Source: Waterburya sp. | Lineage (GTDB): Bacteria > Cyanobacteriota > Cyanobacteriia > Cyanobacteriales > Xenococcaceae | Length of the DNA stretch: 64,000 nt | Direction: 5' to 3' | Assembly: GCA_965217895.1 (NCBI GenBank) | Contig: CBDCJV010000002.1 | Span: 3,680,001 to 3,744,000, forward strand | Notes under the pieces: model-generated | The model's input: the letters and a program-made list of their open reading frames with translations, nothing else | What the model was told of the DNA's origin: nothing | The model's database searches: none | Part shown: piece after piece, positions 1 through 64,000 of the stretch | How positions within the stretch are numbered: position 1 is the first letter of the stretch | Layout of the letters: each line of letters opens with the position of its first letter | Translations under genes and position numbers: made by a program

Positions 1-506
1 TACCTGTAATAGCATTTTATACTATTTATCAAATGTTAATTCAAGAAGTAGAAAGATACAGGGGCTGCAAGTTAAAAACTTTGGGTAGTCATACCGCATC
101 AGATCTTACTTCCAAATCAGCAGGAGACATAGAAATCTTTGATAAAAATAAAAAACTTATCGAAGCGATAGAAATCAAGCACGGTAAACCAATTAACTTA
201 CAAATGGTTTTAAATGCTAAAGACAAAATATTAAAGTACGATCCAAGAAGATACTATATATTTTCTGCTGCTGACATTCAAACAGAAGATAAAATTAAAA
301 TTCAAGATGAAGTTGAATTTATTATAAATAATCATGGGTGTCAGGTTATTGTTAATGGTATTATCCCCACACTTAAATATTATTTACGATTGATTTCTTC
401 AGTAGAAAAATTCGTTGAAGATTATTCTAAACTTGTAGAACAAGATCGAGAATTGCAGGCTATTCATAAAATCCAATGGAATGGTATTTTAAAAACTCTC
501 GAATAA
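1..506 (+). CDS. 3' part of a PD-(D/E)xK nuclease, probably a type II restriction endonuclease; start lies outside the window
   Basis: Frame is open from base 3 (PVIAFYTIYQMLIQE...). Motif SHTASD...AGDIEI...EAIEIKH fits a D...ExK catalytic pattern. Very AT-rich. Confidence 0.55.
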   Translation, partial: PVIAFYTIYQMLIQEVERYRGCKLKTLGSHTASDLTSKSAGDIEIFDKNKKLIEAIEIKHGKPINLQMVLNAKDKILKYDPRRYYIFSAADIQTEDKIKIQDEVEFIINNHGCQVIVNGIIPTLKYYLRLISSVEKFVEDYSKLVEQDRELQAIHKIQWNGILKTLE

Positions 507-605
507 CTTAAAAAAGGGCTGAACGTTTGTTTGCTAATTCTAACAAAAGCAATTAGTTCGCTAATGCGATCGCCAGCTTTGACAAATTTAGATTAAATCC
601 ATTGA

Positions 606-2315
606 ATGATTGACTGTCGTAATGTAAACACTCTGTGGGCATCGGTAATGGTTGAGACTCTATACCGCTGCGGATTAACCATGGCGATAATTTGTCCAGG
701 TTCCCGTTCAACACCTCTAGCTGTGGCATTTGCTCGACATCTTGGGGTAACAACTATACCAATTTTAGATGAGCGTTCAGCAGCCTTTTTTGCCCTTGGT
801 AGAGCCAAGAAAACTGGCTTGCCAACGGTTTTAGTCTGTACTTCGGGAACGGCGGGAGCAAACTTTTATCCCGCAGTCATTGAAGCGAATCAAAGCTGTA
901 TTCCCCTAATTATCTTAACTGCCGATCGCCCTCCAGAATTACGCTATTGTCATGCAGGGCAAACTATAGATCAGCTCCAGCTTTATGGCAATCTGCCCAA
1001 CTGGCAGGGTGAACTAGCATTACCCGAAGCTAATTTAGGTATGTTGCAATATCTGCGACAAAATATGATTCAAGCTTGGCAGCAGTCTCTTTTTCCCTAC
1101 CCAGGGGTGGTTCATCTAAATGTTCCTTTACGCGAACCCCTAGCACCAATTAAGCAGCACTTAGCTGAGATTGACCAAATTCCCGCAGATTTTTTTGATG
1201 CTGTGTCGCAAAATTCCTCTGGACATCCTGCCAAATTTACTAGCTATTTACCCTGGAATAGTTGGTTAAGTAAGTCAGGAATTATTATTGCAGGTTTAGC
1301 ACAACCTCAAGATCCTCAAGCTTATTGTCAGGCGATCGCCAATCTCTCAAAGTATCTCTCTTTTCCTGTCTTGGCAGAAGCTTTATCTCCCCTGAGAAAT
1401 TATGCTCGACTCAATCCTTATTTAATTTCCACCTATGATGCAATTTTGCGTCAGGATCGGGTAAGCAAAGAACTTATTCCTGAAGTGATTATTCAAATTG
1501 GTGAACTTCCCACCAGTAAACAGCTAAGAAACTGGCTCAACGATCTTGTTGTCGAACGCTGGATTATCGATACTCGGATTGAAAACTTAGATCCTCTCCA
1601 CGGAAAAACGATTCATGTTCACAGTTCAATTGAGCAAATTGCCCATAATCTGAATCCCCAGCTAGAAAACCGCCCTGGCTCAAAATACTGCCACCAATGG
1701 TGTGAATTAGAAACTGCAACCAGAACTAATTTAGATAACATTCTAAAATCTCTAGAGACAATGTACGAAGGTAAGGCTGCCTGGTTGCTTTCTCGTAGCT
1801 TACCATCAGCTACACCAATTTTCTTTGCCAACAGTATGTCTGTGCGTTATGCAGAATATTTTTGGCAACCAAATGACAATCATCTTGTTCCTTATTTTAG
1901 CCGAGGGGCAAATGGAATTGATGGCACTCTTTCTACCGCTTTAGGAATTGCCTATCAAGATACAGGGGTATTGTTAACAGGAGATTTAGCTTTACTACAT
2001 GATACTAATGGCTTTTTGCTCCATGATAAATTTCAAGGGCATTTAACTATCGTGCTGATTGATAATAATGGTGGCGGAATTTTTGAAATGTTACCGATCG
2101 CCGATTTCGCCTTATTTGAAGAATATTTTGCTACGCCTCAGTCAGTTAACTTTGCTCGATTGTGCGCTGCCTATGATGTCGAGCATAAATATGTAAATGA
2201 TTGGCAGCATTTACAAGAATTACTTGAAAATCTGCCGACAACAGGAATTAGAGTTTTAGAAGTTACTTGCGATCGCGCTCATGATGCTGCTTGGCTCAAA
2301 AACAATTTATCTTAA
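606..2315 (+). CDS. menD: SEPHCHC synthase (phylloquinone/menaquinone pathway)
   Basis: ICPGSRSTPL, DERSAAFFALG, CTSGTAGANFYPAVIEA, RGANGIDG, ThDP motif GDLALLHD...NNGGGIF. Confidence 0.97.
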   Translation: MIDCRNVNTLWASVMVETLYRCGLTMAIICPGSRSTPLAVAFARHLGVTTIPILDERSAAFFALGRAKKTGLPTVLVCTSGTAGANFYPAVIEANQSCIPLIILTADRPPELRYCHAGQTIDQLQLYGNLPNWQGELALPEANLGMLQYLRQNMIQAWQQSLFPYPGVVHLNVPLREPLAPIKQHLAEIDQIPADFFDAVSQNSSGHPAKFTSYLPWNSWLSKSGIIIAGLAQPQDPQAYCQAIANLSKYLSFPVLAEALSPLRNYARLNPYLISTYDAILRQDRVSKELIPEVIIQIGELPTSKQLRNWLNDLVVERWIIDTRIENLDPLHGKTIHVHSSIEQIAHNLNPQLENRPGSKYCHQWCELETATRTNLDNILKSLETMYEGKAAWLLSRSLPSATPIFFANSMSVRYAEYFWQPNDNHLVPYFSRGANGIDGTLSTALGIAYQDTGVLLTGDLALLHDTNGFLLHDKFQGHLTIVLIDNNGGGIFEMLPIADFALFEEYFATPQSVNFARLCAAYDVEHKYVNDWQHLQELLENLPTTGIRVLEVTCDRAHDAAWLKNNLS

Positions 2316-2335
2316 CCGATTAACCTACTGCGATA

Positions 2336-2765
2336 CTACGCATTGCCTATAACGTCAGCAGCTTCTGCCTCGGAAGATGCTGCTGGTTTGCTGACGAATA
2401 ATTTTGGTAACAGCAAGCCAGAACGTTCTTTATAGGCTGCAAACTCTGGATAACGAGCCAGAGATTTGTCTTTTTTGAGCATATTTGGTACAAAAATCAA
2501 AGCTGCAAATATACCCAGGATCAAAAAGGGTAGCCAATGCTGCGCCAGCATGGCAAAGCTGAGATAAATCAAAATTTCTCCCAGATAATTGGGGTTACGG
2601 CTACGGCTAAAAAAACCCTCGGTAATTAGCCTTTTTCTATGTTTTAAAGTAAAGTATTTTTGAGCATCGCTACCATAGTGCAGAAATACGCCCATAATAT
2701 TCATGGCGATCGCAGCACTAGTTAAAGGCAGACTAGGCTGTACACCACTGCTAATTAAAATAAAT
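2336..2765 (-). pseudogene. 5'-truncated DUF1295/ICMT-like membrane protein (C-terminal half only)
   Basis: FILISSGVQP...SDAQKYFTLK...LITEGFFSRSRNPNYLGEILIY is the C-terminal half of the family. The ORF upstream of ~2765 is intergenic sequence and the antisense of the SDR gene. Confidence 0.7.
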
Positions 2766-2804
2766 AAAATAAGAATTGGTAAAGCAGCGGTTGCTCTAAT
2801 TTCT

Positions 2805-3732
2805 ATGAATAAATCCACTTTCTGCGAGGTAATTTTAATTACAGGTGCTTCTAGTGGCATTGGTGCAGCATTAGCAGAAGTTTTGGCAAGCAAAGGTTCT
2901 GGGGTTAGCTTAGTCTTAGCATCCCGTAACCTATCTGCATTAGAAACCATAGCGAATAAGTGTCGTAGTCATAATGCTGATGTGCTAGTAATTCCTACCG
3001 ACTTGTCTAAGGTTGAACAGGTCAAGTCTTTGGCAGAAAAAACTATTGAACACTATGGAAAAGTTGACGTACTAGTAAATAATGCAGGCTATGGGCAAAT
3101 GGGCCCTGTAGAATTAATTCCTCCCGCAGCAGCCGAAAAGCAGTTTGCGGTTAATTTCCATGCACCTTTGGTGTTAATTCAGGCTTTAATTCCCTCCATG
3201 CGATCGCATGGAGGCGGTAAAATTATTAACGTTAGTTCTCTTGGTGGACGTATCCCTTTTCCCGCAGCGGATATGTATAGCTGTTCCAAATTTGCCCTAG
3301 AAGCCCTTAGTGACGTTTTGCGCATGGAGTTAAAGGCTTTTAACATCCAGGTTAGCGTCGTTGAACCTGGTCCTGTGGTGACTGACTTTTTTCGAGTAGC
3401 CTGGCAGGAAAATACAGGAGACAATACCTAACTACGAGCAAACTCCCTACTCACCTGTCTTTAAAAATATCGAAGCCATCGACTCTCAGCTAGATTTACT
3501 AGGCTGGAGTGCGGAAAAAACAGCTAGAGAGATCGCCAAAATAATCGCTAAATCACGCCCAAAACCACGCTATATTTTAGCTACAGGCGGTAATACCCTA
3601 GTTTTCTTGATGAACAAAATCCTACCCACCAGTGCCAGAGACGAATTCTGGAAACGCTTCTATGGCATCCACAAAATTCAATATCCTACACCACAAGCAG
3701 AGCGTTTAAAAACAAGACAGAAGTTATATTAA
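2805..3732 (+). pseudogene. Short-chain dehydrogenase/reductase with a +1 frameshift near 3408 (or a sequencing error)
   Basis: TGASSGIG, NNAG and YSCSK motifs. Frame stops at 3431, but the shifted frame continues KIQETIPNYEQTPY...KPRYILATGG...FWKRFYG to TAA at 3732. Confidence 0.85.
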
Positions 3733-3765
3733 ATCTGCTACATGGAAAAGTATCTTCAACAATGA

Positions 3766-3803
3766 GTTCGTAGTTTGTGGTTTGTAGTTCGTAGTTCGTA
3801 GTC
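3766..3803. repeat. STRR-type heptamer tract (TAGTTCG/TAGTTTG)
   Basis: agttcgtagtttgtggtttgtagttcgtagttcgtagt; related tracts at ~42641-42660 and ~45896-45930. Confidence 0.75.
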
Positions 3804-3815
3804 CAAGAAAACTGC

Positions 3816-3880
3816 CCTAACTGCCACCCTCGCGCGTTCCCTTGCGCCTAACGGCGACGCGGGGTCGCTCGTCTAACTGT
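3816..3880 (-). repeat. Small dispersed GC-rich repeat, copy 1
   Basis: Reverse complement matches 33378-33442 at 58/65 nt (aligned by hand). Confidence 0.9.
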
Positions 3881-3881
3881 C

Positions 3882-4634
3882 CTAGTTATTCATCCGACTA
3901 AGAAAAGCCTTGAGACGATCGCACTGAGGGTTGGTTAATATCTCTTTAGCGTTTCCCTGTTCTTCTACCACTCCTTGATTAAGAAAAAGAACTTGGTTGG
4001 CAACTTCGCGGGCAAACTGCATCTCGTGGGTAACTACTACCATTGTCATCCCTTCTTCAGCTAGCTGCTTCATTACGGTTAATACTTCCCCGACTAGTTC
4101 TGGATCTAGCGCGCTAGTAGGTTCATCAAATAAAAGAATTTCAGGCTTCATACAGAGGCTACGGGCGATCGCTACTCGTTGCTTTTGTCCCCCAGATAGC
4201 TGTTCGGGATAGGAGTTAGCTTTACTGCTCAAACCTACCTTATCTAGATAGTGTAAGGCGCGATCGCGACATTCTGCTTTTGATTCCTTTAACACTTCAC
4301 CAGGAGCTAGCATCAAGTTTTGCAACACGCTTAGGTGCGGAAATAAATTAAACTGCTGAAAAACCATGCCTACTTTAGTTCTTAGCTGCTTTAGCTTTTG
4401 TGAGCTAATTTTGGGTTGGGAAAGATCGATCCCCATTACATTTAACTTTCCGCCATTAATAGCTTCTAAGCGATTACAACAGCGTAATAAAGTGCTTTTT
4501 CCACAGCCAGAAGTGCCAATGATTGAGACAACATCACCCTTGTAAAGAGATGCGGTAATTCCGCGGAGCACCTCTAATGAACCATAGCTTTTTCTAAGAT
4601 TATCAAAGGAAACAACAGGAGCAGCAGTAGACAT
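3882..4634 (-). CDS. bgtA: Polar amino-acid ABC transporter ATPase (BgtA/GlnQ-like)
   Basis: Walker [46 protein letters not shown]; divergent from an SBP-permease fusion. Confidence 0.85.
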
Positions 4635-4667
4635 AATATTTCACTTTACAAAGTAATTCTAAAGGGA

Positions 4668-4709
4668 AAAATAGCTTATTTGTTTTTAATTAACTGTCAA
4701 ATTAATTAC
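4668..4709 (-). promoter_or_regulatory. Possible NtcA class II promoter for bgtA
   Basis: Minus strand GTA-ATTAATTT-GAC (4709-4696; 5/6 match), then 22 nt, then TATTTT (TAN3T). The AT-rich context weakens this. Confidence 0.4.
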
Positions 4710-5009
4710 ATTTATTATATTGCTTTATGGTCATAATTTAGCCAAATCAAAGCTTAATCTACTGCATTTTATTAAATGTATCTAAAAATATACATTTTTA
4801 AGTACATTTTGTTCCAGGCGAACAAAAAAGATACCTAATAACGTATTGTAATTAAATCAGGAAAATAGTAGGCAGAGCTTAGTCCAAAATATTAATTGTT
4901 ATGAACCCATAAATATATTTAAACATTTGTTAATAGCTTTTAATAGCGAAATTCCTTTGTTTACTCTTATTTAGAAATAGATTGGAATCAAGAATAATTA
5001 TGGATAATT

Positions 5010-6554
5010 ATGAATCAAAATAAATTGATTTTTTGGTTACGAAGGTTAGGTTTAAGTTTAGTCGGACTACTATTAGTGACTAGCTTGAACAATTATTTAC
5101 TTGCCCCGCTTCATGCTCAGGGAGTTTTAAGAGTAGGAACAGAACCTGCCTTTCCGCCTTTTGAAATGCAGGCACCAAATGGCAAAGGTTTTACGGGGTT
5201 TGATATAGATTTATTCAGAGCAATTGGTGAAGAAAGTGGTTTGGATATTCAGTTTCAAAGTATGCCCTTTGATGGACTGATTCCCGCGTTGCAGGCAAAA
5301 AATATTGATGCAGCAATTAGCGGCATGACTATTACGCCAGAGCGCGCTCAAACCATCGATTTTACTCGCCCTTATTTTCAATCTGGTTTGGCGATCGCCG
5401 TTAGAAAAGATGACAAAGGGAAAATCAAAAGCTTTGATGACTTAGAAAACAAAAAGGTTGCCGTTGCCATTGGGACAACAGGAGCGCAAGAAGCCCAAAA
5501 AATACCAGGAGTAGCGGTTTCTACCTTTGATAATTCTGCCTTAGCTCTTCAAGAATTAAGCAATGGTAATGTAGATGCAGTAGTTAACGATGCCCCTGTT
5601 ACTCTTTATGCCATCAAAGTTGGCAATCTTGGTAATGTTGAGGTGGTTGGGGAATTATTAACCGAGGAATATTACGGAATTGCTTTACCCAAGGGTTCTC
5701 CCAATTTAAAAAAAGTTAATGCTGCCATAGATGAATTGCTCAAAGGTGATAAATATCGCGAACTGTATCAAAAATGGTTTGCAGGAGAGCCACCCAAGTT
5801 GCCTTTAGTTGCTCCAGCTCTAGAAGGTGAAGGTGCGACATTTAGCTGGGGAAAAATGCTGCCTACACTTTTGCGGGGAGCTTTAGTGACAATAATGCTG
5901 ACGGCTTTTGCGACATTTTTTGGCACTATCGTCGGAACTTTACTGGCAACAGCCTCCATCTCAGACTTTAAACCTTTGGGTTGGTTCAGTCGTATCTATG
6001 TAGATTTCTTTCGCGGTACGCCTTTGCTAGTACAGATCTTCATGATTTACTTTGGCTTACCTTCTCTCTTGCAGGGAGCAGGCTTAGACTTTACCTTTAA
6101 TCGCTTTGCTGCTGCGGTTACGGCTTTGAGTCTCAATTCTGCTGCCTATTTAGCCGAAATTATTCGCGGTGGTATTCAATCAATCGATATAGGACAGTGG
6201 GAAGCCTCCCAGTCGATGGGTATGGGATGGGTGCAAACCATGCGCCACATAATTTTCCCCCAGGCTTTTCGTCGGATGTTACCTCCTTTGGGCAATGAGT
6301 TTATTACCCTGCTCAAAGACACTAGCTTGGTAGCAATTATTGGTTTTGAAGAACTATTTCGTCAGGGACAACTAATGGTGGCAACAACCTATCGTGCCTT
6401 TCAAATATATGCAGCAGTAGCGTTGATCTATTTGATTTTGACCTTTATCGCTTCTAGAGTCTTTAGCTGGCTAGAAAAACGGCTCAACCCTGTGCGTCGT
6501 GCCAATAAAAAAGAAGCAAAACTTGCTTCTAATTCAGAACAATTAGCAGGTTAA
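5010..6554 (+). CDS. bgtB: Fused substrate-binding/permease subunit of a basic amino acid/glutamine ABC transporter
   Basis: SBP_bac_3 domain (VGTEPAFPPFE, FDGLIPAL, AISGMTITPER) fused to HisM-type permease (FRGTPLLVQ, AEIIRGGI, LLKDTSL). Confidence 0.9.
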   Translation: MNQNKLIFWLRRLGLSLVGLLLVTSLNNYLLAPLHAQGVLRVGTEPAFPPFEMQAPNGKGFTGFDIDLFRAIGEESGLDIQFQSMPFDGLIPALQAKNIDAAISGMTITPERAQTIDFTRPYFQSGLAIAVRKDDKGKIKSFDDLENKKVAVAIGTTGAQEAQKIPGVAVSTFDNSALALQELSNGNVDAVVNDAPVTLYAIKVGNLGNVEVVGELLTEEYYGIALPKGSPNLKKVNAAIDELLKGDKYRELYQKWFAGEPPKLPLVAPALEGEGATFSWGKMLPTLLRGALVTIMLTAFATFFGTIVGTLLATASISDFKPLGWFSRIYVDFFRGTPLLVQIFMIYFGLPSLLQGAGLDFTFNRFAAAVTALSLNSAAYLAEIIRGGIQSIDIGQWEASQSMGMGWVQTMRHIIFPQAFRRMLPPLGNEFITLLKDTSLVAIIGFEELFRQGQLMVATTYRAFQIYAAVALIYLILTFIASRVFSWLEKRLNPVRRANKKEAKLASNSEQLAG

Positions 6555-6592
6555 TTACGACAGTTAAGACAATTAGTCAGGTGTGAGAAATT

Positions 6593-8146
6593 ATGTTCAA
6601 TCATGTATTTAATTTGCTCCCTATGGGTGCAATAGCTTTGGGTGTAGTTTTGGTAACGGGCGATCGCGCGATCGCTGTACCTTTAGATGAAGACAAAAAC
6701 AGTCTAGGACAGGTTACTAACGTCCAGCAACTAAGGGATGTTGCCCCTACAGACTGGGCGTATGAAGCCTTGCGGAGTTTGGTAGATCGCTATGGCTGTA
6801 TTGCTGGCTATCCTAATCAAACATTTCGCGGTAGTCAGCCTTTAACTCGCTATGAGTTTGCAGCAGGATTAAATAGTTGCCTAAATCAAATTGAACGTTT
6901 GATTGCCAGTTCTGGTTCAGTCTCAGACGAAGATCTTGCCACTATACAGCGATTAAGCCAGGAGTATAAGGCAGAATTAGCTACCATAGGCGGTAGAGTC
7001 GATGAACTTGAAAGCCGAACTACTGCTGTAGAAGACACTGCTTTTTCTACTACCACTAAACTAAATGCTGAGATTGTCAGCTACGCCTTAGGAACATTTG
7101 GCGGTCAAAAGCCAGACGGCACCGATGTTGACAATCAAATTACCTTGAGCAGTCAAGTTCGCCTTAATTTTGACAGTAGCTTTACGGGAGACGATTTATT
7201 GAGAGTTCGCTTACAGGCGCGAAACATTACCAGTCCTTCCACATCTGGCGGCAGTAATGCTCTGGCTTTGAATTATGAAGGTGATAGTGGTAACAGCTTT
7301 GAAATAAATGCTTTCTACTACAGATTTCCTATTGGTGAAAAACTCACAGGTTTCGTTGGTGCTAATGGTGCTGATGTCGATGATTTTTTTGATGTCGCTC
7401 CCACGATGGGACTAGCCTATGACTCTCTCTCTCTATTTAGTGCTTACAATAATTTAATTTATGATAACGCTAATGGTGGTAGTGCTGCTGTTGGTTTAGA
7501 TTATGATTTCACAGATGCGGTAAATTTAGCAGTAGGCTACTGGGCAACCAGCCCCGCCGACTCTACGCCTGGCAATGGCTTATTTAATGGTAACTATGTT
7601 ACTGGTGCAAATCTCAATATAGCTCTTTTAGACGATCGCTTGAACTTGGCATTAGCTTACCTAAGAGCTTATCAGGGTGCTGAAACTGACTACAATTTGG
7701 CTGGCTTTGTGGGGACACCGGCAGCATCAGATCCTTTTGAAAATCGCGCCAATTCCTCCAATAATTATGGTTTGGCTGCTAGTTTTCAGGTTTTAGAACC
7801 CCTTACAGTAGGCGGATATGTTGGCTATACTACCGCATCAACGATTGATGACAATGCCAATGCGGATATTTTAAACTGGAATGCTTACCTCACCTATAGC
7901 GATCTGTTAAAAGAAGGCTCGACTTTTATCGTTAGTTTTGGTCAAACGCCAACTTTAACTGGTTCTGGTGGCGATGCCTTGCCAGATGACGCAAATAACC
8001 CTTATTTGCTTGACGTAGAATATCAATATAACCTCAACGATTTTATTATGCTTACCCCTGGTGGCTACGTTCTATTTAATCCTGATGGCAACTCTAATAA
8101 CGACACTCTTTATGTTGGCACTATACGAACCATTTTTAGATTCTAG
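6593..8146 (+). CDS. Cyanobacterial SLH-domain porin (OprB/Som family)
   Basis: [39 protein letters not shown], coiled coil, FSTTTKL, C-terminal RTIFRF. Confidence 0.95.
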
Positions 8147-10170
8147 AGATTAGAAATTGCGCCCCTAGCCATATCGGCGATCGCCTTATCCGTCGCTTTA
8201 GGTAAATGATAGTATGTTCCCCCAGCCTGCTTGGCTAGTTCCTTGGCAAATCCAGTCGAGACAAAACGGCTTTCTGTATCAATTACCAGCAGCTTCATGC
8301 CTAAAGCGCGGATCTTTCCCGCAATACTCAGCAATTCCTCTTTGATGTTCGGTTTTTCTGCTCCTGCTTCTGGAACTTCCCCCAAGGAACGAGACAGAGG
8401 AATATTACCTCGACCGTCGGTAATGGCTACAATAACTACCTGTCCAATATCTCCCGACATTTGGGCGTTAATGCCTACGTTTACCGCTTGGGTTAAACCA
8501 TGAGATAAAGGCGAGCCTCCACCACAGGGAAGGCTTTCTAACCTGCCTTTTGCCATAGTGATTGAGCGGGTAGGAGGTAACAAAACATCAGCCCGTTCAC
8601 CACGGAAAGGAATTAAAGATATTTGGTCGCGGTTTTCGTATGCTTCTGTCAAAAGGCGCATCACCGCACCTTTAGCTGACTGCATTCTATTTAGTGCCAT
8701 TGAACCAGAGGCATCAACTACAAAAATAATTAACGAACCAGCCTTGCGTGCCATACGCTTAGAGCGTAAATCGCTTTGCTCAACAATGACATTGCGCCCT
8801 GGATTACGTTCTCGCCTAGCTTTTTGGTAAGGGGCAGCATTACGCAGAGTGGCATCTATGGCAATCCTTTTGACTTTGCCCTTGGGAATCATCGGCTTAA
8901 TATAGCGTCCGCGATCCTCTGAAAAGATTAAATTCCGCGCTCCAGATTTACCCTGACGCTGCATAGTTTGGGCAAAGGTAAGCACTTCTGGATCTAATAC
9001 CACCCCTTCAATATCAAAGACAAACTCATCAGGAATAGCAGGAGGTTCTTGTTCTTGTTCGGGTTCTTCTTGCTCTTCTTCTGGTTCATCCTCATCCCGA
9101 TCCCGATCGGATTCCTCATCAGGCTGCTGCTGTTCGGGTGGCGGTGGTGGTGGTGGCGCGTCGTCAGGAGGTGCTTCGATAGTAGTGGCGCGAGGAACAA
9201 TTACTAATTCTACCGCTTTGCGCAAATCATCGGCAGTAACGTTATCTCTACCGTCTAAGGCTGCACAGGCTTTGGCTACCCGAACGGCAAATAGTTCGGC
9301 TCGATGTCCTTCTACTGTTCCCCGGACGGCTTCTTGAACTAAATAGAGTATTTGCTCGTGAGTTATTTTGACTTCCTTAAGCCATTCCCGCGCCAAAATA
9401 ATATCAGTTTGAAGACTATCGGTGTCTTTTTCATAGGCATTGACAAATTCTTGGGGAGAACTGGTAAAGTCGATCGCCTGATTTACTGCTTCTACTCTTT
9501 GTTCGAGGGATAACACTCCATCAGCCGAAAGAGCGATCGCAATACGATCTAAAAGATGCTCCCGCAGTACTCCTTCTTCAGGATTATAGGTAGCAATGAG
9601 AATTGGTTTACAGGGATGCTGAAAGCTAATGCCTTCGCGTTCAATTACATTACGTCCATCGGTTAAAACTGTCAGTAGTTGATTGGCAATTTGCTCGTCT
9701 AAAAGATTAATCTCATCAATATACAAAACCCCACGATGCGCCTGAGCCAGTAACCCTGGTTGAAATATAGGTTCGCCCTGCTTAACTGACTCCTCTACAT
9801 CCACTGAGCCAAGTAATCTGTCTTCTGTGACTCCCAAGGGGATCTGCACAAAAGGCGCAGGCACAATTTGAGTCGGAATATCTTCTAAAGCCATATCGCC
9901 ATACTGAACAACGGTATCGTCATCCCAATTTTGGGGCTTAGACGGATCGCAGTTGTAAAGAGAACCCTTAATAACTTCTATCGGGGGCAAAAGATTGTAA
10001 ATCGCCCGTGCCATAACCGATTTAGCTGTTCCTCGGCGACCAGCGATCGCTACTCCTCCCAGTTCTGGATCGATAGCCGATAACAATAAAGCCAGCTTGA
10101 TAGATTCTTGTCCAACAACGGCAGTTAAGGGAAAGTTGAAGTTTTTAAAGGCAGTAGTTACAGCAGGCAT
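8143..10170 (-). CDS. chlD: Magnesium chelatase subunit D
   Basis: AAA-like N-domain (GRRGTAKS), Pro/acidic linker, vWA domain (DASGSM). Confidence 0.97.
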
Positions 10171-10285
10171 AGCGATCGCTTGGGAATTTCTTGAGGCTAA
10201 TAAAACCTAGTAACTCACTGTAATCTATTTAGGGGGTCAAACTCAAAGCAATAGTTGAGCTATTGAGTATTTAATTGGATAGTAG

Positions 10286-11140
10286 TTAATCATTAGAAAT
10301 TTTTATTTCTAATTTAGTTCCACACTGTTTACAAAACTGAGCATCAGGATCGTGGCGAGACAAATCGCAGTTAGTACATTTATGCTCTACAAAGCTAGAG
10401 GTTTTGACTATAGAGGTATTTACTATTTGTTTTATTAATTCACTCAGTTGCCAGGGAATTAATAAAACTCCTGTAAAGATCATTAATAATGTCATAACTC
10501 TTCCTGGCTGAGATAAGGGTGTAACGTCACCATAGCCAACAGTTGTCATTGTTACCACCACAAAATAAAAAGCATCAAAAAAGTTTTTTAGGTGGTCGCT
10601 ATTTATTTGATATTCTACTTGATAAATTAATCCTGCAAAAACAAAAATTATGGTAAATAGAGTTAAAAAAATGCGTATTAAAACAATGCTGTCTTTAGCT
10701 TGAATACCTGGTAAAAGTTTTTCGATTTTCCAAAATCTAATAATTCGCAAAATCCGAAACCAACGAAAGACCCGCAAGTAACCAACATTAATCCATCCTA
10801 AAAGCAATGGAAAAATAGAAATTAAATCTATAAACCCAAAAAAGCTAAAAAAGTATTTTTGAGGATTATCTGCCGACCAACAACGAACTATATATTCAAT
10901 CGCAAAAATAATTAAAATTATTAAATCTATATTGCCTAATATTGTTTGTAATTGTTGACTAATAGGATATGTTTGGGCAACAAATATTCCTGAAGATAAT
11001 AATATTAATCCTAAAACAACTAAATCTAACCACAAACCTAAACTAGTTTCAGTATCTTCTAAATAAAAAGCTATTTTGCGACGTAATGATAGTTGGTTTA
11101 TCTCAGATTTTTTAGTTAAAACAATATTTTCTGATGGCAC
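10286..11140 (-). CDS. Potassium channel / ion transporter with C-terminal zinc ribbon
   Basis: Selectivity filter TMTTVGYGD, S4-like LRVFRWFRILRIIR, CxxC...CxxC tail. Confidence 0.93.
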   Translation of the reverse strand: MPSENIVLTKKSEINQLSLRRKIAFYLEDTETSLGLWLDLVVLGLILLSSGIFVAQTYPISQQLQTILGNIDLIILIIFAIEYIVRCWSADNPQKYFFSFFGFIDLISIFPLLLGWINVGYLRVFRWFRILRIIRFWKIEKLLPGIQAKDSIVLIRIFLTLFTIIFVFAGLIYQVEYQINSDHLKNFFDAFYFVVVTMTTVGYGDVTPLSQPGRVMTLLMIFTGVLLIPWQLSELIKQIVNTSIVKTSSFVEHKCTNCDLSRHDPDAQFCKQCGTKLEIKISND

Positions 11141-11229
11141 GATCGCGTAATTGGAGTGATTAAGTTTAATACCAATACGTGCATTTTACACAGGTCACAG
11201 TAGATCTGCACCAAATTTGAATCAGAATC

Positions 11230-11514
11230 TAAATGTTGTAGTAGTTGACATTGTGATTTTAAATCGTGGCGATCGCCTGATTTTTGGTTCACCAAAAGTG
11301 ATACTGCTGGCGAATTTATTTATCCAAGCAGGCGATTAATTAAAACATGAAGTCGCTGAATGACTCGATCTCCTTCGTGCATTACTATTTCATCTGGTTG
11401 ATATTCTTTAACGTGACTGCATCGAGCTAGACTTTCTAATTGTGCGATCGCTAAATCCTAAAAGATCGAAATTTGCCGTAATTAAGCGACCGACAAGCAA
11501 CCTTTGACCAACAT
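11230..11514 (-). pseudogene. Decayed Crp/Fnr-family (cNMP-binding domain) regulator
   Basis: From ATG at 11514: MLVKGCLSVA*LRQISIF*DLAIAQLESLARCSHVKEYQPDEIVMHEGDRVIQRLHVLINRLLG*. This is a cNMP-domain pattern with in-frame stops; the downstream part is degenerate and the lower boundary approximate. Confidence 0.7.
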
Positions 11515-11645
11515 TTATTGGAAAACAGTTCCAGTTTATTTATTTAAGCTAAAAATTAGAACCTAAAGGATAAACAATTGGCTTTACCTGTGAGGTCATG
11601 TAGCGAGTCTATAAGCAAACTTTAAGCAAAGTATTAAATATTTCT

Positions 11646-11685
11646 GTATCTATGACTACTTTATGCGATTTCGTCATGATATATT
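11646..11685 (+). promoter_or_regulatory. NtcA site and -10 box upstream of the HPP gene
   Basis: GTA-TCTATGAC-TAC (perfect GTA-N8-TAC) at 11646-11659; TATATT 20 nt downstream. Confidence 0.7.
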
Positions 11686-11760
11686 GATAATAACGAATAA
11701 TTGCCTAGATCAAGATTACTTTAATCAGCGATCGCCGATGCGTAGTCGCTTTTATAATTA

Positions 11761-12327
11761 ATGCTTTTAAAAAGAAACTTTCATCGAAAATACATTAATC
11801 AGAGTGTTCTACGGCGTTGGAAGCGTAAATTTCACAGTTTGCGAAAGAGCCGAAAACACCAACCAAAATTTACCTGGCAACACATTGGGCTTTCTTATGT
11901 TGGTAGTTTTATTGGCATCGCGATTTTAGCTTATCTTTCAGTTTATAGTTCTTATCCTCTAATCGCTGCACCTTTTGGCGCAACTGCGGTATTGGTTTTT
12001 GGTGTTCCTGATAGTCCTCTAGCTCAACCACGCAATGTTATTGGAGGAAATTTAATCGGTGCAATAACTTGCGTATTTTTAATACACTTATTTGGTACAG
12101 CACCCTGGGTCATGGCTCTGGCGGTAGCTACCACTATTAAATTAACGCAATTGACCAGAACATTGCATCCACCAGCAGGAGCAGTCGCTTTAATCGGAGT
12201 TTTGAGTAATGCAGATTGGCACTTTATTTTTACTCCAGCCTTGGGTGGGTCGATTATTATCGTTTTAGTTACTGTGATTTTTAGTAATTTAGTTGATGGT
12301 AGACCTTATCCTAAACATTGGTTGTAA
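11761..12327 (+). CDS. HPP-family membrane protein (nitrite transporter-like)
   Basis: APFGATAVLVFGVPDSPLAQPRNVIGG, LHPPAGA, C-terminal YPKHW. Confidence 0.92.
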   Translation: MLLKRNFHRKYINQSVLRRWKRKFHSLRKSRKHQPKFTWQHIGLSYVGSFIGIAILAYLSVYSSYPLIAAPFGATAVLVFGVPDSPLAQPRNVIGGNLIGAITCVFLIHLFGTAPWVMALAVATTIKLTQLTRTLHPPAGAVALIGVLSNADWHFIFTPALGGSIIIVLVTVIFSNLVDGRPYPKHWL

Positions 12328-12487
12328 ACTTTTAGAGGAACTTATGTAATTTTAGTAAATTGCGATCGCACTAAATTACTTTTAAATTGATATGGATTGA
12401 TTGAAGGATTTATCACTAACCAAAATTTGTTATTTGTTTATTTTGTTTAGTATCCCTCAATTTTTAGTATGCTTTTGCTATGGCTAT

Positions 12488-13585
12488 TTAACCAACAGAC
12501 ACCTCTAGATAGCCATTAATAAATTTTGCCCCTGTTACAGAATTACCACGCCAGGCAGAAGGAAGGGTAATATTACGTCGCTGATCTCCAGCCTCAATCG
12601 TAATTTCTGGACCATATTGGGTCAGTTTTACGTCTTTTTTGTCAAATCCTGGCAAGAACACCTTAATTTTGCGCTCTGCCATGACAAATTCTGTAGGTTT
12701 GGGTACGTCAAGCTTTTCATCCATTGCAGGTAGTTTATCCATTATTGCTTGCCAGTTATCACCGTCAAACTTAGGAATGGAAGCAACATTTAAGGGAGCA
12801 AAATCAGCAGATACACTATCAGCAATAGTTCCCTGGTTAACCATTAACCCTGCTACACCTAAGCCGATTTGTTGCGCGCTACCCCAAAGATACTTGACCG
12901 TTGCTACTGCTGCGGGGTCGGGAGTTGTAACCAAATAAGCCATTACTTTCCCCTGATTTAAAGCTGCCGTACCGTTTTCTAACATTTGGCTGGCAGGATT
13001 ATCGGCACTGTTAGTAATGTCGTTGGCTGACCAAGTTGTATTGAGGATCGCGCTAGTAACTGGCTGGACAAAAGGAGAGAGGGTTTTGACAATATCTGAT
13101 TCAGAAAATACGCCTCGAAAACGACGAACGTACCAGCTTAAAATTTCTGGCAGCCCAAACATTCTCAGGGTGTCTATGCCCCCTGTACCGTCGTAAATAA
13201 TTACGTCGTATTTATCGCTTTGATAATATTCGCGGATGGCATTAAGAGCCAAGGCTCGATCCATACCAGGTAAGATGCCCAATTCCTGACCATATACCTG
13301 TTTGAGAATTGGCGATCGCAAATACTGTGCCTCTAGTTGCTTAACCTCCTCCCAGCTATTTTCTAGCAATACAGCCGAATTTAATTGCATTGCAGCAAAA
13401 TTTGAGCTAATCTCTTGAGGTTCGGTGGTAGGAGTTGTCCCTAGTGCCATTCCCCAAGCAGGACTAGAATCTTGTCCGATTAAAAGAACTCTTTTTCCTT
13501 CTGTAGCTAGCTTTTTAGCAGTTGCGATCGCGTTAATTGTGCGACCCGTACCGCCTTTACCTAAAAAGGTGATAATCAAGGACAT
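12488..13585 (-). CDS. ArsA/Get3-fold ATPase with C-terminal HSP20-like domain
   Basis: TFLGKGGTGRT, QELGILPGMD, VFLPGFDKKDVKLTQYGPEITIEAGDQRRNI. Confidence 0.9.
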   Translation of the reverse strand: MSLIITFLGKGGTGRTINAIATAKKLATEGKRVLLIGQDSSPAWGMALGTTPTTEPQEISSNFAAMQLNSAVLLENSWEEVKQLEAQYLRSPILKQVYGQELGILPGMDRALALNAIREYYQSDKYDVIIYDGTGGIDTLRMFGLPEILSWYVRRFRGVFSESDIVKTLSPFVQPVTSAILNTTWSANDITNSADNPASQMLENGTAALNQGKVMAYLVTTPDPAAVATVKYLWGSAQQIGLGVAGLMVNQGTIADSVSADFAPLNVASIPKFDGDNWQAIMDKLPAMDEKLDVPKPTEFVMAERKIKVFLPGFDKKDVKLTQYGPEITIEAGDQRRNITLPSAWRGNSVTGAKFINGYLEVSVG

Positions 13586-13631
13586 ACGTTAAAAAATTTA
13601 GTCTGTTATATATTTATCTTATTATGACTGA

Positions 13632-13823
13632 CTATACGGGCTTAATTTCATCCTCAAAAAACCAGGTAGATGAGTGATCGTCGAACTGAACAACTACGCC
13701 CACACCACTAGCATCAGTCATTTTATATTCTTTAATAGTACCGACTTTGCCGAGTGTTCCAGCAACGTTTCTGTTTACTCTGTCTCTAATTCTATAAACT
13801 TTTACTTTTTGCCCGATTTCCAT
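13632..13823 (-). CDS. petP: Cytochrome b6f accessory subunit PetP (DUF2862)
   Basis: MEIGQKVKV.R.RDR...KMTDASGVGVVVQFDD.SSTWFFEDE. Confidence 0.85.
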   Translation of the reverse strand: MEIGQKVKVYRIRDRVNRNVAGTLGKVGTIKEYKMTDASGVGVVVQFDDHSSTWFFEDEIKPV

Positions 13824-14034
13824 TGCTGTTTATTTATTCTGAATTTGTAATGAGCCATTTCACAGTTTAAAGCAAAACCAGCACTCTTTGAAGTTATACA
13901 GCCTCAGTTATTTGCTAAAGTCAGATGATTCCTAGGCGAAAAATAAAATTGATTATCATATTTTTAGCCACTTTTCATTACAATATTGACCAACGCTCAC
14001 AGATTATGGTCATAATATTCGTAAAAACTGCTGT

Positions 14035-14841
14035 ATGTTTACATCTATTCTAAAAAATAAGGGTAGTCAACACCTATCCTGGTATCGTGAATTATTAATG
14101 GTTTTAATTAAACGTAATCTTAAAAGGAGATACCGTGGCTCTTTTTTGGGTATATATTGGTCTTTGTTAAATCCTATAGCAATGACAGGCTTGTATTCGG
14201 CAATTTTTGGAGCAGCCTTTGCAGCATATTATGATAACTCTGCCTTAAATTATATGCTGGCAGCTTTTACAGGTTTAGTAGTAATTAATTTTTTCTGTAC
14301 ATCTACGGCACAAGCTTTACCCAGCGTGGTAGAGAATGGCGGAATGGTCAATAAAATACGCTTGCCTTTATTTGTTTTTCCTTTGTCAACTATTGGAGCT
14401 AATGTTTTTCAACTATTTATGGGAGCTTTTCCCCTATTGGTTGTCGTTACTTTAATTCTTTCTCAAAGTTTGCTCAACGTTATTGCTTTAGCCCTACCAA
14501 TTACAGGTTTAATTTTTGTTTGTACGGGAATTGGTATGTTGATGAGCGCACTATATGTATTCTTTCGCGATCTATCCTATTTTTATGAGCTATTAACTTT
14601 TTTACTCTGGATTAGCTCGCCTATTTTTTATCCTAAAGATATTGTCCCTGAAAATGTAGCCAGATTCTTAGTTTTAAATCCAATTTATCCGATTATTGAG
14701 AGTATTCGCCAGATTTCATTGTCAGGAGATCTTCCCGACTTAGTGTTGATTTCTCACAGTTTGATTAGCGGTTTAATAGTTTTGACTATTGGCGTGGTGG
14801 GATTTTCAATTTGGCGTTCTCAATTTATGGATCTACTATAA
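14035..14841 (+). CDS. wzm: Polysaccharide export ABC permease (Wzm/RfbA)
   Basis: LKRRYRGSFLGIYWSLLNP, FFRDL, SPIFYP, LNP; six-TM pattern. Confidence 0.88.
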   Translation: MFTSILKNKGSQHLSWYRELLMVLIKRNLKRRYRGSFLGIYWSLLNPIAMTGLYSAIFGAAFAAYYDNSALNYMLAAFTGLVVINFFCTSTAQALPSVVENGGMVNKIRLPLFVFPLSTIGANVFQLFMGAFPLLVVVTLILSQSLLNVIALALPITGLIFVCTGIGMLMSALYVFFRDLSYFYELLTFLLWISSPIFYPKDIVPENVARFLVLNPIYPIIESIRQISLSGDLPDLVLISHSLISGLIVLTIGVVGFSIWRSQFMDLL

Positions 14842-14853
14842 AAAATAAACTAT

Positions 14854-15633
14854 ATGATGCAAGAATCGATTAGATTAGACGGAGTTTCTTTGTGGCGCAG
14901 GACTCAAGAGGAGTTTTCTTACGACCTTAAACGAACTATCCTTTCTTTTTTAGAAGGCAAATATCGTCATCCCGCCAAAAAAATAGTCTTAGATAATATT
15001 GACCTAACCATTGACCGTGGTGAAAAAATTGGTATCATTGGCGCGAATGGCTCTGGTAAATCTACCATTCTCAAGGTAATCTCAGGTATTCTGAATCCTA
15101 CTACGGGTAAAGTTCGGGTTAAAGGCAAGATTGCACCTTTAATTGAGCTTGGGGCAGGATTTGACCCCGATCTGGCGGTGATAGATAATATTATTCTCTA
15201 TGGAGTAATGTTGGGCTACACCCAAGAAGAGATGCGAGGCAGGTCTAAGGCAATTTTAGCATTTGCTGAACTGGAAGATTATGCCATAGCCCCCGTCAAA
15301 AGTCTGTCTTCTGGGATGACAGCCCGTTTAGGATTTGCAGTTGCGACTGATGTTAAGCCAGATATATTAATCTTAGACGAAGTACTTTCTGTAGGCGATG
15401 CTAGCTTCAAAGAGAAATCTAGTAAGAAAATGGAAGAGTTTTGGCAAGATCACGTCACCGTATTATTAGTTTCTCACTCAATGGAAATGATTCGTCAAAA
15501 CTGCCACAAAGCTATCTGGTTGGAGCAAGGGCAAATTAGAATGATTGGTAGTGCCAATAACGTGGTGGACGAATATTTGGAGTGCGTTACTCCCCACACA
15601 GAGAGTTCTCATCCTGTAGCAACTCAAGTTTAG
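14854..15633 (+). CDS. wzt: Polysaccharide export ABC ATPase (Wzt/RfbB) with no C-terminal carbohydrate-binding domain
   Basis: GANGSGKST, LIELGAGF, SSGMTARLGFA, DEVLSVGD. Confidence 0.88.
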   Translation: MMQESIRLDGVSLWRRTQEEFSYDLKRTILSFLEGKYRHPAKKIVLDNIDLTIDRGEKIGIIGANGSGKSTILKVISGILNPTTGKVRVKGKIAPLIELGAGFDPDLAVIDNIILYGVMLGYTQEEMRGRSKAILAFAELEDYAIAPVKSLSSGMTARLGFAVATDVKPDILILDEVLSVGDASFKEKSSKKMEEFWQDHVTVLLVSHSMEMIRQNCHKAIWLEQGQIRMIGSANNVVDEYLECVTPHTESSHPVATQV

Positions 15634-15713
15634 CAAACACTTAAGATCTATCTGAGCCTGGACTTACTACAATATATTGTAGGTGAAAGTATTTTTAACT
15701 AGATAGTGATATT

Positions 15714-16733
15714 ATGGCTGCTGCCGTTTTAATCGAAAACTTACGGAAAAGCTATGGTGATGTCCAGGCGGTAAAGGATATATCTTTTACCGTACAACCA
15801 GGAGAAATCTTTGGTTTACTTGGCCCCAATGGTGCAGGAAAAACCACTACCATTCGCTGTTTGTGTACCTTAGCAAAGCCCGATGGTGGAAAAATTGAGG
15901 TGGGGGGCGTTTCGGCGATCGCCTCTCCTAAAGCCGCAAGACAAAGGTTAGGTTACGTGGCACAAGAAGTAGCTATTGACAAGGTTTTAACTGGTCGAGA
16001 ACTATTAAGGCTACAGGCAGCACTCTACCATTTGCCCAAAAAATTAATTGGCGATCGCATTGACCAGCTATTGACAGTTTTGGGCTTAAGCGAATATGCC
16101 GATAAGAAAACAGGCACCTATTCAGGAGGTATCCGTAAACGTCTTGACCTGGCAGCAGGACTTTTACACCAGCCTGAAGTGTTAGTTTTGGATGAGCCGA
16201 CAGTAGGCTTAGATATCGAAAGCCGTAGGATAGTATGGGAATTTTTACGCGAGTTGCGCTCGGCAGGAACAACTGTCTTAATAACTAGCCATTATCTTGA
16301 AGAAATCGATGCTTTGGCCGATCGCTTAGCAATTATAGGTCAAGGGAAAGTAATTGCTGAAGGTACACCCTCAGAATTAAAAAATAAGTTAGGAGGCGAT
16401 CGCGTTACCCTGCGAATTAGAGAATTTACCGCCGATGAGGAAGCCCAGAAAGCAAAGCATATTTTAGAATCTCTCCCTTTTGTTGAAGAAATTATTATCA
16501 ACACCACCCAGGGGAATTCCCTAAATCTAATTGTCAAATCTGGTCAGAGTTCTTTAAGTAAAATAGAGCAATCATTATCAGAAAAAGATTTACCTACCTT
16601 TAGCTTGGCGCAGTCTCGCCCTAGCCTAGACGACGTATACCTTGCTGCCACTGGTCAAACCATTATGGATGCCGAAGTATCCGCAGCCAGCACTAGAGAC
16701 ATTAAACAAGAGAAAAAGCAAATGATGAAATGA
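15714..16733 (+). CDS. DrrA-family ABC-2 exporter ATPase
   Basis: GPNGAGKTT, YSGGIRKRLDLA, DEPTVGLD, PSLDDVYL. Confidence 0.92.
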   Translation: MAAAVLIENLRKSYGDVQAVKDISFTVQPGEIFGLLGPNGAGKTTTIRCLCTLAKPDGGKIEVGGVSAIASPKAARQRLGYVAQEVAIDKVLTGRELLRLQAALYHLPKKLIGDRIDQLLTVLGLSEYADKKTGTYSGGIRKRLDLAAGLLHQPEVLVLDEPTVGLDIESRRIVWEFLRELRSAGTTVLITSHYLEEIDALADRLAIIGQGKVIAEGTPSELKNKLGGDRVTLRIREFTADEEAQKAKHILESLPFVEEIIINTTQGNSLNLIVKSGQSSLSKIEQSLSEKDLPTFSLAQSRPSLDDVYLAATGQTIMDAEVSAASTRDIKQEKKQMMK

Positions 16734-16780
16734 TCATTGTAAATTGATTTACGAAATTGCTAATTATTCTGTACGAAGCT

Positions 16781-16809
16781 ATTAGCCATTAGCTCTTAGC
16801 TCTTAGCTT
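16781..16809. repeat. STRR heptamer tract (TTAGCTC/TTAGCCA)
   Basis: attagccattagctcttagctcttagctt. Confidence 0.75.
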
Positions 16810-16861
16810 TTACTCAAACCAAATCAAAAGTCTATTTATTGTCCACCACAAATAAATAATT

Positions 16862-17758
16862 ATGAGTCAATCAATATCTAGTCAAAACATCAAGTCGGCA
16901 TTAGCACCAAATCCAGGTATTAGTAGACAGTACAATGAACAAAATAGCTCTTTAGCTGATTTTATTCAGGAAACATTAGCCCTTACCAAACGTCTATTTA
17001 TTCAATTACAACGTCGTCCTTCAAGTTTGGTTGCAGGAATTATTCAGCCGTTTATGTGGTTAGTTCTTTTTGGCGCACTGTTTAGCAAAGCTCCTTCTGG
17101 TTTATTTGGTGGTGACATAAGTTACGCTAAATTTCTCGCACCAGGAGTAATCGTTTTTACAGCCTTTTCTGGGGCATTAAATGCGGGATTACCAATCATG
17201 TTCGATCGCGAATTTGGTTTTCTCAACCGTTTATTGGTTGCGCCCTTGTCTTCCCGCTATTCTATTGTGGCAGCTTCGACAGTGTATATTATTGCCTTGA
17301 GCTTTATTCAAACGGCAGTAATTATCTTTGCTAGTGCCGTTTTAGGTGCAGGATTGCCAGGAATTGCGGGGTTAAGCGCGATCGCCTTAATCGTCTTTCT
17401 GATTGTTTTAGGAGTGACGGCTTTGAGCTTAGGTTTAGCGTTTGCCTTACCTGGTCATATTGAACTTTTAGCAGTGATCTTTGTAACTAACTTACCATTA
17501 TTATTTGCTAGTACTGCCCTTGCACCTTTAAGCTTCATGGCTGACTGGCTTCAGGTGATTGCGAGTCTTAATCCTTTGACTTATGCGATCGAACCTATTC
17601 GCTATATTTATAGTCATGGAGATTGGGCAATCAGCAGTGTCGTCATGAACACTCCCTGGATTGGCTTTAGTTTTGGCAGCGTTATTTTGGTATTGTTAGC
17701 TTTTGACGCGCTAATTTTACTCTCAATTCAACCTTTGTTACGTCGTCGTTTTGCTTAG
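16862..17758 (+). CDS. ABC-2 permease (Ycf38-like)
   Basis: QPFMWLVLFG, MFDREFGFLNRLLVAP, LNPLTYAIEPIR. Confidence 0.9.
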   Translation: MSQSISSQNIKSALAPNPGISRQYNEQNSSLADFIQETLALTKRLFIQLQRRPSSLVAGIIQPFMWLVLFGALFSKAPSGLFGGDISYAKFLAPGVIVFTAFSGALNAGLPIMFDREFGFLNRLLVAPLSSRYSIVAASTVYIIALSFIQTAVIIFASAVLGAGLPGIAGLSAIALIVFLIVLGVTALSLGLAFALPGHIELLAVIFVTNLPLLFASTALAPLSFMADWLQVIASLNPLTYAIEPIRYIYSHGDWAISSVVMNTPWIGFSFGSVILVLLAFDALILLSIQPLLRRRFA

Positions 17759-17796
17759 AAAAGATTTTATTTATAATTTATATATGAGGTGTAATT

Positions 17797-18174
17797 ATGT
17801 TTAAACAAAACAAAATAAGTCAATTGAGTTTAGGTCTATGTTTGGGGATGACTTTGGCTTTGGTAACAGGATTAAATTCATCTACCACCGCTCAAACTCA
17901 ATCTCAATCTAATAATGGCTATCAATCCAACGAGAAGGATGCAACCTACGGCGATGCACCTGGAGGTTTAAACCCTCTAGATTTGATGCACCGCGCTCAA
18001 CAATTAAATGGGCGTAGCCCAGCAGAATTTGATGCCGAATCTCAAGTACAAATTGAGAATTCTGTATCTAATTATAAGCAGCTTCAGCAGCAAAGAATAT
18101 TAGAACAGCAGTCACAAACAAAGCCTGCGACAGAAGCAGCAACAACACCATCCCCATCTAACCCTAATCGCTAA
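17797..18174 (+). CDS. Secreted hypothetical protein
   Basis: Signal peptide ending in TTA; YQSNE...NPLDLMHRAQ motif; Gln-rich tail. Confidence 0.75.
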   Translation: MFKQNKISQLSLGLCLGMTLALVTGLNSSTTAQTQSQSNNGYQSNEKDATYGDAPGGLNPLDLMHRAQQLNGRSPAEFDAESQVQIENSVSNYKQLQQQRILEQQSQTKPATEAATTPSPSNPNR

Positions 18175-18286
18175 TTTGTTATTTTTCTCTAAAGCACTTT
18201 CACAGGCTTGAAACTTGAGGCTCGCTTGCTCTAGTTTTTAGAATGAATGTAAGAGAGGGCGAGTAAGTAAGTTCTATGTAAAAAAG

Positions 18287-18463
18287 GGCGTTGCTGAATC
18301 AAGGTATGAATTTGATTTATTATCCTTTCTATTTAGTCTTAAAAGGCTTAGAGCTACGAACAGTAATATTTCGAGTTTCATAATCGTCTTGAACAAGCCA
18401 CTCTAACAAAGGCTTAAGCCGCTTACAAAGACTGCGCTTCTTGTTCGCTAAATCAGCAACGCC
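18287..18463. mobile_element. 177-bp MITE with GGCGTTGCTGA terminal inverted repeats (IS1/IS1595-type ends)
   Basis: Perfect 11-bp TIR (18287-18297 / 18453-18463); flanks taaaaaag and ttaaaaag give a 7/8 target-site duplication. Confidence 0.8.
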
Positions 18464-18524
18464 TTAAAAAGCATAATTGCAATCAATTTGCAGTTTGCGT
18501 TTTAAAGGTAAAACTCTGAATTTA

Positions 18525-19613
18525 TTACGTTGGTTTGTATGCAGTCCAATATTTACTAACAAAGTTATTTTCTACTTTGACGTTGGTAAATCCTGCTGTC
18601 ATCAGCCGTTCTTCAAGATTATCGGTTGTATAGTGTCGGTAATAAGGTTCGTGAAATATAGCAGGAAAATTATTCATCATAGGTTGAAAATCAGGAGAAT
18701 CGATCGCCTGCATCGAATCACAAATAACAAACACTCCGCCTGGCTGTAAGACACGAAATGCCTCATTGATTACCTGCTGTCTGGCTGCTGCTGGTAGCTC
18801 ATGAAACAGAAATACAGAAGTTAAACCATGAAAATAGTTATCTAAATAGGGCAACTCTTCGCTATTAGCCTGAAGCAGTTGAGGTAACTCCCCTGAAATC
18901 TCAGAAAGTAGCTGATTAGCTTTACGTAGATAGGCGGGAGATAAATCTGTACCAAACAAAGATACTTTAGGTAAAGCACCGCAAATCATCCTTAATGTAC
19001 GCCCTGTACCACAAGCCACATCTAATACTTTTAGCTGTTGGGCTGGTATGGTAGAAAATGCCTGCAATCCTGCTTTCAAAGGCGCGAGGATACGACGACG
19101 CATAGCATCAGCAGCACCATTAAACAGAATTTCTACCTGTAAGTCATAGAGATTGGCAGACATATCGCTGAGATAACCATCTGTCTGATAATGAAAGTTT
19201 TGCAGATAGTAGTCAGGATAGCCAGCTTTATCAATAGAGGCATCGAATTTTTGAAAATCTTTTGTTCCTAGGCGTTCCCAGATCTTAAACATATCTAGCC
19301 ACACCTGGGGGTAATAGCGGAAAAAATCAGACCAAGGATTATCAAACAGCAAGCTACGAGGATAAACTCCTGCTTGCGCATCTTGCCAATCTTTTTCTTC
19401 TAGTTTTTTAAGTTTTACCTGGAGTTTTTCAAATACTTCAGGAGAGAGAGGCTGGCTTTTGCTTTTCTGTTCGGGGATAACTGTATTGGTCAAGCGATCG
19501 CTTACAAGCTTATGGACAAAGCCAAACACTTTTTTACTTTCTTGGAAGCTTTGGTAAGCTAGCTTAGTTAAAGGTTCGGGGATAAATTGGTCTAGGTTGG
19601 GAGTTGATTGCAT
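18525..19613 (-). CDS. Class I SAM-dependent methyltransferase
   Basis: VLDVACGTG, YYLQNFHYQTDGYLS, VFLFHELP. Confidence 0.92.
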   Translation of the reverse strand: MQSTPNLDQFIPEPLTKLAYQSFQESKKVFGFVHKLVSDRLTNTVIPEQKSKSQPLSPEVFEKLQVKLKKLEEKDWQDAQAGVYPRSLLFDNPWSDFFRYYPQVWLDMFKIWERLGTKDFQKFDASIDKAGYPDYYLQNFHYQTDGYLSDMSANLYDLQVEILFNGAADAMRRRILAPLKAGLQAFSTIPAQQLKVLDVACGTGRTLRMICGALPKVSLFGTDLSPAYLRKANQLLSEISGELPQLLQANSEELPYLDNYFHGLTSVFLFHELPAAARQQVINEAFRVLQPGGVFVICDSMQAIDSPDFQPMMNNFPAIFHEPYYRHYTTDNLEERLMTAGFTNVKVENNFVSKYWTAYKPT

Positions 19614-19774
19614 GAATGTAGATAAGAATGATAGCAGTTTGATTTAAGTTTTATTTTGTTTTGTCGATATATATTAAGTATAGTCAACTAGCATTTAGAA
19701 GAAAACGTAGATATAAAAAAAAAGTAACTAATAATTTTAGTTGCTTGAAAAAAGATTTTCCAATGTAGTATCAG

Positions 19775-20440
19775 TTAATCTACGTACTGAACTACATCAT
19801 TGGCAGGAAAGCGAACTTTGGGACTAGTAGCGTATTTATCATCATCAGCACGATATCCAGCAGCACAAAGGGCAACTGCGCTATATCCTTGGCTATTTAA
19901 ATTTAAGACTTCATCGTATTTTTCAGGAATAAAGCCTTCCATTGGTAAAGCATCAATTCCTAACATAGCCGCGCAAGTTAGAAAAAATCCCAGGGCGATA
20001 TAGGTTTGTTTGGCTGCCCACTTATCAACATCTAAAGGATAAGGTGGATCTTGAAGATAGCCTTTGACCATATTGGCAAATCCCTGAAGATTTTCTGGGC
20101 TAACTTGCTGTACTTCTGCCATTCTTCTGATGTAATGATCGACATCATCGTTATCAATACCTTTTTTAATGGCGAAGACAACTAGATGAGAAGCTTCGAC
20201 TACAGGTTTTTGTCCCCAGGAATGCTCTAAAAGCTGCTGTCGTATTTGGGGGTTGCGAACTACAAAAAATTTCCAAGGCTGTAAGCCAAATGAAGAAGGA
20301 GATAATACTAAGCTTTGTTCTAAAGTTTTCCAAGTGGCTTCAGGAATTTTTTTATTTGGATCGAATTTTTTGGTAGCGTAACGCCAGTGAAGATGTTCTA
20401 ATACTTGTTCTGGCTTTAGAGGTGGGTTACTCATGGTCAA
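19775..20440 (-). CDS. Nitroreductase-family NAD(P)H oxidoreductase
   Basis: WRYATKKFD, SPSSFGLQPW, PMEGF, GYR...KVRF. Confidence 0.93.
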   Translation of the reverse strand: MTMSNPPLKPEQVLEHLHWRYATKKFDPNKKIPEATWKTLEQSLVLSPSSFGLQPWKFFVVRNPQIRQQLLEHSWGQKPVVEASHLVVFAIKKGIDNDDVDHYIRRMAEVQQVSPENLQGFANMVKGYLQDPPYPLDVDKWAAKQTYIALGFFLTCAAMLGIDALPMEGFIPEKYDEVLNLNSQGYSAVALCAAGYRADDDKYATSPKVRFPANDVVQYVD

Positions 20441-20487
20441 AATTTTGGTTTCTTTATCTGTAAGATACAGTAATTCTGATAAATCAA

Positions 20488-20583
20488 TATAGCAATCCTA
20501 TTTTATTTATGAACAGTTAAATTTCGGTATCGGGAATAAGGAATAGAGAACAGAAATTCTACAATTCATTTAGGATTGCTATA
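20488..20583. mobile_element. MITE with TATAGCAATCCTA inverted ends (IS630-like, TA target)
   Basis: tatagcaatccta (20488-20500) ... taggattgctata (20571-20583); perfect 13-14 bp IR. Confidence 0.8.
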
Positions 20584-20642
20584 TATCAATAAATTATAGT
20601 TAATAATGCGTGTCAGCCTCTTTTTATCCTAGTAAGAGGAGG

Positions 20643-21659
20643 TTAAAAAGGAATTTCTAGATCGATTTTAGATTTGAAACTACCATCTTGTTTGAGATCG
20701 GCATTTAAACCAATCGAACCCAATTTTGTCTGGGCTTTCCAAAAAGCACTGCCGCCAGAAAGAGCAGTTTCTTGATCGACATTAGCCTTAACCCCCAGCC
20801 AACCCAAAGCAGTATTAGCTGCAATTTTAATACTGCCACCAGCGAAAGTCGTATTATCATCAAACTCCCCGCTTACTCCAACTCCAATATTAGAACCCAA
20901 TAAACGATTTGTATTCCAAGAAGCACTGCCACCATTAAATCTAGATTGCTCATCAATTTTGACATTGGCAGTTAAAGAGCCAATCAAGGTATTGGTAGCA
21001 ACATCAACGTTACCGCCAGCAAAGATAGTATTTTGGTCAAATTTACTCTTGACTGCTAGTGAACCCAATTTAGTTTTAGCTTTCCAAGCAGTATTAACAC
21101 CACTAAATTGGGTTGGATTATCAAAATTGCCTTGAATTGCTAATGAACCTAATTTAGTCTCAGTCTGCCAAGCCAGAGTACTTTTGCTCGGTTTAATTTG
21201 CTCACTAATATTAATAGCCAAATTTACTGAGCCTAAATCTGTTTTCGTTTGCCAAAAAGCTTTGCCCTGGTTGAAATTTGCTTGAGAGTCAAAATTACCA
21301 TCAAATTTTAAAGAACCAAGCTTAGTGTCGGTTTTCCAAGATGCTACACCAGATTTAAAAGCAGATGCCCGATTCTCAGAAACATCATCCTCAACTTCAT
21401 TTGAATTAATACTATTTTTATTTACAGTGAAAGCATTGAGGGTAGCAAGGAAAGTATTGTTTGCTTTTTTTTCAGTATCCAATACATCATTAGAAGATAT
21501 TTTGCTAGTTCCTAAAATTTTAGCAGCCGAAAAAAGCTCTAGCTTGCCTTGCATTACTTCGTTACTAGTTGATGGTTGTTTAAAATCACTTTGAAGTACG
21601 ATTGGCTCTAGAAAATTGATCGATGTTCCTAGAAATATTGCTGTTGCAGTTAACCACAT
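20643..21659 (-). CDS. Hypothetical protein with eight ~28-aa beta-hairpin-like repeats; candidate outer-membrane beta-barrel
   Basis: Repeats of the form F.GG.A.W.T.TKLGSL....NFD with alternating hydrophobicity; C-terminus IDLEIPF. ORF is solid, function is inferred. Confidence 0.7.
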   Translation of the reverse strand: MWLTATAIFLGTSINFLEPIVLQSDFKQPSTSNEVMQGKLELFSAAKILGTSKISSNDVLDTEKKANNTFLATLNAFTVNKNSINSNEVEDDVSENRASAFKSGVASWKTDTKLGSLKFDGNFDSQANFNQGKAFWQTKTDLGSVNLAINISEQIKPSKSTLAWQTETKLGSLAIQGNFDNPTQFSGVNTAWKAKTKLGSLAVKSKFDQNTIFAGGNVDVATNTLIGSLTANVKIDEQSRFNGGSASWNTNRLLGSNIGVGVSGEFDDNTTFAGGSIKIAANTALGWLGVKANVDQETALSGGSAFWKAQTKLGSIGLNADLKQDGSFKSKIDLEIPF

Positions 21660-22029
21660 AAATACATTTCTGAAATTTAAAAGGTTTTACGGCTAATCTC
21701 TAGTTTAAATTTATCAGTATGAAAATGGTGTGATCTACAAACGAAGTTTTGATAAAGTTTTTATTTCGCGCTCAATGTAGGTTATTTGGGGCTTTTGAAG
21801 TAATCTACATCATGGGTGTTTAAGTAATTACAGTCAAATTCAATGTTGATTTTTGCTTCAAAAATTTCCGCATTTTCGTTGACTATTAGCATTACTTATG
21901 TGTAAGATAATACTTAAACATAATTAATCTTTAGTTATTTTCCGTAATCTAGTGCAGCGGAATTTTAATCTAAAGCAATTATCAACATCATTAAATAATT
22001 ATCAATAGAACAGGAGATATTTAAATATC

Positions 22030-22458
22030 ATGGGAGATAAAGATTTTTTCTTAAGCCCTGATGACGCTCAGACTATGGGCAACATCGAATACATGAGAAC
22101 TAGCAGAAGAACTAGAAGAACCTTCCCCAAAACTCTTAAGAACCAGAACGGTTCTGCGTTTGAAAACGAAGTTTCTTCGATGGACAACAGGAACAACCTT
22201 TATAAAAATAGTAATACTAATCAGAATACTACTGAAAATACTGTTTTTAATCCTACTCCTAGCTCTCAGTCTCAGCCTGGAATTACTGGCGGTTCAGCGG
22301 TTAATCAAACCAATCAAGGTCAGCCTCAGTATAATTTTCAGCAGTCTGCACCTGCTCCCGCACCTGCACCAACTCAGGAATCTCCTGAGAAGCGTCGTCA
22401 GTCAGACAACAGCATGGATATGTTCCGCAACATGGCTAAGAACATCCGTAAAAGATAA
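22030..22458 (+). CDS. Conserved cyanobacterial hypothetical protein, largely low-complexity
   Basis: RBS CAGGAG; FFLSPDDAQTMGNIEYMR...RRTFPKT and SMDMFRNMAK motifs; terminator-like hairpin downstream. Confidence 0.8.
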   Translation: MGDKDFFLSPDDAQTMGNIEYMRTSRRTRRTFPKTLKNQNGSAFENEVSSMDNRNNLYKNSNTNQNTTENTVFNPTPSSQSQPGITGGSAVNQTNQGQPQYNFQQSAPAPAPAPTQESPEKRRQSDNSMDMFRNMAKNIRKR

Positions 22459-22508
22459 TAAATTAATTCAAAACTGAATATCAATAAAGTTGCAGTTTAG
22501 ACAAAAAT

Positions 22509-22547
22509 AATACTTGAGGTAAATTATTACAGTTCACCTCAAGTATT
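22509..22547 (+). terminator. Stem-loop, likely terminator
   Basis: aatacttgaggt ... acctcaagtatt 12-bp stem. Confidence 0.6.
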
Positions 22548-22731
22548 TAGTCTGCTTGACTGACAAAAGATAGTCGTTAATAGCGGTAAATGACGGTGGA
22601 TTGACACTCATAGGAATCATATCCTGACACAAAACTGTACAGGTCTAATCTAACATAGATATATAGACTAATAATGATTTACCTGAACTTTGCCATTGAA
22701 TATCAAGTCAGTTTCATTAATGTTTGTTTAT

Positions 22732-25092
22732 CTAAATGGCGATCGATCGGCTACGGGTAGCATAATCGCTTTGAGATGATTCACTAGATGTCTCATCAAT
22801 TAGAGAATCTTTTAGCTTTACTGTTGTTAAGCTTACCGCACAGGCTTTTAGTTCTGGTTGAAGAGAAATAGGACAGGCTTGGGGGTGGGTTAGTGAGTTA
22901 GCTTCGCCGTTATCTGTCCACAATGCGCCCCAGTGCATTGGCACAAAAACCGTACCTGGAACGATCGCCTTAGTGATTCTAGCAGCAAAACGCCCTTCAC
23001 CACGGCGCGATCGCACTTCTACCATAGTTGCCTCTTCGATATCTAATTTGGCAGCATCTTGAGGGTGAATTTCGATAAAGGGCTGAGGTTGCTTTTTCAT
23101 GATCTTGTCAATGCGCCCAGTACGAGTCATGGTGTGCCAGTGTTCATATAAGCGACCAATGGTTAGCACAAAAGGATAGTCTGGATCGATGGGTTCAGCT
23201 AGTCCCTTAGAATGGAAAGCAGCAAATTTTGCCCGTCCATCAGCCGTATTAAATCTGCCGTCGGTGTACAGCCTTTTAGCTGCTGTAGTTTCTTCTTTGC
23301 TGGGAAACAGATTAGAAAACAAACCTTTTTTTTCATCCTCTTCCGTAATATTTCCTTGAGTGCTACAGGTCAAAGAAACAGTTAATAAATCATCTTGACT
23401 TGTTGCCTCTAGTGGACAGGGCCACTGAATTGCTCCCTGTTGGCGTAATCGTCCATGACTTAAACCACTCATGTCGCAGGGACGATTTTTGGTTAGCTGG
23501 ACAAATTCTTGATACACCTGAGCAGAATTGGCAAAATTAAATTCTTTGGTAAAACCCAGACGACGACCGACCTCGGCAAATATTGCCCAATCTGCCTTAG
23601 CTTCCCCTGGAGGATCGCGAAACTGAGGACAGAGGGTGACAACTCTTTCTGAGTTAGTCATTGTCCCCGTTTTTTCTCCCCACTGTGCCGCTGGTAAGAT
23701 TACGTGGGCAAAACTGGCGGTTTCTAAAGGATAGTAAGCATCTTGAACGATAGTAAAAGGCGATCGCAACAGGGCTTTTTTGGTTCTAACTAGATCGGGC
23801 ATACTTACCGCAGGATTGGTAGCTGCTACCCAAAATACGCCTACGTCTCCTGTTTCTAAACCTGTAATCATGCTCCAGGTATCTCTACCAGGAAGGTCAT
23901 TAATACTGCCAGGAGGTAACTGCCAAACCTGTTCTACCTCCGCCCGATGCTGGGCATTTTTGACTACTCGATAACCAGGAAGGATATGGGATAAGCCACC
24001 TGCCTCTCTTCCACCCATAGCGTTAGGTTGACCTGTCAGAGAAAAAGGGCCTGCCCCAGGTTTGCCAATATTACCCGTCATTAGGTGCAGGTTAATGATT
24101 GTCCGTACTTTTGCTGTTCCTTCTGAGGACTGATTTACTCCCATCGACCACATAGAAAGCACGTTGTCTGATTCTGCCCAATAGCGAGCAGCTTCTTCTA
24201 AATGATCGATCCGAATACCACAGCGACGAGCAACTAATTCTGGGGGATATTGTTGAATGACCTGGACATAATTACTAAAGCCTTGAGTACATTCATCAAT
24301 AAAGTAGGTATCTAGTTCTCCCCAGCGGAGTAGAAGATGAGCAATGCCGTTGAGCAAATCCATATCTGTGCCTGGCTGGATCGCTAAATGGAGGTCTGCA
24401 TCCTTTGCTGTTTTCGTCTTGCGAGGATCGACAACGATCATCTTGACCTTGCGGTTTTTCTTGTGGTGTAACCGCAAACGATTATAAACAATGGGATGAC
24501 ATTCGGCGGTGTTAGTGCCAATGAGAAAAGCACAGTCAGTTAGTTCTAAGTCATCGTAACAAGAGGGTGGTCCATCTGAACCAAAGCTTTGCATATATCC
24601 CGCTACGGCTGAGGACATACAGAGACGAGAATTGGCATCGAAGTTATTTGTACCTAGACAGCCTTTGAGTAATTTTTGGGCAATATAATAATCTTCGGTT
24701 TGAAACTGCCCTGAACCATACATACAGATGGCTTCAGCCCCCTGAGTGTCTTTTACTTCCTTGATTCGAGACACAATACGGTTTAAAGCGACATCCCAGC
24801 TAACGCGGCGAAATTCTTGATCTAACGAATCTCGCATCATAGGATATTTAAGACGGTCTTTATCTAAAGATTCAGCAACAGTGCCACCTTTTATACATAC
24901 TTTACCTTTACTGGAGGGATGAGCGCGATCGCCTCTGACTTGCCACAACGGGTTTCCTTGGCTGTCTCTATTGGTAGCTTTCCCTGATTGTGCAGGAGGT
25001 AAAACTTCTAAACCACAGCCAACTCCGCAGTAGGGACATAAGGTTTTAATCGGTTCGCTCACTTTGCTTTTCTCCAGGTTGAATATCGTCAA
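22732..25092 (-). CDS. narB: Ferredoxin-nitrate reductase
   Basis: CPYCGVGCG...C Fe-S motif, [34 protein letters not shown]; downstream of nrtP. Confidence 0.97.
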
Positions 25093-25235
25093 ATATTTAT
25101 GCCTAAAATAAATAAAAATTTTATTATTTTACGTTCTACTAATCAGTTGTATTGGATCGTGACCATGAACTACTGTGGGCAATAATACTAAATAAAGATT
25201 TTTTTAAAAGATTTTTTAATTATTTCGATCAGAGC

Positions 25236-25279
25236 AAAAAATGCTGAGAAAGCATACATCCAAATATATGTTCTCAGCA
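25236..25279 (-). terminator. Stem-loop with U-tract between nrtP and narB
   Basis: tgctgagaa (25242-50) / ttctcagca (25271-79), followed by T6 on the minus strand. Confidence 0.55.
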
Positions 25280-25306
25280 CTAAGTATTGTGTAGCCGTTG
25301 AGATAG

Positions 25307-26872
25307 CTAGATCTTTTCTACTCCTAGTGCTGGCTCAGGTGTAAAACTGGGATTAACATCATGTTCCTCGTCATGATGAGCTTCAGCAAATGAACCTTTA
25401 GGCTCTTTGAGAACTACAAAACATAATGCCGACACGACTAACGCTGCCACACCCATAATTTGGAAAAAGCGTACATTAGCTGCTGCTTCAATGGCGGGAG
25501 AAGGATCTGCACCACCACCCCCTAGCCAACCAGGTAGCAAACTGAAGATTGTCAGATAAACTACTGCGCCAACGTTACCATAGGCTCCCACGTTACCAGC
25601 AACCTGACCAGTTACACGTTTTTTAATTAAAGGCACAATTGAAAAGGTAGAACCTTCCCCTGCCTGGACAAAGAAAGAACAGCACATAGTCAACACGACC
25701 GCAGCGGGTAAAAACCAGCCACTTCCCACTTGGCTCAGGAGTAAATAACCAATACCTATACAGCCAGTCATTACCCCCATAGTTAGCTTACGGCTACCCA
25801 ATTTATCAGAAATAAGACCACCGCCAGGACGAGCAACTAAGTTCATAAAGGCATAGCTAGCAGCAATCATACCTGCTGCTGCCACGGATAAAGTAAATGT
25901 TCCTTGAAAAAAAGCAGGTAGCATCGAAACCACAGCCAACTCTGATCCAAAGTTGACAAAATAGGTAAGCTCTAACATGGCAACCTGAGAAAAGTTGTAG
26001 CGATCTTCTGCGGGGTAACGCTTTTTACCTGTCATCAAGTCTTTATTAACTGCCCAGCAGTTATAAGCTTGGAATAAATATAATCCTAATAAAGCAAGCC
26101 AGATAATATACATTGTGCCTGTGCCATATAGCTTAAGCTTCATTAAACGCCAAGCAACCAGCACTAAGACTCCAGTTAAGGGAACGTTCATAAGCAACAA
26201 GAACCCAAAGTCTTTCTTACTAGTAACTTCCAAACCCCTAGCACTTTTAGGACGACGATAAACTTTGCCTGGAGGTGCATCTTTAGCATTAAATAAATAA
26301 AATATCCCGTACAACGCAGCAATAATACCAGTACCAGCAATACAAGCACGCCAGTTAATATCTGCACCTGGTGCGCCAAATGCTAAAAAACCACCAACGC
26401 TAGCTAAGGTAAAGGCAGAGAAAGCAGAACCAAAGTTACCCCAGCCACCATAGATACCTTCAGCTAGACCAATTTCCTTGGGAGGAAACCACTCAGCAAC
26501 CATACGAATACCAATTACAAAACCTGCACCGACAATACCCATTAGCAAGCGTGAAATCACTAGCTGGCTGAAGTTTTGCGCTGAGGCAAACATAATACAG
26601 GGAATGGATGCGTACATTAGCAGCAGTGAGAAAGTTAGTCTAGGACCAAACTTATCCAACAGCATCCCAATAATAATTCGTGCAGGAACAGTTAAAGCCA
26701 CGTTACAAATTGCTAGAGTTTTAATTTGTTCTCCTGTCAAACCCATATCGGCTTTAATAGTAGTAGCTAAAGGAGGTAGATTAAACCAAACTACAAACGT
26801 TAAAAAGAACGCAAACCAAGTTATATGGAGTGTTTTGTATCTACCCCTGAATTGCCACATTTCTCCGAGCAT
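25307..26872 (-). CDS. nrtP: NarK/NRT2-type MFS nitrate/nitrite permease
   Basis: GAGFVIGIRMVAEWFP, EGIYGGWGNFG, NFGSELAVVSMLP, GNVGAYGNVG. Confidence 0.95.
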   Translation of the reverse strand: MLGEMWQFRGRYKTLHITWFAFFLTFVVWFNLPPLATTIKADMGLTGEQIKTLAICNVALTVPARIIIGMLLDKFGPRLTFSLLLMYASIPCIMFASAQNFSQLVISRLLMGIVGAGFVIGIRMVAEWFPPKEIGLAEGIYGGWGNFGSAFSAFTLASVGGFLAFGAPGADINWRACIAGTGIIAALYGIFYLFNAKDAPPGKVYRRPKSARGLEVTSKKDFGFLLLMNVPLTGVLVLVAWRLMKLKLYGTGTMYIIWLALLGLYLFQAYNCWAVNKDLMTGKKRYPAEDRYNFSQVAMLELTYFVNFGSELAVVSMLPAFFQGTFTLSVAAAGMIAASYAFMNLVARPGGGLISDKLGSRKLTMGVMTGCIGIGYLLLSQVGSGWFLPAAVVLTMCCSFFVQAGEGSTFSIVPLIKKRVTGQVAGNVGAYGNVGAVVYLTIFSLLPGWLGGGGADPSPAIEAAANVRFFQIMGVAALVVSALCFVVLKEPKGSFAEAHHDEEHDVNPSFTPEPALGVEKI

Positions 26873-27124
26873 TATTTACCTTCCTAATTGTCAAAAGTTA
26901 CCGTAGTTAAAAGTTAAAGTTGAGAGACTAAATACCAGAACGATGCACAATTTTAATATCTATCTTTTGGGTTTTAAATTCCCCTTCATAATTACGCAAT
27001 TGTTGCTTTTTGATCTATCTTCTATCTGTCTCTATTTACATCTGAGGAACTAAATTGAATTACATATAGTCCTTAGGATGTATTTATCTTGAGGTAATAG
27101 TTGCATTTAAAAAAAGGTTTTATC

Positions 27125-27138
27125 GTATATTTAGCTAC
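27125..27138 (-). promoter_or_regulatory. NtcA binding site upstream of nrtP-narB
   Basis: GTA-TATTTAGC-TAC, a perfect GTA-N8-TAC ~250 nt upstream of nrtP. An AT-N11-AT (NtcB-like) sits at 27151-27165. No perfect -10 box at the canonical spacing. Confidence 0.65.
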
Positions 27139-27347
27139 CGAATTTTATTAATAGAGCATTTTTATGTATTTTTTACATAATTCAAATACTTTTATTGCAT
27201 TTTAGGTAATTATTAGATTACGAAAATAAATATTTGATATTTAGTTGACAACTAAAAAAATTGGTATAAGGATATAAATAAACAAAAAAGATCGAAGCTA
27301 TTAAACTTCAATCTCATGTAAATCTTCAATTTTTGAGCTAATTTCAA

Positions 27348-28700
27348 CTAGACTTTTTGCTGACGTAATTTTTGGACAGAATACAGTTCATCCATATCGC
27401 GCGATCGCTGTGTCTTTAACATGGATAATTCTGTAGTTAAAAGAAAGCTTACAAAGCTAGAAATAGCAATTACAGGCAGCATAGCCGTCCCCGAAAGCAC
27501 GCTGAGAATGATGCTGGTGCTAATCGGGGTTTTGGTAACTGCAACATTAACCGCAGCCATGAGGCAAACCATAGCTACTGTAGGATGAACTTGAGGTATA
27601 GCCAAAGATATAGCCAAGCCAACGTTAGCACCAATAAAGAACAAAGGAAAAATAAACCCGCCCAAAAAGCCTGAGTGAAGAGTAAAGCTAATGGCAAACA
27701 TTTTAGCAACTGCGATCGCAACTAACATTGCTACACTCAAAGTTGCTCCTGTTTGAATTACGGTTTCTATTTGTGCTTCACTAAAGAAGAGAGTTTGAGG
27801 AAAGGTGAAGGCGATTAGACCAATCGAAAGACCACCACAGGTTGCTAAAATAATTCGCTGATCTTCCAAAGGTTTAGCTAGCTTACCGATCAAACGAAAA
27901 ATTAGTACAAAGATGGTTGCTACCAATGCTCCCGCTGCACCCAAGGCGATGCCTTCTAGTAGCTCTAAGGAAGTCAGTTTGGGAATCACGTTAAAGTGAT
28001 ACATTCCCCCAATGCTGATGCCAGTGTTGAGACGGAAAATAGCAAAAGAGAAAATTGCCGAAATAATTGCTGGGGCGATCGCTTCATAATATTCTAGTCC
28101 TTTACGATGGGGAATTTCTAGGGCAAACAAAGCAGCACCTATTGGCGCACCAAAAAATGCACCCAAAGCAGCACTCATACCGCAAAAGGTCATAACCCTA
28201 ACAGAATCGCTAGTAACATTTAGCTTGTCTCCTAGCCAGCTACCAAAGCTTCCGTTTACCTGGACTAAAGGAGCTTCTGGCCCTGCACTTCCTCCAGCAG
28301 TAATGGCAATCAAAGAGGCAATAATCATCGCGGGAGTTTTTTTAATATCAATTTTACCAGGACTATGAATGCGATCGACTACCTGCGCCATCTCTCCTGG
28401 TAAGCCCATAAAATATAGCACTAAGCCCACGCAAAAACCGCCAATAGTAGTGGCGATCAATACATAGTTTTTAGCTGGAAACCAACTAGGAAAATAGGGC
28501 TGCAAAAAGTTAGGAACTGTATGCCAAACCCCGTGCATCATTCCTTCTAAAACAAAATAATAAATGGTAGCGACCAAACCGCCGACAATACCAATCACTA
28601 CTGAACAAAGAATTATCTGATGATAGGTAAGCGATCGCTTATCCAGATTAATATCTGCTATTTTCTCTAAAAGAATTTCTTTATTTACTTGGGTAGTCAA
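27348..28700 (-). CDS. ClC-family chloride channel/transporter
   Basis: GGSAGPEAP, FFGAPIGAALFALE, GGFIFPLF. Confidence 0.92.
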   Translation of the reverse strand: MTTQVNKEILLEKIADINLDKRSLTYHQIILCSVVIGIVGGLVATIYYFVLEGMMHGVWHTVPNFLQPYFPSWFPAKNYVLIATTIGGFCVGLVLYFMGLPGEMAQVVDRIHSPGKIDIKKTPAMIIASLIAITAGGSAGPEAPLVQVNGSFGSWLGDKLNVTSDSVRVMTFCGMSAALGAFFGAPIGAALFALEIPHRKGLEYYEAIAPAIISAIFSFAIFRLNTGISIGGMYHFNVIPKLTSLELLEGIALGAAGALVATIFVLIFRLIGKLAKPLEDQRIILATCGGLSIGLIAFTFPQTLFFSEAQIETVIQTGATLSVAMLVAIAVAKMFAISFTLHSGFLGGFIFPLFFIGANVGLAISLAIPQVHPTVAMVCLMAAVNVAVTKTPISTSIILSVLSGTAMLPVIAISSFVSFLLTTELSMLKTQRSRDMDELYSVQKLRQQKV

Positions 28701-28956
28701 TGCCTTTTACCTCAAAATTTTAGCCAGGATTTAGATGTCAAGGATGATGTATTTAGTGACTTGCATCTAAATTTTGTTTTTTCACCGTTGCGTTAAATCT
28801 AGTTGCTGGCTAAAAGTAAGATTGTTCATTTTGCTACCGTTTGCGGAGATAGATGCAATTTGTCTATTTTAATAATCCTTTTATTACATCGAACTGTAAA
28901 ATAAAAAAATTATTTATTCCCTCCAAATGACGACGCGCCCTATATTCAATAGAAAA

Positions 28957-28979
28957 AAGCATCTAAATATTAGATGCTT
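28957..28979 (-). terminator. Probable sigF terminator
   Basis: aagcatcta-aatat-tagatgctt hairpin with a T-run on the minus strand. Confidence 0.6.
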
Positions 28980-29082
28980 ATAAAATAGACTGTTAAAATA
29001 ATTATTTCTGTAGATTGAGCTGATTATTGACTTAATAAATATCTATATGTTTTTTGACTGGATAAATTTAATCGCTATCAAT

Positions 29083-29850
29083 TTATGCTGCTTGAGCCTC
29101 AAGCATTGTACCCAACTGTTCGATACCTTTATGTAAATGTCTAGTGACAGTCATAGGGCTAATACCAATATGTTTGGCTGCTTCTTTACGAGGTAAATCC
29201 CAAAGAAAAACACACTCAATAGCTGCTTTAGTTTTTTCTTCTAGCTGACCCATTGCTCTTTGTAACTGTAGCTTATCGTCTTCTAATTTGCGCTGTTGAT
29301 GATAGTTAGGATCGGCAATAGTATCGCCAAAGGTAATTGAAGAGTCCAAAGAATTATTTATCACCGCATCTAAACTAATTGGTAAACGGTTTTGCAGTGC
29401 CAATTGACATTCACTCCACTCTTCTAAAGGTACGCCTAAACCCTTAGCTAACTCCGTATCTCTAGGTAAACGTCCTAATTCTTCAATTAAATCTTTGCGT
29501 AATTTTTTACCTCTAGTATAAAGTTCTTGCCATCTACGGGGAATCCGCATCATGCTACCTCTATCTCTAAGGTAATGAAGCATTTCACCGCGAATGTAAG
29601 GAATTGCAAAAGAGCTAAATGCAGAACCCTGCAAAGGATCGAAGCGTTCGATCGCCCTGATTAAACCAAGATAGCCGATTTGTTCCAAATCTTCATAGGG
29701 TTCGGCGCATTTTCGGCAAATTTGATGAGCTACTTTTCGGACTAGGCCTATATTCAACTCAACTAATTTATTGCGTAATTTTAAAGAGGGATTACGATAA
29801 TAATCCTGAAGGAATTCCATGCAACGATAACTAAGAGTTTGAGTAGCCAT
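29083..29850 (-). CDS. sigF: RNA polymerase sigma factor SigF (group 3)
   Basis: LRNKLVELNIGLVRKVAH, EPYEDLEQIGYLGLIRAIERF, IRGEMLHYLRD, GISPMTVTR. Confidence 0.95.
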   Translation of the reverse strand: MATQTLSYRCMEFLQDYYRNPSLKLRNKLVELNIGLVRKVAHQICRKCAEPYEDLEQIGYLGLIRAIERFDPLQGSAFSSFAIPYIRGEMLHYLRDRGSMMRIPRRWQELYTRGKKLRKDLIEELGRLPRDTELAKGLGVPLEEWSECQLALQNRLPISLDAVINNSLDSSITFGDTIADPNYHQQRKLEDDKLQLQRAMGQLEEKTKAAIECVFLWDLPRKEAAKHIGISPMTVTRHLHKGIEQLGTMLEAQAA

Positions 29851-30140
29851 AAAAATAATGTTTTCAGTATCAACAATCTATTTATGTGAATCTAAATCTC
29901 ATTTTCTGTTGCGTTAAAAATCTACACCATAGTTGTTTCACGGAAAAATTCGCGATTGACTTTTTTTATCTCCGAGCAAACACGCATTAGATGTCAAACT
30001 ATTTGATGAAGATTTTTTTTATAAACTACTTATTTTGAATGAATCAAATTGAGCTATTTTAAGCGTAGAATACGTAAAAAGCATCTGGTTTTATAATGAT
30101 CTTGACAAAATCAAAAAGCAAATGTTTGCCGAAAATAGCA

Positions 30141-30173
30141 AAAAAAAACAGGAACAGTGTCCACTATTCCTGT
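30141..30173 (-). terminator. Intrinsic terminator after the ACP-AONS gene
   Basis: acaggaa-cagtg..cact-attcctgt stem followed by a poly-T run on the minus strand. Confidence 0.6.
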
Positions 30174-30203
30174 AAGTAAAGTTTTAATTATTTCAGATAA
30201 AGT

Positions 30204-31841
30204 TTAAAGTTTTTTTAATTCTTCAGTCAGAATATTTACGGTAAGGTGAATTTGCTCAACCGTATGATCGCAGGTAATAAAAAATCGCAATCGCGCCCCA
30301 TTTTGAGGTACAGAAGGATAAATCATAAACGGTACGTTAATCCCGCGTTTAAATAGATTCTGAGATAGCTGAATTGACTTGAGGGAATCACCGACAACAA
30401 TAGGAATTACAGGGGAATCTTGACTCATGCCCGTGTTTAAACCCTGCTCTTTAGCTAAATCGAGAAATAACTTGGCTCTGGCTTGGAGTCGAATAGCTCG
30501 CTCTGGTTCAGCTTTTAAAACGCGAATTGCTGCCAAAGTTGCTGCTGTATTGGGTGGAGACATCCCAACGCTAAACACAAAGCCAGGAGCAGTATATTTG
30601 AGATATTCAATTAAGGCATGAGAACCAGCAATATAGCCTCCGCAGCTAGCAAACGACTTGCTAAGAGTTCCCATCCACAAATCAACGTCTTGGGGGTCGA
30701 TTTGACAATGTTCGCTGATTCCTCGACCAGTTTTGCCAATTGTTCCCATAGAATGTGCCTCATCTACCATTAAGAAGGTTTTATATTGCTGTTTAAGCTC
30801 AATACAGCGAGGTAAATTGGCAATATCACCATCGGTACTGTATACGCCTTCTATGACGACAATTACTCTTTGATAGCGGTGTCGGCGATCGCGTAAAATT
30901 ATTTCTAATGCGTCCGTATCATTATGGGGAAAAGCAACTAAACTTGCCCCAGAAAGAAAACAGCCTTGAAGAATACTGTTATGGCTCAACGAATCATAGA
31001 TAACTAAGTCATTTTTGCCAAACAGATGACCAATGGTAGTAACGTTAGTCGCATGACCACCAACCATGACAATGCTGTCTTCTACGCCAATAAAATCAGC
31101 CAGCTCTTGTTCTAATTCTCTGTGTATTGGTTTTTCACCTGAAATTAAGCGACTAGCACAGGCAGATGTACCATAAAGCTCGGTAGCATCTTTAGCAGCC
31201 TGATTGACTAAAGGATCGCCACACATCCCGATATAGTTATAGGTAGCAAAGTTGATTAATTCACGACCATTGATAGTAGTGCGATCGTTAACTATAGTTT
31301 CTTGAGGGACAAAAAAGGGATTGCCGTTACCCAAGCTTGCTACCTGCGCTTGTTGTGCCAATAATTTTTTATATTCGGGAAATTCTGTAAACTGGTAATT
31401 TTCTAAGGGTATTTCTGATTGATTGTTACTGTTGCTAGTAATCAAATTATCTTTATTACCTTTTATTGCCAAAGAAGCCGAAATTAGATCTTGAGCAGAA
31501 TTTACCTGAGCAGATGATAGGTTATCGACTGCTAAATATTGTGCCAAAGCCTCAATATTTTGATAATCCCAAAGCAAAGTTGGTGGTAAACGACAACCAA
31601 GATAGTCTTCTAAATCTCCAGATAAATTAATCGCCTCGGCTGATTCTAAGCCATATTCTTCAAAATTTTGGACAACATCAATTTGATTTGGCTCAATTTC
31701 TAAGACTTCTGCTAATTTGTCAATCAACCAACCCTGTATTGTCTCTGCTTTAGATGCAGCGTTAAGGCTATTTAATTTGCCATTGCTGCTGGCAGAAATA
31801 TTTGTATCTTTACCATTTAAGGTTTCGTTGAACAGCGTCAT
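30204..31841 (-). CDS. Acyl-carrier domain fused to a PLP-dependent alpha-oxoamine synthase (AONS/SPT-like)
   Basis: ACP motif YGLESAEA...PPTLLWDY; class II aminotransferase motifs LSHNSI, EGVYSTDGD, DEAHS, GTLSKS, ARLRFF. Confidence 0.9.
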   Translation of the reverse strand: MTLFNETLNGKDTNISASSNGKLNSLNAASKAETIQGWLIDKLAEVLEIEPNQIDVVQNFEEYGLESAEAINLSGDLEDYLGCRLPPTLLWDYQNIEALAQYLAVDNLSSAQVNSAQDLISASLAIKGNKDNLITSNSNNQSEIPLENYQFTEFPEYKKLLAQQAQVASLGNGNPFFVPQETIVNDRTTINGRELINFATYNYIGMCGDPLVNQAAKDATELYGTSACASRLISGEKPIHRELEQELADFIGVEDSIVMVGGHATNVTTIGHLFGKNDLVIYDSLSHNSILQGCFLSGASLVAFPHNDTDALEIILRDRRHRYQRVIVVIEGVYSTDGDIANLPRCIELKQQYKTFLMVDEAHSMGTIGKTGRGISEHCQIDPQDVDLWMGTLSKSFASCGGYIAGSHALIEYLKYTAPGFVFSVGMSPPNTAATLAAIRVLKAEPERAIRLQARAKLFLDLAKEQGLNTGMSQDSPVIPIVVGDSLKSIQLSQNLFKRGINVPFMIYPSVPQNGARLRFFITCDHTVEQIHLTVNILTEELKKL

Positions 31842-32123
31842 TACTCACTCCTACACCACTTAATTGAAAATTTACTGCGAGGATCTTGTCCACCAGCAGA
31901 TACTGAGAATCTTAGGGATCGCTTTTACTAATTACTGATTACTGTTTTGCCATGAACCCCCACCAAAATACCAAGGTATTCAGCAGGGGCTTGTTTTAGT
32001 TGCTTGATTAATAACACTAATATAATGGCGACCTCACCTTTTGTTATAGATCATAAATAATAGATCGAATTTATAACAAAGTAGTGTAGATCGCCAGTAA
32101 TTCAGGTAAATAGGTCGTCAGTT

Positions 32124-33107
32124 TTAACTCGCAATATACTCTCGAACGTAGCTTCGACGACGTTTAAGCTGTGCTAAAGCCTGATGCTCTAGTTGACGTA
32201 CTCTTTCCCGACTAAGACTCATTCTCTGACCAATTTTAGCTAGGGATAGTTCTTTACCATCTTCTAAACCAAAACGTAAGGTAATGACTTCTTGCTGTTG
32301 AGGGGACAAATCCGCCATTAGATTATATAGATCTTGGCGTAAAAGCTGCTGAGTCGCATAGTTATCTGGCGAAGCTCCTTCATCTTCTAGCAACTCTGAT
32401 AACTCAGTGTCCTGGTTGTCACCCACACGCACATCCAGAGAAATTGGTTGACGGGCAATACTCAAATACTCGCGAATTTGAGCGGGTTTGAGATCTAGCT
32501 CTTTAGCAATTTCTTGGGGTTCGGCACTACGTCCTAATTTTTGAGATAGCTCTCGTTGAGTTTTCTTGATTTTATTAAGTTTTTCGGTTATGTGAATCGG
32601 CAAACGAATGGTACGGGCTTGTTGAGCGATCGCTCTGGTGATTGCCTGGCGAATCCACCAGTAGGCATAGGTAGAAAATTTGTATCCTTTGGTAGGATCA
32701 AATTTTTCTACTCCTCTTTCTAAGCCAAGACTACCTTCCTGAATCAGATCGAGAAATTCCATATTCCGCTTTTGGTATTTTTTAGCGATCGCTACTACCA
32801 AACGCAGGTTAGCCTCAATCATTTTACGCTTTGCTCTTTGACCTTCAGTGATAACCCTGTTAAGTTCAATTTCACTCATTTGGGCTGATTTTGCCCACTC
32901 CTTCAGGCTGAGTGTAGTGTCTAACTGTTGCTCTAACTCTTCTTTCTCGGTTAACAGGATCATCATTTTCTGTACTTGCTTACCGTAAACAATTTCTTGT
33001 TCATGGGTCAACAAGCGTACCCGTCCAATTTCATGGAGATAAGTTCTGACCATATCCGCTGAATAGTTACTTCTGGGGTTGGTTTTAGCGATTTTAGCTT
33101 TGGGCAT
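32124..33107 (-). CDS. Group 2 sigma-70 factor (SigB-like)
   Basis: [50 protein letters not shown]; no region 1.1. Confidence 0.93.
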
Positions 33108-33377
33108 CTGTACAGTTATGACTCCTTATAAACTGATTAAAAGTCAGCAATACTTCTTCTTTTTGCGAACTGTCCGACTGAATGTTTAGACGTGGGATTA
33201 GTTACAAAGGTTCAACTAATTTTTTAATAGCTTTAAGCTCTAGGCTGTAAGCTATAAGCATTAGTAATAAAAAATTATTAATCTCCTCCCTACTTATATA
33301 TGATCGACCTAAACGGTTTATGCAATAACAATCTTGATGTATGGATTGCCGAACTATTTAGGATGTAATTTACAACA

Positions 33378-33460
33378 ACAGTTAGACGAGCGACCCCGCG
33401 TCGGCGTAAGACGCAAGGGAATGCGCGAGGAAAGCAGTTAGGACAGTTAGGACAGTTAGG
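33378..33460 (+). repeat. Small dispersed repeat, copy 2, with a tandem ACAGTTAGG tail
   Basis: 58/65 identity to the reverse complement of 3816-3880; followed by (acagttagg)2. Confidence 0.9.
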
Positions 33461-33477
33461 AATGATCGTTCTAATAT

Positions 33478-34545
33478 TTACTGATTAAACAAATTAAGCA
33501 TGGTCATGGCAAACCATAAAGTTAAGCTGATCCCCAGCCAAGTTAGAAAACAGTAGCGAGTTAACGTTAAAGCCCGATCAATTTTACTAACAGAAATTGC
33601 TTCTACAGGATTTCCCAGCAAAGGTTTATTTTTAACTACCCCTTGATAAGTATTTTGACCCCCTAGCTGCACTTTTAAAGTTGCTGCATAAACTGCTTCA
33701 CTCCAGCCTGAGTTGGGGCTAGGATCTTTGATTCCATCTCGGCGACAAATTTCTATTACTTTTAAAGGCTCACCAGAAAACAAGCTCAAAGTCAATACAG
33801 TTAAGCGACAGGGAAGCCAGGTTAAGCGATCTTCTAATTGCGCGCTAAACCAGCCTAGATCGCTATAGGGTTCTCGGCGATAGCCCACCATTGAATCTAG
33901 AGTGCTTGCAGCCTTGTAAGCCAATGCCAACGGTACTGAACCTACACCTGGAATAAAGACTCCTAAAATGGCATAAAAAAGAGGGGCTGTGACTCCATCT
34001 ACCGTATTTTCAGCTATAGTCTCCAGCAATGCCCGCAGTATTTCCGACTCTGATAAATTATCTGTGTCCCGCCCTACATATAGGCTGAGGCGAGAACGAG
34101 CTATGGTTAAATTTTGAGTGTTGAGCGATCGCAAAACATCTTCAACTGCAACTCTCAGACTCTTGCCCGCCAAGCAACTAGCTAGTAATACTATTGCCAC
34201 GGCAGATCCTAATAAAGGATGGATGATACTAAATCCCCAAATAGTTAACCAGCCTACTAAGCCACTGCCAATAATTAGAATTAGTCCTAAAAACACCCCT
34301 GCAAGACGACGTTGCCATCCAGGTTGAAAAAGTTTGACAACTAAGTCTACATAGTTTTTAATTAGCCAGCCCATAACCTGCACTGGATGAAGCCATCCCC
34401 AAGGATCTCCGATTAAGTAATCTTCAATAGCTGCTAGGAGTAAAATTAAGGGTGAAAATTGAACTGAAAAAATAGCAGAAAAGGCAATTTCTAATTGATT
34501 AAGATCTAATTTGTTCAACGTTATCTTCCCAATTTTGCCCATCAA
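33478..34545 (-). CDS. cbiB: Adenosylcobinamide-phosphate synthase; true start probably downstream of the called ATG
   Basis: GDPWGWLHPVQVMG, VGRDT, AENTVDGVTAPLFY, YKAASTLDSMVGY, SPNSGWSEA. Confidence 0.93.
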   Translation of the reverse strand: MMGKIGKITLNKLDLNQLEIAFSAIFSVQFSPLILLLAAIEDYLIGDPWGWLHPVQVMGWLIKNYVDLVVKLFQPGWQRRLAGVFLGLILIIGSGLVGWLTIWGFSIIHPLLGSAVAIVLLASCLAGKSLRVAVEDVLRSLNTQNLTIARSRLSLYVGRDTDNLSESEILRALLETIAENTVDGVTAPLFYAILGVFIPGVGSVPLALAYKAASTLDSMVGYRREPYSDLGWFSAQLEDRLTWLPCRLTVLTLSLFSGEPLKVIEICRRDGIKDPSPNSGWSEAVYAATLKVQLGGQNTYQGVVKNKPLLGNPVEAISVSKIDRALTLTRYCFLTWLGISLTLWFAMTMLNLFNQ

Positions 34546-34891
34546 AAGATCTTATTGTAAATTGTTTCAATAGATCTCCATCTAGACAACGAACGTTAAC
34601 ATCTACCATATCTGGATGAGAGCGAGGACGATAAAAAGAATGGATGCCACAAATTGAACAAAAAGTATGCTGGGCGACTTTTGTGTTAAATGTATAGTCA
34701 GTTAAAAACTCTTTTCCCTCTAATAAGGTAAAGTTTTCTGGGGGAACAATCAAATGCAGGAAACCTTTTTTACGGCAGATAGAACAGTTACAATCGTCTA
34801 CAATAAAGCGATCGACTAATACTTGAAAGCGAACTGTTCCACAATGACAACCGCCTTCACAAATTAAAGAATTTTGAGCTTTATTCATCAA
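34499..34891 (-). CDS. GFA/CENP-V family Zn-binding protein
   Basis: GGCHCG, CNCSIC, FCSICGI, PRSHP. Confidence 0.92.
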   Translation of the reverse strand: MMNKAQNSLICEGGCHCGTVRFQVLVDRFIVDDCNCSICRKKGFLHLIVPPENFTLLEGKEFLTDYTFNTKVAQHTFCSICGIHSFYRPRSHPDMVDVNVRCLDGDLLKQFTIRSFDGQNWEDNVEQIRS

Positions 34892-34903
34892 AATATTTAA
34901 TAG

Positions 34904-35347
34904 CTAAACAACAAAATTATTCTCTTCCCCTTGAGATGCCTGCCAACTCCTAGCATCATAATATAAATCGGCTAAAGTTATGCTGTGCAGAGCTTCTTTT
35001 AGCTTTTGGTGCAACCTTTTCCAAAGGCTAAATGTTACCCAATCTTCAGCTAAATTATGATCGGGAGAATAATTTGGTAAAGGTTCAATAGTTTCGCCTA
35101 CAGCCTCTAAAATTTTGCCTAAAGAAATTTGCTCTGGCTTATAAGCCAATTGATAACCTCCTTTTGCTCCTCTAACGGATTTAACAATACCAGCGCGACG
35201 CATTTCAATCAATAACTTCTCTAAATAAGGTGCAGGTAAATCTTGTCGTTGAGCGATCATCTTTACTGATGCTGGTCGATATTCTGGCTGTAAACTAAGG
35301 TCTAATAATGCTTTGACACTATAATGACCACGAGTTGTTAATTTCAT
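34904..35347 (-). CDS. Rrf2-family transcriptional regulator lacking Fe-S cysteines
   Basis: MKLTTRGHYSVKAL, YLEKLL, SVRGAKGGYQL. Confidence 0.92.
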   Translation of the reverse strand: MKLTTRGHYSVKALLDLSLQPEYRPASVKMIAQRQDLPAPYLEKLLIEMRRAGIVKSVRGAKGGYQLAYKPEQISLGKILEAVGETIEPLPNYSPDHNLAEDWVTFSLWKRLHQKLKEALHSITLADLYYDARSWQASQGEENNFVV

Positions 35348-35597
35348 TATTGTTTTTTAAATCCTTGGTAAAACTTATTTAAATAATTTGATATTTTTTA
35401 AAAAGTTAGCAATATTAATTTCTGGTAGTGCCAACTATATTAATAAAACCAAAATTTAAATTTTTATTTATTTAATTATGCTCAATAAGTGTAATATAGT
35501 TTTATATGAAGATATCAAAGTAAAATATATAAACTTTGTATAACTTTAGCGAAAAGCAAAATTGTAAACCAAGTAAATTTTTAGTTGTTTCAAGTTA

Positions 35598-35984
35598 ATG
35601 GCAAAAGCAACCCAACCACAACCTTTAGTAGGTGCAACATTAATCGATAAAGTAAAAGAGCTAGGTAATCTCTCTAAAGAGGAAAAAGCTAGAGAATGTG
35701 GCTATTATACAGTCACTAAAAACAACGTAGAACGAGTCAATATGATGAAGTTCCTGAATGCACTAATTGATGCAGAAGGAATCGAGTTAGACAGTACTTC
35801 CAACGGTCAAGGTAGAGGTGGCCGTTCTGCTAGCTATCGTATTAGCGTTCAATCGAATGGCAATCTATTGATTGGCTCTGCCTACACTAAGAAAATGGGA
35901 TTAAAACAAGGTGATGAGTTTGAAATAACTCTGGGAAGAAAACATATCCACCTAAGACAAATTGGGGTTGATGACGAGGAGTAA
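35598..35984 (+). CDS. Cyanobacterial AbrB-like regulator (cyAbrB)
   Basis: ARECGYY, GRGGRSASYRISVQSNGNLLIGSAYT, FEITLGRKHIHL. Confidence 0.93.
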   Translation: MAKATQPQPLVGATLIDKVKELGNLSKEEKARECGYYTVTKNNVERVNMMKFLNALIDAEGIELDSTSNGQGRGGRSASYRISVQSNGNLLIGSAYTKKMGLKQGDEFEITLGRKHIHLRQIGVDDEE

Positions 35985-36247
35985 TATTAAGTATAGTCTC
36001 AATAGAGTAATTTGAATTAGGCAAAATTTCAAGAGTTTTTTAAACTATCAACAAGCTTATTTGAGGAGTTCGGTTGAACCAAAAATTATCGACCGTTCAT
36101 CCTCATGTTTTATTTCTAATAGTTTTTTTACACTCAATACTACTATACAAATGTTGAATATCAATGTGCATCAAATACAAAACGCTTGATTGCTTAAGCA
36201 GGAAATAAACTATTGCTCTTATTAATCAAATTGAAAATGCAATTTAA

Positions 36248-37879
36248 TTAAAAGTTTTTGATAGCGAGTACCCACTTTAAAGATTTAAATTTGGAGCTTT
36301 TAATGACGATCTGTTGAGAAAGATCTAGTTTTTCTAGAGTGATGGGATCTGTCAGTAAGTAAACAGGATAATTTTGTTGCCAGGTTTGTTTTAGCTGAGT
36401 GAGAGATTGAGGCACGATCTGGCGATCGCTATAAAAGTTTAAGCTAGGTCTTTCTTGAGGCATAGAAGTATAAATTATCGTCTCAGCAGGAGTATGCTCA
36501 CGGATAAGAGTAGCGATGGGTTCAACAGGCTCAGTCGTGTTTATTTCCCAAATCCAATGAGGGGAAATAATCAACAGAAACATCGAGATAAACAGTCCCC
36601 AAAATAGTAGAGGGACAAACTGTTTTTCTCTTTGAGCGATCGCAATCGCCGTGACCGTAAAAGTAATAGCTAATGAACCACAAATAAAGGGTAGGTAAAA
36701 ATCTACATAGTTTCTTATCCCCCAATGTAGTCCTGCAAAAGCAGCCACACCAGCCATCAGCACAAAGCTGTAGATCCAGATACGGGGATAGGCTATGTAG
36801 GTAGGTACATTGCGAACCATATCTAGCTGTCTTCCTGCTGCTAATGCCAAAGCAGGATATAGAGGCAACACTGACCAGTAACCTTGGTTAAAGATTGCGA
36901 TCGCCAGACTTAAAATAGTATAGATGCCGAGCCAAGTAATCAGTAGCTTACCCCATCCCCATTGAAGATTAAGACTAATCAATTTTAGACCCATCGCCAT
37001 TATTACTAACCAAGGCAATAAATATTGCAGACCAGATAATAAATAGTATTCAGGAAATAGCTGCACCTGAATTTCAGCAGCAGAAATATCTCCTAGAAAT
37101 AGCTGGGAAAAATCCCAGGTAGTTTCAAATTCGTGATAGCGAAACCATTGAGCAACATACCAAGCTACAGCGGGTGCAGTTCCTAAAATTATCCCCACCC
37201 AGTAATAGATAGAAGTAAGTAAGCGGGGCGTATCCCAAAGCAAAAAAATGATCGCAATTACTAATATCTGTAAGCTCAAAATTCCTTTAGTTAGAGCCAT
37301 TAGTCCCAAACCAATGCCAGCCAGTAAAGACCATCTAAAATCTCGACGCGATCGCAATATAGCCCAGATAGTCAACAATTCAAAACACAGCAACGGTCCA
37401 TCTAGCATTGCCAATCTGCTCAAACGTAATACAGGCAAGCAGGTCAAATATACCAAAGCCGAAAACAGAGCAGGCAGACGAGACACAAAAATTTCCCGCC
37501 CGATATTGTAGAGTAAAAGAACCGACACTGCTCCTAATAATGCTCCTGGCAAGCGGGTTGTAAACTCACTAACTCCAGCAACTTTATAGGCGATCGCAAT
37601 TAAGTCATGAACCAAGGTTGGCTGCTCTAAATATGGCTCACCCCAGAGAGTCGAAAAAATCCAGTTGTCTCCTAACCAGGATCCTTGATAGATTTCTTTT
37701 GCTACTTGTGCTACAACCCCTTCCTTAAAGTCTATTAAAGGCAGATTTCCTAAATTAACCAAAAATAAAACTAATGCTGCCAAAAATAAGCTAATAAAAC
37801 AAAAGCACTCTAGCCAAATTTCACCTTGGCGCAGTTTGTTAGAAGAGCGTTTCCAAATGGATGTAGGATGGGAGGACAT
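36248..37879 (-). CDS. ArnT/PMT-like (GT39/GT83) membrane glycosyltransferase
   Basis: GVSEFTTRLPGA, RLAMLDG, LTKG, LPLYPALAL, RPSLNFYS. Confidence 0.85.
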   Translation of the reverse strand: MSSHPTSIWKRSSNKLRQGEIWLECFCFISLFLAALVLFLVNLGNLPLIDFKEGVVAQVAKEIYQGSWLGDNWIFSTLWGEPYLEQPTLVHDLIAIAYKVAGVSEFTTRLPGALLGAVSVLLLYNIGREIFVSRLPALFSALVYLTCLPVLRLSRLAMLDGPLLCFELLTIWAILRSRRDFRWSLLAGIGLGLMALTKGILSLQILVIAIIFLLWDTPRLLTSIYYWVGIILGTAPAVAWYVAQWFRYHEFETTWDFSQLFLGDISAAEIQVQLFPEYYLLSGLQYLLPWLVIMAMGLKLISLNLQWGWGKLLITWLGIYTILSLAIAIFNQGYWSVLPLYPALALAAGRQLDMVRNVPTYIAYPRIWIYSFVLMAGVAAFAGLHWGIRNYVDFYLPFICGSLAITFTVTAIAIAQREKQFVPLLFWGLFISMFLLIISPHWIWEINTTEPVEPIATLIREHTPAETIIYTSMPQERPSLNFYSDRQIVPQSLTQLKQTWQQNYPVYLLTDPITLEKLDLSQQIVIKSSKFKSLKWVLAIKNF

Positions 37880-38290
37880 AGCTGAAAAATTACAAAAAAT
37901 AAATTAATTGGATTTTTTATTAAGCTGACAAATATATGAATATTTAAATTTAATTTGACTTAATCACATCGATTCTTAAATTTAACTTTTTGACCAGAAA
38001 GATATTCGCTTTCACTAGTTTATCTCTTAATGCTATTACCGAGGCAGCTTTTATTGAAGTACTAAACAATTTAATTTTTTAACCGAGATGTTAAAATATA
38101 ACCCAAGAAAACAGCTACGGCTAAGTTCAACTCATACGTTTGTTTTACCTCAGTTTTCAAGGCATTCGTTATAATTAACGGACTCATAAAAATAAGTTAA
38201 GCATGACTCAAATTATTCAGTTGAAGCAAATAATTTGCTTCAATTATTGAACTGCCAATCTGCCAAAAAAGCCAATTTTTTACTTAGCTT

Positions 38291-40213
38291 ATGGAAGGAT
38301 CTTTTGAAATTACTCTACAAATAGTTATTACTGTTCTTGCAGGAATCAGCGCACAAGTAGTAGCCGAATATTTTCAAGTTCCTAGTATAGTTTTTCTATT
38401 GATTTTCGGCATCCTCTTAGGTTCAGACTCTTTGAACATACTCCATCCTCACGATCTTGGTATTGGCTTGGAAGTTTTAGTTACCCTTTCTGTGGCTATT
38501 ATTTTGTTTGAAGGCGGACTTAACCTAGAATTACGCGACTTGGGCAAAGTTTCAGGTAGCCTGCGTAACCTGGTAACAATTGGCACTTTGATAACCTTAG
38601 TAGGTGGTGGTATGGCGGCACACTGGTTAGCGGAGTTTCCTTGGTCAATTGCTTTTCTTTACGCTTCTTTAGTCGTGGTAACTGGACCGACAGTGATTAG
38701 CCCTTTACTTAAGCAGGTAAAAGTCGATCGTCAGGTGGCAACTCTTTTAGAAGGAGAAGGAGTTTTAATCGATCCTGTCGGTGCGATTTTAGCAGTAGTA
38801 GTTTTAAACACCATCCTTAATACTAATGCTGCCCCTCTAGACATTATGAGTGATTTAGTCTTGCGATTAGGCATTGGAGCGGTTGTAGGTGGATTAGGAG
38901 GCTGGTTGCTGGGGCTATTTCTCAAAAAAGCCAACAGTCTTTCCGAAGAACTAAAAAACCTGGTTGTCCTAGCTGCGGTCTGGGGATTATTTGTGCTGTC
39001 TCAAAGCTTAGGCAGTGAATCAGGATTAATGGCAACTGTTATAGCTGGCATTGTGCTTAAAGCCTCTGCCATTCCTGAAGAAAGACTTTTAAAAAGATTT
39101 AAAGGTCAGTTAACGGTGCTTTGTGTTTCAGTACTATTTATTCTCTTAGCCGCCGATCTTTCTATTGACAGCGTTTTTGCCTTGGGCTGGGGAAGTGTCT
39201 TATCGGTTTTTGTCCTGATGTTAGTTGTTAGACCAATTAGCGTTGCTGTCTGTACTTGGAATAGCACAATGAACTGGCGACAAAAATTATTCCTAGCTTG
39301 GATTGCCCCAAAAGGAATCGTATCAGCTTCTGTAGCTTCTTTGTTTGCTATTTTGTTGACGGAGAGAGGAATTAATGGTGGTGATGCTATTAAAGCTCTA
39401 GTTTTTTTAACCATTCTCATGACCGTATTTTTGCAAGGCTTAACTGCACGATGGGTAGCTGGTTGGTTAAAGATTTCCTCTAGCAATGCTAAGGGAGCAG
39501 TTATTATTGGTTGCAACCCTTTAGGTCGTTTTATGGGACGACTATTTCAACAGCTAGGTGAATCCGTAGTGATGATTGATACCGATCCCGAAGCCTGTAA
39601 AAAAGCTGAAGCGGAGAATTTGCCAGTATTTCAAAGTAGTGCCTTAGATCCCGAAGTTTTAGCCGAAGCAGGAATTGACTCTATGGGGACATTTCTCGCT
39701 TTAACTAATAATGGTGAAGTTAATTTAGTGTTGGCTCAAAGAGCAGTTGAAGAATTTCAGCCACCTAGAGTATTAGCTGCATTTCCCCAAAATGACTCTA
39801 CCGAAACCAGCAGTAAAAAAGTTAACCAAGCTCTAATTCCCCAGCTACAAATCAAAACCTGGAACAGCTATATTGATGATGAACAAATCAAATTAGGCTG
39901 GACGATTTTAAAAGAGCCTGAATTTTCTCTCAAGGTAGCTCATCTACAGGCATTGATTCGTGCAGGAGAAATGTTGCCTCTATTGGTAAAAAGAAGTGGT
40001 AGTTTGCAGGTGGCAGTGGCAGCCGAAGAATGGCAGGTCGAAGACGAGATCTATTATCTAATACACGATCCCCGACCAAAATTATTAAAGCGTCTGTCGG
40101 GTGGAAATCAATCTTCTCGCCTGTTGTTAGAAAAACTGCCTGAAGTAGAGGAGATTCCTTTAGCTGCCCCCATATCTCAAGCGTCTCCCAAAGTAATTGA
40201 AGAAACAATTTAA
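38291..40213 (+). CDS. CPA1 Na+/H+ antiporter with TrkA-N domain
   Basis: ILFEGGL, VTGPTVI, EGVLIDPVG, APKGIVSAS; C-terminal NAD-binding-like domain. Confidence 0.92.
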   Translation: MEGSFEITLQIVITVLAGISAQVVAEYFQVPSIVFLLIFGILLGSDSLNILHPHDLGIGLEVLVTLSVAIILFEGGLNLELRDLGKVSGSLRNLVTIGTLITLVGGGMAAHWLAEFPWSIAFLYASLVVVTGPTVISPLLKQVKVDRQVATLLEGEGVLIDPVGAILAVVVLNTILNTNAAPLDIMSDLVLRLGIGAVVGGLGGWLLGLFLKKANSLSEELKNLVVLAAVWGLFVLSQSLGSESGLMATVIAGIVLKASAIPEERLLKRFKGQLTVLCVSVLFILLAADLSIDSVFALGWGSVLSVFVLMLVVRPISVAVCTWNSTMNWRQKLFLAWIAPKGIVSASVASLFAILLTERGINGGDAIKALVFLTILMTVFLQGLTARWVAGWLKISSSNAKGAVIIGCNPLGRFMGRLFQQLGESVVMIDTDPEACKKAEAENLPVFQSSALDPEVLAEAGIDSMGTFLALTNNGEVNLVLAQRAVEEFQPPRVLAAFPQNDSTETSSKKVNQALIPQLQIKTWNSYIDDEQIKLGWTILKEPEFSLKVAHLQALIRAGEMLPLLVKRSGSLQVAVAAEEWQVEDEIYYLIHDPRPKLLKRLSGGNQSSRLLLEKLPEVEEIPLAAPISQASPKVIEETI

Positions 40214-40246
40214 AATATGAGTTCAGGCAGAAAAATAAGTAACCTG

Positions 40247-40311
40247 GTAAGGTGGGCAATAATAAAATTCAAACACATAACAGATTTTGAAAATACTCTT
40301 GCCCACCCTAC
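40247..40311. repeat. GTAG-type REP/REPIN-like inverted repeat between convergent genes
   Basis: gtaaggtgggcaa ... ttgcccaccctac (12/13 IR). Confidence 0.7.
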
Positions 40312-40371
40312 TATTATTGGTATTTTTTTTAATGATAATGACCTAAACCCAATAAACTCCTGCTGTCTAGA

Positions 40372-41520
40372 TCATGATTTAAGCACTTTTTCCAAAGCAT
40401 CTAAGAGTAGTAAAACGTTCTCAGGACGGCTATTGTAGCCCATTAAGCCAATACGCCAGACTTTTCCGCCTAATTCCCCCAAACCGCCTGCAATTTCAAT
40501 ATTATACTCAGTTAGCAGACGTTTGGCGATCGCTTTTCCATCTACGCCATCTGGAATTTTGACGGTGGTTAGGGTAGGCAAACGAAACTCTGGTTCTACA
40601 TGACAGCTTAAGCCTATTTCCCCTAAACCATTCCAGAGCATTTCGGCATTTTGTTGATGGCGTTTCCAGCGTTGCTCTAGTCCTTCTTCGGCTACTAAGC
40701 GTAAAGACTCCCGCAAACCATAGTTAGTATTAATAGGTGCAGTATGATGATACACTCGCTGTTCGCCCCAATATTTAGCCAATAGTGACATATCTAAATA
40801 CCAGTTAGGTACAGGTTTGGCACGATTATTTAGCTTGGCTACTGCACGTTGACTCATAGTAAAAGGAGAAGCACCAGGAGGACAGCCTAACCCTTTTTGG
40901 CTACAGCTATATGCCAGATCGATACCCCATTCATCGATGTATAAAGGAACTCCACCCAAGCTAGTTACCGTATCAACCAAAAGCAGACAATTGTGTTGGC
41001 GACACAGTTCGGCTACTCCTTCTAATGGTTGACGCGCTCCCGTTGAAGTTTCGGCATGAACTAAAGCCAAAACTGCGGGCTTGTGTGTTTGAAGATTAGT
41101 TTTAATCTCTTCTAAGCTAAATACTTGTCCCCAAGGCTTGGTCATGGTGCGGACATCTCCACCATAACGCCCCGCCATATCTACCAAACGAGCGCCAAAA
41201 TAGCCTTTGACCCCTACTAAAACTACATCTCCAGGTTCGACTACATTAGCTAAAGTCGCCTCCATTGCTGCTGTACCTGTACCAGCAACAGAGATTGTCA
41301 GTTCGTTTTCCGTTTGCCAAGCGTAGCGTAAAAGATCTCTAATCTCATCCATCAATGCCAAATAGGTTGGATCGAGATGTCCTACAGGACTAATGCCCAT
41401 AGCAGCAAGAACTCTGGGGTTAACGTTGGCAGGGCCAGGGCCTAATAGCAGGCGCGGAGGCATATCAAGCTGTTTAGTTTGCAGACGATAGCGATCGCTA
41501 ATTCCTGTAGTTGCAACCAT
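40372..41520 (-). CDS. Alanine-glyoxylate/serine-pyruvate aminotransferase (class V)
   Basis: LLLGPGP, VHAETSTG, DTVTSLGG, SCSQKGL, YHHTAP, WRIGLMG. Confidence 0.93.
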   Translation of the reverse strand: MVATTGISDRYRLQTKQLDMPPRLLLGPGPANVNPRVLAAMGISPVGHLDPTYLALMDEIRDLLRYAWQTENELTISVAGTGTAAMEATLANVVEPGDVVLVGVKGYFGARLVDMAGRYGGDVRTMTKPWGQVFSLEEIKTNLQTHKPAVLALVHAETSTGARQPLEGVAELCRQHNCLLLVDTVTSLGGVPLYIDEWGIDLAYSCSQKGLGCPPGASPFTMSQRAVAKLNNRAKPVPNWYLDMSLLAKYWGEQRVYHHTAPINTNYGLRESLRLVAEEGLEQRWKRHQQNAEMLWNGLGEIGLSCHVEPEFRLPTLTTVKIPDGVDGKAIAKRLLTEYNIEIAGGLGELGGKVWRIGLMGYNSRPENVLLLLDALEKVLKS

Positions 41521-41817
41521 ATTTTTAGTTTCTAAATTGTTTATTGCTTTATGCTTTTCTTTGCTTAGTTTACTTGATGAGATTGGGAGAAAACATTGTC
41601 AAACTGAAGCTAGAAATGAAACAAAACATCTAGCGGTGTTCGGTATACCCTCAAGAAACGGTAGTTGGATTTAATTGTGCTGTGTCAAGATAAAATATAT
41701 TGAATCATGAGACTATAAACATAATTGATATATGTATATGGAGAAACAAACAAATGTCAATAATTTGTTACCATTCCCTTTAGTCGATCATTTACAGCAT
41801 TTATAGAGCTAGAATTA

Positions 41818-42576
41818 ATGACCTGTGCCACAGTTAAATTAGATACTCTCAATTTATCTCAAGCCAATCAGAAATTAGAAGATGCGAAAGCATCGTCAGT
41901 GGTTGAATGGAGTTGCAAAACTTTTGGCGATGGCTTGGTAATGACTACCAGCTTTGGTATTCAGGCAGCGGTAATGTTACATCTTGTAACTGAAATAATT
42001 CCCAAGATTCCTGTAATTTGGATCGATACAGGCTATCTCCCTGCTGAAACTTATCAATTTGCCGAACAGCTAACTAAAAAACTCAATCTTAATCTTCACG
42101 TTTATCAGTCTCCTATTTCCCCAGCGCGAATGGAAGCTTTATATGGAAAACTATGGGAACAAAATGATGTAGAAGCCTTTAATCTCTACGATAAAATCCG
42201 TAAAGTCGAACCAATGCAGCGCGCCCTAGACGAGCTTAATGTCACTGCTTGGCTAGCGGGGCTACGTAAAGACCAAACGGAACATCGTCAAAATTTAACT
42301 AGGATAGAACAACAAGATAAGCTATATAAGATTTACCCTATTTTAAATTGGAATGCACGAGATATTTATCAGTATTTGACTGCTCACGATCTTCCTTATC
42401 ATCCTTTTTTCGATCTAGGCTATGTTTCTGTGGGTGATTGGCATTCTAGTCGCCCTTTAACCGCTGATGACACTAATGGTAGAGATACTCGTTTTAATGG
42501 TTTAAAACAAGAATGTGGCTTACATTTACCGCAAACTTCAGGGGAAGAAGAAAGTCTCAATTCTAGCAGCTTATAA
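41818..42576 (+). CDS. cysH: Phosphoadenylyl-sulfate reductase
   Basis: [31 protein letters not shown]. Confidence 0.96.
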
Positions 42577-42640
42577 TATTGGGTTGGGATGAACAGTTAA
42601 ATGTTTTAATCTGGGGACTTAGGGAATTACTTTATCAAAG

Positions 42641-42707
42641 AGTTTGTAGTTCGTAGTCGGATATAAACTACCTATTACCTACCAATTACTAACTACTAAC
42701 TACTAAT
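42641..42707. repeat. STRR heptamer tracts (TAGTTCG; TACTAAC)
   Basis: agtttgtagttcgtagtcgg ... tactaactactaactactaa. Confidence 0.7.
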
Positions 42708-42721
42708 TTTTTTACAGAGAC

Positions 42722-44482
42722 TTACTTTGACTGAGAGGCTTGATATTTAGCTGCTTTTGCTAGTAAAGATTCAGCAAAGGCGATCGCGTCTTCCGCCGAA
42801 TGTCCTCCCGTAATTTGTGCTATTTCTTCGGCACGCATATTATGATCCTTGAGGGATTTTATCCTGACAACTGTACGTATGTCAGCTATACCAGAGTTTT
42901 CGTTTTCCTGCTTAGATTTAGCAGTTTCTTCAATAATGGTTTTCTCAACTTTAAAATGCCCATTTGCCATCGCTGCGATTAATGGTTGGTGGGTAACGCA
43001 TAATACCTGGTGCTGTTTACCTAGCTGGTGCAGCTTCTCGGCGATCGCCTGAGCGACTTTGCCCGAAACCCCTGCATCAATTTCATCAAAGATCAGGGTA
43101 TGAGAACTTGATTCTGCATCACTAAAGCAAGCTTTCAGGGCGAGCAAAAACCGACTCATTTCACCTCCAGAAGCAATTACCGATAATGGCTGTACCGCCT
43201 CTCCTGCATTGGGACTAAAATAAAACACTACCTTGTCTGCACCCATCGCCGTTGGGTTACATTCTATGAGGCGACATTCAAATACTACTTTATCCATCGC
43301 CAGAGGCTTTAACTCTTTGACCAGCTGCTTTTCTAGCTTAACAGCAGCCTTTTGCCTTAGCTGAGTTAGCTTTTGACATTCTACTGTCAAATTAGCTGTT
43401 GCCGACTCATATTCTTGCTGTAAGACTTCAATTGATTGCCCCGCCCCATTCATTTCAGCTAGTTCTTGCTGAAGCTGTTCATAAAGAGCAATCACATCGG
43501 CTAAATCTGGACCATATTTACGGCAAATATTTTTTAGCTGTCTGATTCTCGATTCGATCTCCTCTAAACGCTCTGGATCGGCTTCTAAACCCTCGCTATA
43601 GCTGTTGATTTGCTGTCCTGCTTCGACTATTTGCGCCAAACCAGACTGCACCATTTCTAAAACAGGAGCAAGTTCGGTATCGTATTCCACCATTTCCATC
43701 AGACAAGATTCAGCTTTACCCAAAAGATCTGCCCCCGCAGGTGCATCATAATCTCCCTCATAAAGCATTTGATAGGTTTGGTTGCCTAACTGCTGTAACT
43801 CCACCACATGAGACAGGCGATCGCGTTCTTGCTCCAGTTCGTCTAGTTCATCAGCATCAGTTAGTTCAGCCTCTTTTAAATCCTTAAGCTGAAACTTTAA
43901 CAAGTCTTGACGTTGCAATAGTTCTTGTTCGGACTGAATCCTTTTGTCTAGGGCTTTTCTTGCCTGTTGAGCAGTTTCATAAGCCTGAGTTACTATAGCT
44001 AACTGTTGAGCAATCGACTTGCCACCATAGGCATCTAACAAGTTTCTTTGCCGATCGGAGATTAATAAATTTACGGTTTGTCCTTGGGCTGTAATCTCTA
44101 CCAAGCGCGATCGCAATTCGCTCATCAACTGACGATTAACCAACACGCCGTTTACTCGACTGCGAGATCTAAGGTTAGCCTTGCCATTGACTATTTCACG
44201 GCTACAGATCAGAGTATCTTCTTCTAGGGGATCGATTTCTTGTGCTTCTAGCCATTCATTGAGTCGAGCATTAGTCTGAAAAGTCGCTTCCACTATAGAG
44301 CGATCGCTGCCACTGCGAATCATGCGGATATTGGCTTTCCCGCCCAAAACAATATCAATTGCATCAAGAATAATTGATTTACCTGCCCCAGTTTCTCCTG
44401 TTAAGACGCTTAAACCGTTTTGCAGATTAAGTTCTAAGGAATCAACTAAAGCAAAATTATTAATTTTTAGATTAACGAGCAT
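42722..44482 (-). CDS. recN: DNA repair protein RecN
   Basis: TGETGAGKS, coiled coil, ASGGEMSRFLLALK, FDEIDAGVSG, VTHQP. Confidence 0.97.
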   Translation of the reverse strand: MLVNLKINNFALVDSLELNLQNGLSVLTGETGAGKSIILDAIDIVLGGKANIRMIRSGSDRSIVEATFQTNARLNEWLEAQEIDPLEEDTLICSREIVNGKANLRSRSRVNGVLVNRQLMSELRSRLVEITAQGQTVNLLISDRQRNLLDAYGGKSIAQQLAIVTQAYETAQQARKALDKRIQSEQELLQRQDLLKFQLKDLKEAELTDADELDELEQERDRLSHVVELQQLGNQTYQMLYEGDYDAPAGADLLGKAESCLMEMVEYDTELAPVLEMVQSGLAQIVEAGQQINSYSEGLEADPERLEEIESRIRQLKNICRKYGPDLADVIALYEQLQQELAEMNGAGQSIEVLQQEYESATANLTVECQKLTQLRQKAAVKLEKQLVKELKPLAMDKVVFECRLIECNPTAMGADKVVFYFSPNAGEAVQPLSVIASGGEMSRFLLALKACFSDAESSSHTLIFDEIDAGVSGKVAQAIAEKLHQLGKQHQVLCVTHQPLIAAMANGHFKVEKTIIEETAKSKQENENSGIADIRTVVRIKSLKDHNMRAEEIAQITGGHSAEDAIAFAESLLAKAAKYQASQSK

Positions 44483-44633
44483 CTAGATAAAATTAGGCTG
44501 GCTTGAACCAAAATAATAAATAATTAAATCTGCACTATCAGCAGTTTAGCTGAAGTCACTAAAGATTATTAGTGTTTTTTTATTAAAGTTCGGCTAAAGA
44601 TATACTTAAAAGCTGATTTACCAAACCTAATTT

Positions 44634-45869
44634 ATGAAAAGCGATCGCTGGCGTGAAAAATTTGATTTGCCCCCGTTATTTTGGCTGATAGCTTTAATTG
44701 CTTTCATCAACTCCATCAGTTTTACGATAATTATCCCCCTCATTTATCCCTATGCCAAACAGTTTGGCTTAAGCGACTTACAGGCTAGTTTACTAACTAC
44801 AGCTTTCGCCTTGTCACAGTTTTTTGGTACTCCCATACTAGGAAAACTGTCAGATCGCTTGGGACGCAAATATATATTAGTTTTTAGTTTAGCGGGAACA
44901 GTGGTGGCGAATTTAATTGCCAGTGTGGCTGGGGTTGCCTGGCTGCTGTATGCTGCGCGAGTCTTAGATGGTTTGACTGGAGGGAATACCTCGGTTGCCA
45001 GTGCGGTAATTAGCGATATTACTACTCCCCAGCAACGTCCAAAAGCCTTTGGTATTTTTGGGGCTACCTTTCGCTTGGGGTTTGTCATTGGTCCAGTCTT
45101 AAGCTATTTGGCGCAGCAGTTACCAACTTTTCCTGGGGTTTCCTCTCTGGGAATGAGTTTTTTAGTTAGTGCAGCGATCGCCGCTTTTGCTTCTTTGTTA
45201 ACTTTATTTTTTCTCCCTGAAACCACTTCTCAATCAGGAGAATTTAAATTAAGCTGGGGCGATTTTGCCTTTGGTAAGATTGTCAAATCTGCTACTAGAC
45301 CAAAGTTGGGTAAATTGTTTGTCCTCACTTTTTTAAGCGGTAGTACCTTTACTATCTTTACCTTTGCTTTTCAGCCGTTTTTCTTGTTTGTCTTAAACCA
45401 AGATGCTAAAGGACTGGCAATTATGTTTGCTTTAGTAGGGATACTGGGCTTTATTTCTCAGGTATTTGCCCTTGAACCTTTGAGTAAAAAATTTAATCTA
45501 ATTAATATTATTGGCGTTTCTTTGGTTTTACGGGGGATAACTTTCTTATTGATGCCGACTTTCCCTACCTATGGCGCATTTGTGATTATTTTGATCTTGT
45601 TTGGTTTAGTTAATTCTTTTCCAATGCCTTTGATCGACACAGTGTTATCTCTTAATACAAACAACAAAGAACAAGGAGAAGTGTTGGGGATCAACTCTTC
45701 TTTCTTAAGTATGGCTAATGCGATCGGGCCTGTCATTTCGGGCTTGTTGGTTAGCATAAATTACACCACACCCTTGTGGATCACAGGAGTATTAACTATT
45801 TTAGTTGCTGGATTTGCCTTCAATCTCAAGCCTCAGTTTAAATGTACTAAATCAACGGTTAATAGCTAA
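44634..45869 (+). CDS. MFS transporter (TetA/DHA1-like)
   Basis: Motif A GKLSDRLGRK, ARVLDGLTGG, GFVIGP. Confidence 0.92.
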   Translation: MKSDRWREKFDLPPLFWLIALIAFINSISFTIIIPLIYPYAKQFGLSDLQASLLTTAFALSQFFGTPILGKLSDRLGRKYILVFSLAGTVVANLIASVAGVAWLLYAARVLDGLTGGNTSVASAVISDITTPQQRPKAFGIFGATFRLGFVIGPVLSYLAQQLPTFPGVSSLGMSFLVSAAIAAFASLLTLFFLPETTSQSGEFKLSWGDFAFGKIVKSATRPKLGKLFVLTFLSGSTFTIFTFAFQPFFLFVLNQDAKGLAIMFALVGILGFISQVFALEPLSKKFNLINIIGVSLVLRGITFLLMPTFPTYGAFVIILILFGLVNSFPMPLIDTVLSLNTNNKEQGEVLGINSSFLSMANAIGPVISGLLVSINYTTPLWITGVLTILVAGFAFNLKPQFKCTKSTVNS

Positions 45870-46022
45870 CATTTTGGCGATCGCTACTATCAAAAAGTTT
45901 GTAGTAGGTAGTTCGTCGTTCGTAGTCGGATTTAAATTGGTAACTTGGTGGCAAAGGCATAACTGAGAATAATTGCTTAAACTAAAGGAGATTACGTATA
46001 GTAAATTTTATTTTCGGCTAAT

Positions 46023-46841
46023 ATGGCTACTGGACAAGATACCCTGTGGGAAAAATTTATCCAACCGTTGTTTGGGTTTTTAATCGATCGCGAAGCGTTA
46101 AAAGAACTACACGACAGTATTGACTGGGAAACAGAGGGCGATCGCCTGAGTAATCCTAATTTGATCTATCCTGAATACTATAAATCTCAGAGTTTTCACG
46201 GCATTAAAGGGGGTTATCTTAACTCTAGCGCAGCCGTAACTTACGATCCTGTTACCAAACACGCCTTACCTCCCAATGAAGATTGGAATCGAGAGGCAGT
46301 AATCAAAGCAGTCAAGGGTAATCCTCTTAAAATCATCGATCTTGGCTGTGGAACAGGTTCAACCACGATTATGCTCAAACGGGCTTTTTTTAATGCTGAA
46401 GTTATCGGCTTAGATCTATCTCCGCAAATGCTGGTTATGGCGGAATACAAAGCGCAGCAAGAAAGATTAAATATTCAATGGCTACATGGCTTGGCTGAAA
46501 CAACTAGCTTTGATGACGGCGAATTTGATCTAGTTACCGCCTCATTACTATTTCATGAAACTCCTACTGCAATTTCTCAAGCTGTACTTAAAGAGGGATT
46601 TCGGTTGCTGAAACCAGGAGGACAGGTCATAATTCTGGATGGTCATCAGAAGACTCTGCGTAACACCACATGGCTTACAGACATATTTGAAGAACCTTAT
46701 ATGGAAGAATATGCTAAAGGTAGCGTGGATGCTTGGTTAGGTAAAGCAGGATTTGCTCAGGTATTAACCGAGGATGTTTGGTGGACAAACCAACTAAGTA
46801 CGGGAGTAAAATCGATTAGCAATTTGCAATTGGATAGTTGA
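46023..46841 (+). CDS. Class I SAM-dependent methyltransferase
   Basis: IIDLGCGTG, GLDLSP, SLLFHE, LKPGG. Confidence 0.92.
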   Translation: MATGQDTLWEKFIQPLFGFLIDREALKELHDSIDWETEGDRLSNPNLIYPEYYKSQSFHGIKGGYLNSSAAVTYDPVTKHALPPNEDWNREAVIKAVKGNPLKIIDLGCGTGSTTIMLKRAFFNAEVIGLDLSPQMLVMAEYKAQQERLNIQWLHGLAETTSFDDGEFDLVTASLLFHETPTAISQAVLKEGFRLLKPGGQVIILDGHQKTLRNTTWLTDIFEEPYMEEYAKGSVDAWLGKAGFAQVLTEDVWWTNQLSTGVKSISNLQLDS

Positions 46842-47533
46842 TCAATAAATATATGGGTTTGAAAGCGGTTTTATTAGATTTTAGCGGTGTAATTATCGAT
46901 GACGAAGAGATAAACCAAGCATTAGTTGCAGAAATAATGCTAAGTGAAAATTTACGAGCTGATGAGTCTGAATATGCTCAATATTGTCGAGGTAGAAGCG
47001 ATCGCGCTTGCTTAAAAGATATCTTAGCTAATCGCGGTCGCATTTTACCTGATGAATATCTTAATAAGCTAATTAAAACTAAATCCAATGGTTACCGACA
47101 GCAAATTGATCGATTAGATGAACTGCCTTTATCTCCTAACTTGGCTGAATTTTTGGTGCAGTTAAAGGAACAAGGTATTGCTATTGGCTTAGTAACTGGT
47201 GCAATTCGTTCTGAAGTTGAGTATATTCTGCAAAAGGCTGAACTAGCAGAATACTTTGATGTCATTGTTGCAGGAGATGACCTCGAACAAAGCAAGCCTG
47301 AACCTGAACCCTATTTGCTGGCTTTGAAAAACCTCAGCTTACAGTCATCAGAGTGTTTAGCAATTGAAGACAACCCTGTAGGTATCGAAGCAGCAAAACA
47401 AGCCAAGATCCAGGTAGTAGGTATTTCTTCTATTTATCCTCTGCATATGTTGCAAAGACAAGCTAACTGGACGGTAGATAATTTTTTAGAAATTGAGCTA
47501 GACAGAGTAGACGAAGTATTGTCCCAAGCTTAA
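46838..47533 (+). CDS. HAD-family phosphatase; likely start is ATG 46853
   Basis: LDFSGVIID, VTGA, SKPEPEPY, AIED. Confidence 0.9.
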   Translation: MINKYMGLKAVLLDFSGVIIDDEEINQALVAEIMLSENLRADESEYAQYCRGRSDRACLKDILANRGRILPDEYLNKLIKTKSNGYRQQIDRLDELPLSPNLAEFLVQLKEQGIAIGLVTGAIRSEVEYILQKAELAEYFDVIVAGDDLEQSKPEPEPYLLALKNLSLQSSECLAIEDNPVGIEAAKQAKIQVVGISSIYPLHMLQRQANWTVDNFLEIELDRVDEVLSQA

Positions 47534-47604
47534 TTGAAGCTATTTACAATCAATAGTAGGAAAATATAGCTTTTGATATTTAGTGATGAAATAACCGTTT
47601 TAGG

Positions 47605-47647
47605 AGTGATTTTAATCACATGACATTTTATTAGGTAACTTTATACT
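47605..47647 (+). promoter_or_regulatory. Class II CRP-type promoter, copy 1
   Basis: AGTGA-ttttaa-TCACA (47605-47620; 9/10 to TGTGA-N6-TCACA) and -10 TATACT (47642-47647); site centred at about -41.5. Confidence 0.7.
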
Positions 47648-47704
47648 GGCTTTACAGGAAGAGATAAAACTTTAACAACTTTTTGAATTTGGTCAGTATA
47701 AATC

Positions 47705-47890
47705 ATGAAAAAACAACTATCTTTTGCCCTACTAACTGTTAGTATTTTTAGTCTTAATATTCTTCCAGCAAAAGCTGTTGATACTAACAACATAGAAATT
47801 ACTGATGTACAGGCTGAATCTAAAGTAATCAGCGATGGTCAATGGTGTGTGGAACTCCCTTTCATGGGCTTGTTCTGTTGGGATCTTTAA
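47705..47890 (+). CDS. Small secreted prepropeptide, copy 1 (core QWCVELPFMGLFCWDL)
   Basis: Signal peptide ending in AKA; paralogue at 48125 shows synonymous and conservative changes; own promoter and terminator. Confidence 0.88.
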   Translation: MKKQLSFALLTVSIFSLNILPAKAVDTNNIEITDVQAESKVISDGQWCVELPFMGLFCWDL

Positions 47891-47944
47891 AAATTTCTAT
47901 TATTGCTGTTGTTGAAAAATTGTTTTAATCAAATATTTATATTA

Positions 47945-47978
47945 AAAGCACGACTTAAATAGTAAGTCGTGCTTTTTT
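47945..47978 (+). terminator. Intrinsic terminator of peptide copy 1
   Basis: aaaagcacgactta-aatag-taagtcgtgctttttt. Confidence 0.85.
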
Positions 47979-48025
47979 GATTGATCGACAATCATTTTAA
48001 TGAGTGATTAAGTAACCGTTTAAGT

Positions 48026-48068
48026 AGTGATCTTAGTCATATAATATCTTATTTAGCAACTTTATACT
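48026..48068 (+). promoter_or_regulatory. Class II CRP-type promoter, copy 2
   Basis: AGTGA-tcttag-TCATA (48026-48041) and TATACT (48063-48068); same spacing as copy 1. Confidence 0.65.
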
Positions 48069-48124
48069 GGCTTTATAGAAAAGAAAAAACTTTAACAACT
48101 TTTTGAATTTAGCCAGTATAAATC

Positions 48125-48310
48125 ATGAAAAAACAACTATCTTTTGCCCTATTAAGTGTTAGTATTTTTAGTCTTAATATTCTTCCAGCAAAAGCTATTG
48201 ATACTAACGATTTAGAGATTTCTAATGTTCAAGCTGAATCTAATGCGATCGCTAATGCTCAATGGTGTGTAGAAATTCCTTACATGGGTGTATTTTGTTG
48301 GGATCTTTAA
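48125..48310 (+). CDS. Small secreted prepropeptide, copy 2 (core QWCVEIPYMGVFCWDL)
   Basis: Tandem duplicate of 47705-47890 at a 420-nt period. Confidence 0.88.
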   Translation: MKKQLSFALLSVSIFSLNILPAKAIDTNDLEISNVQAESNAIANAQWCVEIPYMGVFCWDL

Positions 48311-48323
48311 AAACTTCTATTAT

Positions 48324-48576
48324 ACGTCTGGTGTGAATTAAAACTTGCTTTTAGGATAGATTTGGTTATGGAAATATTAGCTTTTTCGAGTTGCAGGAGA
48401 ATAAACACGCCTCCTAAGCTATAAAAAGTGATGAATTTTCACGTAGTTTTCTAAAGCTAATAGCAGGCTTTGGAAAGCCTCGCCTGCACAAAGTGCAGTC
48501 GGCGAACTCCAGTTCGCGCTGATAGCTAATAGCTAAAAACTAGTAAATTAGAGCGAAGCTAATTCACACTAAGCGT
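48324..48576. mobile_element. 253-bp MITE (AC...GT ends, IS982-like) with a nested small dispersed repeat
   Basis: TIR acgtctggtgtgaatta / taattcacactaagcgt; ATTAT duplicated at 48319-23 and 48577-81; empty site preserved after peptide copy 1. Confidence 0.88.
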
Positions 48577-48609
48577 ATTATTGCTATTATTAGAAAATTA
48601 TTTTAATTA

Positions 48610-48641
48610 AAAACGCGACTTACTGTTTAAGTCGCGTTTTT
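48610..48641 (+). terminator. Intrinsic terminator of peptide copy 2
   Basis: aaaacgcgactta-ctgtt-taagtcgcgttttt; homologous to 47945-47978. Confidence 0.8.
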
Positions 48642-48742
48642 GCACTATTGAAAATAATATATAGCCATAGTTTTAATAACATAATCAATCTATGGCTATC
48701 TGAATTTTTTATCCTCAAGATCGGCTGATTCGCTCTTAAGCA

Positions 48743-50029
48743 CTATCCATACTGTTCTTCTGTATCCAAATCAAATAGCATTTGTAAAGAACGTAAACAA
48801 TGACGGCGCGCTTCGATGTCTTGCTGCGCTCTCAACTGCACCATCGGTTCATGAAGAATTTTATTCACAATTCCTCTGGTTAATGCTTCAATTACTTCTT
48901 GGTGCTTTTCTCCAAACTCTGAACCTAAGCGAGATAAAGCTTTTTCCATTTCTTGTTCGCGAATGCTTTCTACTTTACTACGCAAACAGCTAATTGTCGG
49001 AACTGTTTCGAGCGATCGCCACCACAAAATATAATTATTAACTTCTTCTTCGATAATGCCTTCTGCCTCTAGGGCTATCTTACGTCGGCTTTCCTGATTT
49101 GCTGCTACCACTGCTTTAAGATCGTCAACATTATAAGCGTTAACATATTTAATTTCGTTTACGTCGGCTGCAACATTACGGGGAACCGAAATATCAACTA
49201 ACATCAAGGATCTATCCAAAGTTAGTTCAGTTTCTAATTTGGTTCTATTGAGTATCGGTTCAGTAGCTCCAGTACTGGTAAAAACAAGATCCGATGTAGC
49301 AACTGCTTTCATCATCTCGCTAATCGGATAAATAGTAATATTGGCTTGAGCAAACTGTTCGCAGAGTTTTTGCGCCCGTCTGTGGGAACGATTGACGATC
49401 GCAATATCTGTTACGCCTTTAGACAGCAAATGCTTGACTAGCAAGCAAGCCATCTTACCTGCACCAATAATAGCAATGCTATTGGCAGTCAGATTATCAA
49501 CTTTGGTATAGACCAATTCTACAGCAGCCGAACTAATCGAAACTGCACCTGTTCCAATACTAGTTTCGCTACGAACTCTTTTGCCTGTAGAAATAGCTTG
49601 TTTGAATAGGCGATCAAGCAATCTGCCTAGACCTTGATATTTTTGTCCTAGCTTATGGGTATTTTTTACCTGAGCTAGTATCTGTCCCTCTCCTAGAACT
49701 AAACTTTCCAAACCTGCCGACACACGCATCAAATGGCGCAAAGCATCTTCTCTTAAGAGGGTAAACAGGTTAGGGCGAAGTTCCCGCAAGGAAATTTTGG
49801 CTTTCTCGGCTAAGAACTGACTAATTTCTTTAACACCCTGCTCTATATCTAAAGCTACACCATATATTTCTAAACGATTACAGGTGCTAATAATGGCTAT
49901 TTCCTCAATGTGAGGATAACCTTTGAGCGTTGCGATCGCATTTTCTATCTGAGCTTCGGAAATACTTAATTTTTCCCGCACTTCAACTAAGGCAGTTTTG
50001 TGACTTAAACCAACAACTACAATATTCAT
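48743..50029 (-). CDS. hemA: Glutamyl-tRNA reductase (start ATG 50029, [11 protein letters not shown])
   Basis: [40 protein letters not shown]. Confidence 0.97.
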
Positions 50030-50325
50030 TATTTTTGGCAAATTTTGCTCTAATTTAATGTTTATAGCTAGTACCGTATAAAGACTGAGCAATCTATGAC
50101 TAAATGCTCAACATAAATATTAAAGCTAAAGATTTTCTAAATTATAAAGTTACGTATCAATCAATTTTTTTTATTCAAGTTTGAGATGGAAAGAGATCAC
50201 AGCAGAAAATCCTTTTTCTGGCTGTAGATCTTTATCTTCAATCGTTTATACAGTTTTACTGTAGCTGTTTGCGTGTCCACTCAATCAAGATTTACATAAC
50301 TTCAAAGGTGAACACGACTACTCCT

Positions 50326-51366
50326 TTATCTTAACTGTAAAGACTTAGGCTGATCGAACATATGAACTGTATCTACAAAACGTGCAGTTTTAGACTGAGA
50401 AGAAATAACTAGGCTTTGAGTTCTAGCACCACCTTTAAAAAAGCGAACGCCATTCATCAACGTGCCAGGTGTAATACCGCAAGCAGCAAACAAAACTGTT
50501 TCGCCATTAGCAAGCTCTTCAGCGGTGTATACTTTATCAGGATCGTTGATGCCCATTTTAGACAATCTAGCTAGATTGCTTTCTTTGCTTTCGCCGATCA
50601 AACCAGTTTTGACTATCGCCGGATCGTAAATTAACTGTCCCTGGAAGTGTCCACCTAAGCAGCGCATTGCAGCAGCCGAAATAACACCTTCAGGAGCAGC
50701 ACCAATACCCATCAAAGCATGAATATTTGAACCAGAGAAGGCACAAGAAATAGCAGCAGATACATCACCATCGGCAATTAACCTTACCCTAGCTCCTGCA
50801 CCACGAATTTCTTTGATCAAATCTTCATGACGAGAACGATCCATGACTACTACTACCAATTCTTCAATGGAGCGACTAAGACAATCAGCCAAGATCTTCA
50901 GATTTTCGGTAGGAGTTTTGTTAATATCTACATGACCTTTGGCTAAAGGAGGTGCTGCTAATTTTCTCATATAGAAATCTGGTGCAGCGAATAATCCACC
51001 TTTCTCGGAAATTGCTAAAACAGCCATAGAGCCATTTTGACCATATGCTACTAGGTTAGTTCCCTCACAGGGGTCAACAGCAATGTCAATCTCGATCAGC
51101 TCATCTGGATTGCAAAAATCCTTAGCATCTTCGCGAGTACAAATACCTACTTCTTCACCAATATAAAGCATGGGAGCATCGTCTCTTTCTCCCTCGCCAA
51201 TTACAATACGACCACGCATATTGATTTTGTTCATGCGTTCACGCATTGCCTCTACTGCTACTTCATCGGCAGTATCCTTTTCCCCTTTGCCCATCCACTT
51301 AGCAGAAGCGACGGCAGCTTGTTCTACTACCTCAATAATTTCTAAACCGAGGGTTGTTTCCAGCAA
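50326..51366 (-). CDS. glpX: Class II fructose-1,6-/sedoheptulose-1,7-bisphosphatase; likely TTG start at 51366
   Basis: [40 protein letters not shown] 7 nt before TTG. Confidence 0.96.
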
Positions 51367-51483
51367 GGTTTTTCTCCCTAATTTGCTTGTATTTAAATTT
51401 CTTTTCAAAAGCGATGAAGTTTGGTCTTTGCGAGAAGTAAGGCTTGAGCCGTAACTGATGTCCTCAGTTAAAAGGCTGTCTTG

Positions 51484-51563
51484 GTTCAGTTCTTCAACGG
51501 GGGAAGCCCCGCAACAGACCCAAGCGCAATTCCACTCTCGCGGTGGGGATTTCTCCCCTGAAC
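51484..51563. repeat. GC-rich small dispersed repeat in the glpX upstream region
   Basis: Bounded by gttcag...ctgaac IR, with internal hairpins; gcggggcttcccccgttgaagaactg (minus strand) resembles cyanobacterial dispersed repeats. Confidence 0.5.
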
Positions 51564-52034
51564 AACTTCATCAAGAAGCGATGCTCACTCAAGTCACAGA
51601 TTACCAGAGAGATGTAGCCCTCTAATATTTATTAAGTTTTAATAAGCTCTGACATACAGCGCAGCGTTTATTTAATTATCTTATTATTTTGTAATTAACA
51701 GTTATTAAGATTAACTACTTTTGAAAAGGTAATGAGCTTTTCGCTACTAAGTAGGTATTTTATTATATTTTGGGGCAACTTCTGATTGTGTTTTTAAGCT
51801 TTATGAAGCTTGCTTAAAATGTATCGGGGAGCGATTCTATCCACAATTTTGCTTTGGATGTAGACTCTAAAGTATAAAAAGAAGGCGATCGCGAAGCTAG
51901 TGACCAGCATCGCTTTTATTAATAAAATGTTTAGTTTGCTTACTCAATTGAATATTAAAGGTTACTCTAAAACTATATGCTAACGACTCAAGGCATAGTA
52001 TTTACTTTAGACTAAGCGAAATTTATAGAAGCCG

Positions 52035-52130
52035 ATGACCTCACACGAATTAATGACATTATTCCTTTTACTTAGCCCTGGCATGGCATTATCTGTTTTG
52101 ATCATGTTGACTTTTGCCAAAGGTGGTTAA
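52035..52130 (+). CDS. 31-aa single-TM microprotein, Norf4-like (MTSHELMTLFLLLSPGMALSVLIMLTFAKGG)
   Basis: Translated by hand; below the ORF-track cut-off. Hydrophobic helix with central PG and C-terminal FAKGG, as I recall for cyanobacterial Norf4. Confidence 0.75.
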   Translation: MTSHELMTLFLLLSPGMALSVLIMLTFAKGG

Positions 52131-52296
52131 ACTGCTTACAGGACAAAATGGCGGTCAACTAGTATTTAAAGCTGACTCTATTTGACTCTATTATTTACAA
52201 TTTTTTCTTTAAACAGTGAAGAAGCGATCGCAGCTAGTAGATGTGGGCTTAAATAAAGTAGTCATTTATCTAGCTTGAAACTAGTAGCCAAATCTA

Positions 52297-52321
52297 ACTC
52301 GTTACTCGTTACTCGCTACTT
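52297..52321. repeat. STRR heptamer tract (TTACTCG)
   Basis: actcgttactcgttactcgctact. Confidence 0.75.
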
Positions 52322-52409
52322 AGGCGAAGCAGTACTAGATACCTGCTCTTGTTGAGCATTACCGCTTAGAAAACGCAGAATTCGCAGTATTAAGCAATTG
52401 CGGAGTAAT

Positions 52410-52766
52410 CTAAAGCTCAGGGGGTTCTTTTGTCAAAGAATGGTTAGAAATAGAAGAATCAGATAAGTTTTCTTCCAAATCCATCCTTTTCTCCATCTGG
52501 CACAGAAAATAGCCCGTCATCATTGCCGAAGCTAGCAGGTGCGCCAAATTTTCTCTATCCGTAGTTACCTTAACGTTAAAGTCTCCTGCGGGCAGCACTC
52601 CTACAAGTCCCTGAACATTTTGCGAGATAATCTGTTTGACTTCAGGACTGGCAGATTGGGCAATCTGCGCTAAAACATCAGGATGTTGCTGACGCAAATA
52701 CTGCATCAAGGTATTGTAGTGTTGCTCTTGTGTTTCAGAGTTTAAAAAATCAAAGTTAAATATCAT
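52410..52766 (-). CDS. DUF760-family protein
   Basis: NTLMQYLRQQHP, NVQGLVGVLP, TDRENLAHLLASAMMTGYFL. Confidence 0.9.
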   Translation of the reverse strand: MIFNFDFLNSETQEQHYNTLMQYLRQQHPDVLAQIAQSASPEVKQIISQNVQGLVGVLPAGDFNVKVTTDRENLAHLLASAMMTGYFLCQMEKRMDLEENLSDSSISNHSLTKEPPEL

Positions 52767-52850
52767 TCGTTACCCAAAATGGATTTATCTTGACTCTACT
52801 TTGACACAATTTTGGATGATGTCGCTAGTAAAAAATACGGGAAAAGACAG

Positions 52851-53384
52851 TTAAGATATAGCCATGTCATTGATTTCAAAGTATTGATGGAATTTATTTG
52901 TCACCTCTAACCAGTAGGAGCGACCATCAGCCTGTTCCCTTTTGCGGATAAATCCCAGCCTGACCAATTCCCCCACTTGTTGATAGGCACTGCTGCCCCG
53001 CAAATCGATTAGTTCGGTTTGCAAAATTGGGTTTCTCAAAGCCACCGCTGCTAAAGTTCGCAATGCTCCTTTACCCAATTCTGCTGGCACTAGTTCCTGG
53101 AGCAGATTTTCATATTCTGCTTTTAGCTGTAGACTATAGCCTGCTTCTGTTTCTACAATTTCCAAGGCACTATGGCGATGAGCATAGTCATTCATAAGCT
53201 CAATCAAAGCATCTTCAACCAACTCATGATTAACTGACTTAGATGGTTCTAATCCTTCCTCTGGGGATATGTTATTTGACTTAGGGGCTAAAGGAATCAG
53301 ACAGGTGACTATTTCCTCAATTGAAAGTGGTCTACCTTTGATATAAAAAATTGCTTCAATTTTGGTAGCTAGTTTCATCGCCAA
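52851..53384 (-). CDS. scpB: SMC-Scp complex subunit ScpB
   Basis: KIEAIFY, ALRTLAAVA, PILQTELIDLRGS, VTNKFHQYF. Confidence 0.92.
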   Translation of the reverse strand: MAMKLATKIEAIFYIKGRPLSIEEIVTCLIPLAPKSNNISPEEGLEPSKSVNHELVEDALIELMNDYAHRHSALEIVETEAGYSLQLKAEYENLLQELVPAELGKGALRTLAAVALRNPILQTELIDLRGSSAYQQVGELVRLGFIRKREQADGRSYWLEVTNKFHQYFEINDMAIS

Positions 53385-53405
53385 AGATTGTTATTAAAGA
53401 AGTTT

Positions 53406-54263
53406 TTAGGATGAGCGCGAGGGATGATCTCGGCTAGAGAGCATATCCAATCTCGGTGTTGATTTAAGTTTTGTTAAAGGAAAAAAATGACCTACAGGGC
53501 CATTGCCAGCACCGATATCTAGGGAATATTCCAAAGCAGTTGTAACGTATTGTTTTGCATCAACCACCGCCGACCACAAATCTTGACCCAAAGCTAAATT
53601 GGCACAAATTGCTGCTGAAAGCGTACAGCCTGTGCCGTGAGTGTTATTAGTTTCAATAATTTTTGTTGATAAAGTTTTAAGTTCCTGTCCGTCGTACCAA
53701 ACATCTTTTCCTCGATCGCTGCCCGAAAGCCCTCCACCTTTAGCCAGAACTACTTTTGTTCCCAGACGCTCATAAACGGCGATCGCCGCCTCTTTTAGTT
53801 CGTCTAAAGTATTGACCGTTAGACCGCTTAAGATTTCGGCTTCATAGCGATTAGGTGTAACAATTACAGCTTGAGGTATCAGCAGGTCTTGTAAAGAGGC
53901 GATCGCGCTATCGTCAATCAACTGTACTCCTGTCCGAGAAACCATTACGGGATCGACTACTAGCTGCTGCAAATCTAATCTTTTAACCTGTTGAGCTACC
54001 GCAGCGATAATGTCACGGTTTAACAACATTCCTGTTTTAACCGCATCAACTTTTAAATCTGTAGCTACAGCCTCAATTTGGGCGACAACCATAGCAGGAT
54101 TAATAGCCTCAACCTGAGCCACATCAACCGTATTTTGAGCAGTAACGCAGGTAAGCGCACTAGCACCATGAACACAGTACATGGCAAAAGTCCGTAAATC
54201 TGCCTGAATCCCTGCTCCGCCACTGCTGTCAGAACCAGCAATAGTTAAAGCCGTTTGGATCAT
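53406..54263 (-). CDS. thiD: Hydroxymethylpyrimidine/phosphomethylpyrimidine kinase
   Basis: TIAGSDSSGGAGIQADL, KTGML, VVDPVM, TPNRYE, THGTGCTLS. Confidence 0.96.
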   Translation of the reverse strand: MIQTALTIAGSDSSGGAGIQADLRTFAMYCVHGASALTCVTAQNTVDVAQVEAINPAMVVAQIEAVATDLKVDAVKTGMLLNRDIIAAVAQQVKRLDLQQLVVDPVMVSRTGVQLIDDSAIASLQDLLIPQAVIVTPNRYEAEILSGLTVNTLDELKEAAIAVYERLGTKVVLAKGGGLSGSDRGKDVWYDGQELKTLSTKIIETNNTHGTGCTLSAAICANLALGQDLWSAVVDAKQYVTTALEYSLDIGAGNGPVGHFFPLTKLKSTPRLDMLSSRDHPSRSS

Positions 54264-54279
54264 CTGTTTACCCTATAGT

Positions 54280-55548
54280 TTAATTCTTGGGATAACGTCG
54301 GCGCTGGAGAAAATCAGGAATTTCAATTCGCGAGCGATCGCTTTGCTCGGGTCTATTTCTCTCTGGCTGAGGTGCAGCAGGCATTGTCGGGAAAACACTT
54401 CTTTGTTCTTCTTGAGCCTCTTCTAGGTCTAGATCTTCTCCCGTATCTCCATCAAAACCCGTAGCAATCACGGTAATTCTGACTTCTCCATCCATAGTTT
54501 CATCAATTACCGCACCAAAAATAATGTTGGCATCTTCATCAACCACTTCATAAATGCTATCGGCTGCTGCATTTACTTCATGGAGAGTCAAATCGCAGCC
54601 TCCAGTAATATTGATGACCACACCTTTAGCACCATGAATAGATGCCTCTAATAAAGGCGAAGAAACTGCTGCGATCGCCGCCTCTCTGGCGCGAGATTTA
54701 CCTGAACCCATACCAATTCCCATCAGTGCCGAACCAGCATCAGCCATAATTGCTCTGACATCGGCAAAGTCAACGTTAATCAAACCAGGAATGGTAATAA
54801 TGTCAGAAATACCTTGAACACCTTGTCGCAATACATCATCAGCTACTCCAAAAGCTTCCTGAACTGGAGTCTCTGGAGAAATTACGGACAATAGCTGATT
54901 ATTAGGAATAACAATTAGAGTATCGACTCGACTGCGGAAAGCTTCGATACCTTTTTCCGCCTGTTTAGTGCGTCTTCTGCCTTCAAAAGTAAATGGTCGA
55001 GTTACCACACCTACAGTCAAACAGCCCATTTCTTTAGCTACTTCGGCTGCAATTGGGGCTGCTCCTGTTCCTGTACCGCCTCCCATCCCAGCGGTGATAA
55101 ACACCAAATCTGTGTTTTCTAAAGCATGAGCTAATTCATCTCGCGATTCTTCTGCTGCTTTTTGCCCAATAGCAGGATTTCCTCCCGCACCTAACCCCCT
55201 AGTAATTTTTTGTCCGATTTGCAGTTTCTGAGGAGCTTGAGCGTGGTCTAAAGCCTGAGCATCAGTATTAATTGCCCAAAACTCAATACCCGTAACTTGG
55301 CTGTCAATCATGCGGTTGACAGCATTACAGCCGCCGCCACCTACTCCCATTACTTTAATTTTGGCGACATTGCTAGGCACTATTTTATTACTCCTACTCT
55401 CTTCTCTAGGAATTTGAGAATTATGATTATTTTTAAAAGGTATCCCCATTGGGTGACTCAAAGAATTATTTCCTAAAGCTAAGGGTAACTCAGAATTATA
55501 GTTATTTTCGTTATTGAAGGTACGGACAGTTTTTTTCTCTAAAGACAT
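54280..55548 (-). CDS. ftsZ: Cell division protein FtsZ
   Basis: [28 protein letters not shown]-terminal IPDFL. Confidence 0.99.
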
Positions 55549-55778
55549 GGGCGTAAATCAAAGTTTCCGAGCTTGGTTTTCTTAGTACTTAACTTAACTC
55601 TGCAATTTGGCTCAGTTTATTATCATCTAAAGTAATTTAAACTGCAAAAAATATTAAAGTTTTTGTAATTATTAAACACATAAATTCAATTATCCTCCAA
55701 ATATTTGCTGAATAAGTAATTAAATCAACCAATTGTCTCAGGGAAAATACTTAGTTATCTCCCCAAATATACATAAGA

Positions 55779-56549
55779 CTAGTACCTTTGAATTAAGTCT
55801 AAATTAGGATTACTTAAGTCAATATAGGCGATTTTGCTATTTTCAATATAGTCAGGTAAATTTTGCAGTTTAAGCATTGTTTTGAATTGCCTTTTTAATT
55901 GCGATAAATCAGAACCTAAAAATACTTTTCCTATTTTGGTATGCAAAAGTAAATTTCCTGATTGACTCCACTGTAGCTCTGTAATTTCTAATTCTGGATA
56001 TAGAGATACTAGTTGATATATATTAATCCATTCTTGCTGATACTGAACTTGATAATTTAATACTTTGAGTTTTGGCAAAGCAAAATCTGCACTTATATTG
56101 TCATAAAATTTTTGATCTATCCAGAGACCATTTGTATCCAGAAAACCTACTTTCCCCTGAAATGTAGCTAAAGCTATTGGTACTTTTTCCTGAAGCGAAA
56201 TTATTAATTTGGGCGGTATAATTATTCTATTAATTCTTGCTCCTGCAATTGAAGGGATGGATTCTATTTGTTTAGCTAAATTCAACCCATTGATTTTCCA
56301 AATAAATTGAGGATAAGAAAATTTTAAAGCATTATAAATAAAGCTTCTACTAATTAGCTTCTCTCCATTGATCTCAATTTGGGATTGGTGTTTAATTTGC
56401 CAGTAAGGTAAAGTTGTTAGCAAAAAAATGCTCACAGCACAAAATACTATCAAGCAAGAACGCCAAAGACTCAGACGAGATAGACGAAGCTCCTGAGCTT
56501 TAACCAAAGCTAGCTTATATTTGATTTGTGGTGGAGGAAATGAACTCAT
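55779..56549 (-). CDS. ftsQ: Cell division protein FtsQ/DivIB
   Basis: Single TM, POTRA-like region, C-terminal YIDLSNP; directly upstream of ftsZ. Confidence 0.88.
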   Translation of the reverse strand: MSSFPPPQIKYKLALVKAQELRLSRLSLWRSCLIVFCAVSIFLLTTLPYWQIKHQSQIEINGEKLISRSFIYNALKFSYPQFIWKINGLNLAKQIESIPSIAGARINRIIIPPKLIISLQEKVPIALATFQGKVGFLDTNGLWIDQKFYDNISADFALPKLKVLNYQVQYQQEWINIYQLVSLYPELEITELQWSQSGNLLLHTKIGKVFLGSDLSQLKRQFKTMLKLQNLPDYIENSKIAYIDLSNPNLDLIQRY

Positions 56550-56577
56550 GATCTCAAACTTGATTCAAAAGGGTAAC

Positions 56578-56707
56578 TATAGCGTTTCTCTTATTTACAA
56601 GATGCACCTTGGTTGTGTCTGGTTAAGGGGAAAGGTAAAAGGGGAAAGGTTTTGCGCTTTTTTCCAGAACTTAGCTAATGTACCTCATTGATTTGAGAAT
56701 TGCTATA
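56578..56707. mobile_element. MITE with TATAGC ends (IS630-like) and an internal AAAGGGG tract
   Basis: tatagcgtttctc ... gagaattgctata (11/13 IR). Confidence 0.7.
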
Positions 56708-56831
56708 TTATTTCCTGGTTTAAGAAAGTTTCTATGTAACTCACGTTATATTAACCATGGTGTCTAAAATCTGCTAGTAATGACTCAGTTTTATATTTTA
56801 GTCTGATATTTATCTATAAGAGAAGAAATAA

Positions 56832-56985
56832 CTTGCAAAGCTTCTTTGTGCTGTTACGATTGCGATCGCCAATATAAATTCCGACAATCTCCTTGGTTTC
56901 TATATCTAAAGATAGCCAGACCCAATTGCTTGTTACTGTTGCCTACAAATGACCATATTTGGTTGCACTGAATGACTAATTTTTC
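56832..56985 (-). pseudogene. IS1-family transposase (InsB) remnant
   Basis: KLVIQCNQIWSFVGNSNKQ, then a frameshift, then WVWLSLDIETKEIVGIYIGDRNRNSTKKL; matches the IS1 pattern CDEMWSFV...QWIWLALD...EIVGVYIGDR. Confidence 0.85.
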
Positions 56986-57117
56986 TTGATAGGATTACCA
57001 AATAAAAATGATTGGCGATCGGGGTTCTTTTTCTTCGCTCAACTTTTAACCAATCCAAATCTTCAGAATCCGTTAGCGGTTCAACAAGTCCACGCTAATT
57101 TGGTAAGTATGCTGATG

Positions 57118-57537
57118 TTAAAAATACCAGACTTTTGAGTGACCCCGACGACGACCCATAATTGAGCCAGCATTCAGCTCATTTTCCTTTTCTGTAACCA
57201 ACAAAAGGTATTTACCTTGTTGAAACAACTTCTGGCAAAAACGTCGAGCAATTTGATCTGAGTCAAACAACTTTTCATTAAAATAGCTATAAATAGTTAA
57301 ATCTCCCAACCAATGATGATGCCAGGCATTACGAGCAACTAAAGTAATTTCATTCAGAGAAACTCCTGCTTCTTGTAGTTCTTCAATTGCTACTTTGGCA
57401 TCTCGATGATGGGCGAACACTCCTACTTCATGAGCTATGCCAGCATTATTATTGGTGGGAGAGAAATCATCACTATTGCAAACTTCTCTTTTAACAATGT
57501 TTGAGAATAATACTCTTGGATGTATTAAGGTTTTCAT
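57118..57537 (-). CDS. Hypothetical protein, general-stress-protein-like
   Basis: VGVF....DA..AIEELQEAG....ITLVAR and GKYLLLV motifs. Confidence 0.6.
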   Translation of the reverse strand: MKTLIHPRVLFSNIVKREVCNSDDFSPTNNNAGIAHEVGVFAHHRDAKVAIEELQEAGVSLNEITLVARNAWHHHWLGDLTIYSYFNEKLFDSDQIARRFCQKLFQQGKYLLLVTEKENELNAGSIMGRRRGHSKVWYF

Positions 57538-57627
57538 AATCTTATCTATCTAAGTCCAAACAAAAGCTTTAATACGTTTAGGTTAATAATTTGCTGTGTC
57601 GTTGTCGTGACGCACTTATGACAATTT

Positions 57628-60261
57628 CTAGGTTTTAGTCGTTTGACGATTCCATCGCTGCTTCAATTCATACCATCCCAACAATAAAATTGAAGCACCC
57701 AAAGGCAGAAAATAGTAAATACCCCGATATGCCAAAAGAGATCCTAATAATTGATTAGAAGGAATTGGCGGAGAAAGTAACAAAATTAGAATAGTTTCAA
57801 ATACTCCTAGTCCTCCAGGAACATTACTAATAATTCCGGCAATTTGACCCAAAAGATAAATGCCAAAAAAGCCAAAGAACGAAAAATGTTTAGGTACTGG
57901 CAGTAAAACATAAAGCACCGCAGCAGCAAACATCCAATCTAGTGAAGTTAAGGCTATCTGTGCCAAAGAAAGCTCAAAGGGAAGATGAGGAAATGTCCAA
58001 TTTCTAATTTTTAAAGGCTTTTGGCTTAATCCACTCCAAAATAAGTAGACAATAATAATTGCCAGGAAAACAAACCCAAGAGGACGCACCGACAGAAACG
58101 GTAGATTAAGCTGTTTCGGTATTTCTAAAGGCGTAAGAGCAAACATAGTACCGCCGACGGCAAATAACCCTAGCCAAAAACTAAGGTTACAGAAAGTTAT
58201 TATCTGAGCAATCTTAGCAGCAGAATATCCCCACGCAGAGTAAAATTTATAGCGGATAGCACTACCGCTGAGAAGGGCAAAACCAACGCTATTACTAATT
58301 CCATAGCTAATAACCGCCACCAAAGCAGTTCGTTTATATGCCAGAGATTGATTGATACACTTTACTGCCAGAGTATCGTATCCTGTCAGCAAAAGATAAT
58401 TGACCGTGGTTAAAGCGATCGCCAGTAACAAATACTGATTGGGAATAGCGTTTAGACTATTGAAGACATCCTTTAAACTATACTTGCGTAACTCGGTCGC
58501 GATCGCCCAAAGGGAAAGACCAAAAAGCAAAACGCTAAAAAATATAGGTGCAATGCGACTCAAACTTTTAGAAACACTAGTAACGGAGGTACTTAAAAAC
58601 TGCGTTCCTAAATAGTCCTGGAGGCGATCGCCTGAATCCGCTCTGACCAGTGCCACCACGATTTCTGGCAGTGCTGCAAACTGAGGATAAACTAAATAGC
58701 GCGATTCCCACTGGGGATGAAATTTATCTTTGTATGCCCTTAATCCCTGAAAGTTATAAAATTGATTTAGATGTTGGTAAAGATAGCGCATTCCTCTTTC
58801 CATACGCGAAGAGTGGGCTGTTTCTCCTACTCCCGAAAGTGCGGCTAGACCTAAATTAAAGCTATTGTTACCTTTTTGCTTGAAGTGTTCAAACAGCGAA
58901 ATAAACAAAAAATCCATCGTTCCGTTTTCTATCTCTGGCAAGTGACGCATTAGGTCAATGGTAATTTCGTTACGCTGATACTCAGGTACGATATTAGCGA
59001 AGGCGATCGCATTTCCTTGGAAATCATTAACTACGGCAATTTCGCAGTCTTGGAGATAATTATCGTTAAACCAGCCAACGGAAAACTTTTTCTCTGAACC
59101 CGCCATGTGTGCCAGCCACTCATTGCTAATGACTCTTAACTCTTGCAACAAATCATTAGTAATCGGTGGAGCATAAAATTGAATTGAATAACCTAGCTTT
59201 TTAAACTTGTTAATTGCTGGACGGAGGCTTCTGCCTGCCTTTCCTTGAAGAGTAAAAGTTTTAAGATCGACTGTTGCCTCTTCCCCAATTTTGAGAGTTT
59301 TAAAACCAAGAGACTGATATAGTTCCAAGTCGTCGGCTAAAGTCTGATAGAAAGAGGGTTGCCAGTCATTTTGGGCGCAGAATTGCTTAAAACTGGCGAT
59401 CGCCTCACTGCGGTCTTCTCTTGCACCTATGGGATCTCCCAAAGCGATCGCGCCTCTGCCTTTTGGCACATAGGCAATAACGCTCTGACCTGAAGGACTA
59501 AAGTAATAAGATTTATCATCTAGTAAGGCAAATCGCGCCAGAGATGAACAACCATATTTGGCGACAATTACTTGAGCTTCTTGTCTTTCCCGTGATGTTG
59601 CCTCGTTGTGGAGTAGTACTGGACGCAGCAGCATCCAGAGAGCATAAAGCATCGTTACTGCACCAATAATGTAAATTGAATTAACAAAAAAACGTCCAAA
59701 GCGTGAAGTGGCTTGCAGTCCTAAATTGTCATTGGTAAAGAATATTGCTAGAGTTTGCCTTATAGCTTCACCCAAGCGAAAAGTAGTCGAGTAATGACGA
59801 TCCAACCAGAAAAAGCCCAAAATACCGTAGACCATGGTAAATAATAAAGCAAAGACCAGTACGCGAATCCCCTGAATAATTGAAGGACGATCCGAACGGG
59901 CGGTGAAAACTCGCCCCATCCATAAAAGTTGTCCCAATAATAAAGTAGAGAACAGGCTTTCTTCATAATCCCAACCTTTGATTAAATTACTGATAATCGA
60001 GACAACCAGCAAACCAATTGTCAGCAGCCAGGCCAGGCGTTTACGGCGTAATAAATTAGCTGCCAGAACCAAGAGAAAAAAACCACTAAGAGCTGCGAAT
60101 AGATGCGCTCCTGCCCTAACTTCAAAGGGAAAGATTTGTTCTAACCAGTCTACTCGTTCGGGTAAGCTTGGGGTTACTGCCGAGAGCAAGTTTACTATTC
60201 CCACTGCACCTGTCAGTAAGGCAGTTACCCACAGTCCAATTCGCGTTCTTTGCCTCAGCAT
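57628..60261 (-). CDS. MprF-like aminoacyl-phosphatidylglycerol synthase with a C-terminal flippase-like domain
   Basis: N-terminal TM block, then DUF2156 synthase (DKSYYFS, IALGDPIG, KIGEEA, EKKFSVG, IDLMR, FYNFQGLRAYKDKF), then LPG_synthase_TM (GYDTLA, SGSAIRY, SNVPGGLGVFE, YRGIYY). Confidence 0.9.
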   Translation of the reverse strand: MLRQRTRIGLWVTALLTGAVGIVNLLSAVTPSLPERVDWLEQIFPFEVRAGAHLFAALSGFFLLVLAANLLRRKRLAWLLTIGLLVVSIISNLIKGWDYEESLFSTLLLGQLLWMGRVFTARSDRPSIIQGIRVLVFALLFTMVYGILGFFWLDRHYSTTFRLGEAIRQTLAIFFTNDNLGLQATSRFGRFFVNSIYIIGAVTMLYALWMLLRPVLLHNEATSRERQEAQVIVAKYGCSSLARFALLDDKSYYFSPSGQSVIAYVPKGRGAIALGDPIGAREDRSEAIASFKQFCAQNDWQPSFYQTLADDLELYQSLGFKTLKIGEEATVDLKTFTLQGKAGRSLRPAINKFKKLGYSIQFYAPPITNDLLQELRVISNEWLAHMAGSEKKFSVGWFNDNYLQDCEIAVVNDFQGNAIAFANIVPEYQRNEITIDLMRHLPEIENGTMDFLFISLFEHFKQKGNNSFNLGLAALSGVGETAHSSRMERGMRYLYQHLNQFYNFQGLRAYKDKFHPQWESRYLVYPQFAALPEIVVALVRADSGDRLQDYLGTQFLSTSVTSVSKSLSRIAPIFFSVLLFGLSLWAIATELRKYSLKDVFNSLNAIPNQYLLLAIALTTVNYLLLTGYDTLAVKCINQSLAYKRTALVAVISYGISNSVGFALLSGSAIRYKFYSAWGYSAAKIAQIITFCNLSFWLGLFAVGGTMFALTPLEIPKQLNLPFLSVRPLGFVFLAIIIVYLFWSGLSQKPLKIRNWTFPHLPFELSLAQIALTSLDWMFAAAVLYVLLPVPKHFSFFGFFGIYLLGQIAGIISNVPGGLGVFETILILLLSPPIPSNQLLGSLLAYRGIYYFLPLGASILLLGWYELKQRWNRQTTKT

Positions 60262-60466
60262 ATATGATTATTTAATTCAATACTGTATAGGTTACTATTT
60301 ATGTCTAGGTTTGACCATTTCTAGTTAATTGGCAACATTTAGCTAAATGTCGCAAAAATTCAATATGAGGAGAGAACATGATAAATTATCGTCCCGAAAA
60401 ATTAGCAAAATATGTTTTGGGATAATAATTGTTTTTATCAATAAAACTATCAGATAAATCTTATAT

Positions 60467-61003
60467 ATGTCCGCTTATAAACCAAGTAAAATATCTCAGT
60501 CATCTCGGCGATCGCAAATTACGCCCGAAGAATATCAGCTTATTCAAGACCTGCGCGATCGCTCTCCTGCTCAAAACATTCCTAAGCTATCTCCAACTTT
60601 AGGCGAAAGAGTTGCCGATCGCGTGGCGGCAATAATGGGATCTTGGACGTTTATTATTATACAATCAGTATTATTAGCAGTCTGGGTAACGCTAAATATT
60701 GCTGGCTATATCAAGCATTGAGATCCTTATCCCTTTATTCTCCTGAACCTGATGCTATCATTTCAAGCTGCTTATGCTGCCCCTGTAGTGATGATGAGTC
60801 AAAACCGCCAATCAGCGATCGACCGTCGAGATGCCAAACACGATTACGAAATCAATCTCAAATCAGAGCTAGAAATAGAGCTACTACAGGATAAAATAAA
60901 TCTGCTAAGAGAGTCAGAAATTATTGCTCTCAAAGACATGCTTACACTTCAGCAACAACAATTAGAACGAATTGAAAAATTATTGTCTCAAGAGCGACTT
61001 TAG
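60467..61003 (-). other. No minus-strand feature is supported here; see the plus-strand DUF1003 entry for this interval
   Basis: No ORF or motif recognised on the minus strand. Confidence 0.05.
60467..61003 (+). pseudogene. DUF1003 membrane protein interrupted by an in-frame TGA at 60719-60721
   Basis: ADRVAAIMGSWTFII...IKH*DPYPFILLNLMLSFQAAYAAPVVMMSQNRQ; both ORF pieces share one frame. Confidence 0.88.
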
Positions 61004-61232
61004 TAACCTAAGTTCGGGTTAAGAGGATTGAGGTAAAAGTCAGTCAAGATGAAGACTTGGCTTTAAATAGTTCAGACAGATAGGTCTGCGCCAAGAAATT
61101 TCACGGATTGTTTTGAGCCACTTAGCGTGTTGATTGAACATCAAATCAATAATATGAATAAACGCTTCATAGCAGGAGAAGAAGCCATGACGACTTGTCA
61201 AAAAAGAAATTTTTCTTTAGACAGTTTATAAA
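61003..61232 (+). mobile_element. Possible IS left-end fragment
   Basis: Begins gtaacctaagttcgggttaag (IS-end-like, from recall). AGGAG RBS precedes a 14-codon stub [14 protein letters not shown]. No partner end seen. Confidence 0.3.
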
Positions 61233-61243
61233 GATAGAAAAGG

Positions 61244-61951
61244 TTATTCCGTTAGAGCCTTGTTATTCCACATATATTTACCAGGGACGGTGCGCTCTAA
61301 AATACCTTTTCTGAATTGTAAGCTGAGGACGCTGCTAAAAGATTTGGAAACTTTCTTTTGTTGAGTTTGACTTAAACCATCAGGATAGAAATAAGCTACT
61401 ACGTCTGGTGAACTAATAACTCCTTCTTGCTTTTTAACAAAGTCTAAAACTCCAGCAGTGATGTTCTCATAATTATCTAGTCTGAGGGAAGGAGGTAGTG
61501 TACTATCAAGTTTGTTCCTAGATTTCTTCTGATCTTGTGATTCGACCTTCGCTTTTGGTGATTTAGTTTTAGCTTGACTTTTTTTGGCTGGTGTTTTCTG
61601 CTTCGATTTATCTGCCTTAGATGAGACTGCTGGTAGTTCTAATCGAGCAGTCTCCTCCGCTTCAGTCGGATGATATCCATTACTCTTATTCTCTTCGTCT
61701 ATTATGTTTGCAGCTAATTGTTGAGTCTTACTGAGACTATTAATAATATTGCGACACGCTTCTAACTCAGTTTGGGTAGTTGTCGCCTCAGCTTCTAATA
61801 TTTTCAAAGATTGAGCATGATAGGCGATCGCCTCTTGCTGATAACTAGCATTTTGTTCCAAGTCCGCTAACATTTGACTGTAAATAGCAAGCTTTTTTTC
61901 ACTGTCGAACAAATTTTGAGGTGGTTTAGGAGGTGCGGGAATATTAGTCAC
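61244..61951 (-). CDS. Hypothetical protein: N-terminal coiled coil, Lys-rich linker, C-terminal winged-helix-like domain
   Basis: Heptad-like aa ~20-80; KSKQKTPAKKSQAKTKSPKAK linker; VLDFVKK...DVVAYFY...FSSVLS...GILERTVPGKY. Confidence 0.65.
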   Translation of the reverse strand: MTNIPAPPKPPQNLFDSEKKLAIYSQMLADLEQNASYQQEAIAYHAQSLKILEAEATTTQTELEACRNIINSLSKTQQLAANIIDEENKSNGYHPTEAEETARLELPAVSSKADKSKQKTPAKKSQAKTKSPKAKVESQDQKKSRNKLDSTLPPSLRLDNYENITAGVLDFVKKQEGVISSPDVVAYFYPDGLSQTQQKKVSKSFSSVLSLQFRKGILERTVPGKYMWNNKALTE

Positions 61952-62223
61952 TTTAATGTTTCATCTAATAGCTATCAATCTAATTCTAGCCTGTTAGAAG
62001 CTCAATTAAATATTGTTCATTATTAAATAATATTTATTTTATTTTTTCTAAATTCCAGGTCTAAGAAGAATCCAATTTTCAAAGACTCCGCGTTGGCGAC
62101 GCGGGCAGATGCAAGAAAGGACTTGTCCGCATCTAGTACCCCTTTCTCGAATCTACTCGTTACTCTCAACTATCTTCTAATTAATTTGTTCTACCTACCT
62201 ATAGCCTTTGAGATTAAATCTAT

Positions 62224-62324
62224 TAGACTTCTTGCACGAATCATAATCGACTACTTGAAAAAGAGGGAAAGGGGGAAAGGTTAAGGGGAAAAATGATTAA
62301 TCTTTTATTCATGCAAGAGGTCTA
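62224..62324. mobile_element. MITE with TAGAC(C/T)TCTTGCA inverted ends
   Basis: tagacttcttgcacgaat ... attcatgcaagaggtcta (16/18 IR); internal purine-rich STRR. Confidence 0.78.
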
Positions 62325-62776
62325 GTTAATAATACCAATATATATTTATGAAGTTAAGATAAGCTTGAAAAAGCTAGGTTTAAAAGTTTTCTCTATATTA
62401 TTTAGACAGTATCAAAAACTTTATGAACAAAACATATAGCCCGCAAGCTTTGTTAGAAAATAGGCAGGAATATTTTTGGATAAAAACTAGGTTGTTTTAG
62501 CTTGAGAAAAGACTGTTTTACGCCACTTGAATCAACGGTTTTAATAGCTTTTCTGGAATTGACTTTTTAATATTTTGATAAAGAAAAAAAAAGAATTAGT
62601 TATTTTCAACTATACTTGTCTATAATGATAAGTAATAAAAAGAGTAATTTTACTAGGCTATTTAGCCAAGATTATAGTTAGGCTGTATAGAAACATTGGT
62701 GTTTTGGTGTTTCAGCTATTTTATAAATAATCAGTAAATTATAAATATTGTGTTTTTTGTGGTGTCCTTCTTATGT

Positions 62777-62811
62777 ATCCCACTCCTTGTTTTTCAAGGG
62801 TGGGATTTTTT
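62777..62811. terminator. Stem-loop downstream of gatB
   Basis: atcccactccttg-ttttt-caagggtgggat followed by a T-run on the plus strand. Confidence 0.6.
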
Positions 62812-62899
62812 ATATTTATTGTTGCTAAGCCTGAAACTTTTACTGTGATATAAGATCGAGAAAATATCAGCTAATAAAAGTATATCCAACTCTGTAAAA

Positions 62900-64000
62900 T
62901 CAACCTTGCAGTTTTTTGACTAACATTTGATTTGTCAATTTAGGATCGGCGCGTCCACTAGTTTTCTTCATTACTTGCCCCACGAAAAAACCTTTGAGCT
63001 TAGTTTTACCATTACGAAATTGCTCTAACTCTTGAGGATGGGCAGCAATCACTTCATCAATGATTTTTTCAATTTCGCCCGTATCAGAGATTTGAATTAA
63101 ACCTTTTTTCTCTACTAAAGCTTTTGCCGAACCACCTTTAGTTAATAAGTCTGGCAAAATTTCCTTGCCAATTTTGCCACTAATTGTTCCTGCCGTAATT
63201 AAACTGACAAGTTCTGCTAAAATCTCAGGCTTTAATTCAGTTTCGGTAATCTTAAGATTATTGCTGTTCACATAAGCTGCAATATCTCCCATTACCCAGT
63301 TAGCAACCTGTTTAGTGTCTCCGCCAGCAGCGATCGCCGCTTCAAAATATTCCGCTACGGCGCGATCGTCTGTCAGAACTCTAGTATCGTAAGCTGACAA
63401 GCCCAATTCTGACTCATAACGATGACGTTTAGCCACAGGAAGTTCTGGTAATTCTGCTTTCCAAGTTTCTAATTGTTCAGTAGATACTTCAATGGGAGGC
63501 AAATCTGGTTCGGGGAAATAACGATAGTCGCTGCTTCCTTCCTTGAGGCGCATACTCTTAGTTCGTTGTGAACCTTCTTCCCAAAGACGAGTTTCTTGAT
63601 AGATTGGTTCGCCATTTTCTACAGCTGCAATTTGCCTGTCGATTTCGTAATCGATCGCCTTTTGAATCGCGCTAAAGGAATTCATGTTCTTAATTTCTAC
63701 TTTAGTGCCAAATTCTTTTTGACCCACAGGACGCACAGAAATGTTTACATCACAGCGCAAAGAGCCTTCCTGCATCTTGCCATCACTAATGCCAAGATAG
63801 AGCATAATACGGCGTATTTCTTGGGCGTATTCGGCTGCTTCTTTGCCAGTACGCAGATCTGGTTCGGAAACGATTTCTACTAAAGGTATACCAGCACGGT
63901 TAAAGTCTACCAGGGAATAAGTAGAACCATCAAGGCGATCGCTGCCACCGTGAGTTAGTTTCCCTGCATCTTCTTCCATATGCAGACGAGTAATGCCAAT
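62900..64000 (-). CDS. gatB: Asp/Glu-tRNA amidotransferase subunit B; 5' end outside the window
   Basis: IGITRLHMEEDAGK, DFNRAGIPLVEIVSEPD, EGSLRCDVN, DYRYFPEPDL. Confidence 0.98.
   Translation of the reverse strand: MGITRLHMEEDAGKLTHGGSDRLDGSTYSLVDFNRAGIPLVEIVSEPDLRTGKEAAEYAQEIRRIMLYLGISDGKMQEGSLRCDVNISVRPVGQKEFGTKVEIKNMNSFSAIQKAIDYEIDRQIAAVENGEPIYQETRLWEEGSQRTKSMRLKEGSSDYRYFPEPDLPPIEVSTEQLETWKAELPELPVAKRHRYESELGLSAYDTRVLTDDRAVAEYFEAAIAAGGDTKQVANWVMGDIAAYVNSNNLKITETELKPEILAELVSLITAGTISGKIGKEILPDLLTKGGSAKALVEKKGLIQISDTGEIEKIIDEVIAAHPQELEQFRNGKTKLKGFFVGQVMKKTSGRADPKLTNQMLVKKLQG

What the first reader, a model, noticed from the sequence alone, without database searches (positions are those of the whole stretch)
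47582..48641. Tandem secreted prepropeptides with a W-C-X9-C-W disulfide-hairpin core: candidate undescribed peptide signal or effector system
Seen: a 420-nt unit is duplicated whole, including promoter, ORF and terminator. Each ORF has a Sec signal (MKKQ...PAKA), a diverged acidic 21-aa spacer, and a conserved 16-aa C-terminal core QWCVE(L/I)P(F/Y)MG(L/V)FCWDL. Within the core, differences are synonymous (GTG/GTA, GGC/GGT, TTC/TTT) or conservative while the spacer drifts, which suggests purifying selection on the core. Inference: the pre-pro-core layout, the two Cys nine residues apart and the flanking Trp pair fit a processed disulfide-closed beta-hairpin peptide. Copy 2 has an AxA-like site (ANA|Q) before a Gln that could form pyroglutamate. 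No RiPP-modifying enzymes are adjacent, so maturation would rely on Sec, disulfide formation and a protease. I recognise no family for it; a pheromone-like, receptor-binding or antimicrobial role is plausible.
Basis: partly seen in the sequence, partly recalled or inferred. Interest (0 to 1): 0.85.

Follow-up and report, generated by a model that had tools for sequence, protein, structure and literature searches.

The report
Candidate cyanobacterial peptide signal and receptor
These two small genes encode a secreted, disulfide-closed peptide that in related cyanobacteria lies beside, varies together with, and is predicted to bind a surface filament protein of an unstudied membrane-sensor module, which makes it a testable candidate for a peptide communication system in cyanobacteria.

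Summary
The two 61-aa ORFs are real. The family occurs in 33 of 38 other genomes of the genus, usually as one copy, so the tandem is incidental. Both cysteines are invariant and nine residues apart (40 of 40). The upstream DNA holds a conserved CRP class-II promoter (29 of 29).

Outside the genus, distant homologues lie directly upstream of a roughly 750-aa two-partner-secretion (TpsA, haemagglutinin-type) gene at 32 of 36 informative loci in four families. These loci often also carry a TPR-CHAT protease, DUF928, TpsB and a CHASE2 cyclase or GGDEF-EAL sensor. In one genus the peptide core and the TpsA N-half swap together as an allele block, as in agr.

This genome keeps an unlinked orthologue of that TpsA. 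A complex model places the window peptide's core on it (score 0.85, best control 0.02).

Best reading: a cAMP-CRP-induced, Sec-exported peptide ligand of the TpsA-CHAT-DUF928-CHASE2 module, probably a kin-specific signal. Against: six genomes keep the peptide without the TpsA orthologue, this genome has no CHASE2 cyclase, and nothing is shown experimentally. No Pfam or NCBIfam family fits, and ten literature searches found no description.

The parts
47606..47619 (+). CRP-type operator (GTGA-N6-TCAC) of copy 1, centred near -41.5; a second GTGA half-site lies at 47583-47586
   Evidence: GTGA half-site exactly 36 nt before the -10 box in 29 of 29 genus upstream regions; pattern in 1 of 58,000 shuffles
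47642..47647 (+). -10 hexamer of copy 1, 22 nt after the operator
47705..47890 (+). Peptide gene copy 1 (61 aa): signal 1-24 (47705-47776), variable spacer 25-45 (47777-47839), core 46-61 with Cys48 and Cys58 (47840-47887)
   Evidence: core modelled on the genome's short TpsA
47944..47976 (+). Terminator-like hairpin 1 (14-bp perfect inverted repeat, T run)
   Evidence: I12; not scored by the scan
48027..48040 (+). CRP-type operator of copy 2 (one mismatch in the right half)
48063..48068 (+). -10 hexamer of copy 2
48125..48310 (+). Peptide gene copy 2 (61 aa, 77% identical to copy 1)
48323..48575 (.). 253-bp miniature inverted-repeat element with a 5-bp target duplication, inserted between ORF 2 and its terminator; not part of the system
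   Evidence: (I2); absent at this place in four close relatives
48609..48641 (+). Terminator-like hairpin 2, convergent with hemA
   Evidence: I1, I13

Best explanation
The genes encode the peptide ligand of a trans-envelope signalling module, most likely used between cells and specific to kin.

1. cAMP-CRP activates a class-II promoter. The operator geometry is shown; binding is inferred.
2. The precursor is exported by Sec, the signal is removed and the two cysteines close an aromatic hairpin. This is inferred from anatomy and the model; trimming of the spacer, possibly by the TPR-CHAT protease, is a guess.
3. The hairpin binds one face of the beta-helix of a short (about 750 aa) TpsA protein. 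This rests on gene linkage, joint allele exchange and a complex model.
4. Binding is relayed through TPR-CHAT and DUF928 to a CHASE2 membrane sensor. This is inferred from gene neighbourhood only.
5. The output is cAMP or cGMP where the sensor is a cyclase, which could close an agr-like positive loop through CRP. It is c-di-GMP where the sensor is GGDEF-EAL, as in this genome.

In this genus the peptide gene has moved away from its TpsA gene. The tandem is a local duplication.
For: Linkage: peptide homologues lie directly upstream of a co-directional TPS-domain gene at 32 of 36 informative loci outside the genus. These are 13 in the own family, 11 in f15, 6 in f46 and 2 in f9. Three of them were found from the TpsA side; without them the count is 29 of 33.

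Module genes: peptide-TpsA-CHASE2 cyclase-DUF928 with convergent TPR-CHAT and TpsB in genus g70. DUF928 divergent, then peptide-TpsA-TPR-CHAT in f46. CHASE2-GGDEF-EAL, peptide, TpsA in G260.

Allele block (DNA): G336 and G396 share 95% in the leader and 98% in cyclase and DUF928, but 63% in the core and 69% in the TpsA 5' part. The two pairs with the same core share 100% and 92% there; pairs with different cores share 69-89%.

Orthology: the own short TpsA (C1:54408-56660) nests in a 39-row clade (support 100) with 11 peptide-linked TpsAs. All 23 linked ones fall in a 54-row clade (support 71) out of 165.

Complex: score 0.85, best of 3 controls 0.02. The mark was reached by 116 of 157 solved and 2 of 215 mismatched pairs (roughly, as my own alignments were used). 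Runs agree in at least 69% of contacts, partner pLDDT at least 55. The interface is peptide 45-61 on TpsA mature residues 155-432, the part that swaps. No similar peptide complex turned up in the PDB.

Interface columns are less conserved than others where cores differ (0.54 vs 0.71, p 0.009; 0.21 vs 0.42, p 0.001) but not in this genus, where the core is conserved (0.61 vs 0.57, p 0.46).

Five of the six genomes lacking the TpsA orthologue have lost Pro52, a central modelled contact. One of the other 26 rows has.

The genome has one CRP with the CRP-type recognition helix, an intact TPR-CHAT, TpsB and two CHASE2/DUF928 pairs.
Against: - No experiment shows transcript, peptide, disulfide or binding.
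- Six genus genomes (G005, G026, G028, G029, G021, G011; one in 2 contigs) keep peptide and promoter, but no full-length TpsA orthologue was found. Whether they are independent losses was not tested.
- The genus core is conserved, not hypervariable, so kin specificity is weak here.
- This genome's CHASE2 proteins are GGDEF-EAL and neither of its cyclases has CHASE2, so no direct autoinduction loop exists here.
- The operator is not universal: found at 10 loci of other genera of the family, weak in 3 of 6 g70 loci with enough upstream DNA, and not found at the six f46 loci or the three.
- Neighbouring sequences swap together by recombination whether or not they bind.
- Two count-based interface tests were not significant (13 of 29 vs 69 of 239, p 0.09; 12 of 14 vs 108 of 177, p 0.09). 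Outward-facing residues vary more anyway, and kin are not independent.
- Steps 4-5 rest on neighbourhood alone.
Confidence: 0.6

Rival explanations
1. The peptide binds the TpsA but acts within the cell that makes it, as a periplasmic chaperone, lock or co-subunit that sets the module's state. It is not a signal between cells.
For: Explains linkage, joint allele exchange and the complex model equally well. Sec delivers only to the periplasm, and the hydrophobic core (mean hydropathy 0.7-0.9) may not diffuse far.
Against: In this genus the peptide has its own CRP promoter and terminator, while none of 23 short-TpsA upstream regions has such a site. That is odd for a stoichiometric subunit. Seven core types in nine genomes of g70 are hard to explain without self/non-self selection.
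Confidence: 0.22
2. The peptide is an antimicrobial or competitor-directed effector, and the TpsA is a decoy or immunity sink for it.
For: Cores in g70 are rich in Arg and Trp. Allele cassettes also mark toxin-immunity pairs (recalled; CDI described in PMC5422565, passages).
Against: The window cores have net charge -2. No transporter, immunity or modifying gene recurs beside the gene. The recurring neighbours are sensor-module genes.
Confidence: 0.08
3. The peptide is a structural cross-linker that bridges TpsA filaments of kin cells in mats or biofilms, with no signal output.
For: TpsA proteins are often adhesins (PMC5422565, passages). Cyanobacterial CRP controls pili and motility genes (PMC2633013, passages).
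Against: The model uses the whole core on one TpsA face. CHASE2, DUF928 and CHAT genes flank the pair in three families.
Confidence: 0.07
4. In this genus the peptide has a different partner or role, and the TpsA link is ancestral only.
For: The peptide gene is not adjacent to a TpsA gene at any of 17 genus loci read over several kb, nor in the window. Six genomes keep it without the orthologue.
Against: The complex model used this genome's own pair. The closest-contact columns are conserved across 23 genus TpsAs (0.71). G013 has both genes frameshifted.
Confidence: 0.03

Closest known systems
Staphylococcal agr quorum sensing (AgrB/D/C/A); PMC3673130, passages read
   Same: Small cyclic peptide precursor; a hypervariable block covering the peptide and the adjacent part of its partner, giving allele types; autoactivation loop (possible here where a CHASE2 cyclase feeds CRP).
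   Different: Gram-negative envelope; Sec signal and disulfide instead of AgrB processing and thiolactone; the partner is a TpsA beta-helix, not a histidine kinase; output is a cyclic nucleotide; no agr homologue beside the gene.
Sinorhizobium meliloti NsrA - CyaD1/CyaD2/CyaK - Clr - smc02178; PMC13001267 and PMC5498481, passages read
   Same: CHASE2 cyclases respond to a protein-type outside signal through an envelope protein; a CRP-family regulator activates a gene for an exported protein with a signal peptide.
   Different: There the signal is a plant protein sensed by a beta-barrel receptor, and SMc02178 is not needed for perception. Here the candidate signal is self-encoded, and the envelope parts are TpsA/TpsB, TPR-CHAT and DUF928.
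TpsA proteins that bind a ligand (HxuA-hemopexin) or signal to kin (Burkholderia BcpA contact-dependent signalling); PMC5422565, passages read
   Same: TPS domain and beta-helix fold (Foldseek: HMW1, EtpA, HxuA at E 1e-8 to 1e-6); C-terminal cysteine pair like the HMW1/HxuA anchor.
   Different: HxuA binds hemopexin with its C-terminal half for iron uptake, and CDI uses a toxin domain and immunity protein. Here the variable part is the N-half plus a separate small peptide, and no toxin domain was seen.
SyCRP1 class-II promoters such as slr1667; PMC2633013 and PMC10187061, passages read
   Same: TGTGA-N6-TCACA-type site about 22 bp before a TAN3T box; a CRP with the CRP-type recognition helix is present.
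   Different: The outer base of the site is mostly A or G, not T. The target is a peptide gene, not a pilus or cell-surface operon.
Cyanobacterial RiPPs and double-glycine secreted peptides (cyanobactins, microviridins, EbfG), and PatS/PatX (recalled, not from a call)
   Same: Leader plus variable core; small secreted regulatory peptides.
   Different: Sec-type signal, no modifying enzyme or peptidase-transporter nearby, disulfide core, no family match.

Membership tests
agr-type AIP system | AgrB-like processing gene and AgrC-like kinase beside the peptide gene | tested here: not met
   neighbours are TpsA, CHAT, DUF928, CHASE2 or housekeeping genes
agr-type AIP system | Hypervariable block spanning the peptide and part of its partner | tested here: met
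   (genus g70); not evident in the window's genus
agr-type AIP system | Autoinduction by the extracellular peptide | not testable with these tools
   needs reporter assays; no CHASE2 cyclase in this genome
RiPP gene cluster | Co-located modifying enzyme or peptidase-transporter | tested here: not met
   none recurs over 20 loci and the window or in later loci
Any Pfam or NCBIfam peptide family | Score above the curated cut-off | tested here: not met
   0 families for both copies. For the 38-row alignment only weak matches (best E 6.5e-4 NCBIfam, 0.011 Pfam); the one shown with its cut-off scored 15.5 against 40 bits
PagK family (Atlas lead) | PF15284 match | tested here: not met
   Atlas cosine 0.84 with 154 shared features, lead only; no Pfam hit at E up to 1
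Cationic disulfide-hairpin antimicrobial peptides | Net positive amphipathic hairpin | tested here: not met
   core net charge -2 in both copies; some distant cores are Arg-rich
CRP class-II regulon | Operator 22 bp before a -10 box, and a CRP in the genome | tested here: met
CRP class-II regulon | cAMP-dependent binding by CRP rather than another CRP/FNR protein | not testable with these tools
   12 or more CRP-family genes in the genome; one has the CRP-type helix
TpsA-CHAT-DUF928-CHASE2 module | Peptide gene linked to module genes | tested here: met
   32 of 36 informative loci outside the genus; unlinked in this genus, with orthologue and other parts elsewhere in the genome
TpsA-CHAT-DUF928-CHASE2 module | Peptide binds the TpsA | tested here: inconclusive
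   the model supports binding (0.85 vs 0.02) but does not show it

The most novel reading that the evidence does not exclude
A new class of peptide quorum or kin-recognition system in cyanobacteria. A Sec-exported disulfide-loop pheromone is read by a two-partner-secreted beta-helix acting as a surface receptor. The signal is relayed by a caspase-like protease and DUF928 to CHASE2 cyclases or c-di-GMP enzymes, with pherotypes swapped as peptide-receptor cassettes and a CRP feedback loop. It would supply a self-made input for CHASE2 sensors.
Probability: 0.45. Interest if true: 0.95.

Novelty: categorically new. Interest (0 to 1): 0.87.

Why it matters
Peptide quorum sensing is known mainly from Gram-positive bacteria (recalled), and my searches found no such system described for cyanobacteria. 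CHASE2 sensors are common in cyanobacteria. The one characterised input I read of is a plant protein acting through NsrA in S. meliloti.

This finding names a specific, cheaply synthesised candidate ligand, a specific partner protein with a predicted binding face, natural allele pairs for cross-tests, and a measurable output (cAMP or c-di-GMP). It would also give TpsA proteins a new role as peptide receptors, and a possible route to kin recognition in mat- and biofilm-forming cyanobacteria.

Tried and rejected
- Paralogues in the own genome: none beyond the two copies.
- Rfam over 47500-48760: 8 matches, all far below gathering scores. The inverted repeat in the 5' region is seen only in close relatives, so it was not pursued as an RNA element.
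- Foldseek with the peptide model: no match at E up to 0.001.
- Atlas: only leads under 0.9 (PagK; an 'Osc7112_2153 family' cluster at 0.81, not followed).
- Conserved neighbours within the genus: none; hemA is adjacent in only some.
- CRP sites before the own TpsA, TpsB, CHAT, DUF928, CHASE2 and crp genes: none at 7 of 8 matches.
- Weak profile hits read and rejected as other proteins or wrong-frame matches: 4, 5 (a sixth, G035 C130, is a truncated copy without cysteines), 13, 3.
- A locus scan with the wide peptide alignment could not be run, as no stretch was conserved enough.
- Only 1 of the 76 TpsA loci from the genome collection gave a new upstream peptide, and one more repeated a known locus. 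Most cyanobacterial TpsA paralogues therefore lack this peptide type under my filter.
- Earlier findings: nothing by sequence or place.
- A species tree of the genus was not completed, so the independence of the six TpsA-less genomes is open.
- An outer-membrane beta-signal mimic and a metal-binding role were considered from memory and dropped for lack of any supporting evidence.

Full report
1. Observation. The window holds two 61-aa ORFs at 47705-47890 and 48125-48310, 77% identical and 420 nt apart, between a HAD hydrolase gene and a convergent hemA. Promoter region and ORF are duplicated. The second terminator-like hairpin is displaced by a 253-bp element at 48323-48575, which has 10 full copies in the genome, 6 with equal 5-bp flanks. 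No further paralogue exists in the genome.

2. A real family. A 70%-identical homologue is named from Pleurocapsa sp. FMAR1, so the genus is probably Pleurocapsa. The profile search gave hits in 35 of 38 other genus genomes. One is to a different, longer ORF (G034) and one is a wrong-frame match (G002), leaving 33, one of them frameshifted (G013). Most have one copy. G010 has a tandem and G023 has a tandem with a broken first copy. In the 40-row alignment Cys48 and Cys58 are invariant and nine residues apart in 40 of 40, and Trp47 and Gly55 are at least 90% conserved. Spacer charge and length vary freely. AlphaFold gives a signal helix, a disordered spacer and a two-strand hairpin (mean pLDDT 64.5, about 80 over the core). 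Pfam, NCBIfam, Foldseek and the Atlas gave no family.

3. Promoter. My filter extracted 29 ORFs from the 30 loci. All 29 have a GTGA half-site 36 nt before the same -10 hexamer. The right half is TCAC in 23, one base off in 6, and always 22 nt from the -10 box. The pattern arose in 1 of 58,000 shuffles. This is the geometry reported for CRP-activated cyanobacterial promoters (PMC2633013, passages). The genome has at least 12 CRP-family genes; one has a cNMP domain and the CRP-type recognition helix. The same arrangement at 22-23 nt precedes homologues at 10 loci of other genera of the family. It is weak or not found in more distant families.

4. The partner. Within the genus the neighbours vary. 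Iterated profiles reached homologues in four further families (f15, f9, f46, f56). At 32 of 36 informative loci outside the genus the peptide gene lies directly upstream of a co-directional TPS-domain gene of 660-845 aa (Pfam-checked for most, motif-checked for the rest of g70). The four exceptions are one divergent TpsA (G425), two copies in G431 and one in G427. Four loci end at a contig edge and were left out. Three loci were found from the TpsA side; without them the count is 29 of 33. Many of these precursors share a Gln-Ile-x-x-Ala-Thr leader motif before a variable aromatic cysteine loop. In genus g70, whose peptide is identical to that of L118 (record title Coleofasciculus), the order is peptide, TpsA, CHASE2 cyclase, DUF928, with convergent TPR-CHAT and TpsB. 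G418 repeats the first four genes. In f46, DUF928 is divergent and TPR-CHAT follows the TpsA. In G260 a CHASE2-GGDEF-EAL gene precedes the peptide. The linked CHATs checked keep the His and Cys motifs (5 of 5). Earlier unchecked notes of this scan describe the TpsA-CHAT-DUF928-CHASE2 set as widespread with no known input. The few lines shown do not mention this peptide family.

5. Allele exchange. Among nine g70 loci, upstream DNA (87-100% identical), leader (90-98%), cyclase (90-98%), DUF928 (87-98%) and the TpsA 3' part (86-97%, mostly a 207-nt piece) are conserved. Core, intergenic DNA and the first 1.2 kb of the TpsA switch together. The two pairs with the same core share 100% and 92% there; all other pairs share 69-89% (protein level). 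G434 has the leader of G183 (98%) but the core and TpsA of G371, so one breakpoint lies inside the peptide gene. agr has the same design (PMC3673130, passage). Linkage alone could also carry both pieces.

6. This genome. It has two TPS genes. The 751-aa one at C1:54408-56660 nests in a clade of 39 (FastTree support 100) with 11 peptide-linked TpsAs. All 23 linked rows lie in a 54-row clade (support 71) among 165. A stand-alone TPR-CHAT, a stand-alone TpsB and two CHASE2-GGDEF-EAL/DUF928 pairs are elsewhere. No CHASE2 cyclase is present. The complex model of the mature TpsA with residues 25-61 of copy 1 scored 0.85 against a best control of 0.02. That mark was reached by 116 of 157 solved and 2 of 215 mismatched pairs, counts that hold only roughly with my alignments. 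Runs agreed in at least 69% of contacts, with partner pLDDT at least 55. Peptide residues 45-61 lie on TpsA residues 155-432, with Leu51 and Pro52 central. The nearest solved structures are HMW1, EtpA and HxuA, none with such a peptide. The g70 sequences were not in the model's alignment; the family-linked TpsAs were. Interface columns were more variable than others where cores differ (p 0.009 in g70, 0.001 among linked TpsAs of the family) and not in this genus (p 0.46). Two count-based tests gave p 0.09. Gapped columns were dropped, and outward residues vary more in general.

7. Against. Six genus genomes have the peptide but no full-length orthologue of the TpsA with all candidates scored. 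Three lack both, and two incomplete ones have only the TpsA. Five of the six lack Pro52, against 1 of the other 26 rows, which fits relaxed selection, but their independence is untested. The core is conserved in this genus. The operator is not universal. There is no expression or biochemical evidence.

8. Mechanism. Shown: anatomy, conservation, promoter geometry, linkage, allele blocks and orthology. Modelled: the hairpin and its binding to TpsA. Inferred: CRP activation, export, disulfide, relay through CHAT and DUF928 to CHASE2, and action between cells. I put binding to the TpsA at about 0.85, and the cell-to-cell signal reading at 0.6.

9. Comparison and novelty. It works like agr and like the S. 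meliloti CHASE2-cyclase/Clr pathway (PMC13001267 and PMC5498481, passages), but fails membership of both and of RiPP clusters. Ten searches of the held library found no description of the peptide or of the peptide-TpsA pairing. CHASE2 with DUF928 appears once, in passing (PMC5587647, passage), and CHASE2 on a metacaspase in PMC2853523 (passages). All papers were seen as listings or passages only and no supplements were read. Most subscription journals are not in the library.

10. Verdict. A real, undescribed peptide family, and probably the input ligand of an unstudied envelope signalling module. Interest 0.87.

Noticed in passing
window 48323-48575: 253-bp miniature inverted-repeat element with 5-bp target duplications; 10 full copies of 183-258 bp in the genome.
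   Followed up: partly
L299 (G034) and L295 (G015), upstream of other short TpsA genes: Cys-rich ORFs of about 90-100 aa with an acidic leader and no Sec signal lie upstream of TpsA genes outside the clade studied here; possibly a second peptide class for the same kind of module.
   Followed up: no
own genome C2:1319359 (-), C2:883329 (+), C2:4435527 (+), C2:3731914 (-): CRP-like sites with a -10 box at 22-23 nt also precede a Wzc-like gene, a WecB/TagA-like glycosyltransferase, atpD and glpX (window near 51900); names read from the sequences, not from a family scan.
   Followed up: no
L109 and L290 (G013); L216 (G014); L002 (G023): G013 has both the peptide gene and the short TpsA gene frameshifted; G014 has a stop in the TpsA; G023's first tandem copy is broken.
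   Followed up: partly
window 47705-47776 vs 48125-48196: The signal-peptide DNA of the two copies is almost identical (pS 0.06) while spacer and core are diverged (pS 0.44 and 0.63), which suggests gene conversion.
   Followed up: no
L251 (G038) 3152 onward, +: Small secreted ORF ending in a Gly/Arg motif of PatX type (family recalled, not tested).
   Followed up: no
own genome C1 (87 kb): The small contig carries chromosomal-type genes (pnp, ftsH, aroC, hisF by sequence reading), so it is probably a chromosome piece, not a plasmid.
   Followed up: no
upstream of genus short-TpsA genes (L198-L217, L281-L286): A conserved motif about 35-60 nt before the TpsA start, unlike a CRP site, recurs in most of 23 upstream regions; possible regulator site.
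   Followed up: no
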